DNA from: a virus | Lineage: Duplodnaviria; Heunggongvirae; Uroviricota; Caudoviricetes | Length of the DNA: 43,922 bases | Virus record (IMG/VR): IMGVR_UViG_3300045988_002593 | Location: 1-43,922 of that record | Reading direction: 5' to 3' (one strand) | Shown: one piece after another, positions 1 to 43,922 of the stretch | How the letters are laid out: the number at the start of each line of letters is the position of its first letter | How positions within the stretch are numbered: the first letter of the stretch is position 1 | Position numbers and translations under genes: made by a program | The notes under the pieces: generated by a model | Told to the model about the DNA's origin: nothing | Seen by the model: only the letters and a program-made list of their open reading frames with translations | Databases searched by the model: none

Positions 1-119
1 ATTTTTTTTATCTATTTTCTGTGATGACTAGTTGACTATTATCCTCGACCCTATTATATTTACTTCATCGACAACGAGAACGGAGTAGAGAGAAATGGGC
101 AACGTATCGACGATAGAAA
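1..119. repeat. Terminal overlap copy, identical to 43804-43922 (circular closure or terminal redundancy)
   Basis: Bases 1-119 match 43804-43922 base for base, including promoter 32-60 and the first 25 nt of the gene at 95. Confidence 0.9.
32..60 (+). promoter_or_regulatory. Sigma70-like promoter for the early operon (TTGACT-17-TATATT)
   Basis: -35 TTGACT at 32-37, 17-bp spacer, -10 TATATT at 55-60; about 35 nt upstream of the ATG at 95, which has a GGAG-containing RBS. Confidence 0.5.
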
Positions 120-295
120 TAACCGAAGAACTCGAAGTTAAATGTATCGCATCAGCTATAATAGGGAATGGTTCGGTGGAAAAACTACAGATGAGGGCTG
201 CTGCGGGCTACATACGCAGGGCTAATAGCGCGCAGACTGATGTTTTACGTAAACGTTACCTCGTGAAAGCGTTAGAAATACTGGAGAATAACTAA
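95..295 (+). CDS. Hypothetical early protein; paralogous to the central domain of the 41310-41924 product
   Basis: ORF with RBS; motif AGYIRRANSAQTDVLRKRYLVKALE recurs as AIGYIRRANSAMTDTLRRQYLSKALE in the 204-aa protein. Confidence 0.6.
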   Translation: MGNVSTIEITEELEVKCIASAIIGNGSVEKLQMRAAAGYIRRANSAQTDVLRKRYLVKALEILENN

Positions 296-444
296 TGAAA
301 ATCACAGATATCGAAGCATTCAAAGACGCGCAACTGATGGCGAGCATCGCAGTTAGTAACCTGAGCAACAGCATTCCTGCGGACGCGTTCTGGTTCGCTG
401 CTATGCAGACACTTAAAGCAGCTTATGCAGGAGAGAAGAAATGA
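295..444 (+). CDS. Hypothetical small protein (49 aa)
   Basis: ATG overlaps the upstream stop (TAATG) and its stop overlaps the next ATG (ATGA); consistent with translational coupling. Confidence 0.4.
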   Translation: MKITDIEAFKDAQLMASIAVSNLSNSIPADAFWFAAMQTLKAAYAGEKK

Positions 445-638
445 AAGTTAAAGCCGCTAAAATTCTCTGGTTAGCCGCCCTTGACTATGTGACAGAGGGT
501 AAAGTGTATGATGTATACAACCCGACAGCTACTGGTTTCGGTTATATAGACTCCGACGACGACTGCCATATTTTCATAGACTTTGGTAACGATGATGGTG
601 ATGGTTTCCACGGCGTTAAATGGGAGGTTGTAGAATGA
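441..638 (+). CDS. Hypothetical early protein
   Basis: ORF track; start and stop overlap neighbouring genes. Confidence 0.5.
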   Translation: MKVKAAKILWLAALDYVTEGKVYDVYNPTATGFGYIDSDDDCHIFIDFGNDDGDGFHGVKWEVVE

Positions 639-796
639 GTGAACAAGTTCAAATAAACCCGTCAATACGAGTAGGCCGTAAGGTAAGTCACACCCCGTTT
701 CCTACACGCGAGGAACTGATGAAACGTAACAGTTTCCCTGGGCCGGACAAGAACAAGTATCTCAACCGCATGTGGGGAGAGCGTAAAAATGACTGA
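635..796 (+). CDS. Hypothetical small protein (53 aa)
   Basis: ATGA overlap with the upstream stop; ends within the start region of the next gene. Confidence 0.4.
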   Translation: MSEQVQINPSIRVGRKVSHTPFPTREELMKRNSFPGPDKNKYLNRMWGERKND

Positions 797-974
797 CCGT
801 GAATATGAAAAGATGATGGTAGAGGCCGTTAACGGCGGCGTAGACATTAGCCACGTGATGTGCGTCCTGAATAATAAAATCGCGGTAGCCGAGCAAATGG
901 TGGAGTCGCTTTATGAGACGCGCCGCGAACTGATTAACCGCTTCAACCTGAACAAAGGTGACACCAATGCCTAA
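789..974 (+). CDS. Hypothetical early protein
   Basis: ORF track; in the compact early operon. Confidence 0.5.
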   Translation: MTDREYEKMMVEAVNGGVDISHVMCVLNNKIAVAEQMVESLYETRRELINRFNLNKGDTNA

Positions 975-1266
975 AATCACAATAGCATCACTTGAGCGCC
1001 GTATTATGGTGCTTGAGTCAGAGAAACAGACGTTAGGCGGGCAACTGTCAATTAACGGTGAGTTTCAACTGGAGGCGTATAAAGAACTTCTAGAGGCGTT
1101 TAAAGAGCTACAAGCCATCGCGTCTGACATAGAAAATATGATTGGATTGTTGCAATCCGGGGAGTGGGCCGAACACTGCACTAAATCGGCGTTAGGAAAA
1201 CGGCTTGAGACGGAGATTACTGACATGCTGAGTTGTCTTGTTGAGGCGCCAGATGAGCACGCCTGA
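967..1266 (+). CDS. Hypothetical coiled-coil protein
   Basis: ORF track, start moved to the ATG at 967 with an AAAGG RBS; heptad-like LE/EL-rich sequence. Confidence 0.5.
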   Translation: MPKITIASLERRIMVLESEKQTLGGQLSINGEFQLEAYKELLEAFKELQAIASDIENMIGLLQSGEWAEHCTKSALGKRLETEITDMLSCLVEAPDEHA

Positions 1267-1435
1267 GCCGGTAGTTATCGATGGCGTCCTGTGGAAACCT
1301 TACTCGGTTAACCACATCGACGCCGATGGGAAGAAGTTCAGTTTCTACATTTTTGCGATTAGCCGTGAGCACGCTGCGTGTGTAGTAGACGATATACGAG
1401 AAACGGCGTGGCTTGGCGATGAGATAGTGGGGTGA
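1253..1435 (+). CDS. Hypothetical early protein
   Basis: ORF track, start at internal ATG 1253 preceded by GAGG. Confidence 0.45.
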   Translation: MSTPEPVVIDGVLWKPYSVNHIDADGKKFSFYIFAISREHAACVVDDIRETAWLGDEIVG

Positions 1436-1439
1436 GAGC

Positions 1440-1523
1440 ATGAGTCTTGAGGTTGTTATAAGTCTGGTTGGTCTTAGTTACTTCATTGGGCTATTGGTCG
1501 GTTTTCTGTGGGGTAGATACTAA
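1440..1523 (+). CDS. Hypothetical membrane peptide (27 aa)
   Basis: Short hydrophobic ORF whose stop overlaps the next ATG (TAATG); below the ORF-track size cut-off. Confidence 0.3.
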   Translation: MSLEVVISLVGLSYFIGLLVGFLWGRY

Positions 1524-1693
1524 TGTTCAGCGACATCAACGCAGCAATCGAAGAAGCAATCTGGCGCCGTTACAACGGCGAGCAACAGCGTCACTTCTGC
1601 CTGGTGCAACGTGGTAACATGGTCGCCGTGGTGCAGGACCGCGATAACAAATATCCAAATGCGATGTGGACAACGAGGAATTTCGTAGGATGA
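1523..1693 (+). CDS. Hypothetical small protein (56 aa)
   Basis: ATG overlaps the upstream stop; stop overlaps the ATG at 1690 (ATGA). Confidence 0.4.
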   Translation: MFSDINAAIEEAIWRRYNGEQQRHFCLVQRGNMVAVVQDRDNKYPNAMWTTRNFVG

Positions 1694-1926
1694 TTACCAG
1701 CATTCCGAACCTGATTAAAGAATTCGGCACGATGGCCGAGACATGCCGACAAACCGGCATCAACGAAATGACGATTGCCAAGTACAGTAAAGACGTTGAT
1801 TGCGAGCGCCACGTAATTTATAACAACCGTCTGATGACGCACGTTAAGACAAGCCCGGTGTTATTCACGCGCCGGGGTATCACTAAAACCGAGCAACGTA
1901 TCGCACGAGGGGAGAGCAGGGAATGA
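1690..1926 (+). CDS. Hypothetical early protein
   Basis: ORF track, start moved to the ATG at 1690. Confidence 0.45.
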   Translation: MITSIPNLIKEFGTMAETCRQTGINEMTIAKYSKDVDCERHVIYNNRLMTHVKTSPVLFTRRGITKTEQRIARGESRE

Positions 1927-1998
1927 TTGACGTCTGAATAGCCTGCTAGTATAGTTAAAACGCGTCATACACTAATTTAACGAACAGAGAGAGCAAAT

Positions 1999-2229
1999 AT
2001 GGATACTAAATTTGAAGTAATCGATGAAAACACAGTTACGGTAACTGAAGAAGGTAGCCACTACATCCTTATTGATAAGGTAAATGGTAGTTGGAGAGCA
2101 AAAGCGTACTTTAACGGTGGCGCTACAGTTGTATCAAAAGGCACGCATACGTCTTTTACTTCCGCATACGATAACCTTAAAGATGCGGTTAAATCCGCGG
2201 CCAGTCATATGGCATCAGCAGAGCTGTAA
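1999..2229 (+). CDS. Hypothetical protein
   Basis: ORF with RBS GAGAGAG upstream; followed by an intrinsic terminator. Confidence 0.55.
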   Translation: MDTKFEVIDENTVTVTEEGSHYILIDKVNGSWRAKAYFNGGATVVSKGTHTSFTSAYDNLKDAVKSAASHMASAEL

Positions 2230-2244
2230 AATACCCGCTCAACA

Positions 2245-2267
2245 AGCCCTCTACGGAGGGCTTTTCT
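2245..2267 (+). terminator. Rho-independent terminator ending the early operon
   Basis: GCCCTC/GAGGGC stem with TACG loop followed by TTTTCT. Confidence 0.55.
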
Positions 2268-2296
2268 GTACATCCTGCCCAATCCCCTTATATAAT
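2267..2296 (+). promoter_or_regulatory. Candidate promoter for the packaging/head operon
   Basis: Perfect -10 TATAAT at 2291-2296 with a weak -35 (TGTACA, 18-bp spacer); followed by a 7-bp-stem hairpin at 2303-2321. Confidence 0.35.
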
Positions 2297-2361
2297 CCCT
2301 TTAGACGCGTAGGGCGCGTCTGGTGCGCTCTGATGGTCAGACGCATATGCAAGGGGATTCT

Positions 2362-2871
2362 ATGAAGCTGAAACTTAAGCAGCCATCGCCAGAGGTGGTG
2401 CAAGCTGCACATGAAGAAGCTGTTAGCGCAAACCGTCGCCGTAAACGGCCGCGCGGCAAACAGAGCCTTTATCAATCATCTCGTAATTCCGCCGCGTTGT
2501 GGGACCCGGACTATTGCGACGCGTTAATCGAGTTCTTTGACCGCACGTCATGGGAGCTTGTACCCACGTCTAAGGGTGACGAACGTCCGTTGATTCAGGA
2601 TAAACCGCCATCACTGGCTCGCTTCGCCTTACACATCGGTGTCACTATCCCGATTATTAAGCTTTGGCTGCGTGAGATTCCCGCATTTGCAGAAGCCTGG
2701 GAGACAGCACAGGCGCTGGAAGAGGCATACTTCACTGAAACGGGGGCCGCGGGCATCTCTGCTACGTTTGCTGCCGCGAAACTGGGCCTGAATAAAACAG
2801 TTGTCGCCGAAGAAGTACGCGACGAGCCAATCAGCGAAGTAACAATTAAGGTGGTGTCCGGTGAATGTTAA
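2362..2871 (+). CDS. Putative terminase small subunit
   Basis: Directly upstream of and overlapping the large terminase gene; basic N-terminus; size typical of TerS; assigned by position only. Confidence 0.5.
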   Translation: MKLKLKQPSPEVVQAAHEEAVSANRRRKRPRGKQSLYQSSRNSAALWDPDYCDALIEFFDRTSWELVPTSKGDERPLIQDKPPSLARFALHIGVTIPIIKLWLREIPAFAEAWETAQALEEAYFTETGAAGISATFAAAKLGLNKTVVAEEVRDEPISEVTIKVVSGEC

Positions 2872-4132
2872 TATCACGGCAACGGAGCCGCAAGGCGCGT
2901 TTCTCGGTATGCATTGCAAGTTTCCGGCATTCGTAGCTGGCTTCGGTACGGGTAAATCCGAAGTTATGTGCAACTCTGCACTACTCGACAGCATGGAAGG
3001 TGGTAGCGATTCTATCATCGCCATGTATGAGCCGACTTATGACCTGGTGCGCCTCATCCTTGCACCGCGTATGGAAGAAAAGCTCACCGACTGGGGTATC
3101 CGGTACAAATACAACAAGTCTGACAACATAATCTATACGTCTTCCGGACAATTTGGGGATTTTGTTCTGCGTACACTTGATAATCCAGCACGAATCGTTG
3201 GCTACGAATCGTTTCGTGCGAAAATCGACGAGTTGGACACCCTTAACATGGAGCACGCCGAGCACGCGTGGAACAAAGTCATCGCCCGTAACCGCCAGTT
3301 GCCGCGGACATATAAACCTATTACACCGAAACCTGCTAATACCGTTTCCGTGTTCACTACCCCGGAAGGATTCCGTTTCGTACATGACCGCTGGGTAGTC
3401 AAAAAGAATCCAGGCTACGAGATGATTCAGGCGTCCACCCTGTCTAACCCGTTCCTGCCAGAAGATTATGTGCAGTCGTTACGCGACACATACCCAGGTC
3501 AGTTGATTGACGCCTACATCAACGGCGAGTTCGTCAACCTGACGGCGGGGACTGTCTATTACGCCTATGACCGCAGGAAAAACAGCAGCCGCGAAACAAT
3601 AAAACCAGGCGAGACTCTGTATATCGGGCAGGACTTTAACGTAGGCCACATGGCTAGTACAGTTTACGTGCAACGTGGCAAAGTCTGGCATGCAGTCGCC
3701 GAGTTGGTGGATATGTTCGATACGCCCGATGTGGTGAGAGCCGTAACAGAGCGCTGGAAAAGTAAGGGCCACTATATCGTTATGTACCCCGACGCAAGCG
3801 GTAAAAACCGTAAAAGTAACAACGCCAGCACATCTGATATTGCCCAGTTACAGCAGGCCGGCTTCGAAGTGCGCGCTAAATCGACAAACCCACCGGTTAA
3901 AGACCGCGTAGCGGCGATGAATAAGGCGCTTGAATCTGGTATGGTCATGATTAATGAACAGGCTTGCCCTGTTACCGCACGATGCCTGGAGCAACAGGCT
4001 TACGACAAGAACGGCGAACCGGATAAATCAGGCGGTGTGGACCACCAGAATGATGGAACCACATACCCTATCGCGTATGAAATGCCGATTCGCAAACCAG
4101 TTATTAACGTCCCGGTGACTTTCGCACTTTAA
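2861..4132 (+). CDS. Terminase large subunit
   Basis: Walker A-like GFGTGKS near the N-terminus, 423 aa, directly upstream of the portal gene. Confidence 0.85.
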   Translation: MNVNITATEPQGAFLGMHCKFPAFVAGFGTGKSEVMCNSALLDSMEGGSDSIIAMYEPTYDLVRLILAPRMEEKLTDWGIRYKYNKSDNIIYTSSGQFGDFVLRTLDNPARIVGYESFRAKIDELDTLNMEHAEHAWNKVIARNRQLPRTYKPITPKPANTVSVFTTPEGFRFVHDRWVVKKNPGYEMIQASTLSNPFLPEDYVQSLRDTYPGQLIDAYINGEFVNLTAGTVYYAYDRRKNSSRETIKPGETLYIGQDFNVGHMASTVYVQRGKVWHAVAELVDMFDTPDVVRAVTERWKSKGHYIVMYPDASGKNRKSNNASTSDIAQLQQAGFEVRAKSTNPPVKDRVAAMNKALESGMVMINEQACPVTARCLEQQAYDKNGEPDKSGGVDHQNDGTTYPIAYEMPIRKPVINVPVTFAL

Positions 4133-4144
4133 GAGGATTATTCA

Positions 4145-5626
4145 ATGTTAACTATGAACGGTCAGAATCAGGGTGTTAAGACAAAACACCGGGAATGGCT
4201 GCATCACTTCGATAAATGGCAGAAGGTACGCCACGCTCTTGAAGGCGACCTTATCCGCTATCTGCGCAACGTCGGGAAGAACGAGCCTGACCAGACCTAC
4301 GCAGCACAGCGACAGGAAGAATACGAGAACGGCGCTATCTGCTACAATTTCACCAAACGCACGCTGGCGGGGATGACGGGGTCAGTGATGCGCAAAGACC
4401 CTGAGCAGATTATCCCGCCTGAACTTGAGTACCTGTTGCACAACGCTGACGGTTCAGGTGTCGGGCTGTGGCAGCACGCGCAGGATACGCTGATGGAGAT
4501 TAACTCGATAGGCCGTGGCGGGTTGCTGGTGGACGCCCCGGAAACAGCCGCAGCAACGGCGGCAGAGCAGAACGCGGGATTATTAAACCCGGTAATCGCA
4601 TTCTATACCGCGGAGAACATTATCAACTGGAGACTCACCCGCATCGGTTCAGTGAACCGCGTGACGATGGTTGTATTGCGTGAGGCATGGGAATACTCGG
4701 AACCAGGCGCTGAGTTTGAAACAAAATTCGGCGAGCAATACCGCGTCCTTGACCTGATTGACGGTCGCTACCGCCAGCGCATCTACCGCTTCGATGCCGA
4801 AGGTGGCGCACAGGATGAAGTAATCGAAATCTTCCCGGAACTCGGCGAACAGTTGCGCGGTAAAATCCCGTTCACGTTCATTGGCGCAAGCAACAACGAC
4901 GCCACTATAGACGATGCGCCTTTACTGCCGTTAGCTGAGCTAAATATAGGACACTTCAGAAATTCGGCCGATGTGGAAGAGGCCAGCTTTATAGTAGGTC
5001 AACCGACACTGTTCATTGCCCCCGGCGAGAACATGAGCATGGAGCAGTGGAAAGAAGCCAACCCACACGGCATACGCATGGGGTCGCGTTCAGGCCACAA
5101 CATCGGCTCCGGCGGAAATGCGTTTCTGGTTCAGGCGGCGGAAACTAACCTCGCCAAACAGAATATGCTGGATAAAGAGAATCAGGCCATCCAGATTGGC
5201 GCGCAGCTTATCACCCCGACGCAGCAAATCACCGCGGAATCGGCCCGCCTGCAACGCGGCGCCGACACGTCAGTCATGGCAACAATAGCACGTAATGTAA
5301 GCATGGCGTATACCGATGCGTTGCGCTGGGTTGCGGGTATGCTTGGGCTTAGTGAAGATACTGAGATTGAGTTCAAGCTGAATATGGAATTCTTCCTGCA
5401 ACCTATGACAGCTCAGGACCGCGCTCAGTGGATGGCGGATATTAACGCTGGCCTGCTACCCGCCACCGCTTACTATGCTGCGTTGCGCAAGGCAGGTGTG
5501 ACTGACTGGACAGATGAGGACATTCAGAACGCTATTGAAGACGCACCTCTGCCGTTGGGTTCTGTTGCTCAGGTAGCGGGAGAGATTCCGCAGTCGGCGC
5601 AGCAACAGGACACCACTCAGCAGTAA
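4145..5626 (+). CDS. Portal protein
   Basis: 493-aa ORF immediately after the terminase; canonical position and size. Confidence 0.7.
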   Translation: MLTMNGQNQGVKTKHREWLHHFDKWQKVRHALEGDLIRYLRNVGKNEPDQTYAAQRQEEYENGAICYNFTKRTLAGMTGSVMRKDPEQIIPPELEYLLHNADGSGVGLWQHAQDTLMEINSIGRGGLLVDAPETAAATAAEQNAGLLNPVIAFYTAENIINWRLTRIGSVNRVTMVVLREAWEYSEPGAEFETKFGEQYRVLDLIDGRYRQRIYRFDAEGGAQDEVIEIFPELGEQLRGKIPFTFIGASNNDATIDDAPLLPLAELNIGHFRNSADVEEASFIVGQPTLFIAPGENMSMEQWKEANPHGIRMGSRSGHNIGSGGNAFLVQAAETNLAKQNMLDKENQAIQIGAQLITPTQQITAESARLQRGADTSVMATIARNVSMAYTDALRWVAGMLGLSEDTEIEFKLNMEFFLQPMTAQDRAQWMADINAGLLPATAYYAALRKAGVTDWTDEDIQNAIEDAPLPLGSVAQVAGEIPQSAQQQDTTQQ

Positions 5627-5662
5627 GTTCACCTATAGCCCCGAAAGGGGCTTTCTTATAGT

Positions 5663-6739
5663 ATGCTATTAACTTTAGCGCCACAGGGTTTATCTATGAG
5701 CTTACTTACATCCCTAATCAGCCATCAGATATGGCTGCAACGCACCGCATCCGGTGAAGTGAAAGACCTCACGCCGTTCATTCAGGAGATAAGGGATGAA
5801 ATCAAACGGCAGGTGCTGTTATTCGGTGACGACGGTCGCAGCACTGCGCGACTGAATAAACTGTTACGCGACCTGGAAGAAGCACTAACCGGTATTACGG
5901 GTGACTGGCAAACAAAGCTAACAGACGACCTTAAGGAACTGTCGGCGTACGAGGCTGAGTGGAACGTAAAGACACTGACCGCCAACGTAGACGCGGAATT
6001 TGTTACGCCTACCGCTGAGCAGGTATGGGCCGCTGCCGAGTTTCAACCATTATCATTGAGCGACAAGCCCGTTGATTTCACCAAGCTGATGTCTGGATGG
6101 GGCGAAACGGAAGTAGCACGTCTTGTAACTGGAGTTAAGATGGGCTTTGTGCAAGGTCAAACCACACGGCAGATTGTTAAGAATGTTGTTGGCGCTGGTG
6201 GACTAGCCGACATCTCAGAACGTAACGCGACTACGGTAATCCGCACCGCGCTGTCCCACGTATCCAACGAGGCCCGTAACGAGACGTACCGCCAGAACGA
6301 CGACATCATCGAGAAATATGAGTGGGTGTCAACTTTGGACAGCCGTACCAGCACGATTTGCAGGGCCAGAGACGGAATGACGTGGGAAATCGGTAAAGGT
6401 CCGATGCCACCAGCCCATCCTAATTGCCGAAGTACCACTGCACCGGTAATCAGTTCAGAGTTCGACTTCCTTGATAAAGGCGCAAAACGTGCGGCTAAGG
6501 GTGCGGACGGCGGTACTCAGGTAAGCGCAGACACCACCTATTACGAGTTCCTGAAACAACAACCAGCATGGTTTCAGGACCAGGCGCTCGGTCCTGTTCG
6601 TGGTAAGATTTTCCGTAACAGCGGTATATCGCCGGAAGAGTTTCGCGTAAAATCTGTAGATGGTTTCGGGAATCCGCTTACGCTTAAGCAGATGGCGGAA
6701 CTCGATAAACGTGTTGCTGATTATCTGAAAGGGGATTAA
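5663..6739 (+). CDS. Head morphogenesis / minor head protein
   Basis: 358-aa ORF directly after the portal gene, the usual position of this family. Confidence 0.55.
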   Translation: MLLTLAPQGLSMSLLTSLISHQIWLQRTASGEVKDLTPFIQEIRDEIKRQVLLFGDDGRSTARLNKLLRDLEEALTGITGDWQTKLTDDLKELSAYEAEWNVKTLTANVDAEFVTPTAEQVWAAAEFQPLSLSDKPVDFTKLMSGWGETEVARLVTGVKMGFVQGQTTRQIVKNVVGAGGLADISERNATTVIRTALSHVSNEARNETYRQNDDIIEKYEWVSTLDSRTSTICRARDGMTWEIGKGPMPPAHPNCRSTTAPVISSEFDFLDKGAKRAAKGADGGTQVSADTTYYEFLKQQPAWFQDQALGPVRGKIFRNSGISPEEFRVKSVDGFGNPLTLKQMAELDKRVADYLKGD

Positions 6740-7200
6740 TGATGGGCTTTTTCAAAGTAACTGATGTGCCGTCACGTCGCGTAGTCCAGTACGCTCGGGT
6801 GTCTGGCTCTGGTGAGAACGTGGTGTTTATTGAGGATGAAAGTGTACTGGGTACCCCGGTAGACGACATGCCGTTTGCGGATAAAACCGGCATTGCGCTG
6901 CCTGCGGCCGGTATGCTCTATGAGATTCCGTATCTGGCGGACGCAGGCGATGTGTATTTCTCTGTGCAACCAAAAGACGCTGAACTGGCCGACGGCAGCG
7001 CGACTATCACTGTCGAAGTTAAAGCAGGTGAAGCGCCGTATGCACTGACCTGGTACAAAGACGGTAAGGAAGTTGTCAACGCCCCGGAAGAGGCACTTTC
7101 CTTGACGGTTAACGCAGTGGGTGAATACTTCGTTAAAGTTACCGATGCTGATGGTGTAGAGGCTGTCAGTAAAGCTGCGAAGGTCACTAAGCCCGAATGA
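6739..7200 (+). CDS. Ig-like domain protein (possible capsid decoration or adhesin)
   Basis: Motif YALTWYKDGKEV...GEYFVKVTDADG resembles Ig-like folds; paralogous to 10512-10862. Confidence 0.45.
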   Translation: MMGFFKVTDVPSRRVVQYARVSGSGENVVFIEDESVLGTPVDDMPFADKTGIALPAAGMLYEIPYLADAGDVYFSVQPKDAELADGSATITVEVKAGEAPYALTWYKDGKEVVNAPEEALSLTVNAVGEYFVKVTDADGVEAVSKAAKVTKPE

Positions 7201-7203
7201 TAA

Positions 7204-7230
7204 AAGGCCCCATTAAGGGGCCTTAGTTTT
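7204..7230. terminator. Bidirectional intrinsic terminator
   Basis: AAGGCCCC/GGGGCCTT stem with ATTAA loop, T-run on + and A-run upstream; sits between convergent genes. Confidence 0.65.
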
Positions 7231-7433
7231 CAACGGAATCTTGTGTTTAAATCCTGCTCGTGGACGACCTTCAGAACAGTGTCATAATCCCCGTATCTTC
7301 CAGGTTCAAATACATCTAATGCCTTGTAAGCAGACATTGCGTCAGGGAAAACCTGCAGAACCTTTTTAACACGGCACAAGTCACCGTCGAACTCTTCATC
7401 GAACTCTTGAACTACTTCGCAAATTGCATACAT
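7230..7433 (-). CDS. Hypothetical acidic protein
   Basis: ORF track; RBS AGGAGG upstream of the start on the minus strand. Confidence 0.55.
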   Translation of the reverse strand: MYAICEVVQEFDEEFDGDLCRVKKVLQVFPDAMSAYKALDVFEPGRYGDYDTVLKVVHEQDLNTRFR

Positions 7434-7460
7434 TTTTCACCTCCTGCTTAAGTTAACTGA

Positions 7461-7489
7461 ATAGTACCCTATTATATTGGGGTGTGCAA
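7461..7489 (-). promoter_or_regulatory. Promoter, TTGCAC-17-TACTATTCA class
   Basis: Minus-strand -35 TTGCAC (7484-7489), 17-bp spacer containing TATAAT, -10 TACTAT (7461-7466); drives 7230-7433. Confidence 0.5.
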
Positions 7490-7555
7490 ACTATTTATTT
7501 ACTTATTCCAGTTATTCCGCTCAATTGTAAATGTTGTAATAAACTATTCGAATAG

Positions 7556-7584
7556 TTGACTTTTCACTAAAAATATGATAAGCT
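7556..7584 (+). promoter_or_regulatory. Promoter with extended -10 (TTGACT-17-TAAGCT) preceding conserved element A
   Basis: -35 TTGACT, TG at -15/-14, -10 TAAGCT; identical architecture at 39399-39427; -35 overlaps the 14-bp palindrome ACTATTCGAATAGT (7543-7556). Confidence 0.45.
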
Positions 7585-7590
7585 CCACCT

Positions 7591-7791
7591 GAGCTTGTGA
7601 AGTATGAACAAGCGACCGCGGCGCGGGCAGGTAACGGAGCGGGACGTAAGTCCTGAGTGTAGTTACGCTGACGCGTTCGGAAGGGCCATACTCTATTGCT
7701 TGTGTAAAAAGTAACAGGTTTACTTAGATTACGCCGTTTCTATGTTTAAATGATAAGGACTAGCGCCCTGCTTTAAGGCAGGGCTTTACTT
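7591..7791 (+). ncRNA. Candidate structured leader/ncRNA, copy A (conserved core about 7591-7698)
   Basis: About 118 nt conserved with 39424-39541; compensatory stem GGAC-GUAA-GUCC here versus GUGC-GUCA-GCAC in copy B; ends at an intrinsic terminator. Confidence 0.3.
7765..7791 (+). terminator. Intrinsic terminator between element A and the spanin genes
   Basis: GCCCTGC/GCAGGGC stem, TTTAAG loop, then TTTACTT. Confidence 0.5.
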
Positions 7792-7808
7792 ATCGAGAAA
7801 GGGGAAAC

Positions 7809-8195
7809 ATGAATCTTAAAGCAACCGTCGTAGCAGGAGCATGTTTCATCATCCTGGCTTACACACACGGCATTTATCAGTACCGCAGCGGCTGGCACGA
7901 AGGCCGCGCTAATCTCGTTTCGCAGCAACAGCAGAAAGCACAGGCCGAGTTAGCGAAGAAAACACAACGGCAGCAGCAAGATGAATCAAAGGCCGCCGCC
8001 GCTGACAACGAAGGCAAGACGAAATCAGAGGTGATCACCCGTGAAGTCGTTAAGTACATTAAAACTCCTGGTCGCAGCGTGTGCACTTTCGACCCTGAGC
8101 GCGTGCAGCTCAAGTCCCGCGCCGTCGCAAACGCCAATTCCATCCCCGGATACGACGATGATGCAGCCGCCGTGCAAGCTGGCACCGCCGAGTAG
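7809..8195 (+). CDS. Putative i-spanin (Rz-like)
   Basis: N-terminal TM helix, Q/A/K-rich coiled coil, periplasmic C-terminus; an overlapping lipoprotein ORF lies in another frame. Confidence 0.55.
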   Translation: MNLKATVVAGACFIILAYTHGIYQYRSGWHEGRANLVSQQQQKAQAELAKKTQRQQQDESKAAAADNEGKTKSEVITREVVKYIKTPGRSVCTFDPERVQLKSRAVANANSIPGYDDDAAAVQAGTAE

Positions 8196-8304
8196 CGACG
8201 CTGACGAGGATTTAGCTATCGACGTTCAGAACGCTGAATGCGTACGGCAGCTGCGGCTGAAAGTGTTCATGTTGCAGGATTACGTGAGGAATATTCTGGA
8301 ATAG
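8041..8304 (+). CDS. Putative o-spanin (Rz1-like lipoprotein), overlapping the i-spanin gene
   Basis: Signal peptide with lipobox LSAC, Pro-rich mature region, starts inside the i-spanin ORF in a different frame. Confidence 0.5.
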   Translation: MKSLSTLKLLVAACALSTLSACSSSPAPSQTPIPSPDTTMMQPPCKLAPPSSDADEDLAIDVQNAECVRQLRLKVFMLQDYVRNILE

Positions 8305-8386
8305 TTGCCTTGCATGTTGGAATAATTTATTCTTGACATGTAAATCCGGGTGGCCCGGGTTCCAACGTCCAGGGGACATACTGACT

Positions 8387-9091
8387 ATGAATCGTTTTTT
8401 ACGTTATCCGTTCCAGGAAGAAGCTGGGGCAGAAGATAAAGCTGGTGGCGGTGACGCGCCGAAAATGTTCACCGCTGAAGAAGTTCAGGCGCTGATTGAG
8501 AAAGAAGTTGCCGGGCTTAAGGCTAATCAGGAAGCATTGTTGGCGGAGAAGAAAGAAGCCGCTCGCAAAGCAAAAGAGGCCGAAGAAGAACGGCAGCGCG
8601 CGCACCAGGAGGCGTTAAAAGCCGCTGGTAAGATGGATGAGTTCGAAAAGACGATTCGTAGCCAGTATGACCCGGTGTTAGCCGAGAAAGACGGTCGCAT
8701 CTCCAGAATGGCAGAGCGTATCCTCGGCAGCGAACGTAAAGCGGTGCTAGGCTCTTTCGCGGGTGACTTTATTACCCCAGAAGCAGTGGACATTCTTGCG
8801 CCGTTCGTTAAGACTGAGTTCGAAGGCGATGATGTGGTTACTAAGTTTGTTGGCGCAGACGGCAACGTAATCACGACTGACCCGGAACAGTTCCGCAAAT
8901 ACTTGCGAGAACACAAAGCGTTTTCACATTTGATTAAAGCAAATGCAGCTTCCGGCGGCGGGGCTTCCGGTAGCAAAGGCGGCGGGGCCGCACCAGCGTT
9001 TAAAGACATGAGTGAAGCGGAGCGTATCGCTCTGTACGAATCGAACCCTGCCGAATTTGAACGGCAACTTAAAGCCCTGAGGAAAAAATAA
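8387..9091 (+). CDS. Scaffolding protein
   Basis: Directly upstream of the major capsid gene; charged E/K/A-rich helical sequence; start set at ATG 8387 with a GGGGA RBS. Confidence 0.6.
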   Translation: MNRFLRYPFQEEAGAEDKAGGGDAPKMFTAEEVQALIEKEVAGLKANQEALLAEKKEAARKAKEAEEERQRAHQEALKAAGKMDEFEKTIRSQYDPVLAEKDGRISRMAERILGSERKAVLGSFAGDFITPEAVDILAPFVKTEFEGDDVVTKFVGADGNVITTDPEQFRKYLREHKAFSHLIKANAASGGGASGSKGGGAAPAFKDMSEAERIALYESNPAEFERQLKALRKK

Positions 9092-10140
9092 TGGCAATTA
9101 CTACTATCGGCGACATCGTAACTGGTAAAGAATCGGTAATCCTGTCCTACATGACAGAGGACCCGGTAGAGAAAACCGCGTTCTTCCAGTCCGGTATCCT
9201 TACCTCGACTCCGTATGCCGCCGCTATCGCAAACGGCCCGTCCAACAAAGCGGTCCTGCCGTACTGGAAAGCTATTGATACCTCTATCGAGCCGAACTAC
9301 TCGAACGACGTATATCAGGACGTCGCCACCCCGCGTAACGTGCAAACCGGTGAGATGGATGTTCGCGTAGCTTACCTGAACGAAGGTTTTGGTCAGGCTG
9401 ACCTGACGGTAGAACTGACCAGCCAGAATCCGCTGCAATCCGTGGCTTCCCGTCTGGATAACTTCTGGCAGCGTCAGGCACAACGCTGTCTTATTGCTAC
9501 CGCGCTCGGTCTGTACAATGATAACGTAGCGGCTACCGATGCGTACCACGAGCAGAACGACATGGTTATTGACGTGTCCGCTACTCTGGGCTTCGACTCC
9601 GGCGCGTTCATCGATGCTACCCAGACTATGGGCGATGCGCTGATGGGTAACGGTGGTGAAGTGCTTGGCGCTATCGCGATGCATAGCTTCGTTTATGCGC
9701 AGGCACGTAAGCAGCAGCTTATCGACTTCATCCGTGACGCGGACAACAACACCATGTTCGCCACCTACCAGGGCTACCGCGTGATTGTTGACGACAGCAT
9801 GACCGTAGTCGGCACTGGCCCGACCCGTAAGTTCATCTCCATCATCTTCGGCAACGGCGCTATCGGTTACGGTGAAGGTTCTCCGTCCAACCCGCTGGAA
9901 TACGAGCGCGAAGCGTCCCGCGGCAACGGCGGCGGCGTTGAAACCCTGTGGACCCGTAAGACCTGGTTGCTACATCCGTTTGGTTACAGCTTCACCAGTG
10001 CAGTAATCACTGGCAACGGCACCGAGACTACCCCGCGCTCTGCTTCCTGGCAGGACCTGGCGAACGCCTCCAACTGGAACCGTGTGGTTGACCGCAAGCA
10101 CGTACCGATTGCCTTCCTGGTAACTGGTGTCGGTGCTTAA
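9091..10140 (+). CDS. Major capsid protein
   Basis: 349-aa ORF following the scaffold, followed by a strong terminator. Confidence 0.7.
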   Translation: MAITTIGDIVTGKESVILSYMTEDPVEKTAFFQSGILTSTPYAAAIANGPSNKAVLPYWKAIDTSIEPNYSNDVYQDVATPRNVQTGEMDVRVAYLNEGFGQADLTVELTSQNPLQSVASRLDNFWQRQAQRCLIATALGLYNDNVAATDAYHEQNDMVIDVSATLGFDSGAFIDATQTMGDALMGNGGEVLGAIAMHSFVYAQARKQQLIDFIRDADNNTMFATYQGYRVIVDDSMTVVGTGPTRKFISIIFGNGAIGYGEGSPSNPLEYEREASRGNGGGVETLWTRKTWLLHPFGYSFTSAVITGNGTETTPRSASWQDLANASNWNRVVDRKHVPIAFLVTGVGA

Positions 10141-10155
10141 GGTTAAGCTATAATC

Positions 10156-10184
10156 GAGAGGGACTTCGGTCCCTCTTTTCATTT
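10156..10184 (+). terminator. Intrinsic terminator after the capsid gene
   Basis: GAGAGGGAC/GTCCCTCTT stem with TTCG tetraloop, then a T-tract. Confidence 0.65.
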
Positions 10185-10199
10185 ACTAAGAGGTAAATT

Positions 10200-10499
10200 A
10201 TGGTCAAGACCGGAAAAGGCTTGCCGCGCAGCCTTCAGAATGTCGATTTCGGCGACTTTGATATCCCAGTCACGCCTGCTACTACCAGCGTAGTTGGTGG
10301 GGTTAAAAAGTCAGCTACTGTGGCTGCACCTGCGGCCATTACCGCCGCCGCCGGGGTGCAGTCCGCCGCGGCACCGACTAAGGAAGAGTTCGACGCCCTT
10401 GTAGCGGAGTACAACAAACTCCGAACCGATGTTACCGCGCTGCGCACTACCGTAGCAAATCTGTTGACTGCGCTTAAAAACGCAGGAACCGTAAGCTAA
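10200..10499 (+). CDS. Hypothetical structural protein (Ala-rich, C-terminal coiled coil)
   Basis: ORF with RBS AAGAGG; between the capsid and head-tail genes. Confidence 0.5.
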   Translation: MVKTGKGLPRSLQNVDFGDFDIPVTPATTSVVGGVKKSATVAAPAAITAAAGVQSAAAPTKEEFDALVAEYNKLRTDVTALRTTVANLLTALKNAGTVS

Positions 10500-10511
10500 A
10501 GGAGCTTAAAA

Positions 10512-10862
10512 ATGGTTGATGTAATCAAACGTCGTATTACCGGTGTTTCTGATGATTCTCCTGCCGATGGTCAGGTTGAAATCGATATGGCGAATATCTC
10601 GCCAGCGTCTTTTTCTGCCGCGCTTGCGGCTACCACCGCAGTTACGGTGGGGCAGACTATGACTCTTACCGTAGTGGTAACTGGCGGTCTGGAGCCGTAT
10701 TCCTACCAGTGGTACAAAGATAACAACGCCATCGACGGAGCCACCGCAGCTACCTATGCGAAGGCGTCCACTACTACCGCAGATTCAGGCACGTATAAAG
10801 TGGTTGTTCACGATGTGTATGGTAATATTATCTCCAGCAGCACCGTAGCAACTGTGTCTTAA
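10512..10862 (+). CDS. Ig-like domain protein (possible decoration protein)
   Basis: Motif YSYQWYKDNNAI...DSGTYKVVVHDVYGN resembles an Ig-like fold; paralogous to 6739-7200. Confidence 0.5.
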   Translation: MVDVIKRRITGVSDDSPADGQVEIDMANISPASFSAALAATTAVTVGQTMTLTVVVTGGLEPYSYQWYKDNNAIDGATAATYAKASTTTADSGTYKVVVHDVYGNIISSSTVATVS

Positions 10863-10898
10863 TACAACGGCCCTTCGGGGCCGTAATAAGGAAAGGTC

Positions 10899-11078
10899 AT
10901 GGCAGATAATTACGTAATCCGCGAAAAGTATACCCACGTTGATATCGTTGACGGACAGGTGATGCCTGTTCGCGGTGTGGTAGAAGCGGATGAACTGGTT
11001 GCAACCCAACCAGACAATGAAGAAGCGCACAACAACGGCGGTGGTACTAAGCGTCGTCGCCGTAAGTCAGAGGAATAA
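10899..11078 (+). CDS. Hypothetical small protein (59 aa) with basic C-terminus
   Basis: ATG with RBS AAGGAAAGG; ends 3 nt before the next gene; below the ORF-track cut-off. Confidence 0.4.
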   Translation: MADNYVIREKYTHVDIVDGQVMPVRGVVEADELVATQPDNEEAHNNGGGTKRRRRKSEE

Positions 11079-11081
11079 TTT

Positions 11082-11594
11082 ATGCCGCTAATCGTGGAAA
11101 CTGGGGTGATCGTCCCAAATGCCGACAGTTACATTAGTCTGGCTGACGCCCGCGCGTTAGCGGCTAATTATGGCCTTGAGCTGCCGGAAGACGATACCGC
11201 AGCAGAGGTGGCCTTACGCAACGGTGCTACTTATGTAGGGCTTGCAGAACCGCAGATGTGCGGTCGTCGAGTATCCGCCGAACAGTCTCTTGCATACCCC
11301 CGCACCGGCGTTACGTTAAACGGGTTCCCGGTGGTCAACAACGCCATTCCGAAACAGGTGATTCTTGCGCAGGTAATCGCTGCCGCTACATATGGCGAGG
11401 GCACCGAAGTCCGGGCTAACTCAGACGGTCGCGCCGTGCAGACTGAGCGTGTCGAGGGTGCGGTAACAGTGACCTACTTCAACAATGGCAACAGTGGCGC
11501 TACGACCGCGATTACCGCTGCTGACGACGCTTTACGCCCGTTATTGTGTGGCGGTCTTAACAATGGTTTCTCGTTTAACGTGTACCGGGGTTAA
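11082..11594 (+). CDS. Putative head-tail connector / adaptor protein
   Basis: Position between the capsid and tail genes; 170 aa. Confidence 0.45.
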   Translation: MPLIVETGVIVPNADSYISLADARALAANYGLELPEDDTAAEVALRNGATYVGLAEPQMCGRRVSAEQSLAYPRTGVTLNGFPVVNNAIPKQVILAQVIAAATYGEGTEVRANSDGRAVQTERVEGAVTVTYFNNGNSGATTAITAADDALRPLLCGGLNNGFSFNVYRG

Positions 11595-11596
11595 AA

Positions 11597-11722
11597 ATGG
11601 CGAAGACTAAATCAGAGATATTCACGCTAATCGGTTCCGAGCTACCGGACAACACGACCGGACAACACGACCGGACTTATTACGCCTGCGAAGTTGCGCG
11701 GGGTATTAACCCAGATGGCTGA
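11597..11722 (+). pseudogene. 5' fragment of a structural gene split by a 13-bp tandem duplication
   Basis: ATG at 11597 with RBS; frame ends at 11722; deleting one 13-bp repeat unit fuses it in frame with 11694-12224. Confidence 0.4.
11645..11676 (+). repeat. Tandem direct repeat CCGGACAACACGA, about 2.5 copies
   Basis: Two full 13-bp units (11645-11657, 11658-11670) plus a partial third; the unit is not a multiple of 3. Confidence 0.9.
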
Positions 11723-12224
11723 CTCACCTATTTACGCCACTCCGGGTGTTAAAGAGGTTGAAGTTCTCCGCGCTGCGTCGACAGTAGCGCAAGCGCCTAC
11801 CGCAGTAGATACGGCGTTGCAGGTATCGTTCGGCTCTGCTCAGGGTAGTGCATCTGACCCGGTAATGATTAATGCTGCGGGGCTGGTTACATTCAACACC
11901 GCGGGTAACTATGCCGTTCGCATCAAGTTACAGGCCGGTCGCTCCGGCGCTAGCGGAACGTCTATCCTGTTGTCGCGTATCCTCATTAACGGCGCTCAGT
12001 ACGGCTCACCAGCAGCTACGAAACTTGTTAGCTCGGAAACCACCATCCCTATTGAATCCCGTGTAGTGATTAACCCAACCGCCGGGCAAACATTCGCCGT
12101 TCAGATTATGCGAGATAGCGCCGGGACTAACTTCGGAGGCGTATACCCGCAGGTGGCTACTGTAACTGCATGGGGCACGGCACCGTCCGCGCTACTGGTT
12201 ATTTCGAGACTGGAGGCTGCCTGA
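11694..12224 (+). CDS. Putative head-tail joining / neck protein (downstream part of the split gene)
   Basis: ORF track; reading frame opens at 11631; an internal ATG at 11715 could reinitiate. Confidence 0.45.
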   Translation: MRGVLTQMADSPIYATPGVKEVEVLRAASTVAQAPTAVDTALQVSFGSAQGSASDPVMINAAGLVTFNTAGNYAVRIKLQAGRSGASGTSILLSRILINGAQYGSPAATKLVSSETTIPIESRVVINPTAGQTFAVQIMRDSAGTNFGGVYPQVATVTAWGTAPSALLVISRLEAA

Positions 12225-12583
12225 TGAGCACTGCTTTCAGTAAACGTATGCAAGGCGTGGGTACACGCCTGTTAACCAAATTCGGTAGCACGGTATCTCT
12301 GATTCGCGCTGGCTCGAAAGTGTGGGATGAAGTTCTCGGTGAGTACGTCTGGTCTGCGGATGAAGTGTTGCCGTTGAAGGCCGTTCCGGTTCCTGTTAAT
12401 GCGGGTCTGGTGAACGGTACGACGATTCAGGCTGGTGACATGATTGTTAAAGCCGATTACAGCGTCGTTCCTAAGATGGAAGACAAAGTGCAATTCGGCG
12501 GCGAGCAATGGTCCGTCGTAGCCATTGAGAAGAAGGTGGTTAACGATGATGTTGTGGCCTACTTTATTCAGGTGAGAAAATGA
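12224..12583 (+). CDS. Putative head closure / neck protein
   Basis: ATG overlaps the upstream stop (TGATG); within the head-tail joining cluster. Confidence 0.45.
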   Translation: MSTAFSKRMQGVGTRLLTKFGSTVSLIRAGSKVWDEVLGEYVWSADEVLPLKAVPVPVNAGLVNGTTIQAGDMIVKADYSVVPKMEDKVQFGGEQWSVVAIEKKVVNDDVVAYFIQVRK

Positions 12584-12975
12584 GTTTCGCGCTGGACGTC
12601 TCTAAGTTCGTGGAAAAGGCGAAGAAGAACCCTGAGAAGGTGATGCGTCAGGTGTCTATCAAGCTGTTTTCCGCTATTATAAAGGCGAGTCCGGTAGATA
12701 CTGGTCGGTTTCGCATGAACTGGATGGCATCTGGCGGTACTCCTGCTTCCGGGATTACGGATGCTACGGATAAATCAGGAAACACAGCAACCGGAAACGC
12801 TACAAGTTTCGTGCTGAAAGCCACCGACTGGCATGAGTTCACGCTGACAAATAACCTGCCGTATGCACAACGGCTGGAGTATGGCTGGTCGCAACAGGCC
12901 CCGCAAGGATTCGTCAGGACTAACGTGTCCCGCTTCCAGCAACTCATTAACGAAGAAGCTAGCAAGGTGAGATGA
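12580..12975 (+). CDS. Putative tail completion protein
   Basis: ORF track; overlapping start/stop; gene order. Confidence 0.45.
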   Translation: MSFALDVSKFVEKAKKNPEKVMRQVSIKLFSAIIKASPVDTGRFRMNWMASGGTPASGITDATDKSGNTATGNATSFVLKATDWHEFTLTNNLPYAQRLEYGWSQQAPQGFVRTNVSRFQQLINEEASKVR

Positions 12976-13388
12976 TGGGCTACTTTGAGGACTTAACAAA
13001 AGCGTTTGATGTGCCGCTGGTAGCCTTCGGAACCACCAACGGCATCAAGGTAGCGCTTGAAAACATCGACGCGCCGACGTCAACAGATACGCCGTATCTG
13101 GCAAGTTACATGTTGCTGGCGGATACCGAGCAGGCTGACTTATTCTTCACGGAACAACGCGCCGGTGTCTATCAGATAGACATTAACTACGCATCGGTGA
13201 AAGGTAGCGCGCCAATCAATAAAATGGCAGACTTACTTAACACGGCGTTTAAATCAGGTAAGGCATTTTCGCGTAACGACATCTGCGCCGAGGTTCAATC
13301 GGTTAGCCTGGGGCCGCTGATTGTAGAAAACGGATGGGCCAAACGACCATTGTCAATTAACTTTATTGCATTCACCAAGAGGCTGTGA
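12972..13388 (+). CDS. Putative tail terminator protein
   Basis: ORF track; immediately upstream of the putative major tail gene. Confidence 0.4.
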   Translation: MMGYFEDLTKAFDVPLVAFGTTNGIKVALENIDAPTSTDTPYLASYMLLADTEQADLFFTEQRAGVYQIDINYASVKGSAPINKMADLLNTAFKSGKAFSRNDICAEVQSVSLGPLIVENGWAKRPLSINFIAFTKRL

Positions 13389-13390
13389 AT

Positions 13391-14557
13391 ATGGCTACAA
13401 CTCCTTTTAAGGGCGCGAATACCGCGCAATTCTATGTGGCGGAAACTACCCCGGGCGTAACACCGGCTAACCCTGTCTGGTCGCCGTTGCGTAACACTGG
13501 CGGTGTTCCTGCCGTAACCCGCGATGCGCTGACTTCCAACGAACTAGACGGCAGCCGTGAAACTACATCCATCCGGACCGGTAACAAACAGGTTAGCGGG
13601 GAGTACGCCATCGAACTTAGCTCTCGTAGCCAGGATGATTTCCTTGCGGGAGCGATGACTTCTACGTGGCAAGCTGGGGTAGAGATTACTGGCGCCGAAA
13701 TTACGGTCGCCCCAGCAGGTAAAACATTCACCCGCGCTGCCGGTAGCTTCATTACTGACGGTGTAGAAGTTGGCGACCTTATTGCGTTCACCGACTTAAC
13801 CGGCGACAACGCAAAACCGTTTATCGTGACCGCGGTTTCCGCTCTGGTAGTTACGGGCGCAGGTATTCAGCACACGCTGACAGCAGAGACAGTAACCACT
13901 GACGCAAAAACTGGCGACAAGCTGGAAACCGGTAACGCGTGTAAGACGTTCTCCATCCTGACGTGGTTCAAGGGCCAGTGTGGTAACCCGGACGCGTACA
14001 TGCTGACCAAAGGTGTGGAAATCTCTGGCTTTACCGTAGAGCAGGCGGTTAACGCCATGGTCACCGGCAGCTTCCCGTTCATCGGCCTGAGTCAGGAGAT
14101 TCTTACCGCGCCGCCGTCTGGCTCTGATTTCTCTCAGGTTACGTTCACCGATGAGCCGTTCTCGTCGGTAGATGTGTCGGTGTTCGATGGCTCCACGCCG
14201 TTGCGTTGCGATACTCTCACCATCACCAACGACAACGGAGCTTCCGCGCAGTTCGAACTCGGTAACAGTAGCGTGGCGTTCGTCGAACGTGGACGCGCAG
14301 CTAACACATTCTCTATCTCTGGCAAGCTGTACGACATGGCGATGATTCAGAAGTTTATCAACGAGCAGCAGGTAGAGATTAACTCTATTCTGGCAGGGGT
14401 AAACGGGGCTATGTCTTTCAGTTTGAAACGTGCAGAGCTTACGGCGGTTACACCTGAGATTGGTGGGCCTGAGTCAATCACTCAGTCCATTGAAGGCCAG
14501 GCTACCGGCAATCAGTACCAGTCGTCTATCGTAATTCAACGTATCACCTACGCATAA
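13391..14557 (+). CDS. Putative major tail (tube) protein
   Basis: Largest ORF between the neck genes and the tail chaperones; followed by a strong terminator; start at ATG 13391 with an AGAGG RBS. Confidence 0.5.
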   Translation: MATTPFKGANTAQFYVAETTPGVTPANPVWSPLRNTGGVPAVTRDALTSNELDGSRETTSIRTGNKQVSGEYAIELSSRSQDDFLAGAMTSTWQAGVEITGAEITVAPAGKTFTRAAGSFITDGVEVGDLIAFTDLTGDNAKPFIVTAVSALVVTGAGIQHTLTAETVTTDAKTGDKLETGNACKTFSILTWFKGQCGNPDAYMLTKGVEISGFTVEQAVNAMVTGSFPFIGLSQEILTAPPSGSDFSQVTFTDEPFSSVDVSVFDGSTPLRCDTLTITNDNGASAQFELGNSSVAFVERGRAANTFSISGKLYDMAMIQKFINEQQVEINSILAGVNGAMSFSLKRAELTAVTPEIGGPESITQSIEGQATGNQYQSSIVIQRITYA

Positions 14558-14561
14558 AACT

Positions 14562-14585
14562 AAGGCCCCTTTCGGGGCCTTTTTC
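14562..14585. terminator. Bidirectional intrinsic terminator
   Basis: AAGGCCCC/GGGGCCTT stem with TTTC loop, T-tracts on both strands; separates convergent tail and cassette transcripts. Confidence 0.65.
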
Positions 14586-15140
14586 TTACAAACCTAATTT
14601 TAAAGCAATGTCTATAACGTTCGATTTAACGTCACCCGGTATGATGTAGGTGTCGTAATCTTTTACACCACTAACATCGTACAGATAGCCACGGCTATCG
14701 CAGATGAACGTATAGCCGTCACGATGGAGGCGGACGATTCGCACGTCATGCCCCGCGGCGACGATAGGGGCAACTTCACTGGCGAATCCACCATCGGACA
14801 CTACAAAAACTTCGTCGCCGTCAGGCAAGTTTTCAGCAAGATACTTACCGAAATAATCATCGCCGAATACCGGTTTAATGAATTGCTCAGAAATGGCAAT
14901 CATTAACCGGCGGCGGGACAACCCATTAAGAAAACCCTCGGGTTTTTCTTTCCGCGCCCGGTCGTCGTAGCCGTCGAGAAATTCGTGGTAAGCATCCTGG
15001 CCTAACGCTGCCAAAGCAATATTGAACATTGGATTCTTGAAACTGGTAGTTCCTTTCGCAAAGCCCATTTCTACCAGCGCCATAGCAAGCGTGTCTTTCC
15101 CGCAACCCGCAGGGCCATTAAGAATAATTACCTTAGCCAT
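14586..15140 (-). CDS. P-loop kinase, deoxynucleoside-monophosphate-kinase-like
   Basis: Walker A GPAGCGKDT, an RRRLM motif and a VRIVRLHRDG segment that I recall from T4 gene 1 dNMP kinase (from memory, not searched). Confidence 0.55.
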   Translation of the reverse strand: MAKVIILNGPAGCGKDTLAMALVEMGFAKGTTSFKNPMFNIALAALGQDAYHEFLDGYDDRARKEKPEGFLNGLSRRRLMIAISEQFIKPVFGDDYFGKYLAENLPDGDEVFVVSDGGFASEVAPIVAAGHDVRIVRLHRDGYTFICDSRGYLYDVSGVKDYDTYIIPGDVKSNVIDIALKLGL

Positions 15141-15628
15141 TATTTATCGCTCCCGTGTGGTTTTAAGTGTGTAGAGTTCCCGTTACAGTCGTATTCGGTA
15201 ACTGCGTGTGCGGTTATGCCGAGGTAACGGAAATGCTTTATTACCGCTGGAGAGTCGTCGAACGCACACAAGATTCTTTCCAGTCCGAAAGCACGCAACA
15301 CCTCTTCTTTAATTACGATGTCTTTTCTGTTGTCGTGTTTGCTGCGCATGATTAGCGTGTCAAACCTAACGTTATTCTCTCGTAACCATTCGCGAGTCTC
15401 CTCCTCAGCGTCATCACTTCGCCCGGTAAGGATAATTATAGTAAGTCCGGAATGCCACAGTACGCTACACAAATGGATATTGTCGTATATCGGAGCGTCA
15501 TCTTTGCAGGCCATGTTAAATGGCTTCCACGCCCACGTTTCTCCGTAGTTATCTTTTGGTAACAGGTGTAAGCGATGGGTACCGTCGGCCAATGTCCCGT
15601 CTAAATCGAAAATTACAATATCTTTCAT
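15140..15628 (-). CDS. HAD-superfamily phosphatase
   Basis: HAD motifs FDLDGTL, ILTGR, RKDIVIKEE and FDDS; as I recall, resembles polynucleotide 3'-phosphatase or nucleotidase-type small HADs. Confidence 0.6.
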   Translation of the reverse strand: MKDIVIFDLDGTLADGTHRLHLLPKDNYGETWAWKPFNMACKDDAPIYDNIHLCSVLWHSGLTIIILTGRSDDAEEETREWLRENNVRFDTLIMRSKHDNRKDIVIKEEVLRAFGLERILCAFDDSPAVIKHFRYLGITAHAVTEYDCNGNSTHLKPHGSDK

Positions 15629-16755
15629 CCCAGCATCTCCGGTGAAATAGTTAAACGTGCGACCTCGCCATATTCGGCGCTATAAGTAATTACATTTGCA
15701 CTGCGGCCCGACATCCATCCGCCGCGAGAGGCGTAGGCGTCTTTAGCCGCTAAGGTGCGGTGTTGCTCAACAATCATGTTACGGCTTTCTACAATCTTCT
15801 GGTGGTGCAGATGGCCTACGTGGGCGTAGCTGTAAACACTCTCGCCGAACGCTTTACGGAACTTGGCAATCATAACCGGTTCGATAGCGTCGAATCGTGC
15901 TTTATGCCCGTGATGGAAGAACAGCGTCGTTTTGCCGTGTTGCACCATCTTGTAAACATCCGGCGACGTATCGACGAACACGCGCGGCTCATTGTCGTAC
16001 AGCGTACTGAACATCTCAGCCAACCAAATCATACCCGATTCGTCGTGATTCCCTTGCACGATAAGCAAGCGAACATTTTTATGCTTAACCAACGCCATAT
16101 CAACGACACGGCGGACCATACGAATCATGTAACGGACCAGTTTCTGATAGCGCGTGTCAGCGTCAAGGACATGACCGCTTGCGGGCGTAACGGCATCAAG
16201 ACTATCGAAGTGTGCGAAGTCCCCAAGCAGGTTAATAACCCCAGTACCGGCATCCGGTGCTTTCTGGAATGCTGCATCGAACCAACGAGAGAACAGGTCT
16301 TCCGCAATCTTCATGTCCCAGTCGTCGCCGCTCTCGTCGGCCCAGGCCAGCATACCGAGATGGAAATCGGATACAGTGTAAAGATTGAGCAGCTTATCGT
16401 CCCGTTTGGCACGAACGGCTTTAACAGGTGCAACGGGCGTAATCTCCGATTTCATGCCTTCGATCACGGCTTTCATCAATTCAACCTGACGTTCGGCGTC
16501 AGTGTCGGTCTTAACCCATTGCAACTTAGTGTTGCCGAACTCATCCACCAGTGACGACGTTCCTTTAATCTTATAGCCGTCCGGGACAAGGTGGCTAACA
16601 TCACGTCCGTGACCTACACCTTTCTTAGCCAGCTTCGCTTTACGGATACGAATTACGCGGTCTGAGATGCCGTATTTACGGGCGATGTCTACATTCTTCA
16701 TTCCGGCGTTCAATTCTTCCTGTAACTGTTCGTCGGTTATTTTCTTCCAGGCCAT
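15625..16755 (-). CDS. Calcineurin-like metallophosphoesterase with N-terminal HTH extension
   Basis: Motifs SDFHLG, GDFAHFD, GNHDE, HHGH and GHLHH in canonical order, SbcD/Mre11-like; N-terminal ~45 aa look like an HTH. Confidence 0.6.
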   Translation of the reverse strand: MAWKKITDEQLQEELNAGMKNVDIARKYGISDRVIRIRKAKLAKKGVGHGRDVSHLVPDGYKIKGTSSLVDEFGNTKLQWVKTDTDAERQVELMKAVIEGMKSEITPVAPVKAVRAKRDDKLLNLYTVSDFHLGMLAWADESGDDWDMKIAEDLFSRWFDAAFQKAPDAGTGVINLLGDFAHFDSLDAVTPASGHVLDADTRYQKLVRYMIRMVRRVVDMALVKHKNVRLLIVQGNHDESGMIWLAEMFSTLYDNEPRVFVDTSPDVYKMVQHGKTTLFFHHGHKARFDAIEPVMIAKFRKAFGESVYSYAHVGHLHHQKIVESRNMIVEQHRTLAAKDAYASRGGWMSGRSANVITYSAEYGEVARLTISPEMLG

Positions 16756-16793
16756 GCTTACTTCCTCGTGTTTAGGATTTGTCTTATAGTAGC

Positions 16794-16985
16794 CTACTTC
16801 TCTTTCACGTTCGAGTTACAAGCCCAGATTAAAATGAATACCCACGGCAACAGAACCCACCCGAGAAATAAGTTAGCCATGAATATCGCTAGCTTTGCTT
16901 TATGGTTTCGCATATGGGCCACAAAAAACGGGATAAAATAAACGCCTACAACAATAATTAAAAAGAACATAGCGATACCGGTCAT
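16794..16985 (-). CDS. Small membrane protein (63 aa)
   Basis: Two hydrophobic helices; start moved to the ATG at 16985 with an AGGAG RBS 7 nt upstream; first gene after the cassette promoter. Confidence 0.5.
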   Translation of the reverse strand: MTGIAMFFLIIVVGVYFIPFFVAHMRNHKAKLAIFMANLFLGWVLLPWVFILIWACNSNVKEK

Positions 16986-17027
16986 AACATAACTCCTGAT
17001 TTGAGATAACATCGTTGGTGTAAGTGA

Positions 17028-17056
17028 ATAGTACGCTATTATATCAGGGTGTGCAA
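17028..17056 (-). promoter_or_regulatory. Promoter, TTGCAC-17-TACTATTCA class, for the minus-strand cassette
   Basis: Minus-strand -35 TTGCAC (17051-17056), 17-bp spacer containing TATAAT, -10 TACTAT (17028-17033). Confidence 0.5.
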
Positions 17057-17163
17057 GTAGTATGTTAGAATAATTTTGCGCCTAGTGTCGCACACGAAAA
17101 GCGGGTGGTTCCCGTCTGGCGCATTTCCTTTAACCAGTAACCTCTTAACCAAAGGATTAAAGA

Positions 17164-17580
17164 ATGAAACTTTCTGATTTTTATTACGAAGCTGAAGCTG
17201 AAAAGGGTGCACGTATGCCGATACCATTAAAAGACGGTACCGATTCCGGGGAATGGCTTAATGTTGTTTCTCCTGAGGCAGACGTTGCCGTTAAGGCTAT
17301 GCGCGCGTTCACCCTTGCATACCGGGCAGTGTTAGGGAAATTAAAACCGCTTCGTGATAAGTGCGAAGAGATGAAAGATTTCTCTGAATACAACCTGAAG
17401 ATGGAAGACGCGGCGACGGACCTTAACCGTCAGTTAGCGGTTGAATTGGTTAACGGGTGGAGCCTTGACGACGAATTCAATAAAGAGAATCTGAACACAC
17501 TCCTGACGCAATATAAACGACTCGCGGAACTTGTTGTTGTGTTTCATAACGAACAACTGCACCAGCTACAGGAAAAGTAG
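17164..17580 (+). CDS. Tail assembly chaperone (G-like)
   Basis: Directly upstream of the tape measure gene; followed by a -1-frame ORF. Confidence 0.55.
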   Translation: MKLSDFYYEAEAEKGARMPIPLKDGTDSGEWLNVVSPEADVAVKAMRAFTLAYRAVLGKLKPLRDKCEEMKDFSEYNLKMEDAATDLNRQLAVELVNGWSLDDEFNKENLNTLLTQYKRLAELVVVFHNEQLHQLQEK

Positions 17581-17585
17581 ACGCG

Positions 17586-17945
17586 TTGCTCCAGTTCGCC
17601 CGTTGGAACTTCATAACCCGCCACAAACGGCGGGAATTTGACAGTATCGCCGATGGGCATAAAGCCGCGCTAATTGCTATGGGGGTTATGCAAGACGCGC
17701 CGGACGCAACGCAGGCCACTGGGCCGGAATGCCCCCCTGAACTACTAACCACATTTGAGAAGTACAGGGAAATTAAATTCACCCGCCGAGTGGACGACGA
17801 CGGCATCAAGATGTACCCGCGCGAGCAATTACGATGGTCAGATTTAGTGGCGTACAGCACCGTTTCAGGCCAGAATATAGGGATGTTCGAATCTGACATC
17901 ATCATGAGCTTAGACGCTATTTTCGAGGGTAGAAACGATGGCTGA
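17586..17945 (+). CDS. Tail assembly chaperone frameshift extension (T-like), probably made as a G-T fusion
   Basis: Open in the -1 frame from 17550; candidate slip site GGAAAAG at 17571-17577 just before the G stop; overlaps the tape measure start. Confidence 0.45.
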   Translation: MLQFARWNFITRHKRREFDSIADGHKAALIAMGVMQDAPDATQATGPECPPELLTTFEKYREIKFTRRVDDDGIKMYPREQLRWSDLVAYSTVSGQNIGMFESDIIMSLDAIFEGRNDG

Positions 17946-20277
17946 TGTAGCTAGTTTAGTCGTAAAAGTATCAGAGCAAGGCGCGAAAGCCACATCAGAC
18001 CGTCTTGATAATCTTTCAAAGTCCGCAAAAGTAGCGGGGGCCGCCGTAGCAGGCCTCGCTTCTATCGTAGCGGCTACCGCGTATAAAGCCGCCCAAGAAC
18101 TAGTTGACTCACAGCGGCAACTGGACAAGATGTCCGCCAGTTTGAAGACCTTAACCGGAAGTACCCAAGGTGCTAAACAGGCGCTAAGTATCCTGCAAGA
18201 TTTTGCACGCGACACCCCATACGGACTGGAGCAGGCGGTGGAAGGCTTCCGTAAGCTGGTGGCCCTTGGCCTTACCCCATCCGAGGAGGCGTTGCGGTCC
18301 TACGGCAATACCGCATCGGCTATGGGTAAGGACCTTAATCAGATGATTGAGGCGGTAGCCGACGCCAGTACGTTTGAGTTCGAACGCCTCAAAGAATTCG
18401 GCATCAAAGCCAAGCAGAACAAAACCGACGTAGAGTTTACGTTCCAGGGAACGACAACCGTAGTTAAGAAAAGCGCTGCCGATATTGAGCAGTATTTACT
18501 TAACATTGGTAACGTAAATTTTGCGGGGGCTATGGCGGACCAGGCCAACACCCTTAACGGCGCTATCGCGAGTGCCAGTGACTCATGGTCGCAGCTAAAA
18601 ATGACGCTTGCCACCAGTCTTGATGTTGGCGCACTTGCTGAACCTATCAGGTATATCGATGACTTGATTCAGGAATTAAACGCGTCTGTTGCTTCCGGTG
18701 AATTAGCCGCTGAAATGCAGATGTGGGGGAACATCGCGTCGGAAGTAGGAAGCGCTATCGAGATGTCATTCGACGCTGCGTTTGGCTTTGTTGGCGATGC
18801 CATCAACGGGCTTAATGAACTGTGGGATTTCAGCAGCAAGAGTATTACGGATAGCGGAGAACAAACGGCTACTACCATCGCTGAATCCGCCGCCGATGCG
18901 CTTGACTTCATCGCGGAAGAGTTCACCGCGATGGAGAGATTCTTTGAAGATATGGTTAAAGGCGCGCAGGACGCGGGCCGTCTTGTACGAGCCGCTTTTA
19001 CCCCCGGGGAATCAGTAGACGTAGCTAAAAATATCAACTTCCAGCTTGGCCTGGCTTTGGATACCCAGCGCGATGTCACCGACGTTACGCGTAAAAGTTT
19101 CCGCGAACAGGTAGAAGCTCAACAGGATATTGTAGCGTTAAAACGCGCGGCGTATGACATCGATAAGGAGTCCGCAAAAGCTGAGGGGTTAAACAAATTT
19201 AAGGTAACCGGAACTGGCGGCGGTTCTGACGATGACGGGTCAGCCGCAAAAGCCGCTAAGAAAGCGGCGGACGCGTTCGAGCGCCAGAAAAAAGCGGCGG
19301 AAGACTTCTACTATCAGTCAATCCATCTTAATGATGACGTATTTCAGAAAATAGAAGCTAACCAGGAAGAGCAACTGTCTAAGTTGCAGGACTTCTATAG
19401 CAATAAGCTTCTTAGCGACCAACAGTACGAAAACGCCAAGACGCAGATTATGTTATCCGCGGAACAGGCCCGCCAGGAAGAACTGGATAAGAAAAGGAAG
19501 GAGGCCCAGGAGAATCAGCAGAAAGGCGAGGATTTCATGGCTCAGATTATGGGTCAGAACGCCACCGAGCTTGAGCTTCTGGATATTCAGGAACAGCAGA
19601 AACTGGCAGTAGCCGATAAGTACCGTGAACAGGGTCTTATTAGCGAGAAGCAGTATCAGGCCGCGCTTAACGCCATCAACGAGCAGTACGCCACGAAGCG
19701 TGCCGACGCAACGGCAACGGCCTTCGGTAACATGGCCTCAAACATCGGTTCGGCTTTGGGCGAGGCTTCTGGCGCGTACAAGGCATTCGCTATCGTGCAG
19801 GCCACTATAGCCACGTACACCGCGGCTATTGAGGCGTATAAGTCAACAGCGGCTATCCCTGTAGTTGGCCCGTTCCTGGCTCCTGTAGCTGCCGCTGCTG
19901 CCGTTGGGGCGGGTATGGCGCAGATTTCCGCTATCAGGTCCGCACGTGAACAGGGCGGACAGTTATCCGCGGGGCAGGCTTCAACCATCGCCGAACGCGG
20001 TAAACCAGAAGTTATCATGCCCGCTGGTGCGTCACGTGTACGCACCGCACAGCAGATGAAAGAAATTATGGGGCAAAACGGGTCTTCTTCCGGCCCATCT
20101 AATGTTACTATCGTAAATAACACGAGTTCTCAAATAGGCAACGTATCCACTGAGCAAGATGATGAAGGCCGTTTGCGTATCATCATCGAGGAGCAAGTGG
20201 CTGCCTCTTTGCAGAACAGTAACAGTAAGATTAGCAAGGCCCGCAAGGCCACAAGAAATGCGCCGGGGTTCAAATAA
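17938..20277 (+). CDS. Tail tape measure protein
   Basis: 779-aa Ala/Gln/Glu-rich helical protein following the chaperone pair. Confidence 0.8.
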   Translation: MADVASLVVKVSEQGAKATSDRLDNLSKSAKVAGAAVAGLASIVAATAYKAAQELVDSQRQLDKMSASLKTLTGSTQGAKQALSILQDFARDTPYGLEQAVEGFRKLVALGLTPSEEALRSYGNTASAMGKDLNQMIEAVADASTFEFERLKEFGIKAKQNKTDVEFTFQGTTTVVKKSAADIEQYLLNIGNVNFAGAMADQANTLNGAIASASDSWSQLKMTLATSLDVGALAEPIRYIDDLIQELNASVASGELAAEMQMWGNIASEVGSAIEMSFDAAFGFVGDAINGLNELWDFSSKSITDSGEQTATTIAESAADALDFIAEEFTAMERFFEDMVKGAQDAGRLVRAAFTPGESVDVAKNINFQLGLALDTQRDVTDVTRKSFREQVEAQQDIVALKRAAYDIDKESAKAEGLNKFKVTGTGGGSDDDGSAAKAAKKAADAFERQKKAAEDFYYQSIHLNDDVFQKIEANQEEQLSKLQDFYSNKLLSDQQYENAKTQIMLSAEQARQEELDKKRKEAQENQQKGEDFMAQIMGQNATELELLDIQEQQKLAVADKYREQGLISEKQYQAALNAINEQYATKRADATATAFGNMASNIGSALGEASGAYKAFAIVQATIATYTAAIEAYKSTAAIPVVGPFLAPVAAAAAVGAGMAQISAIRSAREQGGQLSAGQASTIAERGKPEVIMPAGASRVRTAQQMKEIMGQNGSSSGPSNVTIVNNTSSQIGNVSTEQDDEGRLRIIIEEQVAASLQNSNSKISKARKATRNAPGFK

Positions 20278-21674
20278 TGACCGAATTATATTTCCCACGT
20301 AGCCTTAAGCCGGTGGTGTCGAAAGGCTACTCAATGACCAGACGTAACAACGTCTGGAGCGTAGATTTAGCCGGTGGCGGGGTGCGTCAGGGCCGTGACA
20401 CGTATTATGACGTGTTCCCGGTAAGCGTAACCCTGATTACATCGGCGCTGGGTCGGCAGGCGTTTCTGTCGTTCCTTGAGAAAGTCGACGGTGGTGCGTC
20501 GAGTTTCTGGATGGCGCACGACTTCGGCATGGGTATTGAGGACTACCAGGTGACAATCACGTCCACCATTGCGGAGTCCACTGAAGACGGGATTAACTGG
20601 ACGATTACTTTCACGGCAACCGCTGAGAAATCACCGTTCCAGGACCAAGAGAACCAGTGCCTGATTAACAATCTTCCAGATTTGTACGGTTGTTACGGGG
20701 ATTGTCTGGGTAGTTTCCTGAAAATATACGCGAACTACGAAACTACGTTCCCGCGCATCTGGAGCAATGAAGGGCCTGCCGGGTATCCACCGATTAACCT
20801 TCTGGCGTCGACTCTTGATAGCCGCATTGTTTACGATGGGCCACAGGTTTACTACATCAACCGAAATGGCAATCTTGTGCAGTCCGCCGCCAATGAATGG
20901 CCTCTTACGTTCATTGATGGTGTTGCGGTCGGGCGTGTGCCGCCAGAATCCACATCCAGCAATATCCTGATTAAATCGTCGAAATTATCTGACGCATCGT
21001 GGGCTAAAACTAGAGCAACAGTGTCGGACGCAGTTGACGGATTTCTAAACGGCGGTACGTTCTCACTAGTCCCGACCCAGACAAACGACAGCCATCTCGC
21101 ATATCAATCGGTGTCTTCCGCTTTTGCGGAGGGTGATGTATACACTCTCAGTTACGTTGCTAAGGCATATGGTTATAATTATGCGAGACTTCGCGCCGCT
21201 GATGATGCTGGGTTTATCGCGGATTGTGTTGCTAACTTATCGACAGGGGTTATTTACGCGGGCGCCCCCGGCAGCGATATAGCAGAGCTTGGCGATGGTT
21301 GGTATCGATTTACAGAAACGGTAGCTATACGCCAGGGCGGCGCATCTTCTCTGCTTTTAGCGTCATGGGTGTACAACAACTCCGCCGTTGGTTCATTTGT
21401 CGGTGACGGGGTTAGTGGGATATTAGTGTGCGCGATGCAAATAGAAAAATCACCTTTTGCCACGTCGCCAATAGTAACCGAATCGTCACCGGTAACCCGA
21501 ACGACGGCATCGGCAAAAGTAGTAATGAACGGTGCAACAAGCATTGATATTACATATTCAGACGGCTCTGTGGTAAACGTTCCGTCTGTTGACGGTTACG
21601 CCGCCATCCCTCAAGCAGACTCTGCGTGGGGAAGCAAGTACATCACCCGTATTGATTTTAATGTGGACAGTTAA
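20277..21674 (+). CDS. Minor tail protein (distal tail / M-like)
   Basis: Position directly after the tape measure; start overlaps its stop (TAATG). Confidence 0.5.
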   Translation: MTELYFPRSLKPVVSKGYSMTRRNNVWSVDLAGGGVRQGRDTYYDVFPVSVTLITSALGRQAFLSFLEKVDGGASSFWMAHDFGMGIEDYQVTITSTIAESTEDGINWTITFTATAEKSPFQDQENQCLINNLPDLYGCYGDCLGSFLKIYANYETTFPRIWSNEGPAGYPPINLLASTLDSRIVYDGPQVYYINRNGNLVQSAANEWPLTFIDGVAVGRVPPESTSSNILIKSSKLSDASWAKTRATVSDAVDGFLNGGTFSLVPTQTNDSHLAYQSVSSAFAEGDVYTLSYVAKAYGYNYARLRAADDAGFIADCVANLSTGVIYAGAPGSDIAELGDGWYRFTETVAIRQGGASSLLLASWVYNNSAVGSFVGDGVSGILVCAMQIEKSPFATSPIVTESSPVTRTTASAKVVMNGATSIDITYSDGSVVNVPSVDGYAAIPQADSAWGSKYITRIDFNVDS

Positions 21675-21677
21675 CTT

Positions 21678-22193
21678 ATGAGCCAGGAATCAGTAGAAGC
21701 CGCCTATCGCCGTAAGCTGGCCTCCAACCCCGACGGCGAGATGGACTACATCACGTTGCAAATCAGCCACCCGTTGCTGTCTAAGACGTACTATCTTGTG
21801 CGCGGGTTACAGGAACTCACGGCAACACTGGAGACAGGCGAAATTATCACGTTCGAGCCAACCCCGATGGAGGCGTCGGGGGCGGCTAACAACAGTGATA
21901 TGGACCAGACGACTACGTTTACTTTACCGGATATTCTCAATCAACTTGACGATGAGATGGATAAAATCCCTATGAGTAACACCGAGTTGCCGAAGTTCGT
22001 CTTCCGTCGTTACGTCAGCACAGACCTGTCTTATCCGGCTGACGGTCCTGTCATGTATGAGTTGCAGGCCATCAACCAGGAGAAGGGCGAGTTCTCCGCG
22101 GATGTTGGTACACCTATGCTGAACCAGCGAAGCACTGGTATACTGATGACACCTAAAGAGATACCGTTATTACGCGGCCTGTTGACCACATGA
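21678..22193 (+). CDS. Minor tail protein (L-like)
   Basis: Gene order in the tail tip cluster. Confidence 0.45.
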   Translation: MSQESVEAAYRRKLASNPDGEMDYITLQISHPLLSKTYYLVRGLQELTATLETGEIITFEPTPMEASGAANNSDMDQTTTFTLPDILNQLDDEMDKIPMSNTELPKFVFRRYVSTDLSYPADGPVMYELQAINQEKGEFSADVGTPMLNQRSTGILMTPKEIPLLRGLLTT

Positions 22194-22555
22194 ATATTAA
22201 CGACTACACGGGCATACCTTACGACTTTCGCAAGCGCAATTGCTGGCATCACGTGCGCATTGTCCGCGCGGATGCCGGGTTAGAAACCCCTGCGTTCGAC
22301 GTTACAAGCCCAACGGCAATTAACGAAGCGTTTGACGAAGGCCACCGTGACACGAAGGGGCTTACAAAAATTGATAAGCCTGAAAACTTCTGCGCGGTGC
22401 TTATGGGTTATCGCCGCGGGGGTCGTATCGTGTGGCACGCTGGAGTTTACTTCGACGGGATGGTGAGTCATTGCGAGCTTGCATCCCGTCAGGTACGGCT
22501 TGACAGGCTGGTGGACCTCAGAGACACGTACACGGAGATTGAATTTTGGCGATAA
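22190..22555 (+). CDS. Tail assembly protein with NlpC/P60-like Cys/His motif (K-like)
   Basis: Motif NCWHH then H...GVYFDGMVSHCE; position before the large tail tip gene. Confidence 0.5.
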   Translation: MNINDYTGIPYDFRKRNCWHHVRIVRADAGLETPAFDVTSPTAINEAFDEGHRDTKGLTKIDKPENFCAVLMGYRRGGRIVWHAGVYFDGMVSHCELASRQVRLDRLVDLRDTYTEIEFWR

Positions 22556-25113
22556 TCCTGCACTACACGCGAAACGCTGAAGGCGCTTTCGACCGTACAA
22601 AACACGTCGGGATGCCGATGGAGTTTGTCGTTAACCGTATTCCCTACGGCGTGCCTGTGCGCGTCTATCTCGGTGAGATTGGCGATGATACAGATGTAAC
22701 AGACGACTTCAATGCGCTCAAAGACGAGGACGCCGTGTACCACATTATCGAGGGTGCAGGCGGTGGTATCGGCGACGCTATCGGTAGTGTATTCAGTTTC
22801 ATCCTTAAGCCAATTGCCAAATTGTTCGGGCTAAACACAGCAGCTAACGCTAATTATTCCGCTACCAACAATCAGGCTACGTCGCCTAACAACAGTCTTA
22901 CTGACCGCTCGAACAAGCCACGACCTTATGAACGTTCTTATGACATCTGCGGGACAGTGCAGACTATACCCAATGACCTGATGCAGACGTATAAGGTGTT
23001 TAACGCCACGGGGGCGCTTATTGAATATGCGTACTATGACGCCGGTCGAGGGTATCTGCATATTGAGGAAGACGGTGTAACTGAGGCAGATACCCGAATC
23101 AGCGAGATAACTGGCTCGTCGGTGACGGTGTATTCTCCTTACACTTCGCTGAATAACACCAGCACACCACAATTGCATATCGGCGACCCTATAGACCAGA
23201 AATTGTACGTTACATTTAAAAACGCCGATGTCGATGGCGCTGTTCTTCCCGCCCCTAATGATATCGCTATAGACGTGCAGGACTACACTGTCCAGCGGCA
23301 GGGAACAACCGGCGTTGTAGTAGGCGATGACGCTGGTTTCGATGAGTTTTTGGCGGTCGGGGACCTGGCATACTTCGATAACGTATATGCAGATACAACC
23401 CCAGGGTCTTTGGGTAATGAGGTTAACCTGGACGGGAGGTACACGGTTCTTTCTGTTAGTGAAACGACCCTTATTGTGGACGTCAGTACAAATCAATCAA
23501 TATGGAACCAGCTAGGAACATCTGTATGGTTTATAGGTGAAGAGGGCAACCATCTTATAGGCCCGGCGGATACTTACGCGGCTTCCCTCTCTGAATGGGC
23601 GTACATCACCCGCGGAACCGTCGACCGTGTTGTAGCCAATGTGGCTGCCAGCAACGGCATGTACAAATACAACGGCGACTATAACCGCGCTTCAGTGACA
23701 GTCGAACTGCAATACCAGATGGTAGATGAATTGAAACAGCCTGTAGGTGACATATTTACCGTACGAGGAACCGTAACAGGCCGGAACACGGATTACACAG
23801 GGATTACTCTTTACGGAAGTTTACCAACTGCTTCCAGATTCCGCGCCCGTATGCGTCGTGTTTCGGACACCGATAAAGATTTTGAAGGTACTGTTAGCGA
23901 CGAGGTTACTTTCACTAATCTGTATGGGCAGTCGCTGGACACAACCCCCCACTACGGCAACCGTACTACCGTACACTGCGCCCGTAAACAAACCCCACGT
24001 GCAGCCGAGGTGTCCGAACCGGAACTGCGCATGATTGCAACCGAGATGTGCTACAAATACTTAGGTAACGGCGTATTCGATACAGTAATGACACCGAACA
24101 CTCAGGCCGTGCAGTCGCTAATCAGGCTGGCGCGTGACCCTGTGGTGGGTAATCTGGAACTGACAACGGCAAATATGGACAAGTTACTTGCCGTGCAGGA
24201 AGAAATTGAGTCGTATTTTGACAGTGAATTAGCCGGGCAGTTCTGCTACACATTCGACGACTACGACACAACCATGCAAGACATCGTTCAGACCATCGCG
24301 GAAGCCGTGTTTTGTACGGCATACCGTAAAGGTGCTGATATTATGCTGCGATTCGACCGTCCTGTTGCGGGGCCTGAGATGGTTTTCACCCACCGCAGCA
24401 AAACGACCGGTACGGAGAAATGGACGCGCACGTTCAACGATTCGACAACCTACGATAGCCTGTCGTTCTCGTACATTGACCCGGATACAAACGTACAGGA
24501 GACGATTTATATCCCGGAAGAACTCGGCGCGAACACCGAGGAGTACGAATCGAAGGGTGTACGTAACTATCAGCAAGCGTACTGGCTGGCGTGGCGTCGC
24601 TACCAGCGCAACACGTTAAGTAAAGTTGTCGTAGAGTTCGAAGCTACCGAAGAAGGCGCTCTCGCTACTCCCGGCGGCGTAATCAGTGTGGTTAAAGGCT
24701 CGCGTATCGCGCCGCAGGATGGTTATGTTGTTGCCGTCAATGGCCTTACGCTGACGCTGTCTCAGCCTGTTACGTTTACTCCTGGTGATGACCATTCCAT
24801 CATTCTTAAGAAGCGCGACGGCTCTGTGCAGAGTATTTCTGTTATCAAAGGAAGCCACGACCGCGAAGTGATTATGCTCTCCGCGCCGGAGGAGGCAATC
24901 TACACGGGGAATAGTGCGCTAAAAACTGAGTTTTCATTCGGCAACGAAGCAAGGCATAATGCTCAGAAGATAGTTGTTTCTTCAATCGACCCCGGCGACG
25001 ACCGCACGGTCAAGATTACGGGCTACAACTATGATGACGGATTCTATAAATACGACGGCGTCGCGCCATACGGCAGCGGTTTCTCCGACGGATTCAGCAA
25101 TGGTTTTAATTAA
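22546..25113 (+). CDS. Tail tip / central fibre host specificity protein (J-like)
   Basis: 855-aa ORF after the K-like gene; start uncertain (TTG at 22546 or ATG at 22612). Confidence 0.6.
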   Translation: MAIILHYTRNAEGAFDRTKHVGMPMEFVVNRIPYGVPVRVYLGEIGDDTDVTDDFNALKDEDAVYHIIEGAGGGIGDAIGSVFSFILKPIAKLFGLNTAANANYSATNNQATSPNNSLTDRSNKPRPYERSYDICGTVQTIPNDLMQTYKVFNATGALIEYAYYDAGRGYLHIEEDGVTEADTRISEITGSSVTVYSPYTSLNNTSTPQLHIGDPIDQKLYVTFKNADVDGAVLPAPNDIAIDVQDYTVQRQGTTGVVVGDDAGFDEFLAVGDLAYFDNVYADTTPGSLGNEVNLDGRYTVLSVSETTLIVDVSTNQSIWNQLGTSVWFIGEEGNHLIGPADTYAASLSEWAYITRGTVDRVVANVAASNGMYKYNGDYNRASVTVELQYQMVDELKQPVGDIFTVRGTVTGRNTDYTGITLYGSLPTASRFRARMRRVSDTDKDFEGTVSDEVTFTNLYGQSLDTTPHYGNRTTVHCARKQTPRAAEVSEPELRMIATEMCYKYLGNGVFDTVMTPNTQAVQSLIRLARDPVVGNLELTTANMDKLLAVQEEIESYFDSELAGQFCYTFDDYDTTMQDIVQTIAEAVFCTAYRKGADIMLRFDRPVAGPEMVFTHRSKTTGTEKWTRTFNDSTTYDSLSFSYIDPDTNVQETIYIPEELGANTEEYESKGVRNYQQAYWLAWRRYQRNTLSKVVVEFEATEEGALATPGGVISVVKGSRIAPQDGYVVAVNGLTLTLSQPVTFTPGDDHSIILKKRDGSVQSISVIKGSHDREVIMLSAPEEAIYTGNSALKTEFSFGNEARHNAQKIVVSSIDPGDDRTVKITGYNYDDGFYKYDGVAPYGSGFSDGFSNGFN

Positions 25114-25125
25114 AGAGGACTCTAT

Positions 25126-27111
25126 ATGTCAAGCGGATGCGGTGACGTTTTAAGCCTGGCGGATTTACAGACCGCCAAGAAACATCAGATTTTCGAGGCC
25201 GAGGTTATCACTGGCAAATCCTGCGGTGTAGCTACGGGTGCAGACATTGATTACGCAACAAATCAGGTTACCGGGCAGACGCAGAAGACGCTTCCTGCCG
25301 TGTTGCGCGACGCGGGTTTTTCTCCGGTGTCATGGGATTTCTCCACAGGCGGCACGTTAACCGTTAACGACCGGGACAAGGTGGTGTATGACCCTGTTAG
25401 CAAAACATGGTACTCGTACGCAGGTACGTTACCAGTTGTTGCCCCTGCATCGTTTAATCCAGTCGGTAACGCTAACTGGAAGCCGCAGACAGACCCAAAT
25501 TTGCGTAATGATTTGGCGTCAAGTACCGCCGGTTTAGGGGCTTCACTGGTGTCTTTTTCCAACGGTAACACCGTTGAAACATTATCTGACGCGGAAGGTG
25601 CCAAGAACATAGGCAGTGGCGAAAGGAGTTTGCTTGCACGTAACAATGATATTAAGCATTCTGGCGACTTTTCTACCCTTCAAGCCGCGGTAGATGCGTC
25701 GTTAACTAAAAACGACTTAATTGTTTCTCCGGGTGAGTATACAGAAGCAATCACTCTGGGTAGTAAGCAGATAAAAGGTGTAGGTGGTGCTGCAATATTA
25801 AAACCATCGGCAAACTATGCAAATACTGTACAGGTTAATTTATCCGCCCCGCACTGGCAGTTTCGACACAGCGGTGGTTTTGCCGTAGATGGTACAGGTA
25901 CAACTGGGGCCGTAGGTATTAGTTTTGACCCGTCAGACCAATATTCCGGACGTCATAATTTTAGTGATTTATACATCCACAACATCAACAAGGCCATTCA
26001 GAAGCCTTCCGGGAACATCGGTAATACATGGAGAAATATTGGGGTATCTACGTGTGATTGGGGGTATTACGCGATTAGTGGCTCAGAGATGCATTGCGGG
26101 GCCGATACCCTCTACAATATCCACTTCGACGGCATCTCCACCTATGCCGTCTACCTAAACGGCACTGTCGATAACGGCGGGATAGGCGGATGGTGGCTTA
26201 AAGACTCCATTATTGAGGCTTCCGGAGGCGGCGGGATATATTTAAAAAGCAAATCAGGTGACTGCCCTACATCTCCATGCGGGGTATCCAATGTATGGAC
26301 GGAAGCGATTGCAACATCATCGGCTGTTCAGGTAGACGGCGTGGCGCAAAAACCGCGAGTTCTCAAGTTGGTAGACACCGCGATATTCTTTGCTGAGTAT
26401 TCTTATCTCAACAACATCGAGCTATCCAACTCCAACTTAGTAACTTATGGTTGCCGTTTTGACAACGCCGATGGTAATCAGGATATTGTAGTGGATGCAC
26501 AAAGCACCATCGTAGCCCACGACGTGTATTTAAACGGCAGCTCTGGAAAGGACGTTATTGTAGAGTCTGTCGCGTCGCAATCCGCAACGATAGCCACTAC
26601 AAACTTGTCTCTACGAGGAAATTTAACAAGGGGACGAGTGTTTAATACGCCGACGGGGAATAAGTTAAAAGCTATCACATTTGACTCAGGTAGCCATAAT
26701 TTTTCTGGTAGCGGTACCGTTAACGGTTCGACTGTATCTGACGGACTTCACGCCGCTACATGTACCGAATTTTCATTCCCTGGGTCCGGTTTATATGAAA
26801 TGGTAGCGTCAAGAACGACACTTACATCCGGTAGATGGTACGTGTGGGGCGTCAACTCTCGCCTCCAATCAGGAACAGCAGATGTGAGTATAACGTCAGG
26901 TATTACTATGGGTAGCGTTTATACTAAGTCTGGTGAGTGGATTAGCACATTTGGGGTGGGTAAAGCTTCCGCTAACGGTACTGTAGGTCTGTACGTCTCT
27001 ACTGGGGGAGGTTCAGGTGCTGTTATCAGATTTAGTGACTTCTTCATCGCTGAGTTTACGACGCAGGCTCAGGCTTTAGCTTTCGCTAACTCCCGAATGT
27101 CGTTGGCTTAA
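25126..27111 (+). CDS. Tailspike / receptor-binding protein with beta-helix domain (possible depolymerase)
   Basis: 661 aa; Gly/Asn/Thr/Ser-rich repetitive central region typical of right-handed beta-helices; last structural gene; RBS AGAGGA. Confidence 0.6.
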   Translation: MSSGCGDVLSLADLQTAKKHQIFEAEVITGKSCGVATGADIDYATNQVTGQTQKTLPAVLRDAGFSPVSWDFSTGGTLTVNDRDKVVYDPVSKTWYSYAGTLPVVAPASFNPVGNANWKPQTDPNLRNDLASSTAGLGASLVSFSNGNTVETLSDAEGAKNIGSGERSLLARNNDIKHSGDFSTLQAAVDASLTKNDLIVSPGEYTEAITLGSKQIKGVGGAAILKPSANYANTVQVNLSAPHWQFRHSGGFAVDGTGTTGAVGISFDPSDQYSGRHNFSDLYIHNINKAIQKPSGNIGNTWRNIGVSTCDWGYYAISGSEMHCGADTLYNIHFDGISTYAVYLNGTVDNGGIGGWWLKDSIIEASGGGGIYLKSKSGDCPTSPCGVSNVWTEAIATSSAVQVDGVAQKPRVLKLVDTAIFFAEYSYLNNIELSNSNLVTYGCRFDNADGNQDIVVDAQSTIVAHDVYLNGSSGKDVIVESVASQSATIATTNLSLRGNLTRGRVFNTPTGNKLKAITFDSGSHNFSGSGTVNGSTVSDGLHAATCTEFSFPGSGLYEMVASRTTLTSGRWYVWGVNSRLQSGTADVSITSGITMGSVYTKSGEWISTFGVGKASANGTVGLYVSTGGGSGAVIRFSDFFIAEFTTQAQALAFANSRMSLA

Positions 27112-27115
27112 AACT

Positions 27116-27140
27116 AAGGCCCCAAACGGGGCCTTTTCTC
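27116..27140. terminator. Bidirectional intrinsic terminator
   Basis: AAGGCCCC/GGGGCCTT stem with AAAC loop and T-tract; between convergent modules. Confidence 0.6.
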
Positions 27141-27277
27141 TACTCTTCTGATAACTTCTCCAGTACAAACGCCAGTTGCGCATTAGCGGCGTCTCTTTGC
27201 TGACGTAGCCGCAGAACCTCTTCTTCGAGTTCCTTGATACGTTTTTGCAATGCCGGAATTGGGGCTATGATGTTCAT
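27140..27277 (-). CDS. Hypothetical small coiled-coil protein (45 aa)
   Basis: ATG overlaps the stop of the Toprim gene (ATGA); last gene of the minus-strand operon. Confidence 0.3.
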   Translation of the reverse strand: MNIIAPIPALQKRIKELEEEVLRLRQQRDAANAQLAFVLEKLSEE

Positions 27278-27789
27278 CTGGTAAATTTCCTCGCAAGATA
27301 CGTTATTTCTTCTTCACAAAGTTCATCAAGGTCGTTAGATACAAATCCTCTGGTGAATGTTTTGCTGAACTTTAATCCAGCTTTATCATTGTCGCCAGCG
27401 CATACCCAGTCATACGGCAAAAGTGACATTTGCTGCCGTAGGTCTGTTGATATATTTGACCCCAGTGCGCTTACAGCATTGAACCCGCAATTCATCAAGG
27501 CTACGGCTTTGAATATGCTTTCGGTAACAAATACCACCCCGCTTTCCGGCAAATACTCAAGCCCCCATAAACACGGCCTTGTTGTTCTGGTAAAGTACCG
27601 CGCGTCTTTAGGGTTTTTACAGTTCTTTTCGGCATGTGGTTTGTAATGCTGGTATCCGCGAAGCCTACCGTCAAACCCCCACAGGTAAAACGTAGCTACT
27701 CCAGGGGCTAAGACTACCTGGAGACGGTCAGCGTCAAACCCACGCGCCAGCAGATGAGCTTTAAGTAGAAACTCTTCGAAATCCATCAT
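27274..27789 (-). CDS. Toprim-domain protein (primase-like catalytic core)
   Basis: Motifs VFVTESIFKAVAL and CAGDNDKAG resemble the Toprim E...DxD signature; start overlaps the helicase stop. Confidence 0.5.
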   Translation of the reverse strand: MMDFEEFLLKAHLLARGFDADRLQVVLAPGVATFYLWGFDGRLRGYQHYKPHAEKNCKNPKDARYFTRTTRPCLWGLEYLPESGVVFVTESIFKAVALMNCGFNAVSALGSNISTDLRQQMSLLPYDWVCAGDNDKAGLKFSKTFTRGFVSNDLDELCEEEITYLARKFTR

Positions 27790-29216
27790 TTCTTACCTCG
27801 TCTCTTCATGTAATTAAGCAACTCTTCCTGTACCGATTTCTTCTCGTCGGTACGCGCGGCGACAACCTCGTCCAGAGTGTCTTTAGCAACGATGTGATAA
27901 AGGAACACCGGGCGCTCGTGACCCGCCTGTTTCTGGCGGACTGGGCCTATGCGCTCAACAACCTGCAAATAGTGCTCAAGGTTCCAGCCTTGCGAGATGA
28001 ACGCCAGATGATGACCCCCGTCCTGTAAATTCAAACCATGCCCGGCTGACGCAGGATGCACGCATAAAATCTCGATTTCCCCACGGTTCCACGCTTCCAT
28101 CTGCTTGTTCCCCCTAGCGCCTTTGGCGAACGCCTGTGCCTGTGGGAATCGCTTAAGGATACGCTCCAGTTCGTGTTTAAACTGATAGGCTACAAGCAGC
28201 GGCGCGCCCTGTAACTCCTCGACAATTGACTCAAGCGCATCCAGTTTCGTGTCGTGCACTTTCTCCCAGTCTTTGGTCGCTTCGCCGTCTGGTCCTGACA
28301 CATACACAGCACCGGATGCAATTTGCAAGCACTTCGACGTCTTCGCCGCGGCGTTAGCCGCTTCAACTTCCCCGCTCTCCAGTTCCGCAAATAACTTCTC
28401 CTCCATATCAATGTACGCCTGACGCGCTTTCTTCGGCAGGTCGATTTCGACCGGTACAATAATCGGCGCTTCACAACCGAACCATTCGGCGGGGTCTATG
28501 GTCAGGCTGATGTCTTTCATCTTCTGATGAATCTCATTATCTGCACCCGGGCGTGCGTGATATTCACGTGCCATAGCCGATTTGCCTTTCTGTACCGAGT
28601 TAAACCAGCGGTCAGTGAACGCTGTGTACGAAGAACCGAGGCGCTCGCCAGCGTCGATAAACCAGTTCTGCCCCCACAGGTCTTTGAGGCCGTTTGGTGA
28701 TGGTGTGCCCGTAAGGTTGATGAAACGCTTAACCTTGCCGAACGCAACCTTGCTAAGCGCCTTCGCCCTCTTGCTACCACCTGAACGGCTGCGGAACGAT
28801 TTAAGCTTCGTGCTTTCATCGGCAACGATAACGGTAAAAGGCCAGTCGTCTTTGCCGTAGTAGTCAATCAGCCACTCGATAACTTCGTAGTTAGTGCACA
28901 CCACGTTAGCATCAGACTCCAGCGCTGCGATGCGGCGCTTTTCTGAACCGGTTGCATCTACGACGCGCAGACAAGGGAATTTCCATTTCTCTTGTTCTGC
29001 AGGCCATGTACCGGACGCAACGCGCAACGGGGCGAGGATTAACACGCGGTCCTCTTCTGTAAGCTGCCCGTTGCGGAACAGCCGGTTAAGCACCCACATA
29101 GTGGAGGAGGTTTTACCCCCTCCCATGCCGCACCAGATATTACAGCGCGGGTGTTGCAGCATGAACGAGGTCATGAGCTTCTGGTACTCTCGACGGATAA
29201 ATTTAGACATACTCAA
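27786..29216 (-). CDS. SNF2-like superfamily 2 helicase
   Basis: Walker A GMGGGKTS, motif II DEST, motif III LTGTP. Confidence 0.8.
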   Translation of the reverse strand: MSMSKFIRREYQKLMTSFMLQHPRCNIWCGMGGGKTSSTMWVLNRLFRNGQLTEEDRVLILAPLRVASGTWPAEQEKWKFPCLRVVDATGSEKRRIAALESDANVVCTNYEVIEWLIDYYGKDDWPFTVIVADESTKLKSFRSRSGGSKRAKALSKVAFGKVKRFINLTGTPSPNGLKDLWGQNWFIDAGERLGSSYTAFTDRWFNSVQKGKSAMAREYHARPGADNEIHQKMKDISLTIDPAEWFGCEAPIIVPVEIDLPKKARQAYIDMEEKLFAELESGEVEAANAAAKTSKCLQIASGAVYVSGPDGEATKDWEKVHDTKLDALESIVEELQGAPLLVAYQFKHELERILKRFPQAQAFAKGARGNKQMEAWNRGEIEILCVHPASAGHGLNLQDGGHHLAFISQGWNLEHYLQVVERIGPVRQKQAGHERPVFLYHIVAKDTLDEVVAARTDEKKSVQEELLNYMKRRGKK

Positions 29217-29407
29217 CCCTTAACGTAGAGCACCAGCTCTTTACGCCCGAACGCCGTAACGTTACCAGTTACATCTTCGATAACCAGTTTACCGTTCGAC
29301 TCGACGAACACCGTATCAACGGCAACAGGGCGACGTGTCTTAACGTTGAAAATCATGTCGCCAGGTACGATGTCACGTGCTGGTTTGCGGTCATATTCGT
29401 GTTTCAT
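29213..29407 (-). CDS. Hypothetical protein
   Basis: ORF track; stop overlaps the helicase start; own promoter upstream. Confidence 0.5.
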   Translation of the reverse strand: MKHEYDRKPARDIVPGDMIFNVKTRRPVAVDTVFVESNGKLVIEDVTGNVTAFGRKELVLYVKG

Positions 29408-29437
29408 TTCTCAATTCCTTATATTGTTGGTGTAAGG

Positions 29438-29722
29438 CTAACTATAATAGTTCGCTATTAGGTCGTCAACCTGTTTAAACGAACCGACGACAAAAACATT
29501 TGCACCGCGTTTACGCATCCGCTCATGCTCACGTAACTGGTGTGGGTCTGGCTTCGTATTTTCGTCTTTCTTAACCTCGACGAACCAGACGATGCCGCCG
29601 GGGAGAATTACCAGCAGGTCAGGAGCACCGGAGCGCCCCTCGTAGGAAAGTTTACGAACGAGGCCACCAATGGCCTCGAATCGCTCTTTTGCGTATTTCT
29701 GAATCTTGCCTTCCGGGGTCAT
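29438..29722 (-). CDS. VRR-NUC domain nuclease
   Basis: Motif GAPDLLVIL...WFVEVKK matches the PD-(D/E)XK VRR-NUC signature. Confidence 0.65.
   Translation of the reverse strand: MTPEGKIQKYAKERFEAIGGLVRKLSYEGRSGAPDLLVILPGGIVWFVEVKKDENTKPDPHQLREHERMRKRGANVFVVGSFKQVDDLIANYYS
29441..29469 (-). promoter_or_regulatory. Promoter, TTGACR-17-TATAGT class
   Basis: Minus-strand -35 TTGACG (29464-29469), 17-bp spacer, -10 TATAGT (29441-29446); lies within the 3' end of the VRR-NUC gene. Confidence 0.5.
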
Positions 29723-29871
29723 GAGCGCAGAACCCAGGTTATAAACGCTCCTCCGAGAACGGCAACGCCAACAAACTTAAAGAACAGGCCGTAACAGAAC
29801 ATCGCAGCTATTCCCGCGCCGAGTAACAGTGCGAGCATGGTTACTATGGTCCAGAATACTAACATTGTCAT
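29719..29871 (-). CDS. Hypothetical membrane peptide (50 aa)
   Basis: Hydrophobic ORF; ATGA overlaps at both ends with neighbouring genes. Confidence 0.4.
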   Translation of the reverse strand: MTMLVFWTIVTMLALLLGAGIAAMFCYGLFFKFVGVAVLGGAFITWVLRS

Positions 29872-29957
29872 AATACGCACCCCTCACGTTTCGTATGCTC
29901 AATCCCGCAGCGCGGACAGATTCGGCAGTCTTCTTCGTATAACCAGTAAATTTTCAT
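29868..29957 (-). CDS. Hypothetical zinc-ribbon peptide (29 aa)
   Basis: CRICPRCG...EGC cysteine pattern; ATGA overlaps at both ends. Confidence 0.35.
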   Translation of the reverse strand: MKIYWLYEEDCRICPRCGIEHTKREGCVL

Positions 29958-30085
29958 TCCAGCACCCACAAATAAATTGCTACTAGCATACCCAATACGG
30001 CGACCATCATGCCGTATTGACCCTCGTGACAGTAGACACCAGCGGCGAATCCCGCCAGCACCGCGATACTTAGTTTACTTGGCAT
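29954..30085 (-). CDS. Hypothetical membrane peptide (43 aa)
   Basis: Hydrophobic ORF whose ATG overlaps the last codons of the polymerase gene; stop overlaps the next ATG. Confidence 0.35.
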   Translation of the reverse strand: MPSKLSIAVLAGFAAGVYCHEGQYGMMVAVLGMLVAIYLWVLE

Positions 30086-32246
30086 AACGCTTCATCTCCG
30101 CGCCTTCCGCTACAAGAGGGAAGCCCTCTGCCCACTCTGGCAACGCACACATTAATTTCTCCAGTTCAGCTACGTTGTATTCCGGCGTATCTGGAGTTTC
30201 ACATACCAGTTCATCGTGTACATGAAGTACAATAGGGTAGCCGTTTGCTTCTACGTTCAGCAGTGCATTAGCCAGCAAATCACGGCACAGCGCCTGCGTA
30301 CAGTTTTCCACGAGTTTACCGGAATATGTGTACTGGAACCCCCACTGTCGGGTTAGCTGATTTTCGCCCTGGTACTTGATGCGCACGTTAGTAGACACCT
30401 TCCCGTCTTCGTCTGTCTCTTTTGATACGCTTAACCCGACGCCTGGATAAGACATAACACGACCCGACGGCAGCGTCATACGCAACCACCAACCAGCGAC
30501 TTTGTTGCCGTTGTTATCTGTCTCTACGTTACGCGAAAACTTAACCCCGCGCGGCCCTGCGGTGAACTCTTTACCCGGATTGCGGATAGCCGCCATAGCT
30601 GCATCTTCAATATCGCGCCAGAATTGGACTATTGCTGGGTTAGCTTCCCGGTACATGCGCTTTAAAGCGTCACAGGTGCGCCAAACTTTCTTATCAAGAA
30701 TATATGATGGTCGGTCATCTTTTTCACCAGGACGTGGCGGTCGCTTGGCTTCCTGAATACGCGCCCATTCATATCCTCGTGCGGTAGCGGCCCAGATATG
30801 GTCAGGGAAAGTCCCGTCTAAAGTACGGGCCATATCGTTCAAATCAAGCCCTAAGTTTTTAGCAAACGTGACGAAAGCCCCTACACCCCCCGCGTAACCC
30901 AGTCCGAGAACCATTGCTTTGGCTATTTGTCTTTGGTCCTTTGTTACGTCGTCATAACTAACGTTGAACACGGTTGATGCGAGTTTCTTATACACATCAA
31001 CCCCGTTTACAAATACTTCTATTAAATCGTCTTCGCCAGCCAGCCACGCCAAACCACGGCCTTCAACGTTAGAGTAATCGGCTACGACAAACTTATGCCC
31101 TGCTTCCGGGATAATACAGCTACGAACCGTCGACGCCGTTAGCTTGGCTACGTCGAAACGGCGATGCGCACGACCCTTAAGTAGCGCTGAAATGCCCTTA
31201 TCCAGTTCATCATCGTGATAGTACCCGCGCGCCAGGTTCTGTGGTTGGAAGCCTTTACCTGCGAACCGTAACGTACGCTTGGCCCCACCGTACTGGATGC
31301 AACCACGGCGGCGGTCGTCCGACGAGCGACCCAACAGCAGCGGGTTATATTTCGTTGACGCAGTGGACGCGGCCCCGAGGCGCATTTCTATAATTGTGCG
31401 GGCGTCGTCGGGTAAATCCTCATCCGCCAGCAGGTCGTTAAGCGTTGACTTCTGCGCGTTGTGGATACGGTGCGCTGGCGCAAGTTCACGCAGAATCGGC
31501 AGGAAGTCCTTACCAGTAAGAGAGCCACCGTATTTTCGTTGGGCTTCTTCCTGTAACTGCGCCTTGTGCTTCTCCACGGCTTCAATCGCGGCTTCTGCCA
31601 GTGCAACGTCAACCTTAAACCCGCGGTCATTTATTAACTGGTCAAGTTCCAGTACACGGTCTTCGAACTCGGAGTTACCCCAACGTGGCAGCTTATGGAA
31701 GACTTCACGCATCGCGGTGATGTCGCTCACGGCGTACTTGATGAACAGCGCCCACTCGTCCGGGTGTGTTTCTGCGGTATAGCGTCTGATTTTGTAGTTC
31801 TTCGGTGTCGGTTTAGAGAAACGCTGAATCAGCGCCTTGCCGCGTTTATCTTTCGCGTTGTCGGCGGATACGCCCAACACTTCGCACAAGGCATCCAGTG
31901 AACCTGGCAGCGCGTGACGAAACGCCCAAATCATCGTATCAATGGTGTTGCTTACGGGAATATCAAAACCCCAGCAGTGCTTCATGATGAGCCTATCGAA
32001 CATTGAGCCGTTGTGCCACACCATCTTGGTGCGGCTGTTTGGCTTAACCAGGCGGCGCAAGGCGCGGTGCAAATCTCCCGGCATGTCGCTGCCGTCGGTG
32101 CAATCCCATACCTGTACAGGCTCGTCATCAAAGGCATATGTGCAGATTAGCACTTCGGTTGACGGGTGTTCGGCGTAAGCGTAGGAGCCGACTTTCTTTA
32201 AATCGGCTTCGGAGAATGTTTCAAAGTCTAAGAACAGGTAACTCAT
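30075..32246 (-). CDS. DNA polymerase, family A, with 3'-5' exonuclease domain
   Basis: Exo I motif LFLDFETFS; polymerase motif A DYSNVEGR, motif B K...YG (KAMVLGLGYAGG), motif C HVHDE. Confidence 0.9.
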   Translation of the reverse strand: MSYLFLDFETFSEADLKKVGSYAYAEHPSTEVLICTYAFDDEPVQVWDCTDGSDMPGDLHRALRRLVKPNSRTKMVWHNGSMFDRLIMKHCWGFDIPVSNTIDTMIWAFRHALPGSLDALCEVLGVSADNAKDKRGKALIQRFSKPTPKNYKIRRYTAETHPDEWALFIKYAVSDITAMREVFHKLPRWGNSEFEDRVLELDQLINDRGFKVDVALAEAAIEAVEKHKAQLQEEAQRKYGGSLTGKDFLPILRELAPAHRIHNAQKSTLNDLLADEDLPDDARTIIEMRLGAASTASTKYNPLLLGRSSDDRRRGCIQYGGAKRTLRFAGKGFQPQNLARGYYHDDELDKGISALLKGRAHRRFDVAKLTASTVRSCIIPEAGHKFVVADYSNVEGRGLAWLAGEDDLIEVFVNGVDVYKKLASTVFNVSYDDVTKDQRQIAKAMVLGLGYAGGVGAFVTFAKNLGLDLNDMARTLDGTFPDHIWAATARGYEWARIQEAKRPPRPGEKDDRPSYILDKKVWRTCDALKRMYREANPAIVQFWRDIEDAAMAAIRNPGKEFTAGPRGVKFSRNVETDNNGNKVAGWWLRMTLPSGRVMSYPGVGLSVSKETDEDGKVSTNVRIKYQGENQLTRQWGFQYTYSGKLVENCTQALCRDLLANALLNVEANGYPIVLHVHDELVCETPDTPEYNVAELEKLMCALPEWAEGFPLVAEGAEMKRYAK

Positions 32247-32260
32247 TATTTTCGACCCTT

Positions 32261-32286
32261 AGTAAAAAGGCCCAATGAAGGGCCTT
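32261..32286 (-). terminator. Intrinsic terminator downstream of 32306-32935
   Basis: AAGGCCC/GGGCCTT stem with a 6-nt loop; T-tract on the minus strand. Confidence 0.55.
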
Positions 32287-32305
32287 AGTTAAACAGATTC
32301 AGATA

Positions 32306-32935
32306 TTAACCACGGCGACGACGTTCGCGGCGTGGTGCTTCATCCTCTTCGTCGTCTTCCAGGTCATTGACGCTCGCGGCGACTTTAGAACCGCCGAACG
32401 CTTTACCTTCTCCAACGTACTTAATTGCCAACAGGTTAACACCGAGAACTTTGTATTTCTGACTGAACCAGATTTCTACGCTTACGTTAGCAACGCAGCC
32501 ACTGTAAACCTGTTCACCTTCAATCTGTTCGCCGTCTACATTGAAGTCCTGCTCTACCTGAGTCTCACCTTTTTTAGAGGTTACAATCAGCGGCTGCTTC
32601 TGTGCCTTCGCTTTGAAGTAGAAGCCTTCCGGGAAGTCTTCAAACGGATTGTCACGCTCGGCAATGTCTTTAATCGCACATTTATCCATGTGCTTACCTT
32701 CGCCGTAGTTGGACTTCATCCACTTCTCGGCGGCGGCTGCACCTAACGCTTCTTCAACTACAGCGTAAACGGTGTCGTAGAGCGCGTCGATTTGCGCGTG
32801 GTCGGACGGCAGGATAATAGTCGCGCTGTACTGACCTTTAGTGATTGAACCATCATCATTTTCACGGTCTTTTTCGCGTTCGAATACGTTAACCCAAGCA
32901 GTGTTTACTTTACGCAGATTTAATTTCAGTCCCAT
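32306..32935 (-). CDS. Putative ssDNA-binding / annealing protein with acidic C-terminal tail
   Basis: Acidic tail DLEDDEEDE; sits in the recombination cluster near the Cas4-like nuclease; function inferred weakly. Confidence 0.35.
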   Translation of the reverse strand: MGLKLNLRKVNTAWVNVFEREKDRENDDGSITKGQYSATIILPSDHAQIDALYDTVYAVVEEALGAAAAEKWMKSNYGEGKHMDKCAIKDIAERDNPFEDFPEGFYFKAKAQKQPLIVTSKKGETQVEQDFNVDGEQIEGEQVYSGCVANVSVEIWFSQKYKVLGVNLLAIKYVGEGKAFGGSKVAASVNDLEDDEEDEAPRRERRRRG

Positions 32936-32990
32936 TTCTCGATTCCTCAGTTTTCAGTTTACTCCGGGAGCTGCCCGGCCAGTGATTAGA

Positions 32991-33019
32991 ACTATAATAG
33001 CTAACTATTCAGGTGTCAA
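32991..33019 (-). promoter_or_regulatory. Promoter, TTGACA-17-TATAGT class
   Basis: Minus-strand -35 TTGACA (33014-33019), spacer with GAATAGT, -10 TATAGT (32991-32996); leader contains hairpin CCGGGAGCTGCCCGG (32964-32978). Confidence 0.55.
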
Positions 33020-33208
33020 ATAAAATTTCGCAATACGGACTATGTTCTCGAAATCATTCATATCAACAGGTTCGAATTCATCCTCCACATGGTTGTATCG
33101 CACCATCGTGCCGTTCAGGAACGTAAACGATTCCGAATGGATATAACCGCCCCAGCGCCATATCATCACAAAATCTTTATCTGTGGGCATTTCATTTACT
33201 TGAATCAT
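33005..33208 (-). CDS. Hypothetical protein
   Basis: ORF track; start overlaps the upstream gene stop. Confidence 0.5.
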   Translation of the reverse strand: MIQVNEMPTDKDFVMIWRWGGYIHSESFTFLNGTMVRYNHVEDEFEPVDMNDFENIVRIAKFYLTPE

Positions 33209-34446
33209 TATAAATCCTCCTCTGTTACCCTATTCCACTCAGGACGTTTGTCGTCTGCCGTTGCAACACATGGTGCGCCTGGCTTACGGGTAATGAAGTC
33301 TTTCAGTTCTTCTTCCGGTATGACTTTAACCGCTTCGGTTGGCGTCATGAGCACTTGCTTCATTAGCGCTATGCCATACTTGCCAGCCACTTTCTCTGCA
33401 TCTTTCCACGCACGATTACCCGGGCGGCCTTCAACCAGCTTGTACCCCGGCACTTTCTTACCGGAATGCAACGCGGCAGCCATCGCTTTCTCAACCTTGT
33501 CGATGTGCTGGCGCAACAACGGCAACTTCTCATACTCAGCTACGAGTTGCTCCGGCGTAAGTTCCAGGGCAAAGTCGTCCTCCAGTTCTTCCGCCAGCAC
33601 AGAGTTAACCGTCTTTGTACGCGCGGCGCACTGTTCAGAGAACCGGCACCACTGACAACCATCAACCGACGGCTTGAAGTCTGACGCTTTCAGGTTCTTC
33701 TTGCCACGGTGATAAGCATCAAGCGCTAACAGTGCGCGTTTCTGTGCGAACTTAGCGAACAGCTCCATACCTTCAACCGAGATGTCCCACTCCGACGCGC
33801 CGCCAGTGTACGGCTGGAAGATTACCAGACGAACAACTGTTATGTTATAACGTCTCTTGAGTCGGCGATAAACACCGAGAGCGTAAAGCATAAGCTGCTT
33901 GTTTTCTTTCGCTTCGACGCGATGCCGCCCGGTTTTCAGGTCGCCGATAATGAGCATGTGCTCGTCGGTGTTTGCCAGTTCCTGGACAGCAACGAGGTCA
34001 GCGGTTCCGAACGTCTCAACGCCTTCATACCCCGGATGCAATACCTCAGTAAGATTGACACGCATTTCCAGCTTGGCGTAAGTCGCTACGTCTATAATCG
34101 CTTTGCAGTAGTCGGTGTACTTGCGCACCTGCTCAATCATGTCCGCCGTAATCAGTACCGCGCCTTTCATCGGGCTGATTAGCGCCTTAATCTGACCTTT
34201 GCCTTCATCCAGTACGTAAGCGCCGACTTCACGCTCCAACGGCAACGCAGTGCCGCGTATATAGGCGTTGAGATGGACCTCAGCTATGGTGTGCATGGCG
34301 GTTCCTAATACAGCGGCTTTACCCGACGTGTTAGGGGTATCTTTTTCACACGCCAGCGACGCAGCGCATGACAGCCACTTTTTAGCGCCTGACGGTGACA
34401 GTAAGGCGTGTACATCATTATTGCCGCCTCGTTCTTTTAGAATCAT
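33208..34446 (-). CDS. Cas4-like / RecB-family PD-(D/E)XK exonuclease with Fe-S cysteine motif
   Basis: IIGDLKTG and QLMLYALG motifs; N-terminal Cys plus C-terminal C-x2-C-x5-C (CQWCRFSEQC). Confidence 0.6.
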   Translation of the reverse strand: MILKERGGNNDVHALLSPSGAKKWLSCAASLACEKDTPNTSGKAAVLGTAMHTIAEVHLNAYIRGTALPLEREVGAYVLDEGKGQIKALISPMKGAVLITADMIEQVRKYTDYCKAIIDVATYAKLEMRVNLTEVLHPGYEGVETFGTADLVAVQELANTDEHMLIIGDLKTGRHRVEAKENKQLMLYALGVYRRLKRRYNITVVRLVIFQPYTGGASEWDISVEGMELFAKFAQKRALLALDAYHRGKKNLKASDFKPSVDGCQWCRFSEQCAARTKTVNSVLAEELEDDFALELTPEQLVAEYEKLPLLRQHIDKVEKAMAAALHSGKKVPGYKLVEGRPGNRAWKDAEKVAGKYGIALMKQVLMTPTEAVKVIPEEELKDFITRKPGAPCVATADDKRPEWNRVTEEDL

Positions 34447-34703
34447 TATTTAGCCTCCTCCGGTAGTTCTGGTAAATACATCCAGTGTGTTATACCCATC
34501 TCGATATACCGTTTCGTATATAACTGATTTCCGTTTTCATCCAGCCCAGCAGTAATGTCGTCGAAATAGTCCTGTATATGCACAAAATCAATTCCGCCTT
34601 CCGGGAACCCATTATCGTCACATTTACTTCCGTCTACTGAGCAAACTAAAACAGAATCATCTTTTGACTCTGGTAGTGCTTCGTTTACGCTAACCCAATT
34701 CAT
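34446..34703 (-). CDS. Hypothetical protein
   Basis: ORF track; translationally coupled overlap. Confidence 0.45.
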   Translation of the reverse strand: MNWVSVNEALPESKDDSVLVCSVDGSKCDDNGFPEGGIDFVHIQDYFDDITAGLDENGNQLYTKRYIEMGITHWMYLPELPEEAK

Positions 34704-34972
34704 ACCCTGTTATCCCACTGGTCAATTAAATGTCGTGTCTTATGGTCGCAGTGCATGGCCCACCCATACATCGACTCGAAGACATAAAAGTCAGGCTTGG
34801 CGAAAGTTGTGCGCTTAATCTGTGACACGTGACGGCCTATATCTTTAGGCCGTGGTACTTTTCCTAAGTACGCCATCTCTTCCATCTGGTGCGCACCGGA
34901 CGGAGCACGCAATAGCCATAGCGCCTCTGTGTTATCCCGCCTGTCGACGGCTCGGTAGAGTTGGTAAATCAT
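34700..34972 (-). CDS. Hypothetical protein
   Basis: ORF track; translationally coupled overlap. Confidence 0.45.
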   Translation of the reverse strand: MIYQLYRAVDRRDNTEALWLLRAPSGAHQMEEMAYLGKVPRPKDIGRHVSQIKRTTFAKPDFYVFESMYGWAMHCDHKTRHLIDQWDNRV

Positions 34973-35015
34973 AATTCCGACCCTCAGTTAAAGCGGCCCG
35001 AAGGCCGCGAGATAG

Positions 35016-35540
35016 TTATTCTTCTTCGAAATACTTGTTCTTGATTGCTGTCAGGCGTTCCAGGTACTCAACCAGGTCTTCGTCTTTAATCGCGGCAATC
35101 TTCATCTTCTTACCTGTGAACTCTTCCAGCAGTTCATCAGAATCATCGCACGCGGCATCGCTAGGACCTTCATTAATTGCATCGTCGATGGCCTGAATCT
35201 GGTCACGCAGAGACTTGTAATCGACTTCTTCTTTCTCTTCTTCCGGTTCTGGCGCAGGTTCCTCTACTTTAGCTTTACGCGGCTTGCGTTTTGGCTTCTC
35301 TTCTTCTTCTTCTGCCGGTTTGGTGTCAACTACGTCTTCACCTTCAACCGGGATTTCTTTTGTTTCTTCTTTTACAACAGTAGGCGTGATTGTTGCAGTT
35401 TCTGCAACACCACTGTCGACGTCTTTACCATATTGCGCAGTGATAGCCTTCGGCAGTTCAGTACGGCGTGCACTGTTCGCAGCAATCAGTTCATGTGCAA
35501 CTACGAAACGTTCCAGTAATACTAAGAATTTCTCTAACAT
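35016..35540 (-). CDS. Hypothetical acidic, low-complexity protein
   Basis: E/K/P-rich central stretch flanked by acidic regions. Confidence 0.5.
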   Translation of the reverse strand: MLEKFLVLLERFVVAHELIAANSARRTELPKAITAQYGKDVDSGVAETATITPTVVKEETKEIPVEGEDVVDTKPAEEEEEKPKRKPRKAKVEEPAPEPEEEKEEVDYKSLRDQIQAIDDAINEGPSDAACDDSDELLEEFTGKKMKIAAIKDEDLVEYLERLTAIKNKYFEEE

Positions 35541-35564
35541 TATTTATTCTCCTGTTTATTTGGG

Positions 35565-35792
35565 TTACTCGCCGTCGCCTTCTGTAAGGCTATCGTCTAT
35601 TAATTCAAATTTACCGTTTGGGTGTTGAATAGCTTCTTGCCCGCAATGGTCGCAGACAACAAGTTTATCGAACCCATCAAACTCGTCCCCGACTACGCAA
35701 GAAAGTACAAATTTATGTTTTGTGCACACTTCCTGCGATTCTCCGAAAATTGCTAGAAAACCTTTAGCTATGGCTCCCGTTATTGTGTTCAT
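35565..35792 (-). CDS. Hypothetical Cys-containing protein (possible zinc ribbon)
   Basis: C...C and CDHCG cysteine pairs; first gene after promoter 35821-35849. Confidence 0.5.
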   Translation of the reverse strand: MNTITGAIAKGFLAIFGESQEVCTKHKFVLSCVVGDEFDGFDKLVVCDHCGQEAIQHPNGKFELIDDSLTEGDGE

Positions 35793-35820
35793 ATCCGCCC
35801 CTCTCGTTTGGTATGGGCTA

Positions 35821-35849
35821 ACTATAATAGCGAACTATTCACATGTCAA
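35821..35849 (-). promoter_or_regulatory. Promoter, TTGACA-17-TATAGT class, in the divergent control region
   Basis: Minus-strand -35 TTGACA (35844-35849), spacer with GAATAGT, -10 TATAGT (35821-35826); overlaps the first of two 16-bp direct repeats. Confidence 0.55.
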
Positions 35850-35913
35850 TGGGCTTTTCTAAAATAATTAATATGGTACTATTCACATATCAACTGACTA
35901 AGGAGTAATTGAC

Positions 35914-36129
35914 ATGCAACCATCTGAACTAGGTATCCGTGTAGAACAACGCCGTAAAGAACTCGGCATCTCCCAGCGCCGTTTGGCGGCCCTGACCGGC
36001 GTTTCCCAGGGCGCGATTAACCAACTGGCACTTGGAGTAACTCAGGACGTCCGCCCGGCAACGCTGTTCAAACTGGCGGAAGTTCTGGAAGTAGACGCCA
36101 AGTGGCTGGCGTTAGGTGAAGGGGCTTAA
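35914..36129 (+). CDS. Cro/CI-type HTH transcriptional regulator
   Basis: Motif LGISQRRLAALTGVSQGAINQL; lone + strand gene in a minus-strand block; RBS AAGGAG. Confidence 0.65.
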   Translation: MQPSELGIRVEQRRKELGISQRRLAALTGVSQGAINQLALGVTQDVRPATLFKLAEVLEVDAKWLALGEGA

Positions 36130-36144
36130 AGCCCCTTTCTTTTT
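36121..36144 (+). terminator. Intrinsic terminator after the HTH gene
   Basis: GGGGC/GCCCC stem with TTAAA loop followed by TTTCTTTTT. Confidence 0.6.
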
Positions 36145-36457
36145 ATAGCAACTTATCGAGTTCTTCCAAATTCTTAATAGTGTGTTGCACGTTCAGGTAC
36201 TGAATCCAGGCGAGAAACCACGCACTTACAGGAAAACTTATAACAATAGTTATCGATATAATTAATTTGAAAAGGCACTTTATAATCTCTGCCAGCGTCA
36301 TGTCTAAAATGTCTTTAAACTCCGCAAAAATCCCCGCTGCATACACACAAAAAGTCCACCAGTTGTTGCTTACAGCGGAAACACATGTCAGGTATGACGG
36401 GCGGTATCCTGCCTTCACTGCTTTAAACGGGTTATCTATAAAATCGTAAATATTCAT
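36143..36457 (-). CDS. Hypothetical membrane protein
   Basis: Two hydrophobic helices; start overlaps the primase stop. Confidence 0.5.
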   Translation of the reverse strand: MNIYDFIDNPFKAVKAGYRPSYLTCVSAVSNNWWTFCVYAAGIFAEFKDILDMTLAEIIKCLFKLIISITIVISFPVSAWFLAWIQYLNVQHTIKNLEELDKLL

Positions 36458-38706
36458 TCCAAATCCTCCTCGGTCACTGTCAGCATTTCATTCGGTTCGT
36501 ATATTGTCTTCGGAATCTTGTTATCTGTTATCATGGTGTTCAGTCTGTAACGGCCTGGGATTATCTGATTGTTTTCGTCAGTACCCGGAACAAGATACCC
36601 AGCCTCAACCATTTTCTTAATCTTCCCGCGTTCTATGGCTTCTTTGGAGTTAAACGCCTTTGCGTTGGGGTCAGACTGCGCGAGCTTATTCGCTGCGGAT
36701 ACCGTGATGCCCTCGTTGCCGTTGTAGGTCCCCTCCGCCAGTTCAAACGCCGCGAGTATCGTGGCCTCGGAACTGTTGACGGCGTTCTCTATGGTTTTAC
36801 GTACATTTTGTTTACCTTCGTTAGTTAACCCTTCTTCCCTCTCTTTCTCCTCGTCGGTCTTGAATGGCTCGAAGCCCCACGGCATCAATACAAGCGCCTT
36901 GTGCGGCTCAGGCAGGTCGAGGTTTACTATTGTGCCGTATTCCTCTGTGCTACCGAGGAACTCAACCGCGCGGTACTCTTTCGGCGGCGGTGCTTCACGG
37001 AACTGTACAGACTCCAGTACCATGCCAACCGTCTTCTGTTGAGGACCGTGCTTAAATTTAGAGTGGTATACGTTTATCTGACGGTCGGTAGCGCGTTCGA
37101 TTGTCAGTTCCACGTCGACACCCGCATACAATGCTCCACTGCCGCGGGCTTTCTTTCCGCCCTTCGGAGTATGGTGAACGACACCGACAGCGGCTTTAGT
37201 TGCATCGCGCACTTCTTTCAGGATGGCGATAACTTTACCCATACCGATTGCCGTTGATGAACTGTTCTCGTCGAACTTATCAATCGTCAGGGCCAGCGTC
37301 TGGTTAAGGGTGTCGAAGGCAACCATGCCAATAGGTTCATCCCCTGCGGTTTCGCGCATCCTGCGGATTAGAGCTGGAATTTTTTTATCACCATGCGTAG
37401 CGAGTATTTCGCCCATATCGATGACATGTACATAATCTTTACCTTCCTCGCCATATTTAGCCGCGAGTGCATCAATACGTGTTCGTGTAGCTGCACCACC
37501 CTCGCCGTCAATATAGAAATGGTGGCAACGTTGGGTGTCAGCCCCCGCAAACCGGTACCCGGCGGCGCTCAGGTACATCATCCCCAGCGTATAGAATGAT
37601 TTGTACGTGCCGGATTCCCCGACAATATCCCAGATACAATCCGACGGCATGTACCCCTCAACGACGAAATCAGCCTTTACCGGTTCTGGTAACTCGTCCT
37701 CTTCTTCAAGGTCTTCCAGCGTGCAAGTTACAGGCTCCTCGTTCTCTGTGCGGTGCAGTTCTTCAATCTCTTCATCCGGTAAATCAGGCAGAGCCGCACG
37801 AATGCTGTTAATACTGATAGGTTGCTTGTCTACGTTAAGCTCGTCTGGCAGGCCGCACATACGCAGGGCCAAATGCTGTCGGCGGTTAAGCTCGGTGCAA
37901 GCGCCGTTGTTTGTATGCTGGCACACAAAGCGCACTTCTTTACCATCAAGCATGATGCTTGTGGAGCCTTTGCCTGTATGCAGATGTTCGTTAGGGCATG
38001 GGACTTCGTACCCGCGCCCGGAAGATAAAGCGTCAAGGCCAAGCTCGGCTTCGCAGAAATGCGCTATATCAGCGTTAAGCCCATACTCATCGGCGGCAAG
38101 TGTCTTAACTTCACGTTTACTCAACCCCATCTCTTCGGCTTTCTTGATGTACCGCTCGGCACGGATAACACGCCCTTCTGTAACCGTTATCTTCGACTCT
38201 TTGTGCGGCAGGTAGATAAGGCGGTTGCCATCTTCCGTGCAGTGGTCGCGCAACGCTTCGTCTATTTCTAACTCTGCACAAATAGCCCGTTGCACCATCC
38301 ACGCATCGTTAGAGTTAAACGGAGTGCGAGCCGGAACCAGAACGCGGAATGCGTAATCCCCGTTTTTACACGCATGCTGATGCGATGCCGTTGTGTGCAG
38401 AATATTGAAGAACGGTGCGTTCTTGAATTTGCGGGTAAGGTCGCGGTACTGAGTACGGTTGAGATGGTCAAAATCGAACTTAACCACACTGTCTTCCAGG
38501 ATAGCGTTTTTACGGCGACCCCCAACAGGCGCAATAGCTTTCTGCTTAATCTTGGCAGCGTCGTACTCTTCCTTAGACCACGACGGATCCACGGATAAAC
38601 GCTTCGATGTATCGCAGACATACTCCACAAACTGCTCGAGCGGCATCTCACGCGCTACAGGGTTTTTATCGAATGTGTTGCGCAGCGTTGCAAAAACAAT
38701 ATTCAT
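36454..38706 (-). CDS. DNA primase-helicase (N-terminal primase-like domain with zinc motif, C-terminal RecA-like ATPase)
   Basis: Zinc-binding CPNEHLH...C...C; Walker A GESGTYKS; motifs VAFDTLNQ and VVHHTPKGG. Confidence 0.75.
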   Translation of the reverse strand: MNIVFATLRNTFDKNPVAREMPLEQFVEYVCDTSKRLSVDPSWSKEEYDAAKIKQKAIAPVGGRRKNAILEDSVVKFDFDHLNRTQYRDLTRKFKNAPFFNILHTTASHQHACKNGDYAFRVLVPARTPFNSNDAWMVQRAICAELEIDEALRDHCTEDGNRLIYLPHKESKITVTEGRVIRAERYIKKAEEMGLSKREVKTLAADEYGLNADIAHFCEAELGLDALSSGRGYEVPCPNEHLHTGKGSTSIMLDGKEVRFVCQHTNNGACTELNRRQHLALRMCGLPDELNVDKQPISINSIRAALPDLPDEEIEELHRTENEEPVTCTLEDLEEEDELPEPVKADFVVEGYMPSDCIWDIVGESGTYKSFYTLGMMYLSAAGYRFAGADTQRCHHFYIDGEGGAATRTRIDALAAKYGEEGKDYVHVIDMGEILATHGDKKIPALIRRMRETAGDEPIGMVAFDTLNQTLALTIDKFDENSSSTAIGMGKVIAILKEVRDATKAAVGVVHHTPKGGKKARGSGALYAGVDVELTIERATDRQINVYHSKFKHGPQQKTVGMVLESVQFREAPPPKEYRAVEFLGSTEEYGTIVNLDLPEPHKALVLMPWGFEPFKTDEEKEREEGLTNEGKQNVRKTIENAVNSSEATILAAFELAEGTYNGNEGITVSAANKLAQSDPNAKAFNSKEAIERGKIKKMVEAGYLVPGTDENNQIIPGRYRLNTMITDNKIPKTIYEPNEMLTVTEEDLE

Positions 38707-38831
38707 TTCTTTTTCTCCGCACGTTCTAAGGCTTCCTGCATACGGCGCATTGCGCGGTTCATCTTTACCGGTGCGAAGAAGTCAGCGCCGTGTTTCTGGC
38801 GGCGTAGCTGTGGAACTATTAACTTTGTCAT
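38703..38831 (-). CDS. Hypothetical small basic protein (42 aa)
   Basis: ATG with AAGGA RBS; stop overlaps the primase ATG (ATGA). Confidence 0.35.
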   Translation of the reverse strand: MTKLIVPQLRRQKHGADFFAPVKMNRAMRRMQEALERAEKKK

Positions 38832-38899
38832 TGTATAATCCTTATGCTTACTTTGATGATTTGTACTTTAGCCCCGACGTTCTGGCGTTGGGGTTTCTT

Positions 38900-39112
38900 T
38901 TACTTAACGCCCGCAATCCACGCACGCTCCGAAGCGTAGAAACGACACTTACTTAAAGCCTCGATTGGCATCTTAATAATGCGTGTCGGTTCCAACAAAT
39001 GATTAGGCTTACATATTTCCGCATAGAATCCGCTGTCAGTAATTTCCGACGCAAACTTAAACCAGTATTTAACTTTACAGTTTTCAAAGTAACAACCCAT
39101 ACGCCCAATCAT
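38900..39112 (-). CDS. Hypothetical protein
   Basis: ORF track; start overlaps the AlpA-like gene stop. Confidence 0.45.
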   Translation of the reverse strand: MIGRMGCYFENCKVKYWFKFASEITDSGFYAEICKPNHLLEPTRIIKMPIEALSKCRFYASERAWIAGVK

Positions 39113-39291
39113 TTCACGTTCTCCTTAATCCATGCTTCAACTTTATTACGGTCAAATGTTCCTGGTAAACGGCGACCCATAACCTTAATACAGCAATCAG
39201 GGAATTTACCACTGCGCAACCAGTTATTAATTGTTTGACGTGTCACCCCGATACGTTCAGCCACTTCATTCTGTGTCATGTAATGCTGCAT
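39109..39291 (-). CDS. AlpA/excisionase-like HTH DNA-binding protein
   Basis: Motif MTQNEVAERIGVTRQTINNWLRSGKFP; start moved to ATG 39291 with an AGGAG RBS. Confidence 0.6.
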   Translation of the reverse strand: MQHYMTQNEVAERIGVTRQTINNWLRSGKFPDCCIKVMGRRLPGTFDRNKVEAWIKENVK

Positions 39292-39322
39292 TTTTATATC
39301 TCCTGTTTGTTTGGTGAAAACG

Positions 39323-39351
39323 AGTATAGGATAGCGTGAATGTAAAAGCAA
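39323..39351 (-). promoter_or_regulatory. Candidate promoter for the AlpA-like operon (TTGCTT-17-TATACT)
   Basis: Minus-strand -35 TTGCTT (39346-39351), 17-bp spacer, -10 TATACT (39323-39328), about 30 nt upstream of the start. Confidence 0.4.
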
Positions 39352-39398
39352 CCAAAACACCACACAAAGTTACTAATATACAAAAGATGCTAATGGTA

Positions 39399-39427
39399 TT
39401 GACTTTTACTAAGAAATGTGCTAAGCT
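39399..39427 (+). promoter_or_regulatory. Promoter with extended -10 (TTGACT-17-TAAGCT) preceding conserved element B
   Basis: Same architecture as 7556-7584: -35 TTGACT, TG at -15/-14, -10 TAAGCT. Confidence 0.45.
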
Positions 39428-39433
39428 CCACCT

Positions 39434-39665
39434 GAGCTTGTGAAGTATGAACAAGCGACCGCGGTGCGGCAGGAAACGGAGCGGTGCGTCAGCACTGAGT
39501 GTAGTGTCGCTGCCTGCATTCGGAAGGGCCATAATCTATTGTAAATCCCGTCTAAATAACCCAAGTCACTAATAATTAAAAGTTTCTATAGTTGCCGTAA
39601 GCAAGGTAGAGAGTACTTCACTCCGCTGGGGTGGGCTAAAGCCCACCCGCTGCGTTGCGTACTCT
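39434..39665 (+). ncRNA. Candidate structured leader/ncRNA, copy B (conserved core about 39434-39541)
   Basis: Conserved with 7581-7698; compensatory stem GUGC-GUCA-GCAC; divergent 3' part ends in an 8-bp GC-rich hairpin (39629-39648). Confidence 0.3.
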
Positions 39666-39707
39666 TTAAAGAAACAAAAGAATCACAACGGCAACGTAAC
39701 TATTATC

Positions 39708-39736
39708 TTGCACACCCCAACATAATAGGATACTAT
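39708..39736 (+). promoter_or_regulatory. Promoter, TTGCAC-17-TACTATTCA class, for the second early operon
   Basis: -35 TTGCAC, 17-bp spacer containing CATAAT, -10 TACTAT, 34 nt upstream of the ATG at 39771. Confidence 0.5.
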
Positions 39737-39770
39737 TCACTTATCGGAACGAGACATAAGGAATTTAGAA

Positions 39771-39974
39771 ATGAACAAAGCGACCGCAATCAAAGAAGTT
39801 TACGGCATCGATATCTCTGAGCGCGTAATTATCGGGAACAAGCGCAACTTCTTTACGTTCGACACCGACGGAATGGATGAAAATGATTTTGTTAACGTAC
39901 AACGTTTCGCTAACGGTAAAGGACTTCGTAACGAGCCAGCGGGTTACAAGAAATTTGCTATCTACTTTAAATAA
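39771..39974 (+). CDS. Hypothetical early protein
   Basis: ORF with RBS AAGGAA; its first 17 nt (ATGAACAAAGCGACCGC) closely match a segment inside both conserved elements. Confidence 0.55.
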   Translation: MNKATAIKEVYGIDISERVIIGNKRNFFTFDTDGMDENDFVNVQRFANGKGLRNEPAGYKKFAIYFK

Positions 39975-39992
39975 GACAGAGGAGTGATGGTT

Positions 39993-40178
39993 ATGTTTAA
40001 GAAGGGTCAGTTGGTTAAAACAAAACGCGGCGGACAGTACGTAATAGTTACCAAGAATGAGGATGAATATAGTACCGCTGTAGACGTATGGGGTCTTGTA
40101 CGAAAGAAACATGGTTACGCTTTCAGAGATAATTTAACACTCATCGGCAACAATTTTAAATTCAAAGGGGTGAAGTGA
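39993..40178 (+). CDS. Hypothetical early protein
   Basis: ORF track, start moved to ATG 39993 with a GAGGAG RBS 9 nt upstream. Confidence 0.5.
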   Translation: MFKKGQLVKTKRGGQYVIVTKNEDEYSTAVDVWGLVRKKHGYAFRDNLTLIGNNFKFKGVK

Positions 40179-40360
40179 TGCAAGAATTAATTTACGACGT
40201 ATATGTAGGAGGAAAATTTAGCTATTCAACGAGAAGCAGAGGTGAGGCGTTTAACCATTGCTGTGCATTAACGAAGTTAGGCTTCAACGCGGAATTTAAA
40301 TCCAGAACGGCGTCGAATCATGATGCTCGTGCCGACGACTCTGAGGGAGGTTGCCGTTAA
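40178..40360 (+). CDS. Hypothetical early protein
   Basis: ATG overlaps the upstream stop (TGATG). Confidence 0.45.
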   Translation: MQELIYDVYVGGKFSYSTRSRGEAFNHCCALTKLGFNAEFKSRTASNHDARADDSEGGCR

Positions 40361-40515
40361 TGAAAATTCGAATAACTGACCGCAGGCTTATAGATTTCGG
40401 TATCTCGGTAGGTGATGTTTTTCTGGCGTTCAGCAGCAACCATTATGGTTTTATGATTGAGTACAAAGGGTCATTATTGTTCGTGTATCGGGATGAATGC
40501 GAGGTTCTGGTATGA
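40360..40515 (+). CDS. Hypothetical small protein (51 aa)
   Basis: TAATG and ATGA overlaps with neighbours; below the ORF-track cut-off. Confidence 0.35.
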   Translation: MKIRITDRRLIDFGISVGDVFLAFSSNHYGFMIEYKGSLLFVYRDECEVLV

Positions 40516-40685
40516 GAGAAGCATTCGAACGGTGGGCCATCGTCGAGGGTCTGCCGGTTAATAAGGGTTCGAAGAAAGAGTACCTGAACGTTAAGACGCG
40601 TCTCGCGTGGCGGGCGTGGAAAGCTGGTGTGCAAGCAAGGGCGGGTATAACAGGTGGTGTAACAGGTCAAAAGGTTACTAATTGA
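40512..40685 (+). CDS. Hypothetical early protein
   Basis: ORF track, start at ATG 40512; followed by two hairpins (about 40697-40760). Confidence 0.45.
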   Translation: MREAFERWAIVEGLPVNKGSKKEYLNVKTRLAWRAWKAGVQARAGITGGVTGQKVTN

Positions 40686-40821
40686 CTGAGTGACTTACGC
40701 TGCTACACAGCAGCGTACAACTTTAGCTTAGTGTCGTCAAAAGGCGACACTTGCACGAAACGCAACAATCGAAGCGACTATTGCAGGAGATGCAACAATA
40801 ACAGACACCAATAAAATTTAC

Positions 40822-40850
40822 TTGCACACTGGGATAGAATAGTCTACTAT
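40822..40850 (+). promoter_or_regulatory. Promoter, TTGCAC-17-TACTATTCA class
   Basis: -35 TTGCAC, 17-bp spacer with TAGAAT, -10 TACTAT, 30 nt upstream of the ATG at 40881 (RBS GAGGAGAGG). Confidence 0.5.
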
Positions 40851-40880
40851 TCATTTACACAAACGAGAGGAGAGGCAGAG

Positions 40881-41030
40881 ATGGTTACTTTGATGATTAT
40901 GGAGTTTGAAAACAGCGCAGCAACTTACCGTGAGATGACTATGGCGCAGGCATATCACCTGGCCTCAAACGGCAACTTCTACAAGGCTCAAATCATCAAT
41001 GAGTTCGGGGTAATTGACTATGAATTTTAG
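40881..41030 (+). CDS. Hypothetical small protein (49 aa)
   Basis: Strong RBS; directly downstream of a promoter; stop overlaps the next gene start. Confidence 0.4.
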   Translation: MVTLMIMEFENSAATYREMTMAQAYHLASNGNFYKAQIINEFGVIDYEF

Positions 41031-41292
41031 CAGCTACACCGTGACTGTTGATTTTGAGGGGCTGGAGTTGCCCCTCCCTAACAACTACAGGTATATAACT
41101 CGCGACCGTTTCGGGTTTATTCAGGGGTGGAGGAACAAACCGACAGACACTGAGTTCGGGATGTCGGGTGGAGAAGAGTTGCCGATCACGTTCGGGCATC
41201 AGAGCAGCAATGAAGAGCTTAAAACGGTGATTCGTAAGTATCGCCGCCGCGGTAACACCGGGCTTATAGCAATAACAGGTGCTGTTGAATAA
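41020..41292 (+). CDS. Hypothetical protein
   Basis: ORF track, start at ATG 41020. Confidence 0.5.
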   Translation: MNFSSYTVTVDFEGLELPLPNNYRYITRDRFGFIQGWRNKPTDTEFGMSGGEELPITFGHQSSNEELKTVIRKYRRRGNTGLIAITGAVE

Positions 41293-41309
41293 GTGAGGGG
41301 AGAGACAGA

Positions 41310-41924
41310 GTGAACAATAAAAACGAAGTATTCGAGTACCTGATCGACCAGCTACGGCAGCAGGTAAGCAGTAACCTGTACAAGCAGCAGTGCGAAGACC
41401 TGGCACATGAGGTACTGTCACTTAAGAATCAGTTACGTGATGCTTCGGCGCTGGTGGCGGAGTTGCAGGAAGACAACATTAAGAAATCCGACCATATATC
41501 ACATCTGACCGGGCAATTGTCCGCGTATCGCAATGATGCGTTGCGCTTTCAAGCGCAAGTCGGGGACCTGGTAAAACGACTGGCTAAGGCCACTGGTGAC
41601 GAGTCTGTGCAGATTAAGGAGTTGACGCTCGCGCTAGATAGTTTAGATAACGAGGTTATGTGTCTTCGTTCAATCGTTTACCTGGACCCTAAAGGCGCGA
41701 TTGGGTACATCCGGCGGGCAAATAGTGCAATGACTGACACCCTGCGCCGCCAATACCTTAGCAAAGCACTTGAGGAACTCGGATGTAAGGATGCGCCAGA
41801 ACAATCCGGTTGCCGAAAGGAAGACGCTCAACTACCTGTATGCTCGTGCATTCCGGCTCACTGCGGAACTTACTACGGCAACACTGTAGTCTGTGATAAC
41901 TGTGGTGGAGCTATAACCGAATGA
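41310..41924 (+). CDS. Hypothetical coiled-coil protein with C-terminal Cys-rich zinc-finger-like region
   Basis: GTG start with GAGGGGA RBS; heptad-rich N-terminal half; C-terminal CSCIPAHCG...CDNCGG; central domain paralogous to 95-295. Confidence 0.55.
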   Translation: MNNKNEVFEYLIDQLRQQVSSNLYKQQCEDLAHEVLSLKNQLRDASALVAELQEDNIKKSDHISHLTGQLSAYRNDALRFQAQVGDLVKRLAKATGDESVQIKELTLALDSLDNEVMCLRSIVYLDPKGAIGYIRRANSAMTDTLRRQYLSKALEELGCKDAPEQSGCRKEDAQLPVCSCIPAHCGTYYGNTVVCDNCGGAITE

Positions 41925-42124
41925 CCAGCATCTTATTTATCTGGGTATTGTCGGCAGGCCAGATGCAACTAGCGGCATCAGAAACGTTTTACTCGATGGA
42001 GGCGTGCCAGTCAGCGGCACGCGCCGCAGAGAACGCGCACTTCCTGTTTCAGGGCGACAAGCCCAACGATTCAGAGGTACGAGCTATCTGCTCACCCAAG
42101 CGACTTGGTAAACAGGAGAAATAA
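41921..42124 (+). CDS. Hypothetical secreted/membrane protein
   Basis: N-terminal hydrophobic segment resembling a signal peptide; ATGA overlap with the upstream gene. Confidence 0.45.
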   Translation: MTSILFIWVLSAGQMQLAASETFYSMEACQSAARAAENAHFLFQGDKPNDSEVRAICSPKRLGKQEK

Positions 42125-42125
42125 C

Positions 42126-42308
42126 ATGGTACAGAGATATACCTACGACCAGATATTCGGGTTTACTCCCGATGTTGAGGGCGTGTTAGTGCTTTACGAA
42201 GATTACGCGAAACTCGAAGCTGAGTTACAGAAATACAAGGGCCAGTTCCCGGATTACGTTGAGTGTGCGAACTGCGGGTCAGTTACACATGTGGAGGGGG
42301 TGGAGTGA
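42126..42308 (+). CDS. Hypothetical protein with C-terminal CxxC
   Basis: ORF track, start at ATG 42126 with an AGGAG RBS. Confidence 0.45.
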   Translation: MVQRYTYDQIFGFTPDVEGVLVLYEDYAKLEAELQKYKGQFPDYVECANCGSVTHVEGVE

Positions 42309-42631
42309 TGTCTCTTGCAACTGACATCCTGAAACTAAGCGGCCTTGCGCCGCTGTCACCGAGAGCGAAGACACGTATACACAAGCGTCGCCGTAACGTG
42401 CTGTACCCATAGATACAAGAACGGCGTAAAGCTATCCGCGCCTGTGGATTCCAGAACGGAAAGGCCGTGAATCTAGGAGAGTTTAAAACACAGGAACGCG
42501 CGGCAATCGCTAATCGGTTATTTAATTACTGGAAATCGCTCGGATACGATGATATTCCGACTAAACCGCAGAGACGACAATACATCTGGCGTCATAAATA
42601 AACCGTTATTAAGATAATTCCTAACCGTGCT

Positions 42632-42671
42632 ATCCTCCAGTTACTGCATACTTAATACGCACCTGGAGGAT
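42632..42671 (+). promoter_or_regulatory. RBS-sequestering stem-loop upstream of the holin gene
   Basis: 9-bp stem ATCCTCCAG/CTGGAGGAT with 22-nt loop; the 3' arm contains the holin SD (GGAGGA); holin start is TTG at 42677. Confidence 0.45.
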
Positions 42672-42676
42672 TCATC

Positions 42677-42985
42677 TTGGATAAATTTACTGAAACAGTG
42701 ACGGGGTGGCTTCTCGCTGCCGCACTGGTCGGTGGGGTAATAGGCTTACGGCAACACAAAGCCACTATTACCGACCCTGTCGATGCTCTCTGTTTTCTCG
42801 CCACTGGCTTTGCGTGCGCCGTATTCGGTGCGCCTCTCGCCGCTCAATGGTTCGGTATCGCAGGTGAACGCGAAATAGCGGGCCTTGGATTCATCATTGC
42901 TATTCTCTGGATGCCAATTTATTCCCGTCTCTCTGGCATTGTCGCCGGAGAATACATCGCACGTCGCGGAGGTGGTAATGAATGA
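42677..42985 (+). CDS. Holin (three predicted TM helices)
   Basis: Three hydrophobic segments and a charged C-terminus; directly upstream of a second membrane protein and the endolysin. Confidence 0.6.
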   Translation: MDKFTETVTGWLLAAALVGGVIGLRQHKATITDPVDALCFLATGFACAVFGAPLAAQWFGIAGEREIAGLGFIIAILWMPIYSRLSGIVAGEYIARRGGGNE

Positions 42986-43250
42986 GTTATTCTGGTTTGG
43001 TGGTATGCTCGCAATCGGGAGCACATCGCTGTTTAACGTATACCACCCCAGCGTAGATGATGGGCTGTTCGGGCGTGTGCTTTATATTCTGACTGCTATT
43101 GTCTGCGCCGCCGGATGTATCCACCTGTTACAGGGCAGCATGTCACCTACGCTGCCTGAGACATTAATCACATTAGTTGCGCTGCGTCAGATTCGTCAGG
43201 CGTGGCTGTCGTACGGAGGACATAAGCGTGTCTCGAAACATTTCAGATAA
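42978..43250 (+). CDS. Second holin-like membrane protein (possible antiholin or lysis regulator)
   Basis: Two hydrophobic helices; ATG overlaps the holin stop; overlaps the endolysin start. Confidence 0.45.
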   Translation: MNELFWFGGMLAIGSTSLFNVYHPSVDDGLFGRVLYILTAIVCAAGCIHLLQGSMSPTLPETLITLVALRQIRQAWLSYGGHKRVSKHFR

Positions 43251-43716
43251 TGGGTTGCATTTCACCGCAGCGTTTGAGGGGTTCCGCGGAACTGCGTATC
43301 GTGCTACGCCAAATGAGAAGTACCTGACTATTGGGTACGGTCATTATGGGCCAGACGTAACGCCAGGCAAGACCATCACACCGGGACAAGGACTCCTGTT
43401 ACTGAATCGTGATATGGCTAAGGCCGTAGCTGCGGTTGACGCAGCAGCACACCATTCATTGACACAGGCACAGTTCGATGCAGTGTGCGACCTGGTATAC
43501 AACGCAGGTGCTGGTGTGATTGCTGCTACTACCGGCACGGGTAAGGCACTGCGTTCTGGTGATATTGCAACGCTGCGGGCTAAGCTGGCGCTGTTCATCA
43601 ACCAGAACGGCAAACCGTTACTAGGCCTGCGTCGCCGTACCGCCGGTCGTCTGGCGCTGTTCGACGGTAAACCGTGGCAGGAGGCTGAGGCTATCGGGCG
43701 CGCGGTGAAAGGTTGA
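43228..43716 (+). CDS. Endolysin, lysozyme (glycoside hydrolase family 24-like)
   Basis: ISDNGLHFTAAFEGFRG...YLTIGYGH and C-terminal LRRRTAGRLALF, which I recall from P22/lambda-type lysozymes; GTG start assumed. Confidence 0.8.
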   Translation: MSRNISDNGLHFTAAFEGFRGTAYRATPNEKYLTIGYGHYGPDVTPGKTITPGQGLLLLNRDMAKAVAAVDAAAHHSLTQAQFDAVCDLVYNAGAGVIAATTGTGKALRSGDIATLRAKLALFINQNGKPLLGLRRRTAGRLALFDGKPWQEAEAIGRAVKG

Positions 43717-43780
43717 CACATAAGACTAATCCGACGATACTTAAATCACCTCCTGCTCCATCCCTCTGCTCTCCAGTTTT

Positions 43781-43812
43781 ATCCCGGCCCTGACCCAGCC
43801 GGGATTTTTTTT
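43781..43812 (+). terminator. Strong intrinsic terminator after the lysis cassette
   Basis: ATCCCGGC/GCCGGGAT stem with 9-nt loop followed by eight T; the T-tract runs into the terminal overlap. Confidence 0.7.
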
Positions 43813-43922
43813 ATCTATTTTCTGTGATGACTAGTTGACTATTATCCTCGACCCTATTATATTTACTTCATCGACAACGAGAACGGAGTAGAGAGAAATG
43901 GGCAACGTATCGACGATAGAAA
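43804..43922. repeat. Terminal overlap copy, identical to 1-119
   Basis: Exact repeat of window bases 1-119. Confidence 0.9.

Follow-up and report, generated by a model that had tools for sequence, protein, structure and literature searches.

Comparative analysis places a hairpin upstream of terS within a conserved two-hairpin RNA element of Kagunavirus-like and related siphophages

We analyzed a 43,922-nt stretch of viral DNA (hereafter “the window”) from a Kagunavirus-like siphophage of the Guernseyvirinae, whose nearest relatives are Escherichia and Salmonella (Jerseyvirus) phages. The locus of interest lies on the + strand between a small-gene operon and the packaging genes. The upstream operon encodes, among others, a NinH-like protein and one of 76 aa whose function is unknown, and is closed by an intrinsic terminator at 2244–2268 (+ strand; AAGCCCTC-TACG-GAGGGCTT, then TTTCT). 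The conserved gene for the 76-aa protein (1999–2229, phrog_10134), which adjoins the terminator and the late promoter and is predicted to be driven by a near-consensus promoter of its own at 1927–1955 (TTGACG-17-TATAGT), is replaced by a different gene at this place in other Kagunaviruses. Downstream, terS (small terminase, 169 aa; 2362–2871, + strand; phrog_3064 terminase, 2e-75) is the first gene of the packaging and head operon, and is followed by terL (2861–4132, + strand; Pfam Terminase_6N/6C), the portal gene and the head genes. Four internal terminator-like hairpins were noted within the late operon (5637–5652, 7765–7784, 10156–10177, and 14562–14581): a gene without a promoter (5663–6739) begins 10 nt past the first, and the last is bidirectional and sits where the + and − strand gene blocks converge.

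Ahead of terS, a consensus scan returned a sigma-70-type promoter at 2267–2296 (+ strand) as the top promoter-like site of the region, with 10 of 12 consensus matches, i.e., a weak −35-like TGTACA (2267–2272), an 18-nt spacer, and a −10 TATAAT (2291–2296). The original prediction had described a 7-bp hairpin, AGACGCG-TAGGG-CGCGTCT, immediately after this −10: the TATAAT was confirmed, and the hairpin was found at 2303–2321 exactly as first described, beginning 6 nt after it. This hairpin (HP1, + strand) consists of 7 Watson–Crick pairs and a UAGGG loop, is extendable by two U·G pairs (2301–2302 with 2322–2323), and folds as RNA at −11.0 kcal/mol (z = −4.2 versus dinucleotide shuffles). Taken alone, a GC-rich hairpin of 7 bp is not beyond chance in the window: perfect 7-bp stems with ≥5 GC pairs numbered 28 (~19 distinct sites, mostly terminators) versus 4.4 ± 2.4 in dinucleotide shuffles, so that ~4 would be expected anyway, and the significance of HP1 must therefore rest on comparison with relatives. 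Since HP1 is followed by GGUGCGC and a U-run is absent there, it is not a terminator. A search of 2270–2365 against the Rfam 15 covariance models returned no match, even at E ≤ 10.

As judged from the sequences of related leaders, HP1 is half of a two-hairpin RNA element spanning 2303–2347. The second hairpin (HP2, 2323–2347, + strand; GUGCG[C]UCUGA-UGG-UCAGACGCAU) starts 1 nt past HP1 in the window and presents a UGG loop whose closing pairs are invariant (GAUGGUC); for the two hairpins combined, the folding energy is −23.1 kcal/mol (z = −3.5). HP2 is no intrinsic terminator either, as it is followed by an A/U-mixed, G-containing stretch (UAUGCAAGG), and a terminator scan of the region listed neither hairpin. 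The module is present in a single copy in the window, where it scored 71 bits with a dedicated covariance model (R1, see below) against 9 bits for the next best site.

Regions upstream of terS were then gathered from IMG/VR, GenBank phages, and one metagenome contig. Across ~9 lineages these shared one order of features: terminator, −10 TAYAAT, 6–9 nt, HP1, 0–3 nt, HP2, 12–24 nt, Shine–Dalgarno sequence (SD), and AUG. The lineages with the module were Kagunavirus, Jerseyvirus, the Cornell-like Guernseyvirinae, Dhillonvirus, and those represented in our set by L075, L076, L069, L120–122/L278, and L235/L225, and the identity of their TerS proteins to that of the window was only 27–93%. Overall, the element was found in >400 GenBank genomes. 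The terminator precedes the promoter in most lineages, and occupies the same place in the Jersey, Cornell-like, Dhillon, and L278 leaders. The −10 TAYAAT and the C that follows it were invariant in all lineages while the promoter spacer diverged. The same held among 36 unique Kagunavirus sequences, in which the −10 was invariant, the spacer variable, and HP1 the least variable stretch after the −10, with 0.11 minor alleles per site; the adjoining coding sequence had 1.14 and the discriminator 2.2.

These comparisons also bear on where transcription would begin. A sigma-70 start site would fall where the Watson–Crick core of HP1 starts, 6–9 nt past the −10 and at a purine. Because this distance and the purine are kept in all lineages, we predict +1 at or near A2303. 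The proposal that the hairpin forms the extreme 5′ end of the terS and head transcript is consistent with this pattern and stands as a prediction, our literature search having found no mapped transcription start for any of these phages.

Next, we evaluated covariation within the stems. Because MAFFT and RNAalifold applied to the whole leader misaligned HP1 between lineages, loop-anchored ungapped alignments and a covariance model were used instead. In the loop-anchored alignment of HP1 (19 distinct sequences), 7 of 7 pairs had changes on both sides, and 90.2% of cells were paired versus 60.4% after shuffling (0/500 shuffles as good; slid controls ≤61%). The inner 6 pairs of HP2 were likewise 91.7% paired versus 70.7% in shuffles (0/500), and one C-G pair of HP2 is exchanged for A-U between Kaguna and Jersey. 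Covariance model R1, seeded with Kaguna, Jersey, Cornell-like, L075, and L076 sequences, recovered lineages outside its seed, namely Dhillon (20–23 bits) and L120–122 (13–19 bits); L069 scored 12.7 bits (E = 0.15). An alignment to this model including the non-seed lineages, which leans toward the model, was 92% paired versus 77%, with 9 pairs doubly changed (0/500).

The mismatches are directional as well. Non-Watson–Crick cells at HP1 positions 1–6 comprised 18 G·U and 3 A·C, and several of these arose independently (GUGUCU/GCGUCU in Jersey, AGGCGCG in one Kagunavirus, GAGGUG/GAGAUG in Cornell-like phages). A G·U on the + strand is an A·C on the other, and G·U was tolerated here while A·C was not, so the selected object is, on this comparative evidence, an RNA helix transcribed from the + strand rather than a DNA palindrome. 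The sequence comparisons thereby demonstrate the two-hairpin structure, its conservation, and its RNA nature. The original view of HP1 as a functional 5′ RNA structure accordingly gains partial support from its covariation, its tolerance of G·U, and its likely position, and was incomplete in treating as a whole what is one half of a module.

Wider searches added little to this set. An IUPAC pattern scan of IMG/VR returned mostly chance matches, among which R1 confirmed three new contigs, all Cornell-like, and a metagenome search with a single TerS protein yielded only one new leader, L278. A further variant was seen at 477–521 of L053 (Salmonella phage vB_SE130_3P), in which HP1 AGAC/GUCU is changed to CAAC/GUUG with a 1-nt shift and two compensatory swaps; the record, an assembly of 33.5 kb, is fragmented and its ORFs are broken, so the quality of its sequence is uncertain.

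The inverted repeats might still act at the DNA level, as protein-binding palindromes of either a terminase pac site or a late-promoter operator. Their location directly upstream of terS would be typical of the former, since pac sites of headful phages such as SPP1 typically lie immediately upstream of terS. In the literature, Jersey-like and Dhillon-like phages are both predicted to package by a headful mechanism, in the former probably from an as yet unlocated pac site, and several GenBank records are linearised inside the leader region. However, the stems change by compensation with no sequence motif kept, and the 18 G·T versus 3 A·C mismatches of the + strand preserve a helix in the RNA of one strand only. 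The literature moreover places no genome ends in the leader region: PhageTerm found no termini in a Kagunavirus, and the predicted Dhillonvirus cos sequence is located elsewhere. Record start points were discarded as evidence for packaging ends, being annotation conventions by which genomes are oriented to begin at terS. Along the same lines, four Dhillonvirus records (L059, L060, L064, and L067) share the T of the −10 TATAAT as their first base, which most likely reflects an orientation taken over from an early reference genome and not a physical end. Overall, we consider a DNA-level site very unlikely.

Conservation of the leader could also reflect coding, either of an N-terminal TerS extension from GTG 2323 or of a leader peptide from AUG 2333. 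In Kaguna and Jersey, the terS frame is open from the GTG or ATG at 2323, and many GenBank relatives annotate terS from this codon (182 aa), with several records linearised exactly there. The AUG at 2333, in the HP2 loop, opens a 10-codon mini-ORF (2333–2365), the TGA of which overlaps the terS ATG (ATGA) in Kaguna, an overlap that recurs in Cornell-like phages. Against both, changes between Kaguna and Jersey are all non-synonymous or HP2-compensatory across 2323–2361 and synonymous past 2362, the upstream ATG of Cornell-like phages runs into a stop codon, and the mini-ORF is not kept intact: Jersey and L120 have a shorter version, Dhillon has it out of frame, and L076 has ACG in place of its AUG. 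Both candidates were thus set aside as not conserved, and a coding explanation seems to us extremely improbable. The substitution pattern and the Cornell-like stop codon instead indicate, from the sequences, that the real terS start is ATG 2362 and not GTG 2323.

Access to this start codon may depend on where the transcript begins. Upstream of the predicted +1, two direct repeats of AAUCCC(C)UU (AATCCCCTT at 2281–2289 and AATCCCTTT at 2294–2302, + strand) form an anti-SD stretch at 2281–2302 that overlaps the −10 box and the discriminator. This stretch is complementary to 2346–2364, which holds the SD (AAGGGGA, 2351–2357), the spacer, and the terS AUG (2362–2364), i.e., the 3′ strand (2351–2364, + strand) of a putative long-range helix (P1) that encloses both hairpins. 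The predicted fold of 2281–2365 has −35.2 kcal/mol (z = −3.5). In Kaguna and Jersey, the duplex energy of the cognate arms was −11.5 to −14.8 kcal/mol (≤6/500 arm shuffles equal), which ranks in the top ~1% of genomic windows, and one clear covariation was seen: the third base of the −10 faces A or C where it is T (Kaguna TATAAT), and G where it is C (Jersey TACAAT).

This signal is restricted in its distribution. In the same genomic-window control, P1 was modest in Cornell L050 and L076 (4–5%), unremarkable in the L071 type, Dhillon, and the L120 lineage, and absent in L075. The proximal anti-SD C’s were the most variable leader positions in Kagunavirus, with uncompensated changes, and in a swap of P1 arms between lineages, the G-rich SD arm of Kaguna showed no preference for its cognate partner. 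We therefore accept P1, as modeled here, as genuine in the window and in Jerseyvirus, and not as family-defining. With its 5′ strand located ahead of the predicted +1, P1 would form only in transcripts that read through the terminator at 2244–2268. Accordingly modeled as long and short RNAs, the ribosome-binding site (RBS) had a predicted unpaired fraction of 0.26–0.44 in read-through RNA in 8 of 12 lineages, and of 0.55–0.73 in promoter-initiated RNA in most lineages, a difference in predicted accessibility that is moderate.

A precedent for such an arrangement exists in the T4 genes e, soc, 49, and I-TevI, in which a hairpin that sequesters the RBS carries the promoter within its 5′ strand (PMC3014915). 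Similarly, the SD, spacer, and AUG of the window and of Jerseyvirus find their complement in the −10 and discriminator. In the window, the −10 (2291–2296) lies inside the P1 5′ strand (2281–2302), and RNA initiated at the predicted +1 (2303) would lack that strand. The hallmark of the T4 type, an SD and/or AUG paired upstream in a longer transcript, was found at the level of predicted pairing for the window and Jerseyvirus and is not general. Several differences remain: the promoter here is of sigma-70 type whereas that of T4 is a late promoter, the helix here encloses two extra hairpins and so makes a three-way junction, and in several lineages of the family the pairing is weak or absent.

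The module can likewise be compared with 5′ stabilising stem-loops of the ompA type, with which it shares a stable hairpin at or near the 5′ end, ahead of the RBS of a long mRNA, the 5′ end being a predicted one here. HP1 is the stable stem under selection that a stabiliser would call for (−11.0 kcal/mol, z = −4.2, 7/7 pairs covarying). In contrast to a generic stabiliser, which would need neither, the module has a conserved loop and a second hairpin at fixed spacing.

From these patterns we infer a transcription start, mRNA stabilisation, translational gating, and a partner for the RNA, which would combine as follows. Host RNA polymerase would start from the −10 at 2291–2296, giving a transcript whose 5′ end lies at or a few nt from A2303, with HP1 (2303–2321) forming at the very 5′ end and HP2 (2323–2347) next. 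RppH and RNase E require unpaired 5′ nucleotides, so a paired 5′ terminus would be expected to withhold the end from these enzymes and yield a longer-lived late mRNA. The two stable hairpins would lock up the leader and leave the SD (2351–2357) and AUG 2362 single-stranded. Conversely, read-through past 2244–2268 would add 2281–2302, whose pairing with the SD and AUG (P1) would close the ribosome site, so that terS would be translated only from its own promoter, following the logic of the T4 genes e, soc, 49, and I-TevI. In addition, the module would be read by a specific partner through its GGG and UGG loops at 24-nt spacing. We favor this composite, i.e., a structured 5′ leader that stabilises the terS and head mRNA, keeps the RBS open, gates read-through RNA, and has a specific partner, while holding it tentatively, at somewhat less than even confidence. 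One weak point is that a passive stabiliser leaves the invariant loops and the fixed loop spacing unexplained.

Across lineages the HP1 loop is YNGGG with an invariant GGG while the stems vary freely, the HP2 loop is UGG (with one CGG and one UGA variant) closed by invariant A-U and G-C pairs, and the two loops are spaced 24 nt apart in 41 of 46 unique leaders, with 23–25 nt in the remainder. A passive 5′ cap needs neither invariant loops nor a fixed 24-nt spacing, and fixed loop bases at fixed spacing would thus imply recognition by a specific partner. This lends weight to the “protein-binding element” that the original prediction had listed as one of several options, again as a reading of the sequences.

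Such recognition could be the primary function of the module, with a trans-acting factor reading the two G-rich loops to set translation or decay of the terS and late mRNA and the stems serving only to present the loops; TerS itself, a late regulator, a host RNA-binding protein, or the 30S subunit would be candidate factors. In keeping with this, the loops (GGG; GAUGGUC) stay invariant while every stem pair changes, the loop-to-loop distance is nearly always the same (24 nt in those 41 of 46 leaders), and the module occurs as a single copy per genome, always ahead of terS. However, no candidate partner emerged from the analysis. For CsrA, the expected GGA motif is missing from the loops, and for TerS, the loops are constant although TerS identity falls to 27%, with no sign of co-evolution. 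We regard a binding platform of this kind as possible rather than probable; it overlaps with the composite favored above and is compatible with it.

Other ways of building a switch or binding site from this leader were tried and rejected. An attenuator-like alternative pairing of 2316–2322 with 2338–2344 is not conserved, HP2 being changed in Jersey by internal compensation. A pseudoknot between the GGG loop and a CCC in the discriminator is contradicted by L069, L075, and L076, in which the CCC is missing. A sigma-dependent pause element, suggested by a TATGAT at +27 in Jersey and Cornell-like phages, is missing from Kaguna, Dhillon, and others, and a CsrA-type leader was dropped as GGA is absent from both loops (YNGGG and UGG) in all lineages.

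A last comparison concerns antitermination. The putL and putR sites of HK022 are RNAs of two stem-loops, ~73 nt long, with long bulged stems and a triplex, and putL begins at +3 (PMC9378689). As in HK022, two stem-loops here come right behind a promoter and open a long, terminator-containing operon, and the module would function at the RNA level. An RNA of the put type suppresses downstream terminators through the zinc-binding domain of the RNA polymerase β′ subunit. By analogy, the nascent two-hairpin RNA could act in cis to make RNA polymerase resist the terminators of the late operon, without a Q-type protein. Several observations fit: the two adjacent stem-loops run from the predicted +1 much as putL runs from +3 (PMC9378689), the + strand operon has terminator-like hairpins at 5637, 7765, and 10156 along with the promoterless gene at 5663, a screen of the upstream small genes, limited to those at 95–2229, recognised no Q-like protein, and conserved loops in a fixed geometry would suit a defined docking surface.

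The module is, however, 45 nt long with short regular stems, as opposed to the ~73 nt, long bulged stems, and triplex of put, and neither a triplex nor multiple bulges are predicted for it; it also heads a late packaging operon, whereas put heads an early one. Scanning the HK022 genome with R1 gave nothing better than 7.7 bits (E ~2), and hence no similarity to put in sequence or structure. A conserved −10-like pause element downstream is absent from the leader sequences, and late operons often hold internal terminators without dedicated antitermination. A put-like antiterminator is, in our assessment, improbable.

A different leader was observed in L153–L156, remote TerS relatives from IMG/VR. 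There, at ~270–340, an extended −10 promoter (TGTTATAAT) is followed by a terminator-like hairpin (GCGGATCGAAAGAGCCGC) with a T-run, which directly precedes the terS SD, and the −10 region is complementary to the SD and spacer (ATAATATCTCT against GGAGAAATTAT). From its sequence, this looks like a promoter–terminator leader awaiting antitermination.

Taken together, HP1 is ordinary in kind, a 5′ leader stem-loop, while its parent is a well-supported cis-regulatory RNA motif that lies outside Rfam and is apparently undescribed. Among candidates for therapy and biocontrol of E. coli and Salmonella, phages of Kagunavirus, Jerseyvirus, and Dhillonvirus are some of those isolated most often, and we know of no late regulator annotated in these phages. 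A covarying RNA at the head of the packaging operon thus offers a concrete handle on the control of late expression. It also corrects the terS start codon relative to many annotations, and provides a compact natural part, a +1 hairpin with an insulated RBS, as a candidate for synthetic biology. More speculatively, and we consider this doubtful, the module may be a new class of promoter-proximal riboregulator and license the whole late operon of packaging, head, and tail genes, either as a receptor for a dedicated late-gene factor or as a compact, protein-independent RNA of the put kind whose two G-rich loops would dock on RNA polymerase and take it past the internal terminators. Such a licensing module would be common to Guernseyvirinae, Dhillonvirus, and related uncultivated siphophages, and, if the loops do dock on RNA polymerase, it would join only one other family of phage antiterminator RNAs that work without protein.

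Follow-up and report, generated by a model that had tools for sequence, protein, structure and literature searches.

The window, a stretch of 43,922 nucleotides, belongs to Kagunavirus (Guernseyvirinae) and represents a virulent siphovirus of E. coli, with 92–97% identity to vB_EcoS-22664BS2, fEg-Eco06, SHAK7858 and Golestan across most of the 25 kb at its start that served as query. Bases 1–119 recur at 43804–43922, and the window is thus a complete 43,803-bp genome followed by a redundant end. Its large open reading frames are all structural or replication genes, and neither an RNA polymerase, an integrase nor a CI repressor is found among the 76 annotated genes of the close relative fEg-Eco06 (~93% nucleotide identity). 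Kagunavirus phages are described as strictly lytic, and lysogeny genes such as CI or an integrase, absent from the annotation of fEg-Eco06, are not reported for the genus either (PMC7203180; PMC9825357). Guernseyvirinae, which include Kagunavirus and Jerseyvirus, are among the most frequently isolated therapeutic and biocontrol phages for E. coli and Salmonella, and also serve as small chassis in phage engineering.

Seven promoters of two classes had been proposed in the initial annotation, and the coordinates and sequences of all seven were confirmed on re-checking. Genome scans allowing at most one mismatch gave four matches to the class I pattern, TTGCAC-N17-TACTAT(TCA), against 0.19 expected, and six to the class II pattern, TTGACR-N17-TATAGT, against 0.64 expected. 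These scans added a fourth class II promoter, at 1927–1955, which had been missed before, and, as a one-mismatch class II match, a promoter of the form TTGACT-N17-TATATT at 32–60. Class II promoters agree with the sigma-70 consensus at 10–11 of 12 positions. The class I promoters do so at only 7 of 12, though their TTGCAC and TACTAT hexamers are invariant; class I might need an activator, so that repression is perhaps not the whole story at these promoters. Assignment of class I to sigma-32, sigma-54, RpoS or a MotA box was dismissed after simple inspection of sequence and spacing. In the GenBank record of phage Jersey, the orthologous promoters are annotated simply as sigma-70-like.

Overlying these promoters is a 14-bp inverted repeat, AATAG-N4-CTATT, which with its flanks extends to the 16-bp KAATAG-N4-CTATTM, that is, (G/T)AATAG-N4-CTATT(C/A). 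Exact copies of the 14-bp repeat number seven, against 0.04 expected (none of 100 shuffles reached seven), one on each of the seven promoters. If one mismatch is tolerated the count rises to 13, against 1.28 expected, and one-mismatch copies lie on four further promoters: those at 1927–1955 and 32–60, that of the Cro-like gene and that of an element termed element A. In a de novo count of 5-Nk-5 palindromes, AATAG-N4-CTATT comes out on top in three genomes, with 7 copies in the present one, 8 in fEg-Eco06 and 4 in Salmonella phage Jersey. The sites, referred to below as operators in anticipation of the reading argued for here, are distributed over promoters predicted from sequence, and lie together with the genes of two candidate regulators as follows.

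26–41: near-operator GACTAGTTGACTATTA, one mismatch, on promoter TTGACT-N17-TATATT (32–60, + strand); owing to the redundant ends of the window it reappears at 43829–43844
1936–1951: near-operator GAATAGCCTGCTAGTA, one mismatch, on the fourth class II promoter, TTGACGTCTGAATAGCCTGCTAGTATAGT (1927–1955, + strand; TTGACG-N17-TATAGT), upstream of the terminase genes
7459–7474: operator GAATAGTACCCTATTA, on class I promoter 7461–7489 (− strand), overlapping its −10 hexamer TACTAT; drives a lone 67-aa gene (7230–7433, − strand)
7550–7565: near-operator GAATAGTTGACTTTTC, one mismatch, on the −35 of the element A promoter (TTGACT 7556–7561, N17, TAAGCT 7579–7584; TG at 7575–7576), ahead of the head genes
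17026–17041: operator GAATAGTACGCTATTA, on class I promoter 17028–17056 (− strand); drives an operon for superinfection immunity, exonuclease, polynucleotide kinase and dNMP kinase
29445–29460: operator TAATAGTTCGCTATTA, on class II promoter 29441–29469 (− strand); drives the helicase/toprim operon
32995–33010: operator TAATAGCTAACTATTC, on class II promoter 32991–33019 (− strand); drives the DUF2815 and DNA polymerase genes
35825–35840: operator O1, TAATAGCGAACTATTC, exact, on class II promoter 35821–35849 (− strand), overlapping its −10 side
35869–35884: operator O2, TAATATGGTACTATTC, one mismatch, at approximately +1 to +12 of the candidate Cro-like gene promoter TTCACA-N16-TAAAAT (35838–35865)
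35914–36129, + strand: Cro-like HTH_3 gene, 71 aa, monocistronic, followed by a terminator-like hairpin at 36118–36138
39109–39279, − strand: HTH_17 gene, 56 aa (Pfam HTH_17 at 1.6e-8)
39723–39738: operator TAATAGGATACTATTC, on class I promoter 39708–39736 (+ strand); drives small genes from 39771
40837–40852: operator GAATAGTCTACTATTC, on class I promoter 40822–40850 (+ strand), with full symmetry over 16 bp

Operons that run rightward and contain small genes and lysis genes start from the two promoters at 39708 and 40822, and perfect sites are carried by all three replication operons (29441, 32991 and 35821).

The element common to the promoters had been described as the heptamer GAATAGT. 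This heptamer is indeed enriched genome-wide (12 occurrences against 4.65 expected), but the unit that is repeated is the palindrome of 14–16 bp rather than the heptamer. The heptamers at 8299–8305, listed earlier as a further occurrence, and at 24909 have no partner half-site and are for that reason treated as chance background. A TATAAT-like hexamer reported inside the class I spacer is present as well, but is no separate element, being made up of the left repeat arm and its flank (ATAATAG). Placing the class I −10 at this hexamer would leave no conserved −35 and would disregard the invariant TTGCAC 17 bp from TACTAT. The proposal that conservation goes beyond the needs of sigma-70 is supported: the extra conservation belongs to an element of its own, with two-fold symmetry, that overlies promoters of the host type, its half-sites fixed across relatives and its central 4 bp drifting.

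The palindrome occupies several registers relative to the start of transcription, as computed with +1 set 7 nt downstream of the −10 hexamer. In the four class I promoters the dyad centre lies at −12.5 and the right arm forms part of TACTAT. In class II, including 1927–1955, the centre is at −18.5, placing the operator in the spacer, where it touches TATAGT; its left arm spans −25 to −21, a stretch at which sigma-70 holoenzyme requires no specific sequence. In the TTGACT promoters at 32–60 and 7556–7584 the centre is at about −33.5 and N4 coincides with TTGA in the −35 hexamer, and in the candidate promoter of the Cro-like gene it is near +5, in the start region. Such a variety of registers suits steric repression and is unsuited to a factor that docks on RNA polymerase.

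The same seven-copy motif is recognizable in the 'phage-specific promoters' reported from PHIRE for two relatives, fBC-Eco01, with seven 'phage RNA polymerase' promoters of consensus tgAATAGTa-ccTATTat-T (PMC9825357), and Golestan, likewise with seven (PMC7203180). These PHIRE outputs of two genome papers are the only appearance of the motif in the searched literature, which, the two papers included, makes no mention for it of dyad symmetry, an operator role or the Cro-like protein; the CM001 and BASEL papers hold no content on regulation. The published lists would favour a promoter for a phage-encoded RNA polymerase. A loading site for an antiterminator of the Q or AlpA type could likewise be envisaged from the position of Q and AlpA binding elements between −35 and −10 (PMC9371919), and from a terminator at 7765–7784, downstream of the element A promoter. 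The polymerase label is unsupported because neither the fEg-Eco06 annotation nor the large open reading frames of the window include a phage polymerase gene, and the motif is palindromic and sits within −35/−10 hexamers of sigma-70 type. As for antitermination, AlpA of P. aeruginosa, whose HTH lies at residues ~128–142, acts as one molecule on a single 6-bp element at a fixed position beside a sigma-dependent pause (PMC9371919), whereas the site described here is palindromic and occurs in three different registers, and the phage HTH_17 protein has only 56 aa and a modelled fold resembling Xis and BldC. A Q/AlpA-type loading site would be marked by a single asymmetric element at a fixed position, a sigma-dependent pause and a protein with a domain for the RNA exit channel (PMC9371919), a description that the palindromic site in its several registers and the small HTH_17 protein do not fit. 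We regard a polymerase promoter or antiterminator loading site as highly improbable; reading the motif as an operator would correct a published annotation that credits it to a polymerase these phages do not encode.

Beside the element A promoter, a perfect palindrome, ACTATTCGAATAGT, had been noted at 7543–7556. It is present there, its last base being the first T of TTGACT, but it is not itself an operator-like unit, consisting instead of two half-sites placed back to back, ACTATTC and GAATAGT. Its right half combines with CTTTT (7560–7564) into a one-mismatch operator at 7551–7564 over the −35, in the same layout as at 27–40; for its left half no acceptable partner exists (TGTAA-TAAA-CTATT). 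Four phages, fEg-Eco06, K1H, ZCEC5 and Jerseyvirus ER14, share the palindrome, which alone says little because their identity over the entire stretch is at least 94%. A second copy of element A, at 39399–39545, is without the palindrome, and a search of element A against Rfam returned no family match.

Conservation of the operator was examined in 80 viral contigs, each with a gene for a relative of the Cro-like protein. Approximately 50 of these are of Kagunavirus or Jerseyvirus type, and AATAG-N4-CTATT is the top palindrome in every one of them. The 67 unique class I and 105 unique class II promoter sequences from these ~50 loci give a half-site information content of 1.9–2.0 bits (class II, 1.89), values inflated by the choice of sites at no more than one mismatch to the motif; the class II N4 holds 0.45 bits, with 23 different tetramers among the 105 sequences. 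As a motif-independent test, the 125 nt preceding the Cro-like gene were aligned with MAFFT (36 unique sequences). The O1 half-sites show no variation in any of their 10 columns, and 3 of the 4 columns of N4 vary, as do the 3–4 nt between the operator and the −35. Variation outside the operators is found mainly at the gene-proximal end or the flank of the leftward promoter, and the argument from conservation is limited in power because Kagunavirus intergenic regions are highly conserved overall.

Fixed half-sites around a drifting centre point to a dimeric DNA-binding protein and away from plain descent from a duplicated promoter cassette. According to the latter explanation, the promoters would be paralogous copies that arose by duplication or recombination and resemble each other with no dedicated regulator. 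Their likeness does reach past the palindrome to the −35, the −10 and a ACACCAACGAGAGG-like leader motif, and a repeat finder groups them as repeat families of 30–48 nt. Orthologous promoters, however, keep the half-sites while N4 and the spacer beside the −35 change freely; the register of the palindrome differs among classes I, II and III; the class II left arm at −25 to −21 plays no part in sigma-70 recognition; and palindromes with this geometry also adjoin the genes of homologous proteins in other phages (see below). Inheritance without a regulator is accordingly held to be improbable, and we return to the binding of the palindrome by a protein.

The only HTH_3 gene found in the window encodes the Cro-like protein. 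It matches Pfam HTH_3 at 3.9e-13, and its family profile, searched against the PDB, has as its best match phage 434 Cro (E 2.7e-12), covering residues 6–68 (63 of 71 residues), followed by the 434 repressor. The candidate promoter of the gene is bracketed by O1 and O2, both contained in the 121 bp that separate the leftward class II promoter 35821–35849 from the rightward Cro-like gene. On the other strand, O1 overlaps the −35 (TTCACA, 35838–35843) of the candidate Cro-like gene promoter. The core of O2, AATATGGTACTATT, lies just downstream of the −10 of that promoter, and the imperfect O2 sequence is identical in all Kagunavirus relatives examined. From its sequence and setting, the palindrome is probably the operator of a dimer of this 71-aa protein, laid over host sigma-70 promoters. 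A sequence to which the putative Cro-like dimer would be expected to bind is GAATAGTTAGCTATTC.

The recognition helix of the Cro-like protein reads GVSQGAINQ. Homologues that are 40–43% identical occur in five uncultivated temperate phages of IMG/VR (L055, L059, L069, L070 and L082), whose helices, GVSQG(L/T/A)I(G/S/T)Q, share with it the pattern GVSQG.I.Q. Each of the five has ATTAG-N4-CTAAT or AATAG-N4-CTAAT no more than 80 bp upstream of the gene, a 5-4-5 palindrome that differs from that of the present phage by one base per half-site. In these temperate phages the sites sit directly upstream of the gene, with no genome-wide set; L055 has the layout of a classical switch, with three clustered sites adjoining a divergent HTH gene. 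Two further contigs combine different helices with different palindromes upstream of the gene, GVSTMAIGD with TAAAG-N4-CTTTA (L056) and GLSDSMLHK with TGTAG-N4-CTACA (L073). Judged from these sequences, the half-site tracks the recognition helix among remote homologues from unrelated contigs. Among homologues in bacterial genomes, 6 of 17 have an exact 5-4-5 palindrome no more than 70 bp upstream, against an expectation that we estimate at ~1.2. None of the 18 bacterial loci scanned has an SQG-type helix, so these loci support only a general link between the family and 5-4-5 palindromes.

One comparison counts against the Cro-like protein as the binder. The protein is 48% identical between Kagunavirus and Jerseyvirus, with VSQGAINQ in the former and VSQSLITH in the latter, and the operator is identical in the two genera. 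The phage SS3e (L068), considered as a possible carrier of a divergent Cro allele, encodes merely a match to the Jersey-type protein that is truncated at its N-terminus, and is hence uninformative.

Both the Cro-like protein and the HTH_17 protein, the latter called AlpA-like, had been named as candidate binders in the initial annotation. The HTH_17 protein, of the excisionase/MerR-like winged-helix type, would on this alternative bind the palindrome as an early regulator of the seven promoters. Besides its Pfam match, it is 80–86% identical between Kagunavirus and Jerseyvirus, the genera with a common operator, it is missing from the SE1-like phages, which also have no motif, and it is present in every motif-bearing lineage examined except that represented by the contig L022. 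Its orthologue in K1B4, K1B4_008, is one of only four 'early' genes of that phage by RNA-seq (PMC12645636). L022 has six exact operators, yet the 20 kb examined of its 34-kb contig contain no HTH_17 gene, the usual place of the gene being taken by open reading frames of 149 and 47 aa that have no HTH match. In L007 and L025 a 70%-identical HTH_17 allele has its helix changed from VTRQTINN to VSTMTLNR, and the motif is unchanged. An AlphaFold model of the HTH_17 protein (pLDDT 84.8) is a bare winged helix in which no dimerization element is predicted, and the nearest folds to the model are weak matches (E 0.03–0.5) to BldC, Xis-type excisionases, the RacA DNA-binding domain and gpNu1. Several of these proteins bind direct repeats as monomers. 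There is, moreover, no palindrome at the HTH_17 gene itself. Binding by the HTH_17 protein is thus considered unlikely, and, as far as sequence comparison can tell, the Cro-like protein is clearly favoured over it.

The SE1-like Guernseyvirinae infect Salmonella, as do the Jerseyviruses, and have neither the motif nor the HTH_17 gene. Their Cro-like protein is 41% identical to that of the present phage, with the helix GVTQSAISH. A search of vB_SenS_SE1 for an equivalent palindrome found nothing that recurs at 5-Nk-5 and by which an operator could be defined; only loose features are seen, namely TTGACTAAT and ACTAAT...ATTAGT at variable spacing. With the motif and HTH_17 both missing and the Cro-like helix different too, these phages do not discriminate between the two candidate binders. 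They do bear on a third explanation, that a transcription factor of the host (E. coli or Salmonella) recognizes the palindrome and couples the phage promoters to host physiology. Kagunaviruses and Jerseyviruses share the motif and infect related enterobacteria, and the site at 27–40, ACTAGTTGACTATT, resembles what we take to be the core of the trp operator, ACTAGTTAACTAGT. Against a host factor stands the lack of the motif in SE1-like phages, which infect the same Salmonella hosts; the motif follows instead the lineage of the phage Cro-like protein. We know of no enterobacterial regulator with the consensus AATAG-N4-CTATT, and a host factor appears very unlikely.

Taken as the operator of the Cro-like protein, the palindrome can be compared with those of phage 434, OR1–3 and OL1–3, which are 14 bp long and are contacted at their outer bases but not in the centre. 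The phage protein is homologous to 434 Cro (at the E value given above) and has the same length of 71 aa. As in 434, the operator is a two-fold symmetric 14-bp sequence whose outer bases are conserved and whose central 4 bp are free to vary, and the operators overlap core elements of promoters and bracket the predicted promoter of the regulator's own gene. Three marks of a 434 Cro-type system are found here: an HTH_3 homologue, a symmetric 14-bp operator with a variable centre, and overlap with predicted promoters. The half-site differs, being AATAG here and ACAA(G/T) in 434, and so does the arrangement: the operators of 434 form two tripartite clusters, whereas here single operators occur on at least seven promoters over a 44-kb genome, along with four weaker ones. 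Unlike 434, the phage has no CI partner, integrase or lysogeny module, and thus lacks the CI partner sharing operators and the lysogeny functions that define a lambdoid bistable CI/Cro switch. Phage P1 offers another likeness, as its C1 is one repressor that controls many transcription units through operators on individual promoters across the genome; P1 is temperate, however, and C1 is large and unrelated, with asymmetric 17-bp operators. The system is of the familiar Cro/operator kind and in concept a standard pair of HTH repressor and operator, and a specialist would find the reading tidy more than surprising. Less usual is its setting in a CI-less virulent phage with single operators on essentially every recognizable early or middle promoter.

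By analogy with 434 Cro, each monomer of the Cro-like protein would read one outer half-site of 5–6 bp, leaving the central 4 bp uncontacted. Since the operator covers the −10, the spacer touching the −10, or the −35, the bound protein should exclude RNA polymerase. From the position of the dyad on core promoter elements and its several registers, we infer steric repression, with autoregulation through O1 and O2. Accumulating Cro-like protein would then turn down the replication and the early and middle operons, and would repress its own gene through the same two operators. Binding of the Cro-like protein at the operators, the sign of its effect and its timing are all inferred; dimer binding and repression are supported indirectly by the homologues in which a similar helix adjoins near-identical palindromes. 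In RNA-seq of the relative K1B4, the only such transcriptome, the Cro-like orthologue (gene 004) falls into a broad 'middle' class comprising 42 of 57 genes; time points ran from 5 to 120 min with a latent period of 30 min, a sampling too coarse to separate the promoter classes, which had been put forward as possible temporal classes (PMC12645636). A gene of fEg-Eco06, g016, has been labelled 'RNA polymerase inhibitor (T7 Gp2-like)', a label that might have complicated a model based on host polymerase but for which Pfam and PDB sequence searches gave no support; the same searches with the window's open reading frame at 1238–1435 gave no T7 Gp2-like support either.

The distribution of perfect and imperfect sites suggests a further, tentative possibility, that in a CI-less virulent phage a single Cro-like protein may govern the entire transcription programme, with its operators forming an affinity ladder. 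The perfect operators are those of the seven early and middle promoters; the imperfect ones, which are conserved, are O2 and those on the terminase promoter (1927), the 32–60 promoter and the element A promoter. If this were so, operons would go off in a fixed order as the Cro-like protein accumulates, and the weakly bound promoters of structural genes would be active last. An operator, a named candidate repressor and 11–12 predicted targets together make a testable model of an early-to-late switch, and the operators could supply portable repressible promoters for engineering.

One copy of the operator, the AATAG-N4-CTATT inverted repeat that overlies the sigma-70-type promoters, has been lost from this phage and kept by its relatives. 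Eight or more relatives, fEg-Eco06 and the loci L006, L009 and L022 among them, carry a perfect AATAGGTTACTATT at a position where this phage has only a degenerate version with two mismatches, AAAAGGTTACTAAT, and the loss is concluded from this comparison. The degenerate operator follows a tandem array:

40644–40685 (+), tandem GGT(A/G)TAACAGGT repeats; also at 45390–45430 in locus L001.

Most operator-bearing promoters are followed by short leaders that share a motif, (T)TACACCAAC / CCAAACGAGAGG, extending into the ribosome-binding site, as at these example sites:

35795–35815 (−), leader motif
40855–40872 (+), leader motif
16998–17020 (−), leader motif.

The motif accompanies both promoter classes and is also present in Jersey; it may act as a signal for translation or RNA stability, or may merely be inherited sequence.

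At the tail operon lies an Rfam motif that scores 36.6 bits, where the gathering threshold is 35.8:

17075–17139 (+), int-alpA RNA motif.

This RNA lies between the class I promoter (TTGCAC-N17-TACTAT) at 17028–17056 (−) and the first tail gene (17164). It is apparently 5′-terminal in the tail-operon transcript and is preceded by a possible extended −10 at 17063–17071, TGTTAGAAT.

Element A, which is retained in Kagunaviruses and in some Jerseyviruses, occurs twice:

7556–7700 (+), element A copy 1
39399–39545 (+), element A copy 2.

Both copies have a promoter of the form TTGACT-N17-TAAGCT with a TG extension, and the approximately 140 nt that follow it are 82–89% identical between the two. 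The element has a folding z of −2.1 and no match in Rfam. Its hairpin differs between the copies by changes that appear compensatory (GGGACGTAAGTCC versus GGTGCGTCAGCAC). A terminator at 7765–7784 separates copy 1 from the head operon downstream, and copy 2 is overlapped by an 88-residue open reading frame, 39266–39532 (−), that is probably spurious.

On the 5′ side of the perfect palindrome at 7543–7556, which is positioned at the −35 of the element A promoter, lies an array of half-site-like repeats, 7500–7545 (+), including a direct repeat of two TTATTCC units (7503–7518). K1H, ZCEC5, fEg-Eco06 and the Jerseyvirus ER14 all retain the array; that of relatives contains an inverted GGAATAA, and this phage has TGTAATAA. 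A second protein might bind there, the winged-helix protein HTH_17 being one candidate. In the Kagunavirus contig L022, at 12559–13144 (−), unrelated 149- and 47-residue reading frames, the latter Cys-rich and zinc-finger-like, replace the HTH_17 gene and its 70-residue neighbour, a natural swap of the module that opens the leftward early operon.

Near-identical copies of a GC-rich hairpin, AAGGCCCC....GGGGCCTT, are located at convergent-operon junctions and are probably shared bidirectional terminators:

14562–14581, hairpin
27116–27137, hairpin
32260–32290, hairpin.

The ends of the window are an exact 119-bp direct repeat (1–119 = 43804–43922), reflecting terminal redundancy or a circularly permuted assembly; counted once, it leaves 43,803 bp of unique genome, and through it the promoter at 32–60 is present twice.

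Salmonella phage Jersey and the locus L087, assigned to scaffold 22 of the Bacteroidota genome assembly of Taishania pollutisoli, have identical Cro-like proteins, and the L087 contig is probably phage contamination of that assembly.

What the first reader, a model, noticed from the sequence alone, without database searches (positions are those of the whole stretch)
7556..7791. Duplicated promoter-proximal conserved element, copy A: candidate cis-acting leader RNA or ncRNA
About 118 nt starting at the -10 of a TTGACT-17-TG-TAAGCT promoter recur at 39424-39541 behind an identical promoter. The ends are near-identical; the middle differs by substitutions and two compensating 1-nt indels that keep total length. 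Any ORF through it (ATG at 7604, 36 codons; 41 codons in copy B) would be frame-shifted across the middle while nucleotides stay conserved, which argues against peptide coding. One hairpin shows two compensatory pair changes (GGAC-GUAA-GUCC here, GUGC-GUCA-GCAC in copy B). Copy A ends in an intrinsic terminator (7765-7791) just before the spanin genes. Two structured copies, each directly after an early promoter and before a terminator, fits a put-like RNA that modifies RNA polymerase for terminator readthrough, or a small regulatory RNA.
Basis: partly seen in the sequence, partly recalled or inferred. Interest (0 to 1): 0.8.

Follow-up and report, generated by a model that had tools for sequence, protein, structure and literature searches.

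The report
Conserved structured leader RNA, duplicated
Two copies of a promoter plus a 108-base folded, non-coding RNA head the two rightward operons of this virulent E. coli phage; the RNA is a real, conserved family absent from RNA databases, and most likely helps transcription reach the lysis and head genes, though this is untested.

Summary
Copy A (7556-7698) and copy B (39399-39541) share the promoter TTGACT-17-TGnTAAGCT plus a 108-nt transcribed element. The window is a complete Kagunavirus genome (Guernseyvirinae).

The element is non-coding. The 36-codon ORF loses its ATG or its frame in many relatives.

It is a structured RNA with three adjacent hairpins: P1, a long P2-P3, and a weak P4. 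In 47 distinct sequences from Kagunavirus and Jerseyvirus, 95.7% of pair cells are paired and 16 of 29 pairs show compensatory changes. G·U pairs place the fold on the + strand.

Copy A is nearly universal and lies upstream of the spanin, scaffold and major-capsid genes. It is followed by a covarying intrinsic terminator, with no promoter detected behind that terminator. Copy B is optional (at most about 24% of records), highly variable in P3, and exchangeable as a promoter-plus-leader cassette.

No Rfam family matches. A covariance model finds nothing in HK022, so this is not a put family member. boxA and Q-like proteins were not found.

Best reading (about 0.4): a cis-acting leader that lets RNA polymerase started at its own promoter pass the terminator. 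Main rival (about 0.3): a stand-alone RNA of about 200 nt.

Verdict: a new RNA family of unproven function.

The parts
7542..7557 (.). 16-bp perfect palindrome AACTATTC/GAATAGTT abutting the -35 of P_A, centred at about -41.5. Candidate regulator site; copy A only.
   Evidence: I3, 100% complementary, 0 nt between arms. Analogous palindromes lie upstream of the -35 in Jerseyvirus and Cornellvirus.
7556..7584 (+). Promoter P_A: -35 TTGACT (7556-7561), 17-nt spacer, extended -10 TG (7575-7576), -10 TAAGCT (7579-7584). Inferred start at about 7591.
   Evidence: The hexamers and TG are invariant in 99 instances while the spacer varies. No transcript mapping is available.
7591..7698 (+). Copy A of the structured RNA element: P1 7593-7613, P2 7616-7680 enclosing P3 7640-7655, tentative P4 7682-7694, conserved tail CUAUUG.
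7699..7764 (+). A+T-rich spacer of the A leader. It is as conserved as the element; 7731-7770 is the most conserved stretch. Contains GTTTCTAT (7739-7746), also present after copy B.
7765..7791 (+). Intrinsic terminator t_A: GCCCTGC/GCAGGGC stem plus TTTACTTATC, ending 18 nt before the spanin ATG at 7809.
   Evidence: The stem covaries with GCCCCGC/GCGGGGC in relatives.
39399..39427 (+). Promoter P_B: -35 TTGACT (39399-39404), TG (39418-39419), -10 TAAGCT (39422-39427).
39434..39541 (+). Copy B of the element (type B1): P1 39436-39456, P2 39459-39523, P3 39482-39497.
   Evidence: (115.5 bits)
39610..39668 (+). Long GC-rich hairpin after copy B (apex GGGTGGGCT/AGCCCACCC, 39629-39648). It has no T-run, so it is not a canonical terminator.
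39708..39736 (+). Second promoter-like site (TTGCAC-17-TACTAT) between copy B and the first rightward gene (ATG 39771). The same motif lies on the - strand at 7459-7482, diverging from P_A.
   Evidence: It equals the repeated 'phage promoter' motif reported for fBC-Eco01 (PMC9825357).

Best explanation
The unit is a portable cassette: a strong sigma-70-type promoter (TTGACT-17-TGnTAAGCT) fused to a 108-nt non-coding RNA. The RNA starts at about +1 and folds, as it is made, into three closely spaced hairpins: a 5'-terminal P1, a long irregular P2-P3 with a conserved GAGUG-containing internal loop, and a small P4.

I propose that it acts in cis on the transcription complex, or the transcript, that begins at its own promoter. 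RNA polymerase started at P_A would then read through the terminator t_A (7765-7791) and later terminators, such as 10156-10177 after the capsid gene. This would express the spanin, scaffold, major-capsid and neck/tail operon. Copy B would do the same for the small-gene, holin, endolysin, terminase and portal operon. The action would be processive antitermination or anti-pausing, either by the RNA alone (as with put) or with a phage or host factor (as with nut).

Shown: the duplication, the non-coding nature, the RNA fold with covariation, the strand, the linkage to the promoter, the covarying terminator, and the lack of a detected promoter behind it.

Inferred: the transcription start, that t_A terminates, and the whole antitermination step.
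For: - Structure: 95.7% of cells are paired, against 28-40% when the partners are slid. 16 of 29 pairs show changes on both sides. The covariation score is 0.327 against 0.108 for shuffles, with 0 of 500 shuffles reaching it. The unfitted MAFFT alignment gives the same picture.
- All ten sequence types fold by MFE into the same architecture.
- Conserved G·U pairs, and -39.9 versus -26.7 kcal/mol, favour the + strand.
- Promoter and element always travel together: 99 instances. Where the element is absent at the B site, the promoter is replaced too. One contig carries a B2-type core at the A site.
- t_A lies 18 nt before the spanin ATG. Its stem covaries.
- No sigma-70-like or repeated phage promoter motif lies between t_A and the capsid gene. 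The upstream operon ends at a terminator-like hairpin at 7204-7224, listed on the - strand by the scan and read by me as two-way because its stem is palindromic, and faces a convergent gene. The head operon therefore depends on P_A transcripts passing t_A.
- The promoter-element-spacer-terminator block has 0.02-0.04 minor-allele fraction, against 0.07 in the spanin gene.
- The layout parallels HK022 putL/putR: two diverged copies just after promoters of long operons (PMC9378689).
Against: - There is no functional or transcript evidence at all.
- Copy B is followed by a non-canonical hairpin and then by its own promoter-like site, so readthrough from P_B is not required.
- In Jerseyvirus, the hairpin before the spanin gene has a poor U-tract. 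Serratia phage Tsm2 has no hairpin there. The terminator may therefore be weak and need no special device.
- The spacer and terminator of the A leader are as conserved as the element. That fits a discrete ~200-nt RNA product.
- There is no similarity to put, no boxA above chance, and no Q- or N-like protein recognised.
- Thermodynamic z-scores are modest: -2.0 for copy A and -0.9 for copy B.
Confidence: 0.4

Rival explanations
1. Stand-alone small RNA genes. P_A to t_A would give an abundant RNA of about 200 nt, and P_B to the 39610-39668 hairpin one of about 230 nt. The RNA would act in trans as a protein decoy or sponge or as a base-pairing regulator. The 108-nt fold would be the functional or stabilising domain.
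For: - Each copy has a strong promoter followed by a GC-rich hairpin within 70-90 nt.
- The whole A leader, including spacer and terminator, is conserved.
- At the B site a separate promoter-like site follows the hairpin.
- Other lineages (K1H, Ent3) also have a strong promoter plus a short non-coding stretch at that site. In Ent3 it ends in a terminator-like hairpin.
Against: - The head operon has no detected promoter of its own behind t_A, so readthrough must occur.
- The part shared by A and B is only the structured 5' 108 nt. The spacers, where a seed would sit, differ.
- No target or binding motif was identified.
- No homologue was found in 5,426 E. coli genomes.
Confidence: 0.3
2. Passive leader. 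P1, 2 nt from the 5' end, and the compact GC-rich fold would protect the long late mRNA from 5'-end-dependent decay. They would also deny Rho a loading site on the 218-nt untranslated leader. RNA polymerase would not be modified.
For: - P1 sits at the extreme 5' end and is kept in both K-type and J-type with different sequences.
- The leader is long and untranslated.
- Other genera carry non-homologous structured leaders at the same place.
Against: A generic stabiliser would not need invariant unpaired nucleotides (GA linker, GAGUG, GGAAGGGCC, CUAUUG), nor near-identity across Escherichia and Salmonella phages.
Confidence: 0.15
3. DNA-level loading site for a Q/AlpA-type antiterminator. A protein would bind near the promoter, engage RNA polymerase paused by a -10-like sequence in the initially transcribed region, and carry it through t_A. 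The RNA fold would be secondary.
For: - The order promoter, short leader, terminator, lysis plus morphogenesis genes is that of lambda PR'-tR' and P. aeruginosa PalpB-tB (PMC9371919).
- GAGCTT at +1 to +6 fits NANNNT. Jerseyvirus has an exact repeat of its -10 (TACGCT-N3-TACGCT).
- A small HTH_17 gene diverges from P_B.
Against: - A DNA site and pause signal need about 30 bp, not a 108-nt RNA with 16 covarying pairs.
- NANNNT alone is expected by chance.
- No Q-like family was found among the proteins scanned. The HTH protein is only 61 aa, which seems too small to form an AlpA-like ring at the RNA exit channel.
Confidence: 0.07
4. A small basic protein of 36 or 41 aa (MNKRPRR...) is encoded from the ATG at 7604 / 39447, as some GenBank records annotate.
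For: The ORF is annotated as a hypothetical protein in Bas71, SHAK7858 and others. In this window the two indels restore the frame at the 3' end.
Against: - 12 of 74 distinct contexts lack the ATG.
- The rest give products of 9-48 aa that are unrelated after about residue 7.
- Jerseyvirus homologues have no counterpart.
- No Shine-Dalgarno sequence is evident; the ATG lies in the P1 loop.
Confidence: 0.02
5. Transcription-primed replication origin: a promoter, a GC-rich structured RNA and an A+T-rich stretch, as at the T7 primary origin.
For: Both copies are followed by A+T-rich spacers. Copy B lies in the divergent region next to the replication genes.
Against: The universal copy is A, in the middle of the structural genes. 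Copy B is optional. Nothing else points to an origin, and this was not tested further.
Confidence: 0.03

Closest known systems
HK022 put RNAs (putL, putR)
   Same: Two diverged copies per genome. Each is transcribed close to a host-RNAP promoter at the head of a long operon that contains terminators. Each consists of adjacent hairpins joined by 1-2 unpaired bases, with irregular stems carrying bulges and non-canonical pairs (PMC9378689).
   Different: - No sequence or structure match: the model finds no hit in HK022 at E<=10, and the put sequences located are unrelated.
- 108 nt and three hairpins, against about 70-74 nt and two.
- The host is a virulent Guernseyvirinae siphophage, not a lambdoid.
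- The second copy is optional.
- Antitermination activity is unproven.
Lambda PR' - 6S RNA - tR' late module with Q (and P. aeruginosa PalpB-tB with AlpA)
   Same: A strong promoter, a leader of about 200 nt ending in an intrinsic terminator, then lysis and morphogenesis genes that can only be reached by readthrough.
   Different: Those systems rely on a DNA-binding protein plus a sigma-dependent pause, and their leader RNA has no conserved fold. Here the conserved, covarying feature is the RNA, and no Q- or AlpA-like protein was recognised.
Lambda-type nut sites (boxA + boxB) with N
   Same: Two copies in two operons. In copy A the apical hairpin has a GNRA-type loop (GUAA).
   Different: boxA-like matches are at chance level (17 found, 19 expected). 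The apical hairpin is the most variable part: within one genome it differs between copies A and B. It therefore cannot be a shared recognition hairpin.
Rfam families, including EAR and other cis-regulatory leaders
   Same: A structured 5' leader of about 100 nt.
   Different: No Rfam 15 family matches either copy or the Jerseyvirus and Cornellvirus leaders, even at E<=1-10.

Membership tests
HK022 put RNA | Sequence and secondary-structure similarity to putL/putR | tested here: not met
   Covariance model R1 of this element gives no hit in the whole HK022 genome at E<=10. The put arms located (GGTYMAGGATGA...CAATG.TGC) show no resemblance. Rfam had no match.
HK022 put RNA | Adjacent stem-loops transcribed just downstream of promoters of operons that contain terminators | tested here: met
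   Three adjacent hairpins start 2 nt from the inferred +1. Terminators lie at 7765-7791 and 10156-10177 in the A operon. This is placement only, not homology.
HK022 put RNA | Cis-acting, factor-independent terminator readthrough that depends on the beta' zinc-binding domain | not testable with these tools
   Needs in vitro transcription or reporters with rpoC zinc-binding-domain mutants.
Lambda nut / N | Single-stranded boxA (GCUCUUUA-like) next to the hairpin | tested here: not met
   17 one-mismatch matches in the window against 19 expected. None lies near copy A. The one at 39660 lies in the stem of the long hairpin.
Lambda nut / N | Conserved boxB hairpin shared by both sites of one phage | tested here: not met
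   P3 differs between A and B copies of the same genome: GGGAC-GUAA-GUCC versus GUGC-GUCA-GCAC, CACG-UGUAG-CGUG, GUGCC-AUUA-GGCAC.
Q / AlpA-type late promoter | -10-like sequence in the initially transcribed region | tested here: inconclusive
   GAGCTT at +1 to +6 has A2 and T6 only. Jerseyvirus repeats its -10 exactly. The start site is not mapped.
Q / AlpA-type late promoter | Phage-encoded Q/AlpA-like antiterminator protein | tested here: not met
   No such family was found among 12 proteins scanned with PHROGs and/or Pfam. There is only a 61-aa HTH_17 protein. Not every gene was scanned.
Intrinsic (Rho-independent) terminator | GC-rich hairpin followed by a T-run, after each copy | tested here: inconclusive
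   Met for copy A (7765-7784 plus TTTACTTATC; the stem covaries). Not met for copy B.
Small protein-coding gene | Conserved start codon, frame and peptide | tested here: not met
   The ATG is absent in 12 of 74 contexts. Products are 9-48 aa and unrelated.
tRNA / tmRNA-like | Recognised by ARAGORN | tested here: not met
   0 genes in the window.

The most novel reading that the evidence does not exclude
A second class of RNA-only processive antiterminator, structurally unrelated to put. The nascent 108-nt three-hairpin leader would bind E. coli or Salmonella RNA polymerase and make it terminator-resistant. It would be carried as a swappable promoter-plus-leader cassette by virulent Guernseyvirinae phages, in one or two copies per genome. 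The non-homologous leaders of Cornellvirus and Serratia phages would be further classes.
Probability: 0.2. Interest if true: 0.85.

Novelty: new variant of a known kind. Interest (0 to 1): 0.6.

Why it matters
Guernseyvirinae (Kagunavirus, Jerseyvirus) are common therapy and model phages of E. coli and Salmonella, and their transcriptional programme is essentially unmapped.

This element is the most conserved non-coding feature found in front of their lysis and capsid operon. It is mis-annotated as a 36-aa protein in several GenBank records.

If it modifies RNA polymerase, it would be only the second RNA-only antiterminator class after HK022 put, and a compact part for synthetic biology. If it is an abundant small RNA, it would be a new phage-encoded RNA acting on the host.

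Either way, it gives a defined and easily testable handle on late-gene control in a virulent phage that uses only host RNA polymerase.

Tried and rejected
- Rfam search at gathering and permissive thresholds on the window and on Jerseyvirus, Cornellvirus and Serratia leaders: nothing relevant.
- tRNA or tmRNA: none.
- Third copy in the window: none.
- Small ORF: rejected.
- put membership: rejected.
- boxA: at chance level.
- Q-like or other regulator among the first B-operon proteins: none; only PHROGs of unknown function.
- Host origin or prophage copies: no match in 5,426 E. coli genomes.
- Pseudoknot between the P1 loop AGUAUG (7601-7606) and CAUACU (7687-7692). Six perfect pairs form in copy A. 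However, position 7691 varies among C, G, A and U with an unchanged loop, and the B6 and A2 loops have no matching tail. Rejected.
- P4 hairpin: only one covarying pair and 14 unpaired cells, so kept as tentative.
- Alternative local hairpin CCGYG-N-CRCGG (7616-7626), which competes with lower P2. One compensatory case (L023) supports it, and it dominates the Jerseyvirus MFE fold. The long-range pairing has three pair types at one position (C-G, U-A, A-U). The question is unresolved and a switch is possible.
- Published Kagunavirus RNA-seq (PMC12645636): gene-level only, with nothing on this region.
- Thermodynamic stability alone is weak evidence (z -2.0 and -0.9).

Full report
**What the window is.** The first 119 bases repeat the last 119, so the window is a complete circular assembly of 43,803 bp. 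It is a Kagunavirus (Guernseyvirinae) and is 99.6% identical to Escherichia phage vB_EcoS-phiEc3 across the 501-nt region 7400-7900 used as the query. The annotation of a close relative that carries both copies (SHAK7858) gives the gene map. Copy B heads a rightward block of small unknown genes, holins, endolysin, terminase, portal and head-morphogenesis genes. That block ends at a terminator-like hairpin at 7204-7224 (the scan lists it on the - strand; I read it as two-way from its palindromic stem). Copy A heads the next rightward block: Rz-like spanins, scaffold, major head protein, neck and minor tail genes. Both copies lie in divergent intergenic regions. Leftward genes start at 7433 and about 39293.

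**Check of the observation.**
- The two copies align from the -35 hexamer to CTATTG.
- 43 consecutive bases are identical (7579-7621 = 39422-39464), and so is the 15-mer at 7676-7690.
- The middle differs by substitutions and two opposite 1-nt indels.
- The diagnostic strings and the promoter pattern each occur exactly twice, against 0-0.08 expected.
- The terminator at 7765-7784 plus TTTACTTATC is detected.
- The hairpin after copy B is not a canonical terminator.

**It is not a gene for a peptide.** Some GenBank records annotate the 36-codon ORF. Among 74 distinct genomic contexts collected here, 12 lack the ATG. The others encode 9 to 48 residues that are unrelated after about residue 7. 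Jerseyvirus homologues have no counterpart.

**It is a structured RNA.**
- *Data.* I collected relatives by scanning IMG/VR and metagenomes with the 5' 23-mer and with the promoter pattern alone, which does not constrain the RNA. This gave 99 promoter-plus-element instances and 42 distinct RNA sequences in about ten types.
- *Fold.* RNAalifold on a plain MAFFT alignment and the MFE fold of every type give the same architecture:
  - P1: a hairpin 2 nt from the 5' end.
  - GA linker.
  - A long P2 with bulges.
  - An internal loop whose 3' side, GAGUG, is invariant.
  - An apical hairpin P3 whose sequence is completely different among types.
  - A conserved tail, GGAAGGGCC...CUAUUG, with a tentative 4-bp P4.
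- *Pair counts, unfitted alignment.* 94.7% of cells pair, against 29-41% when the partners are slid. Fifty cells change on both sides, and none of 500 shuffles reaches the covariation score.
- *Extension to Jerseyvirus.* A covariance model built from that alignment detects diverged homologues upstream of the spanin gene of Jerseyvirus Ent1-type phages (35-42 bits, E about 1e-7 to 1e-5).
- *Pair counts with Jerseyvirus included.* 16 of 29 pairs show changes on both sides and 95.7% of cells are paired. P1 becomes ACGCU/AGCGU in place of GCUUGU/ACAAGC. This alignment is fitted to the model, so it leans toward the structure. The number of independent lineages is about ten, not 47.
- *Strand.* Conserved G·U pairs, and -39.9 versus -26.7 kcal/mol for the two strands, put the fold on the + strand. 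That is the strand the promoter would transcribe.
- *Caveat.* Thermodynamic z-scores alone are modest.

**Distribution.**
- Copy A is 95-100% identical in about 181 Escherichia, Salmonella, Shigella and Raoultella phage records. It always lies before the spanin gene.
- The exact B copy of this window occurs in only two records.
- At most about 43 of 183 records have a second place.
- Second copies fall into at least six diverged types.
- Where the B element is absent (K1H, Ent3), the promoter is replaced too. A different strong promoter and an unrelated leader sit at the same place.
- One contig has a B2-type core at the A site.
- Promoter plus leader therefore behaves as an exchangeable cassette.
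- Cornellvirus and Serratia relatives carry other structured leaders at the A position. They share only short motifs (CAUUCGG, CGGAAGGG, GUCUAUU) and are not detected by the model.
- Nothing similar exists in 5,426 E. coli genomes.

**Surroundings that bear on function.**
- t_A ends 18 nt before the spanin ATG, and its stem shows a compensatory change across phages.
- No sigma-70-like site or copy of the repeated phage promoter motif lies between t_A and the capsid gene.
- The upstream operon is closed by the terminator-like hairpin at 7204-7224 and a convergent gene.
- The head operon must therefore be transcribed from P_A through t_A.
- A further terminator follows the capsid gene at 10156-10177. 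It is also annotated in Shemara.
- The whole stretch from about 7511 to 7830 is conserved (minor-allele fraction 0.02-0.04, against 0.07 in the spanin gene). Stretch 7731-7770 is the most conserved of all.
- P_A alone has a perfect 16-bp palindrome centred near -41.5, with TTATTCC repeats upstream. The same layout occurs in Jerseyvirus and Cornellvirus. Initiation at P_A is therefore probably also regulated by a DNA-binding protein.
- After copy B come an A+T-rich spacer, a long hairpin, and then a TTGCAC-17-TACTAT promoter-like site before the first gene.

**Mechanism.**
- *Best supported (about 0.4).* A cis-acting leader that lets polymerase started at its own promoter pass t_A and later terminators. 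The action would be put-like if the RNA suffices, and nut-like if a factor is needed. This rests on placement and on the need for readthrough, not on any functional data.
- *Main rival (about 0.3).* A discrete RNA of about 200 nt acting in trans. This is favoured by the conservation of the entire leader including the terminator, and by the independent promoter after copy B.
- *Passive stabilising or Rho-excluding leader (about 0.15).* Possible, but it does not explain the invariant unpaired nucleotides.
- *Q/AlpA-like DNA site (about 0.07).* It shares the promoter-terminator-lysis layout and a possible -10-like repeat. It does not need a covarying 108-nt RNA, and no such protein was found.

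**Comparison with known systems.** The element works, at most, like put. It is not a member of the put family. It lacks boxA, and its apical hairpin is not shared between copies of one genome. It matches no Rfam family.

**Verdict.** This is a new, well-supported structured RNA family of Guernseyvirinae phages with an unproven function. I rate it as a new variant of a known kind (promoter-proximal phage leader RNAs), interest 0.6.

Noticed in passing
window 1-119 and 43804-43922: The first 119 bases are identical to the last 119. The window is a complete circular(ly permuted) genome of 43,803 bp, so the copy-B operon runs on into the terminase and portal genes at the window start.
   Followed up: yes
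window 7459-7482 (-), 17026-17049 (-), 39715-39738 (+): A second repeated promoter-like motif, CCCCAAYATAATAGGRTACTATTC (TTGCAC-17-TACTAT). It corresponds to the 'phage promoter' consensus that PHIRE reported for fBC-Eco01. One copy diverges from P_A and one lies between copy B and the first gene.
   Followed up: partly
window 17075-17139 (+): The only Rfam hit in the window is int-alpA RNA, at 36.6 bits, just above the gathering score of 35.8. It lies directly beside the third copy of the repeated promoter motif. The phage also encodes a 61-aa HTH_17 (AlpA/Xis-like) protein at 39109-39294 (-).
   Followed up: no
window 7504-7557: A perfect 16-bp palindrome AACTATTCGAATAGTT (7542-7557) is centred near -41.5 of P_A. 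Direct TTATTCC repeats lie at about 7504-7520. Equivalent repeats and palindromes lie upstream of the spanin-operon promoter in Jerseyvirus and Cornellvirus. This is probably an operator for an unidentified phage regulator. It is absent at copy B.
   Followed up: partly
window 7731-7770 and 39583-39590: The stretch just before t_A (GCCGTTTCTATGTTTAAATGATAAGGACTAGCGCC) is the most conserved part of the whole leader. GTTTCTAT recurs about 20 nt before the long hairpin after copy B. It contains TGATAAGGA, which resembles the promoter's TGATAAGCT. No explanation was found.
   Followed up: partly
window 7579-7596; L163-L175 about 1760-1790: The -10 region and the start of the transcript form an inverted repeat, AAGCTC-N5-GAGCTT. 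Jerseyvirus instead has a direct repeat of its -10, TACGCT-N3-TACGCT. This could be a sigma-dependent pause signal or a protein site. Not tested.
   Followed up: no
L135 (K1H) 34815-35285; L195 (Ent3) 37424-38000: Phages without copy B have a different near-consensus promoter at that site (TTGACA-16-TAAAAT in K1H, TTGACA-17-TAAGTT in Ent3) and an unrelated non-coding leader. In Ent3 the leader ends in a terminator-like hairpin. Homology resumes before the shared downstream hairpin and promoter. The site is a hotspot for exchange of promoter-leader cassettes.
   Followed up: partly
L138, L179, L185, L193 (type C2); L178, L181-L183, L186, L188 (type C1); L139, L189, L191, L194 (Serratia-like): At least three further GC-rich structured leaders lie upstream of the spanin gene in other Guernseyvirinae. 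C2 is closed by UUGACC/GGUCAA, holds three hairpins (two with GUAA loops), and ends in AGUCUAUUC. None matches Rfam. They may be analogous RNA classes.
   Followed up: partly
L040 2220-2328: One metagenomic Kagunavirus carries a B2-type core at the spanin (A) site. This indicates recombination between the two copies and functional interchangeability.
   Followed up: no
window 7616-7626: A local hairpin, CCGC-GGC-GCGG, competes with the lower part of P2. One relative (L023) keeps it through a C->U / G->A double change, and it dominates the MFE fold of the Jerseyvirus homologue. This is a possible alternative conformation.
   Followed up: partly

Follow-up and report, generated by a model that had tools for sequence, protein, structure and literature searches.

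A Kagunavirus coliphage carries a perfect 13-bp tandem duplication that interrupts a gene found as a single intact unit in its relatives, and its probable explanation is a very recent loss-of-function frameshift, produced by slippage in an accessory virion gene whose translation is likely to restart at the ATG at 11715. The locus lies in a stretch of 43,922 nucleotides of viral DNA, here called the window, which comes from a member of the genus Kagunavirus (Guernseyvirinae) with E. coli as its host. The original prediction had placed three readings side by side: a slipped-strand on/off switch, a recent inactivating mutation with possible reinitiation, and a sequencing or assembly artefact. The second is the best supported, the orthologues being single genes of 204 aa and the window's gene, once repaired, being that of phage Bas72. 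We consider it likely that the duplication is a real mutation in the phage DNA.

The repeat tract and the gene that it interrupts

Tandem Repeats Finder describes the tract as a perfect 13-bp repeat of 2.5 copies (100 % matches, score 66), the highest-scoring of all the tandem repeats in the 43.9-kb window. The original prediction had read it in the register CCGGACAACACGA, at 11645-11657 and 11658-11670, followed by a partial CCGGAC at 11671-11676, and its two full units with a partial third are borne out both by the sequence and by the program. The run of self-identity at an offset of 13 nt extends over 20 nt at the tract versus 11 nt for the runner-up in the window, and in 200 dinucleotide-preserving shuffles the longest such run averaged 10.3 nt and never exceeded 15. 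The repeat is thus far beyond chance.

The unit, whose length is not divisible by 3, is sited after codon 22 in the coding region (table 1). The open reading frame from the ATG at 11597 ends at 11722, in agreement with the ORF list, and when one unit is removed in silico it fuses in frame with 11694-12224, as had been claimed, to give a single ORF of 204 aa. The addition of two units yields an open ORF of 213 aa, and neither the removal of two units nor the addition of one restores an ORF. The upstream product consists of 22 native N-terminal residues (MAKTKSEIFTLIGSELPDNTTG) and 19 out-of-frame residues. Accordingly split are the tblastn matches, with one segment covering query residues 1-22 at 100 % identity and the other residues 17-204 at 98.9 %; the frameshift falls between two predicted N-terminal helices.

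Table 1. Coordinates in the window of the repeat, of the two parts of the interrupted gene and of the flanking genes
Feature	Coordinates	Strand	Description	Evidence
13-bp tandem repeat	11644..11676	+	ACCGGACAACACG x2 + ACCGGAC; one unit more than in every relative checked	
Upstream fragment	11597..11722	+	41-aa ORF, TGA at 11720-11722	ORF list, translations, tblastn
Downstream fragment, likely restart ORF	11715..12224	+	Met36, 169 aa	ORF list, SD scoring, AF2 limits, tblastn
Head-tail adaptor Ad1	11082..11594	+	Intact, upstream neighbour	PHROG 477, E 2.7e-56; Pfam PF20557, E 2e-51
Head closure Hc1 / Neck1-type	12224..12583	+	Intact, downstream neighbour	PHROG 161 / 17193

The downstream ORF is listed from a TTG at 11694, in the +1 frame relative to the upstream ORF; this codon was rejected as a restart site, having no Shine-Dalgarno (SD) sequence (dG +0.1). 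The ATG at 11715, which the original prediction had pointed out, overlaps the upstream stop (ATGGCTGA) and is preceded by an SD-like GGGGU (dG -6.3 kcal/mol) at a longer than optimal spacing of about 9-11 nt; its strength is comparable to that of the gene's native start (anti-SD dG -5.7 kcal/mol). Because the stop overlaps the ATG and the SD is usable, a termination-reinitiation event at this position is plausible. By the domain limits of an AlphaFold2 (AF2) model, the ORF restarted at Met36 would hold the whole C1q/TNF-like knob (residues 47-204) and would lack the N-terminal helices.

Both neighbours, Ad1 and Hc1, are 100 % identical to their counterparts in phage SHAK7858. In the sequence TGATG the stop of the interrupted gene and the start of Hc1 overlap, and Hc1 is preceded by its own strong SD (GGAGG, dG -9.3 kcal/mol). 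Continued translation by way of the restart would limit polarity on the essential genes downstream, Hc1 having its own SD in any case. Annotation pipelines should mark such a locus as a disrupted gene or pseudogene and not as two genes.

Scans with Rfam and for tRNAs found no match at or near the repeat locus. Elsewhere in the window, 17075-17139 (+), an intergenic stretch ahead of the gene for the tail assembly chaperone (17164), matches the int-alpA RNA of Rfam (RF02996; 36.6 bits versus a gathering cut-off of 35.8, E 4.6e-4). An element of about 145 bp occurs twice, at 7556-7698 and 39399-39541 (+), with 88 % identity, and Bas72 and SHAK7858 have it at both sites too. A TTGACT box stands at its beginning, and its inner hairpin has the form CGGGAC/GUCCUG in one copy and CGGUGC/GCACUG in the other, apparently through compensatory changes. 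Its z-scores for folding (-1.1 and -0.5) are weak, and Rfam gives no match; the element may be either a small RNA or a promoter that was duplicated together with its leader.

An intact gene in the relatives and the origin of the duplication

The 1.5-kb region round the repeat matches 115 phage records, the best of them being those of Bas72 NicoleGrasset and SHAK7858 (98.9 % identity including the gap), and the single-piece matches span 1,489 nt versus 1,502 nt of query, exactly 13 fewer. In Bas72, SHAK7858, 22664BS2, Bas73, Schulenburg and phiSD1 the orthologue is one CDS of 615-651 nt, and in the alignment each of the six lacks exactly one 13-nt unit; the order Ad1, gene, Hc1 is the same in all of them and in K1G and K1H. 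When 81 nt across the junction were used as a blastn query, all 20 full-length matches spanned 68 nt and were without the extra unit. More broadly, 494 of 508 phage records gave a full-length single match to the gene, and the ORF was intact at 75 of the 76 IMG/VR loci that encode the N-terminus. The comparison with orthologues in related phages that had been proposed as a check therefore found single intact genes and not two separate ones.

The exact 33-nt string of the 2.5-copy allele had no match in IMG/VR, in a collection with one genome per GTDB species or in the JGI metagenome contigs, and exact look-ups of the 41-, 169- and 176-aa products found none on record in any assembly. The complete genomes of E. 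coli likewise contained no match to the allele, and the sole match in the plasmid collection, CP088689, a Kagunavirus filed as an E. coli "plasmid", is without the extra unit. Among the isolates and assemblies searched there was no copy-number polymorphism, the extra unit being found in the window only.

Two observations on these relatives may be recorded here. Many Kagunaviruses have an extra small ORF, with about 95-128 nt of added DNA, between the interrupted gene (a member of PHROG 3614) and Hc1; an example is Bas73_0017, of 132 nt (positions 1330-1461 of the Bas73 locus, L004), and the ORF is absent in the window, Bas72 and SHAK7858. SHAK7858 itself (L008, OR594183.1), a Kagunavirus-like siphophage that shares 95.5 % identity with the window across 31.5 kb, has a GenBank record that places it in Autographiviridae; Studiervirinae; Kayfunavirus and names it vB_EcoM, apparently a mislabel of both taxonomy and morphotype.

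The ancestral allele reads ACCGGAC-CAACACG-ACCGGAC, a 7-nt direct repeat with its arms 13 nt apart, in codons 17-23 (PDNTTGL). Once one unit is removed, the window's gene differs from that of Bas72 at 0 of 615 nt; the structural block around it is only about 96.7 % identical to Bas72, and the remaining genome diverges by about 3-4 %. The median pairwise dN/dS of the gene family, from 34 alleles, is 0.063, a value that indicates strong purifying selection on the gene in nature. Since the repaired gene is identical to that of Bas72 and dN/dS is low, no decay has followed the event, and the duplication is the sole lesion in the gene. By these comparisons the duplication is either very recent or artefactual.

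A perfect duplication of 13 nt that includes one arm of a repeat is what slipped-strand mispairing classically leaves behind. The strand being synthesized at replication would have slipped from the second ACCGGAC back to the first and recopied 13 nt, so that the tract came to hold 2.5 copies and the frame moved by +1 after codon 22. Ribosomes that begin at the native start would then terminate after 41 codons at the TGA at 11720 and would probably reinitiate at the ATG at 11715 to make a 169-aa product that has a complete, putatively trimeric C1q/TNF/BclA-like knob but is without the conserved N-terminal helices, the presumed virion anchor or trimerization stalk. Such an anchor-less knob would no longer be displayed on the particle, and the phage would stay viable because the knob domain is apparently dispensable for plaque growth. 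In this scheme we infer the slippage mechanism, the restart at 11715, the role of the N-terminus as an anchor, the location of the protein at the neck and the presence of the extra unit in the DNA itself and not just in the assembly.

The event resembles slippage duplications of the Streisinger type in every substantive respect: the duplicated unit is bounded by a short direct repeat (7 nt, 13 nt apart), the copy is perfect, head-to-tail and shifts the frame, and reversion by the loss of one unit is to be expected. With its mechanism read from the footprint in the sequence, it is a textbook case. The type of event is already known, and as an ordinary strain-specific frameshift it matters little in itself.

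Artefact, switch or recoding?

The phage DNA might instead hold the 1.5-copy allele, the extra 13 nt having come from library preparation, consensus calling or assembly. We judge this unlikely. The 2.5-copy allele is found nowhere else in the searched collections, the gene is under strong purifying selection, and a repaired gene 100 % identical to that of Bas72 is what an artefact superimposed on an intact gene would look like; however, a real mutation of very recent date would account just as well for the uniqueness and the identity with Bas72. The periodic tract of 33 nt is shorter than any read and too short for a de Bruijn cycle at the usual k, which needs at least k+13 periodic bases. Moreover, a perfect tandem insertion of 13 nt is untypical of Illumina, Nanopore or homopolymer error, and the duplication is bounded by the very microhomology to be expected of slippage in vivo.

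The quality of the rest of the assembly also bears on the question. The duplication is the only indel relative to Bas72 in 10.4 kb of structural genes. Among the 77 CDSs of SHAK7858 that have a counterpart in the window, the repeat-bearing gene is the sole frameshifted one, so that a generally error-prone assembly was rejected; the other out-of-frame indels are all intergenic or lie in locally divergent, compensated regions. The in-frame stops that were flagged concern the exonuclease, which is shortened by 4 residues at its C-terminus, an ORF of 39 aa that is probably spurious, and an ORF of 97 aa with one real TAG. The exonuclease change is trivial: the gene (33199-34446, minus strand) ends 4 codons before that of SHAK7858, GAA TTA having become TAA TGA (33210-33205). 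The TAG is a second unique change of the loss-of-function type. It lies at 42410-42412, at codon 35 of a 97-aa accessory ORF (42308-42598), where Bas72 and SHAK7858 have GAG (Glu); outside it, the ORF is 97-98 % identical to its counterparts in those two phages. As another unique damaging change it could hint at an imperfect consensus, and it fits equally a slightly imperfect consensus or a bottlenecked isolate that gathers lesions in its accessory genes.

Would a real duplication be an accident or part of a device? In a slipped-strand contingency (phase-variation) switch, each gain or loss of the unit would toggle display of the knob, and lysates would contain both decorated and undecorated virions. 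The unit has the length for this, each step changing the frame, and an allele of 2.5 copies with 20 nt of tandem homology would be expected to revert much more often than it arises, as is general for tandem repeats of this kind. In related genes, furthermore, small tandem duplications and deletions are numerous at sites other than this one. But at least 17 genomes hold the identical 1.5-copy substrate (15 junction-identical blastn records, the IMG/VR locus L010 and CP088689) and none of them is expanded, nor did any of three large collections, viral, genomic and metagenomic, contain a match for 2.5 or more copies. The 1.5-copy tract that would constitute the "ON" state is, besides, far shorter than known contingency repeats.

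Nor is the tract conserved. Identity at offset 13 is at most 4 nt in 74 of the 76 IMG/VR loci and 5 nt in one, and the 7-nt microhomology is present in a single locus, L010. Synonymous changes break the 7-nt repeat elsewhere, including in 22664BS2 and phiSD1, although the peptide PDN(T/Q/D)(T/S)G-ITP is conserved across the IMG/VR loci. Because the peptide is conserved and the repeat is not, selection acts on the protein and not on the DNA tract, and the 7-nt repeat is a by-product of codon choice in one clade instead of a conserved contingency tract. The length variants of the family were also considered as traces of slippage at the repeat site, and this was rejected, their indels sitting at many other positions. 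The contingency loci in surface genes of Neisseria and Haemophilus share with the present case a repeat in the 5' part of a gene for a surface-exposed protein and a unit not divisible by 3. They differ from it in that here there is a step from 1.5 to 2.5 copies only, a tract in 1 of 76 relatives, no polymorphism among those searched and purifying selection on the peptide at the amino-acid level. The switch proposed in the original prediction is consequently not supported, neither by copy-number polymorphism nor by a substrate shared by the relatives, and we regard it as very improbable; the 2.5-copy allele has the marks of an unstable mutation rather than of an evolved switch. A fast-reverting toggle between 1.5 and 2.5 copies confined to the Bas72-like clade, giving mixed virions with and without the C1q-like knob, we hold to be just as doubtful. 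If it were true, it would be a form of bet-hedging for a decoration that is useful in some environments and costly in others, for instance where host defence or antibodies target it.

The duplication might also be bypassed during translation. A +1 or -2 ribosomal frameshift between 11631 and 11720 would give a near-full-length protein with an insertion of 4-5 residues; roughly 90 nt are open in both frames, and the allele with two further units, which is frame-equivalent, yields the open 213-aa ORF, so that a short insertion is compatible with an open frame. Yet 11631-11722 shows no evident slippery or shift-prone motif, the GGC that precedes the stop cannot re-pair in the +1 frame, and since all the relatives lack the two-frame layout, there was no opportunity for a signal to evolve. 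A programmed frameshift site was rejected on these grounds, the relatives being single-frame and the frame-0 stop being without a visible shift-prone codon. Frameshifting that occurs spontaneously is too rare, by orders of magnitude, to be of consequence. We consider this the most improbable of the readings, and the recent slippage frameshift remains our preferred one.

A conserved but apparently dispensable knob

The repaired 204-aa protein matches PHROG 3614, a family of unknown function, over its whole length (1-204 of 204, E 1.4e-110). It has 1,204 close relatives, nearly all of about 204 aa. The clusters at 50 % identity that match it number 768, and in them the part from residue ~45 to 204 is found again at the C-terminus of proteins 170-1,250 aa long, some with tail-fibre repeats. 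AlphaFold2 was run on an intact orthologue (P0001, 96 % identical) as a monomer; the model (pLDDT 88.8) has helices at 5-14 and 26-37 (pLDDT 60-70) and a confident beta-sandwich at 47-204. The predicted fold corresponds to the ten-strand jelly-roll beta-sandwich of the C1q/TNF/BclA-C superfamily. The Pfam BclA_C match is below threshold (17.6 bits versus a cut-off of 38), and the resemblance is therefore one of fold only and not of Pfam membership; the sequence search of the PDB gave no relative, only noise (E > 1).

The label of head-tail structural gene given in the original prediction stands as regards position, the gene lying between Ad1 and Hc1; the fold, in contrast, is that of a C1q/TNF knob of the fibre-tip type and not that of a canonical connector. 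The designation "neck protein" in some records is similarly positional only. The Guernseyvirinae have been described as structurally uncharacterized (PMC13243795), and our search of the literature on Kagunavirus and Jerseyvirus found nothing specific on where the PHROG 3614 protein is located or on its proteomics. Knobs of the BclA C-terminal and C1q-TNF type are trimeric and sit at the tips of fibres, as in BclA of B. anthracis, F-BclA of the Ena fibres and the distal domain of the short tail fibre of cyanophages A-1(L)/A4. The PHROG 3614 protein differs from these in having no collagen-like stalk, only about 45 N-terminal residues, and in its marginal sequence similarity to them; its trimer is putative, coming from a monomer model.

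Natural alleles suggest what the loss of this protein entails. Phage K1H, an isolated Kagunavirus (L089, NC_027994.1, 7758-7985), has an in-frame deletion of residues ~66-194 that leaves a CDS of 75 aa without the entire knob. In the record of K1G (L009, NC_027993.1, 9255-9867) an insertion of 1 nt in a CCC run cuts the gene short at 148 aa; it may be a true mutation or a homopolymer error of older sequencing. Taken together, the knob deletion of K1H, the frameshift in the K1G record and the allele of the window imply that this conserved knob gene is apparently non-essential for plaque growth. The frameshifted stf of lambda PaPa is a precedent for a laboratory or isolate lineage with a frameshifted fibre gene. 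K1H also appears to lack two capsid-decoration genes homologous to 10200-10862 of the window.

Close homologues on genome-sized contigs display many independent in-frame tandem duplications and deletions of 3-8 aa at varied positions, together with two C-terminal frameshifts (the indel-bearing homologues in the alignment are P0005, P0006, P0009, P0010, P0014-P0023, P0027, P0031 and P0118). This pattern suggests that indels of the slippage type are a common mode of mutation in this gene or group of phages and that the protein tolerates them.

T4 Hoc, the phi29 head fibre gp8.5 and the side tail fibres (stf) of lambda are likewise conserved accessory surface proteins that viable phages can lose; the dispensability of the PHROG 3614 protein differs from theirs in being read from natural alleles and not from a constructed knockout. 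The added value of the present case is modest, consisting of a fold assignment for PHROG 3614 and of evidence that the knob is dispensable. The window's allele differs from the gene of Bas72 by 13 nt alone, and it could be copied directly to make a clean knockout of the gene in Bas72, with which the function of the knob could be tested; the repeat site may also be a safe place for a payload in a Kagunavirus therapeutic chassis. To be dispensable for plaque growth yet selected in nature is the typical profile of an environment-specific adhesin or decoration protein, and by this analogy the knob of the Kagunaviruses may be of that kind.

Follow-up and report, generated by a model that had tools for sequence, protein, structure and literature searches.

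The stretch of viral DNA analysed here (hereafter the window; 43,922 nt, IMG/VR record IMGVR_UViG_3300045988_002593) very probably encodes the two tail assembly chaperones, G and GT, of a siphophage of the genus Kagunavirus, in a cassette where a -1 slip on the heptamer G_GAA_AAG would yield the GT protein and an RNA helix would act as the 3' stimulator. Three parts of this signal proved to be strictly conserved, namely the A_AAG core, a stop codon directly after it (19 of 20 clusters of related loci) and an RNA helix beginning 5-6 nt past the heptamer. The frameshift itself belongs to a well-known class, of which it is an unremarkable example, and, taken alone, will not surprise a specialist. 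What appears to be new is the resolution of the slip site and a candidate long-range stimulator with partner switching.

At the DNA level, the region 17100-18000 showed 98.3% identity to the E. coli phage Golestan (Kagunavirus) and matched 288 phage records; judged by its sequence, the window is a Kagunavirus (Guernseyvirinae). The features of the region are listed in Table 1. The order tail tube gene, G/GT, tape measure gene is kept. The tube gene is the nearest plus-strand structural gene upstream of G, and the two genes are not adjacent because a minus-strand cassette of approximately 2.4 kb intervenes. No promoter was found in a sigma-70 scan over positions 16700-18100.

Table 1. Features of the tail chaperone region, in window coordinates.
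Feature	Position	Strand	Basis and remarks
Tail terminator gene	12972-13388	+	Upstream of the tail tube gene
Tail tube (major tail) protein gene	13385..14557	+	Pfam Phage_tube_2, 4.5e-38; presumed partner of the T domain
Minus-strand cassette, four genes	14586-17012	-	dNMP kinase, polynucleotide kinase, metallophosphoesterase/exonuclease, superinfection immunity protein
Gene G, short tail assembly chaperone	17164..17580	+	ORF list; 138 aa, pI 4.9, acidic; standard decoding, stop TAG 17578-17580
GT fusion	join(17164..17577,17577..17945)	+	Predicted, 260 aa, 29.8 kDa
Slip site G_GAA_AAG	17571..17577	+	Putative; near-cognate heptamer, core A_AAG tetranucleotide
-1 frame extension (T domain)	17577..17945	+	122 codons from GTA 17577; stop TGA 17943-17945
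Zero-frame stop TAG	17578..17580	+	Directly 3' of the slip site, within the 5-nt spacer before the helix
Helix 5' arm (GCGTTGCTCC)	17583..17592	+	Predicted; starts 5 nt past the heptamer (spacer 17578-17582); invariant block, MFE fold, inverted repeat
TTG codon	17586..17588	+	Start codon of a distinct 119-aa CDS in the annotation of many GenBank/RefSeq relatives (Golestan, fEg-Eco06, KMB36, SE2)
Helix 3' arm, type A (GGA-c-GCAACGC)	17702..17712	+	Predicted; 7+3 bp, one bulged base at 17705
Tape measure protein gene	17938..20277	+	phrog_1538, 3.9e-205; ORF list; 779 aa; ATG overlaps the end of the T frame

The overlap of the two frames was borne out by the sequence and the ORF list. The first ORF had been described as ending in GGAAAAG TAG, and its final codons are CAG GAA AAG TAG; the -1 frame, reported as open from 17550 to 17945, is preceded by TAA at 17547-17549 and closed by TGA, and the overlap that had been noted with the tape measure start amounts to 8 nt (ATGGCTGA). 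The original prediction was also right that the heptamer is not a perfect X_XXY_YYZ site, the re-pairing of GAA to GGA requiring a G.U pair at the middle position. It had regarded the exact slip position as uncertain, and this point can now be settled, since several relatives have just 16 nt from the opening of the -1 frame to the G stop, and A_AAG is the sole invariant element there. In the window, the overlap of G with the -1 frame is 28 nt, and G_GAA_AAG is its only slippery element, holding the sole in-frame A_AAG. The hexanucleotide pattern NNA_AAG is present in the window as GAA_AAG (17572-17577), and the canonical X_XXY_YYZ pattern is absent from it.

According to the Pfam analysis, the two ORFs belong to different tail assembly chaperone families, both matches exceeding the curated (gathering) cut-offs. 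The G protein matched Phage_TAC_4 (9e-8, 32.8 bits, cut-off 21.1), and the -1 ORF (131 codons) matched Phage_TAC_18 (2e-18, 66.7 bits, cut-off 27). In addition, a single PHROG profile, phrog_15027 (259 positions, 'tail assembly chaperone'), covers both ORFs, its positions 1-138 corresponding to the first ORF and 136-259 to the -1 ORF, so phage databases already hold fused versions of the chaperone. G also matches phrog_313. A search of PDB sequences and of NCBIfam with the GT fusion gave no significant match.

The second ORF might be a separate gene, translated from TTG 17586 either de novo, with AGGA at 17570-17573 upstream, or by reinitiation after the TAG, giving a free 119-aa protein with no frameshift. 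It is annotated in this way in Golestan (RefSeq), fEg-Eco06, KMB36 and many relatives; in the window's clade the TTG sits 5 nt after the G stop, and the stretch upstream of it is rich in GGA. However, the spacing from AGGA to TTG is 12 nt, and most of the family has CTG at the position of the TTG; in those phages no ATG, GTG or TTG occurs in the T frame until 29-323 nt past the G stop, and a product initiated there would lack invariant residues. Invariance holds for V, A and L, the first, third and fourth residues past the slip, the V-x-A being read in the -1 frame before that Leu codon. Moreover, the translated fusion is gap-free over the junction in sequence classes sharing only 43-57% identity. 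Independent initiation therefore cannot be the mechanism of the family, and it would also leave the strict NNA_AAG and the G at position 1 of the heptamer unexplained. We consider a separate gene very improbable. Comparison with the relatives indicates that TTG 17586 is probably merely an internal Leu codon of GT, and some termination-reinitiation at this codon may occur in the window's own clade. Annotation elsewhere in the family is diverse: the records of SETP3, fmb-p1 and SE1 give the second CDS still later starts, and for K1H-type phages gene callers yield only an 87-aa remnant ORF.

Joined coding sequences have already been deposited for K1H (in 2010; ORF19A/19B, ADA82316.1) and for fFiEco03 (QNO11663.1, labelled 'frameshift product'). 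The K1H and fFiEco03 fusions that were constructed with the slip at the heptamer (...EK|V...) were residue-for-residue identical to these two entries, so the frameshift is already known for the genus Kagunavirus at the database level, where it is annotated inconsistently. The GT fusion of the window itself was absent from the protein collection searched. As for the literature, no paper was found on a GGAAAAG frameshift in phages or on a frameshift in Kagunavirus, and no experimental test of the frameshift was found for any of the Guernseyvirinae, including the deposited fusions of the K1H/fFiEco03 type; the paper on the Jerseyvirus GF04 mentions frameshifts solely as host mutations. Taken together, the chaperone families, the -1 register, a second ORF that mostly has no start of its own, the gap-free fusion and its match to the deposited fusions support the G/GT arrangement that had been proposed for this locus.

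A comparison of the slip site across related phages, which had been suggested as a check, was run on 110 loci obtained from two scans of IMG/VR and from selected GenBank records. They comprised 74 distinct junctions, which formed 20 clusters when the fused proteins were grouped at 80% identity, and identity to the window falls to 43% in both domains among these relatives. A_AAG was kept in all 74 distinct junctions, and GGAAAAG with an immediate stop was found in 60 of them. The stop, TAG or TAA, stands directly 3' of A_AAG in every cluster except one, where it comes one codon later. The terminal Lys codon is AAG in every junction, compared with 39-45% AAG among the Lys codons of the family, and the codon before it always ends in A (GAA in 12 clusters and GCA in six; GGA, AAA and TCA are single cases). 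Judged by this pattern and by the Pfam and PHROG matches, the two-ORF arrangement is not due to chance.

The change of frame could in principle arise from RNA polymerase slippage on a run of A, four of which are present at 17573-17576, or from an indel introduced into one undivided GT gene during sequencing or assembly. The runs known to cause transcriptional slippage are much longer than A4 (A3 in the GCA_AAG lineages), and the same two-frame layout recurs in more than 70 independent assemblies and isolates. The probability of either explanation is negligible.

The base preceding the GAA codon carries further information on how the slip may proceed. In the GAA lineages (12 clusters) it is always G, contributed by seven different codons (CAG, TCG, CTG, TTG, ATG, GCG and AAG), and in the GCA and TCA lineages, where the upstream tRNA is unable to re-pair, it is A, C or G. 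This pattern is as expected from selection for slippage of tRNA-Lys from AAG to AAA, aided where possible by P-site re-pairing (GAA to GGA). A_AAG has been described as the most shift-prone tetramer in E. coli, which barely exceeds background when no stimulator is present (PMC4066793); IS1222 uses an NNA_AAG site, and G_GGA_AAG is highly shift-prone (PMC5009743). The canonical pattern does occur among the relatives, as G_GGA_AAG, which is the lambda heptamer, in the Raoultella phage RP180 and as A_AAA_AAG in two metagenomic relatives (L079/L082). In RP180, the zero-frame residue is altered by the G_GGA_AAG site and the -1 frame residues are unaltered.

A slip of a single tRNA at a 'shifty stop' would account for part of these observations. 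Peptidyl-tRNA-Lys in the P site, with a slow stop codon in the A site, would slip from AAG to AAA, after which Val-tRNA would read GTA, tRNA-Glu taking no part. What is invariant is precisely A_AAG and the stop after it, seven clusters have GCA or TCA before AAG, where the P-site re-pairing of the tandem model is impossible, and shifting on the hexanucleotide NNA_AAG is documented (PMC5009743). Under a pure P-site slip, however, base 1 of the heptamer should vary freely, whereas it permits upstream re-pairing wherever such re-pairing is possible (GAA, GGA and AAA), and does so across seven preceding codons. We regard the single-tRNA slip as the sole mode as rather unlikely and favour the tandem slip of tRNA-Glu and tRNA-Lys for the window; the two modes may coexist.

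Downstream of the stop, the block GCG YTG at 5-6 nt past the heptamer is invariant family-wide (GCG CTG; in the window GCG TTG, 17583-17588), and its synonymous third positions never vary, unlike those of other invariant residues. In every lineage, the 5' arm that contains this block is predicted to pair with one of two 3' arms, located approximately 115 nt or 185 nt downstream. With columns numbered from the first base of the heptamer, the 3' arm of type A occupies columns ~131-144 and that of type B columns 204-217. Type A was found in the window, SE2-like Jerseyviruses, K1ind3/RP180-like phages and five metagenomic lineages. In the window, GCGUUGC-UCC pairs with GGA-c-GCAACGC (-17.3 kcal/mol), and the bulged base is the sole arm position that varies in the window's clade (C, T or A). 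SE2 pairs GCGUUGUUUC with GAAACAACGC and differs from the window by two compensatory changes. Type B was found in K1H, SE1, SETP3, fmb-p1 and many metagenomic lineages as a perfect duplex of 11-13 bp, GCGCUGUAUGAA with UUCAUACAGCGC (-14 to -23 kcal/mol), showing coupled changes in which UAU/AUA becomes UAC/GUA or CAU/AUG. The two types are mutually exclusive, since exactly one strong duplex is present in each of 75 sequences, the other site giving -4 to -12 kcal/mol.

When each type was run separately in RNAalifold, each helix was recovered unaided. For type A (16 sequences), 99.1% of cells were paired, and for type B 95.5%, compared with 15-55% in controls with the partner slid by 1-3 columns. 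Compensatory cells numbered 12 in type A (at two pairs) and seven in type B. The helix pairs include 16 G.U against one A.C, which indicates that the constraint acts on the sense-strand RNA. On synonymous recoding of the 3' region, the observed duplex was stronger than the recoded mean in all 21 lineages (p 0.0025-0.37), with recoded sequences still averaging -10 to -15 kcal/mol. The codons of the arms are fixed as GCG, CTG, ATA, CAG and CGC, compared with a family usage of 28%, 27%, 28%, 68% and 34%, respectively. In the window, the MFE fold of 17578-17720 has an energy of -55.9 kcal/mol (z = -2.6), the stem closing a domain of approximately 130 nt with two inner hairpins, and both arms were also reported independently by an inverted-repeat search. 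A stable, covariation-supported helix 5-9 nt past the heptamer, as is sought in a 3' stimulator, is thus predicted for the window, with a spacer of 5 nt.

The helix was found by folding 140 nt and then scanning for duplexes. An early search for a local hairpin or pseudoknot 5-9 nt downstream, in which RNAalifold was applied to the first 107 nt, initially in 10 and later in 40 sequences, gave only -5.5 and -0.6 kcal/mol, respectively, and missed the true partner because the stretch was too short. Two other candidates were rejected. A helix between 17579-17587 and 17663-17671 was 92.5% paired in 10 sequences; in 40 sequences it was 85% paired compared with 83% in shuffled ones, with pair 12/99 broken in 19 of the 40, and its apparent pairing results from the palindromic GCGC of Ala-Leu and Ala-Ala codons. 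The hairpin CCCGCC-ACAAAC-GGCGGG (17617-17634) is window-specific and is not conserved beyond the clade. Upstream, no Shine-Dalgarno-like stimulator was visible or conserved 9-14 nt before the slip site. Rfam contained no relevant family and gave one sub-threshold snoRNA match.

The long-range complementarity could have arisen otherwise than as a stimulator, either as a by-product of conserved codons or as an RNA structure that serves some other purpose, for instance in stabilising the mRNA or regulating translation further downstream. Type-B complementarity follows partly from the conserved peptide motifs encoded by its two arms (ALYE and FIQR), and the energy retained on recoding points in the same direction. 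As for the inner helices, RNAalifold found none well conserved in type A and one in type B, formed by columns 43-47 and 68-72 and lacking compensatory changes. Taken by itself, the window gives a helix that is modestly unusual, equalled in 13 of 300 dinucleotide shuffles and in 10 of 400 synonymous recodings. Because the lineages are related, their independence is overstated by the shuffle statistics, and the helix was discovered on the very sequences used for its statistics. No such long-range stimulator for tail chaperone (G/GT) frameshifts was found in the literature. On the other hand, synonymous sites are fixed in the arms, and the type-B compensatory changes given above include non-synonymous ones on both arms. 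Besides the mutual exclusion of the two 3' sites, the 3' partner has been replaced while the 5' arm stayed 5-6 nt from the slip site, which is the canonical spacing of stimulators. A by-product or another role is possible, though we consider it unlikely, and the helix is probably a 3' stimulator of the slip.

The following course of translation is proposed for the cassette. Most ribosomes would end at the TAG and release the 138-aa acidic G protein. We infer that a minority would shift by -1 on G_GAA_AAG as their leading edges run into the long-range stem. Peptidyl-tRNA-Glu would re-pair from GAA to GGA with the G.U pair at the middle position, tRNA-Lys would re-pair from AAG to its cognate AAA, and decoding would resume at GTA 17577 to produce the 260-aa GT. 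Zero-frame ribosomes would halt at the foot of the helix, so the downstream region would seldom be translated and the structure would be able to persist. For the stop next to the site, three roles are conceivable: it may introduce a pause, bound the length of G or shield the helix. If lambda is a guide, contact with the tape measure protein would be made by the G part, and the T part would bring in the tail tube protein (PMC5009743); both chaperones would be absent from the finished virion.

In a more general form, a composite signal may drive the G/GT frameshift of Guernseyvirinae-like phages, made up of an NNA_AAG site (near-cognate or hexanucleotide), a stop that must adjoin it and a long-range helix whose 3' partner was switched in evolution (~115 or ~185 nt, within the coding sequence of the frameshift product). 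No description of such a signal was found for tail chaperone genes, and we give this generalisation an even chance of being correct. Two separate genes, with a doubtful TTG start, are annotated in the nearest RefSeq genome and in many relatives from GenBank, and such records should carry features of the type join(17164..17577,17577..17945). In one published genome announcement, that of Shashou, the interval from the chaperone gene to the tape measure gene is said to contain 'no canonical slippery sequence' (PMC6776780). The naturally occurring slip sites of the family form a series (G_GAA_AAG, G_GGA_AAG, A_AAA_AAG, N_GCA_AAG and G_TCA_AAG), each followed by a stop and the same anchored helix, and this series would make a compact system for measuring in E. 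coli the contributions of near-cognate P-site re-pairing, the adjacent stop and the long-range stem.

The conserved G/GT arrangement of long-tailed phages and the frameshift of lambda have been described by Levin, Hendrix & Casjens (1993) and Xu, Hendrix & Duda (2004), according to the summary in PMC5009743. As in lambda G/GT, the window has overlapping ORFs right before the tape measure gene, the second in the -1 frame and, in most lineages, without its own start; G is an acidic protein of approximately 140 aa, the slip would involve tRNA-Lys on A_AAG, and the relative RP180 has the lambda heptamer itself. Unlike in lambda, re-pairing in the P site on the window heptamer needs a G.U pair, the stop comes directly after the site, the tube gene is separated from G by the minus-strand cassette, a conserved helix is predicted from 5 nt downstream, and G and T belong to other Pfam TAC families. 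We know of no recognised structured stimulator for lambda G/GT. Within the genus, K1H (ADA82316.1) and fFiEco03/fPoEco01 (QNO11663.1) have the same gene pair, heptamer and junction as the window, whereas Golestan, its closest RefSeq relative, annotates two separate genes.

Among the -1 sites of the NNA_AAG type are G_CGA_AAG of IS1222 and A_CGA_AAG of Bacillus cdd (Licznar et al. 2003, as cited in PMC5009743). Like these hexamers, the family has an invariant NNA_AAG, and its GCA_AAG and TCA_AAG lineages would re-pair tRNA-Lys only. Unlike the plain hexamers, the window keeps an upstream G that would let tRNA-Glu re-pair, and its site is intermediate between the hexamer and the canonical heptamer. 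The stimulator of IS911 is a three-way junction 3' of A_AAA_AAG (PMC5009743). Similarly, the predicted stem of the window starts a few nucleotides past the slip site, and a larger domain with branches is enclosed by it; this branching rests on the two inner hairpins of the window's MFE fold and is weakly conserved at most among the relatives. The spacer of 5 nt is as in classical -1 stimulators, and the pairing partner lies far from the slip site, as in the long-distance stimulators of luteoviruses and dianthoviruses. In contrast to IS911, luteoviruses and dianthoviruses, no upstream Shine-Dalgarno element is seen, and the candidate helix spans 115-185 nt, lies entirely within the coding sequence of the frameshift product and uses a 3' partner that differs by lineage.

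In two IMG/VR metagenomic relatives (L090 and L095), the protein encoded by T, the -1 frame extension of the short tail chaperone gene G, is of the kind that accompanies the type-B 3' arm of the predicted long-range RNA helix, and carries the motif LKFIRRET. The type-B arm itself (columns 205-216, counted from the first base of the slip heptamer) has decayed in both loci to UUCAUACGACGC, with a predicted energy of -8.5 kcal/mol or weaker. A type-A arm is present instead in columns 130-143 (-15.3 kcal/mol). Judged from their sequences, these two loci look like an intermediate in a switch of the helix partner.

In addition, two perfect inverted repeats were found inside the T coding region of the window (see the table). 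The one formed by CGGCGGG and CCCGCCG extends to the position occupied by the type-B 3' arm in relatives. Both repeats could pair with the predicted helix domain in an alternative way or form pseudoknots with it.

Features of the window considered here
Feature	Position	Strand	Remark
Head closure-like ORF	12170-12583		adjoins tail completion-like ORF
Tail completion-like ORF	12580-12975		-1 frame relative to head closure-like ORF
Four-gene cassette	14586-17012	minus	between tail tube gene and gene G
Superinfection immunity gene	16794-17012	minus	longest ORF for this gene in the window 72 aa
Divergent intergenic region	17013-17163		between cassette and gene G
Canonical heptamer A_AAG_GGT	17202-17208		in frame, early in gene G; context GCT GAA AAG GGT
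Perfect inverted repeat CATAACCC/GGGTTATG	17612-17619 / 17683-17690		inside T coding region
Perfect inverted repeat CGGCGGG/CCCGCCG	17628-17634 / 17782-17788		inside T coding region
Large ORFs (examples)	30075-32246 and 36454-38706	minus

The plus-strand tail module of the window is interrupted by a minus-strand cassette, whose products are two kinases (dNMP kinase and polynucleotide kinase), a metallophosphoesterase/"DNA repair exonuclease" and one superinfection immunity protein. This makes G the first gene past the divergent intergenic region, in which a sigma-70 scan gave no promoter. The annotated start of the superinfection immunity gene differs widely between relatives, with gene lengths ranging from 180 nt in SE2 and SETP3 through 192 nt in Golestan to 330 nt in fFiEco03. 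A helicase intein has been reported in a related Kagunavirus (Shashou announcement, PMC6776780).

The head closure-like and tail completion-like ORFs are both spanned by phrog_17193 (positions 1-119 and 120-250, respectively). They share an ATGA overlap with the junction GAG AAA ATG A, and the arrangement probably represents ordinary translational coupling of a pair that is annotated as fused elsewhere.

A -1 slip at the canonical heptamer early in G would meet a -1 frame stop at 17259, giving a truncated product. Since conservation of the underlying residues is limited to the clade of the window and SE2, this heptamer is probably incidental. At the slip site near the end of G, the Raoultella phage RP180 (L027/L104, NC_048181) differs by one A-to-G change, which converts G_GAA_AAG to the canonical G_GGA_AAG. 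The change replaces Glu with Gly at the penultimate residue of G and leaves the -1 frame unaltered, so that RP180 offers a natural experiment on slip-site strength.

Follow-up and report, generated by a model that had tools for sequence, protein, structure and literature searches.

The locus considered here raises the question of whether three very short reading frames, packed between a DNA polymerase gene and a nuclease gene, are genuine genes, and what such genes might do. The window, the whole stretch of 43,922 nucleotides that was analysed, is a Kagunavirus/Jerseyvirus-type (Guernseyvirinae) siphophage genome of the Jersey/K1G-like kind. The relevant features are as follows.

P1, 30085..29954, minus strand: ORF of 43 aa, MPSKLSIAVLAGFAAGVYCHEGQYGMMVAVLGMLVAIYLWVLE (ORF list)
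P2, 29957..29868, minus strand: ORF of 29 aa, MKIYWLYEEDCRICPRCGIEHTKREGCVL (ORF list)
P3, 29871..29719, minus strand: ORF of 50 aa, MTMLVFWTIVTMLALLLGAGIAAMFCYGLFFKFVGVAVLGGAFITWVLRS (ORF list)
Family A DNA polymerase gene, 30075..32246, minus strand: 723 aa; Pfam DNA_pol_A at E=8e-23, annotated as DNA polymerase in relatives
VRR-NUC / Holliday-junction-resolvase-like nuclease gene, 29438..29722, minus strand: 94 aa; phrog_93 and phrog_5702
Candidate sigma-70-like promoter, 32991..33019, minus strand: TTGACA-17-TATAGT, 11/12 in a consensus scan

P1, P2 and P3 exactly tile the 367-nt interval 30085..29719 between the polymerase and VRR-NUC genes, and the statement in the initial annotation that minus-strand ORFs of 43, 29 and 50 codons fill it was confirmed from the sequence and the ORF list. 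The nuclease gene itself matched the Pfam family VRR_NUC weakly (E=0.0016, under the curated cutoff). The candidate promoter precedes the gene at 32935, which in the relative Bas70 bears the annotation of an ssDNA-binding/annealing protein; judged only by its match to the consensus, it probably starts the transcript that carries the polymerase, P1, P2, P3 and VRR-NUC, and between it and VRR-NUC no convincing terminator was found. The best explanation of the locus overall, and in our judgement a likely one, is that three small genes, each genuine and evolving independently of the others, occupy a recombination-prone accessory position in the replication operon, between polA and VRR-NUC.

Coding status and distribution of the three genes

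P1, P2 and P3 are real protein-coding genes under purifying selection at the amino-acid level. No internal stop codon was present in any of the distinct sequences from relatives (P1, n=40; P2, n=45; P3, n=22). The in-frame dN/dS values, which are pooled pairwise estimates obtained without a tree and from ungapped matches only, were 0.21 for P1, 0.125 for P2 and 0.19 for P3, and the neighbouring polymerase C-terminus and VRR-NUC gave 0.09 and 0.13, so that the constraint on the small proteins is comparable in strength to that on the flanking enzymes. Shifted frames gave values of 0.8-2.5 and contained stops, and the substitutions in P1, P2 and P3 were mostly in third positions. Frames, lengths, start codons and the ATGA or GTGA junctions were kept in dozens of relatives with 80-90% nucleotide identity. 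The proposal that these are real micro-protein genes was borne out when conservation of frames and overlaps was checked in relatives: both were kept, with dN/dS far below 1 only in frame.

The three genes are not new. Each is a deposited hypothetical protein belonging to a PHROG family without assigned function. The profile matches were full-length for P1 (phrog_10404, E=1.4e-30, 1-43 of 43) and for P3 (phrog_14925, E=4.9e-33, 1-50 of 50) and covered profile positions 5-32 of 36 for P2 (phrog_38225, E=2.7e-21). The exact sequences had already been deposited as WP_262931484.1 (P1), QEA09437.1/YP_010749636.1 (P2) and WP_262931486.1 (P3), and the same three CDS are annotated in Bas70 as Bas70_0041, Bas70_0040 and Bas70_0039. 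Members of these PHROG families in Kagunavirus and Jerseyvirus phages (Bas70_0041/0040/0039, Jersey_41, CPT_Sciku_038) have the same length, order and position between the polymerase and VRR-NUC genes; the window's proteins do not differ from them and represent one more member. The idea that gene callers usually miss all three held only for the 29-aa P2, whose annotation was absent from 11 of the 26 annotated records sampled, and did not hold for P1 and P3, which are deposited. No gene call of P2 was found in Logan, ENA or JGI, and no paper addressing P1, P2 or P3 was found in the literature on Guernseyvirinae/Jerseyvirinae and small phage genes.

Among phage records, P2 was found in 445, P1 in 224 (about 50%) and P3 in 121 (about 27%), and VRR-NUC, counted at 80% identity or more, in 444. 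P2 is a core gene, universal in the subfamily. P1 and P3 are optional: each of these cassettes can give way to, or stand beside, other small ORFs or HNH homing endonucleases. The slot is mosaic in composition, with 22 architectures in 52 loci, three HNH endonucleases included. Homologues of P1, P2 and P3 among 5.8 G proteins were all at least 76% identical, had the same length and lay on contigs of at most 45 kb, and the identity of the micro-ORFs was not structured by polymerase clade (P1: 0.911 vs 0.910). Rare variants comprised five P1-to-P2 fusion proteins (68-72 aa), one P1 readthrough product and two P2-P3 fusions, and in one locus P1 started with ACG. Such fused and frameshifted variants mean that P1 and P3 are clearly dispensable, and some of their copies may be decaying. 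No copy was present in complete E. coli genomes, so there was no sign of a prophage state.

Two readings would deny that these are three separate genes. The spacer might be non-coding and its open frames due to chance, or selection might act on a DNA or RNA element such as a promoter, an origin or a structured RNA and not on protein; the ORFs are indeed very short, P2 is barely long enough for gene callers to report and goes unannotated in many records, and there is a weak promoter-like match (9/12) at 29871-29843. However, the lack of stops in all 40, 45 and 22 sequences, a dN/dS of 0.13-0.21 confined to the proper frame, the dominance of third-position variation and the conserved start codons and overlaps all argue for coding, and an Rfam search over 29000-30600 gave no match at E up to 1. 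This reading is effectively refuted, and we give it hardly any weight. The three frames could also derive from a single protein of some 120 aa, ancestral or real, whose gene two frameshifts have broken or whose synthesis requires serial -1 ribosomal frameshifting, given that each junction is a -1 frame step and that rare database proteins join P1 with P2 or P2 with P3. Yet a conserved ATG or GTG starts every one of the ORFs, they occur separately (P2 alone, P1 with P2, P2 with P3) and no slippery heptamer was found at the junctions. In the fusion proteins the frame shifts at differing positions, and they form clusters of one to three members from metagenome assemblies, which resembles indels or sequencing errors. 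A single split protein is accordingly as extremely improbable as a non-coding spacer, and three separate genes remain the preferred reading.

Overlapping junctions and possible translational coupling

ATGA overlaps join P1 to P2 (29957..29954), P2 to P3 (29871..29868) and P3 to VRR-NUC (29722..29719). The junction of the polymerase gene with P1 is instead an 11-nt out-of-frame overlap, ATGCCAAGTAA (30085..30075), formed by the last 11 nt of the polymerase gene; the claim of an ATGA at every start was thus correct for three junctions and wrong for this one. Among the interval architectures there are TATTATGA junctions. In the 52 loci, ATGA was kept at P1/P2 in 39, at P2/P3 in 16, at P3/VRR in 22, at P2/O64 in 8 and at O64/P3 in 4, with GTGA occasionally replacing it in relatives, and the 4-nt start/stop overlaps were preserved whichever cassette adjoined. 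It had also been argued that overlap of this precision is improbable by chance and hence telling. That argument is not supported, the overlaps being ordinary packing: in Bas70 a 4-nt overlap is found at 20 of the 74 same-strand junctions (27%), three in succession occur at two places, and 24 of 83 CDS are no longer than 60 aa. No other type of junction is as common among these phages as the 4-nt overlap, and therefore an ATGA chain is by itself not unusual.

The Shine-Dalgarno (SD) sites bear on how the chain may be translated. Two were prominent.

GGAG SD for P1, 30096..30099, minus strand: within the last polymerase codons, spacer of about 9-10 nt, -6.6 kcal/mol
GAGGGG SD, 29880..29885, minus strand: within the P2 codons R-E-G, -8.3 kcal/mol

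For reference, the median energy was -5.8 at long ORFs and -2.8 at random positions. The P1 duplex had a median of -6.6 kcal/mol over 45 relatives. The SD of P2 itself is weak (-3.7 in 52 of 52 loci), and behind P3, both in the window and in 23 relatives with this order, VRR-NUC has no usable SD (-3.1); where it directly follows P2, its value is -8.3. P2 and VRR-NUC after P3 are accordingly SD-less downstream genes, and P3 (-8.3) and P1 (-6.6) are not. In relatives the GAGGGG site precedes P3, a 64-aa ORF, 25- or 23-aa peptides, a 165-aa HNH gene or VRR-NUC; together with the ATGA at 29871..29868 it is the predicted initiation region of whichever gene follows P2.

The alternation of strong and weak SD sites suggests two coupled pairs, P1→P2 and P3→VRR-NUC, and co-translation by coupling is plausible from the arrangement of these sites. 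Ribosomes would load at the GGAG in the end of the polymerase gene and translate P1, whose termination at the TGA of the ATGA would lead to reinitiation on P2. The last codons of P2 (CGT GAG GGG TGC ... ATGA) would supply a strong SD and a start, here for P3, and termination of P3 would feed the SD-less start of VRR-NUC. In genomes lacking P3, the same site within P2 would drive VRR-NUC directly, which suggests that P2 doubles as a portable initiation region for inserted cassettes. With a strong P3 site inside P2, de novo initiation at the P2/P3 junction may occur as well.

Translationally coupled overlapping gene pairs are known from the E. coli trp operon. Tight coupling at ATGA overlaps by termination-reinitiation has been demonstrated experimentally in bacteria (PMC6728339, PMC10666635). 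Like the known pairs (E. coli trp; PMC6728339, PMC10666635), those of the window are co-directional, overlap by 4 nt and have an SD-less downstream gene (P2, and VRR-NUC after P3). Unlike the surveyed pairs, those here are only predicted to be coupled, and the polymerase/P1 overlap is 11 nt.

If coupling occurs, the peptides themselves might be functionless, their translation mattering only in passing ribosomes down the operon and setting the level of VRR-NUC. Consistent with this, neither P2 nor VRR-NUC after P3 has an SD at its start, which in both cases overlaps the stop codon before it, a coupled junction stands before VRR-NUC in every architecture, and P1 and P3 are dispensable. However, the amino-acid constraint resembles that on the flanking enzymes, and hardly any variation is seen in the polar loop of P1 or in the Cys/His residues of P2. 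Moreover, VRR-NUC can directly follow the SD within P2 and use it, so P3 is unnecessary as a relay. We therefore consider mere relay ORFs very unlikely, and genes whose products are themselves selected remain the favoured explanation.

Properties of the peptides and their possible roles

P2 is a charged 29-aa protein with the pattern C11-x2-C14-x2-C17-x3-H21-x5-C27, which includes a CPRCG knuckle. Over the 52 loci, C14 and C27 were kept in 52, C17 in 51, H21 in 50 and C11 in 46, with R or F replacing C11 in the remaining 6. The conserved set is therefore CCHC, and P2 is probably a soluble mini-protein that binds one Zn through C14, C17, H21 and C27, although zinc binding is only putative given that C11 is not invariant. 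The initial annotation had seen a zinc-ribbon of the type CxxC...C; the Cys pattern is present, but a single CPxCG knuckle is not the classical two-knuckle ribbon, C11 varies and neither Pfam nor NCBIfam gave a match. The zf-CCHC knuckle (C-x2-C-x4-H-x4-C) was considered and rejected, the spacing in P2 being C-x2-C-x3-H-x5-C and Pfam giving no match at E up to 0.1. In its ligand set and its span of 14 residues from C14 to C27, and in these only, P2 resembles the CCHC knuckle (retroviral C-x2-C-x4-H-x4-C), and it shares the CPxCG knuckle type with ribosomal protein S27ae, RpoM and Nop10.

Structure and profile searches added little. An AF2 model placed CPRCG at a beta-hairpin with low confidence (pLDDT 64). 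Foldseek with this model found nothing below E=5 in the PDB, and a PDB sequence search nothing below E=0.1; the weak matches from both, insignificant with E above 0.1, were all zinc knuckles. The P2 profile HMM, run against 1.84 G representatives, returned only its own family and two repeat proteins that share an xCPxCGxE knuckle with P2 (37-42 bits), and a natural 41-aa extension of P2 found close relatives only in the protein database. The P2 cluster also contained P0203 (487 aa), which is unrelated and was set aside as a clustering artefact.

P1 and P3 each have a hydrophobic segment of bilayer length and few charges, as expected of small integral membrane peptides. In P1 (GRAVY 1.23, highest 15-residue window mean 2.6) the polar loop CHEGQYG, nearly invariant in relatives, separates a hydrophobic stretch at residues 5-19 from a second one at 26-42. 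P3 (GRAVY 1.79, every 15-residue window mean at least 1.34) has about 47 consecutive hydrophobic residues, a length that suffices for a two-helix hairpin, and it is probably a helical hairpin. Both peptides are thus predicted to be small inner-membrane hairpins. Their description as hydrophobic single-pass peptides was right as to hydrophobicity but doubtful as to a single pass. Pfam gave for P1 only sub-threshold matches to the hairpin families EMC6 and SPC12 and none for P3, and NCBIfam had no meaningful match for P1, P2 or P3. Paralogy of P1 and P3, considered for their shared AG[FI]AA and VAVLG motifs, was unsupported (hhalign probability 0.3%, shuffle test p=0.016), and derivation of the T25 and T23 peptides from P3 was marginal (p~0.008) and confined to the shared 5' end. 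A holin or other lysis-cassette membrane protein was rejected, as in Bas70 two holin genes and the endolysin gene occupy 40179-41218, well away from the operon, and no PHROG lysis-category match was found for P1, P2 or P3.

No functional homologue was found for any of the three, and the roles proposed are therefore analogies. P2 may, speculatively, be a conserved helper of the replication/recombination module, and P1 and P3, as is usual for small phage membrane proteins, dispensable host-interaction factors acting, for example, in superinfection exclusion or in modulation of host membrane proteins. Many phage exclusion proteins are small membrane proteins (T4 Imm, T5 Llp, HK97 gp15). In this direction, P1 and P3, together with the 23-25-aa substitutes, could be interchangeable membrane effectors that serve to exclude superinfecting phages, take over the host or counter its defences. 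They are predicted to be small hydrophobic hairpins, their presence varies between near-identical phages and they are exchanged across polymerase clades; other short TM peptides substitute at the same junction, and unrelated small TM ORFs fill the same slot in distant phages. Nevertheless, the reading is one of analogy, with no homology to any characterised protein in PHROG, Pfam or NCBIfam, and hypothetical genes of phages in general often turn out to be small TM ORFs, so that their recurrence in the slot may equal the base rate. We regard effectors as possible but doubtful.

Somewhat less probable still is the suggestion that P2 is a zinc-knuckle partner subunit of the 94-aa VRR-NUC or of the polymerase, giving DNA binding or assembly. 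P2 and VRR-NUC co-occur 1:1 (445 vs 444 records), P2 directly overlaps the VRR-NUC start in the simplest architecture, and distant polymerase/VRR-NUC modules carry unrelated Cys-rich mini-ORFs in the slot, that of L066 being a canonical CCHC knuckle. Overlapping coupled pairs also often encode subunits of one complex (PMC10666635). On the other hand, no fusion of P2 to VRR-NUC or the polymerase was seen, homologues are lacking outside the subfamily, and P2 and VRR-NUC can lie apart, with as much as about 700 nt of other genes between them. A combined scheme is held with equally low confidence: P2 would be a zinc-binding subunit working with VRR-NUC or the polymerase, its 3' end would be the docking site at which P3, the 23-25-aa peptides or HNH genes are swapped, and P1 and P3 would be cargo that sets the specificity of superinfection exclusion or counter-defence, the locus being a slot dedicated to accessory genes and ready for their translation.

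A known block of this kind is found in T7, where the small accessory genes 5.3, 5.5, 5.7 and 5.9 lie between the DNA polymerase (gene 5) and the exonuclease (gene 6), gp5.5 acting on H-NS and gp5.9 on RecBCD. The likeness is one of small non-essential ORFs between polymerase and nuclease in a replication operon. There is, however, no sequence similarity, and in contrast to the soluble T7 proteins, two of the three here are predicted membrane peptides.

The result is mainly one of annotation tidying, in that three micro-genes are real and selected in a common group of coliphages and Salmonella phages that are therapeutic candidates. About 40% of the GenBank records with annotation omit the core gene P2, as do apparently all metagenome gene callers. 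The design of coupled pairs with and without an SD is testable with reporters, and the natural near-isogenic series differing only in P1, P3 or HNH content (e.g. the window vs L003) could reveal the role of small phage membrane peptides. If it were true that P2 is a subunit of the minimal VRR-NUC resolvase, this would be a modest but real gain for phage recombination biology.

Gene layout and coding evidence in the polymerase/VRR-NUC interval

Minus-strand reading and ORF listing placed three micro-ORFs, P1, P2 and P3, between the genes for the DNA polymerase (pol) and the VRR-NUC nuclease, where together they tile the interval 30085..29719.

32246..30075, minus strand: family A DNA polymerase, 723 aa (Pfam DNA_pol_A match), the upstream neighbour
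30085..29954, minus strand: P1, 43 aa
29957..29868, minus strand: P2, 29 aa
29871..29719, minus strand: P3, 50 aa
29722..29438, minus strand: VRR-NUC/Holliday-junction-resolvase-like nuclease, 94 aa (phrog_93 and phrog_5702; weak Pfam VRR_NUC match)

The initial annotation had proposed a chain of three ATGA-coupled ORFs reaching from the polymerase end to the VRR-NUC start. The ORFs, the tiling and the ATGA shared by the P1/P2, P2/P3 and P3/VRR-NUC junctions were all recovered, but the polymerase/P1 junction is an 11-nt overlap, ATGCCAAGTAA, with no ATGA. The megablast matches of the region, with ~80-91% identity, were Escherichia/Salmonella siphophages belonging to the Kagunavirus/Jerseyvirus group (Guernseyvirinae). 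The annotated relative Bas70 has 4-nt overlaps at 20 of its 74 same-strand junctions and two runs of three such overlaps, and 24 of its 83 CDS are of 60 aa or less. ATGA-coupled ORF pairs number 29 in the window, compared with 7.6 ± 2.5 after dinucleotide shuffling. Dense ATGA packing and numerous micro-genes are therefore the norm for this phage group, and the precise overlap, which had been taken as something special, is not peculiar to the interval.

Homologous segments were extracted from 79 IMG/VR loci, fetched via the VRR-NUC protein, and from two GenBank loci. No internal stop was found in 40 (P1), 45 (P2) and 22 (P3) distinct nucleotide sequences. In the proposed frames dN/dS was 0.21 for P1, 0.125 for P2 and 0.19 for P3 (pooled Nei-Gojobori; pairwise estimates from ungapped matches, not tree-based), and the two shifted frames gave 0.8-2.5 with stops in essentially every sequence. 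Since the flanking values at the same loci were 0.09 for the polymerase C-terminus and 0.13 for VRR-NUC, amino-acid constraint on the micro-ORFs is about as strong as on the neighbouring enzymes. No Rfam family matched the region.

It is this constraint that makes it unlikely that P1, P2 and P3 are pure relay ORFs. Derivation of the three from one split or frameshifted gene is also unlikely, since each ORF is found without the others and keeps its own start. Fused forms do occur among database proteins: the metagenomic P1-to-P2 fusions P0001-P0005 and P0180 carry single-base frameshifts at differing positions, P0116 results from readthrough of the P1 stop codon, and in P0082 and P0102 P2 is joined to P3. 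In one locus (L042, IMG/VR UViG_641201315_000001) P1 starts with ACG instead of ATG and is otherwise intact. Either these copies are decaying or the variants stem from errors in sequencing.

Predicted products, distribution and annotation

The strong hydrophobicity noticed earlier for two of the peptides was borne out, P1 having a GRAVY of 1.23 and P3 of 1.79. Their description as single-pass did not hold so well: in P1 two hydrophobic stretches flank a nearly invariant loop, Y18-C-H-E-G-Q-Y24, and P3 is hydrophobic over residues 2-48 with conserved G18, G20, C26, Y27 and G35, so that both are better described as putative small membrane hairpins. P2 is charged (5 K/R, 5 D/E). Of 52 loci, 50-52 retain each of its C14, C17, H21 and C27, and C11 is replaced in 6; P2 is thus probably a one-zinc mini-protein. 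An AF2 model places CPRCG at a beta-hairpin, with a pLDDT of only 64. PDB fold and sequence searches with P2 gave no significant match, and all the non-significant ones were zinc knuckles. Tested as a classical zinc ribbon, as it had been called, and as a canonical zf-CCHC knuckle, P2 failed on both counts.

In a tblastn search of 50,697 phage records, P2 was matched in 445, P1 in 224 and P3 in 121, and the carriers were nearly all Salmonella or Escherichia phages of the Guernseyvirinae. VRR-NUC at 80% identity or more was found in 444 records; therefore P2 is a core gene, and P1 (~50%) and P3 (~27%) are accessory. Among 5.8 G proteins only relatives were found, at 76% identity or more, of equal length and on contigs of at most 45 kb. 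An exhaustive HMM search of 1.84 G representatives with a P2 profile returned nothing beyond its own family and two unrelated repeat proteins, which share the CPxCG knuckle with it. All three appear from these searches to be ORFans confined to the lineage.

Exact copies are already public as hypothetical proteins: WP_262931484.1 (P1), QEA09437.1 and YP_010749636.1 (P2), and WP_262931486.1 (P3). Bas70_0041, 0040 and 0039 are the same three CDS, likewise annotated as hypothetical, and all three match over their full length PHROG families of function not assigned. The claim that gene callers miss these ORFs applies mainly to P2, whose 90 nt place it at the customary length cut-off: in spread samples of the tblastn matches, 11 of 26 annotated records had no CDS at P2, compared with 7 of 29 for P1 and 5 of 27 for P3. 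Metagenome-pipeline calls number in the hundreds in the P1 and P3 clusters, but the P2 cluster holds NCBI entries only, and in the record of phage Jersey a CDS is annotated for P1 and none for P2. The 487-aa protein P0203, listed in the 90%-identity cluster of P2, has no visible similarity to it, and its membership appears to be a clustering artefact of the collection.

Expression signals and the interval as a mosaic slot

Duplex energies with the anti-Shine-Dalgarno (SD) sequence were -6.6 kcal/mol for P1 (GGAG within the end of pol), -3.7 for P2, -8.3 for P3 (GAGGGG within the P2 codons R-E-G) and -3.1 for VRR-NUC, the reference medians being -5.8 for long ORFs and -2.8 for random positions. 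The strong/weak alternation was seen in every relative, and P2 was never better than -3.7 in 52 loci. On the simplest reading of this alternation, P1→P2 and P3→VRR-NUC would each be a pair led by an SD, with the downstream gene translated via termination-reinitiation at ATGA, which couples such bacterial gene pairs tightly (PMC6728339, PMC10666635). For VRR-NUC the median was -3.1 after P3 (23 loci) versus -8.3 directly after P2 (19 loci). The sequence CGTGAGGGGTGCGTATTATGA at the P2 end would serve as an initiation region common to whichever gene comes next; by locus this is P3, a 64-aa ORF, short peptides, a 165-aa HNH gene or VRR-NUC. A sigma-70-like promoter match lies at 33019-32991 (minus strand, 11 of 12 consensus positions) with no convincing terminator downstream of it, which is consistent with one transcript, these being consensus matches only.

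Downstream of the interval, the following features were also observed:

29441-29469, minus strand: sigma-70-like match TTGACG-17-TATAGT (10/12), within the VRR-NUC 3' end
29213-29407, minus strand: 64-aa ORF, phrog_4879, with a 4-nt overlap (…TTGA, TTG start) with the helicase
27786-29216, minus strand: SNF2-type helicase, adjoining the phrog_4879 ORF

The record of Jersey annotates a promoter at the position equivalent to 29441-29469, and this match may give the phrog_4879 ORF and the helicase a separate transcript. In Bas70 and Jersey this ORF and the helicase are separated by a gene for a DNA methyltransferase, which the window lacks.

Among 52 Guernseyvirinae loci the pol/VRR-NUC interval has 22 architectures. 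The type of the window, pol-P1-P2-P3-VRR, occurs in 13 loci and pol-P1-P2-VRR in eight, where P2 is lengthened to 32 aa with a 14-nt overlap with VRR. In others P3 is swapped for a 64-aa ORF or for 23-25-aa hydrophobic peptides, the 64-aa ORF is present together with P3, or P1 is lost except for its first seven codons, which are joined in frame to P2. This optional 64-aa cassette, O64 (MSNKPFSKKLAALVDMPEWEF…; L007, L016, L019, L024, L029, L036, L047, L048), is soluble, contains Cys (…CAGCTHKG…), and has no NCBIfam match. Its insertion point is exactly the ATGA junction of P2, and it terminates in either ATGA or GTGA. The 4-nt overlap is maintained irrespective of the neighbouring cassettes (P1/P2 in 39 loci, P2/P3 in 16, P3/VRR in 22, P2/O64 in 8, O64/P3 in 4), in a few loci as GTGA variants. 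Where O64 stands ahead of P3 (L016), TATTATGACAATG is repeated at the O64/P3 junction, and this microhomology could mediate precise cassette gain and loss. All P1/P3 combinations were found in both polymerase C-terminal clades (at least 90% and 70-81% identity), and micro-ORF nucleotide identity was equal within and between the clades (P1, 0.911 versus 0.910), so that a recombination boundary lies at the 3' end of the polymerase gene.

Also found in the interval are three different genes for HNH endonucleases, of 231 aa and 171 aa (the latter in L028 and L056) directly 3' of pol and of 165 aa (L042, L045) after P2; in phage Jersey (L002/L049) an N-terminal part of the 165-aa gene is left as the 43-aa ORF Jersey_40. 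In the closest relative (L003, IMG/VR UViG_3300045988_004574), whose P1, P2, P3 and VRR-NUC proteins are identical to those of the window, the 231-aa HNH ORF lies at 1875-3001 between the pol stop and P1, equivalent to ~30075-30085 of the window. Its last codons (…DAK*) and its 11-nt overlap with P1, ATGCCAAGTAA, match the pol 3'-end junction. The pair shows a classic homing-endonuclease presence/absence polymorphism, and the interval is an insertion hotspot for such genes.

Possible functions and significance

No homologue of P1, P2 or P3 with a known role and no paper on these ORFs was found. Because near-identical phages exchange P1 and P3, and other short TM peptides can take their place, our best guess is that both act as dispensable effectors in the membrane (exclusion or host modulation). 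For P2, which is conserved and occurs 1:1 with the minimal VRR-NUC, the best guess is an auxiliary role in the replication/recombination module, possibly in partnership with that nuclease. In distant pol/VRR-NUC modules, where the polymerase C-terminus is 35-50% identical, the corresponding slot holds small TM ORFs or Cys-rich mini-ORFs that are unrelated to P1-P3. Within L059-L081, small TM ORFs were seen upstream of VRR-NUC in L059, L060, L062, L073 and L080, and Cys-rich mini-ORFs in L066 (a canonical CCHC knuckle, CTYCGQEGHRASRC), L068, L070, L071 and L081.

P1-P3 are conserved, uncharacterised micro-genes that had been deposited already and whose packing is ordinary for the phage group. 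What is added here is that P2 is an under-annotated core gene, that the pairing of starts with and without an SD predicts coupling, and that the pol/VRR-NUC interval is a hotspot for cassettes and homing endonucleases.
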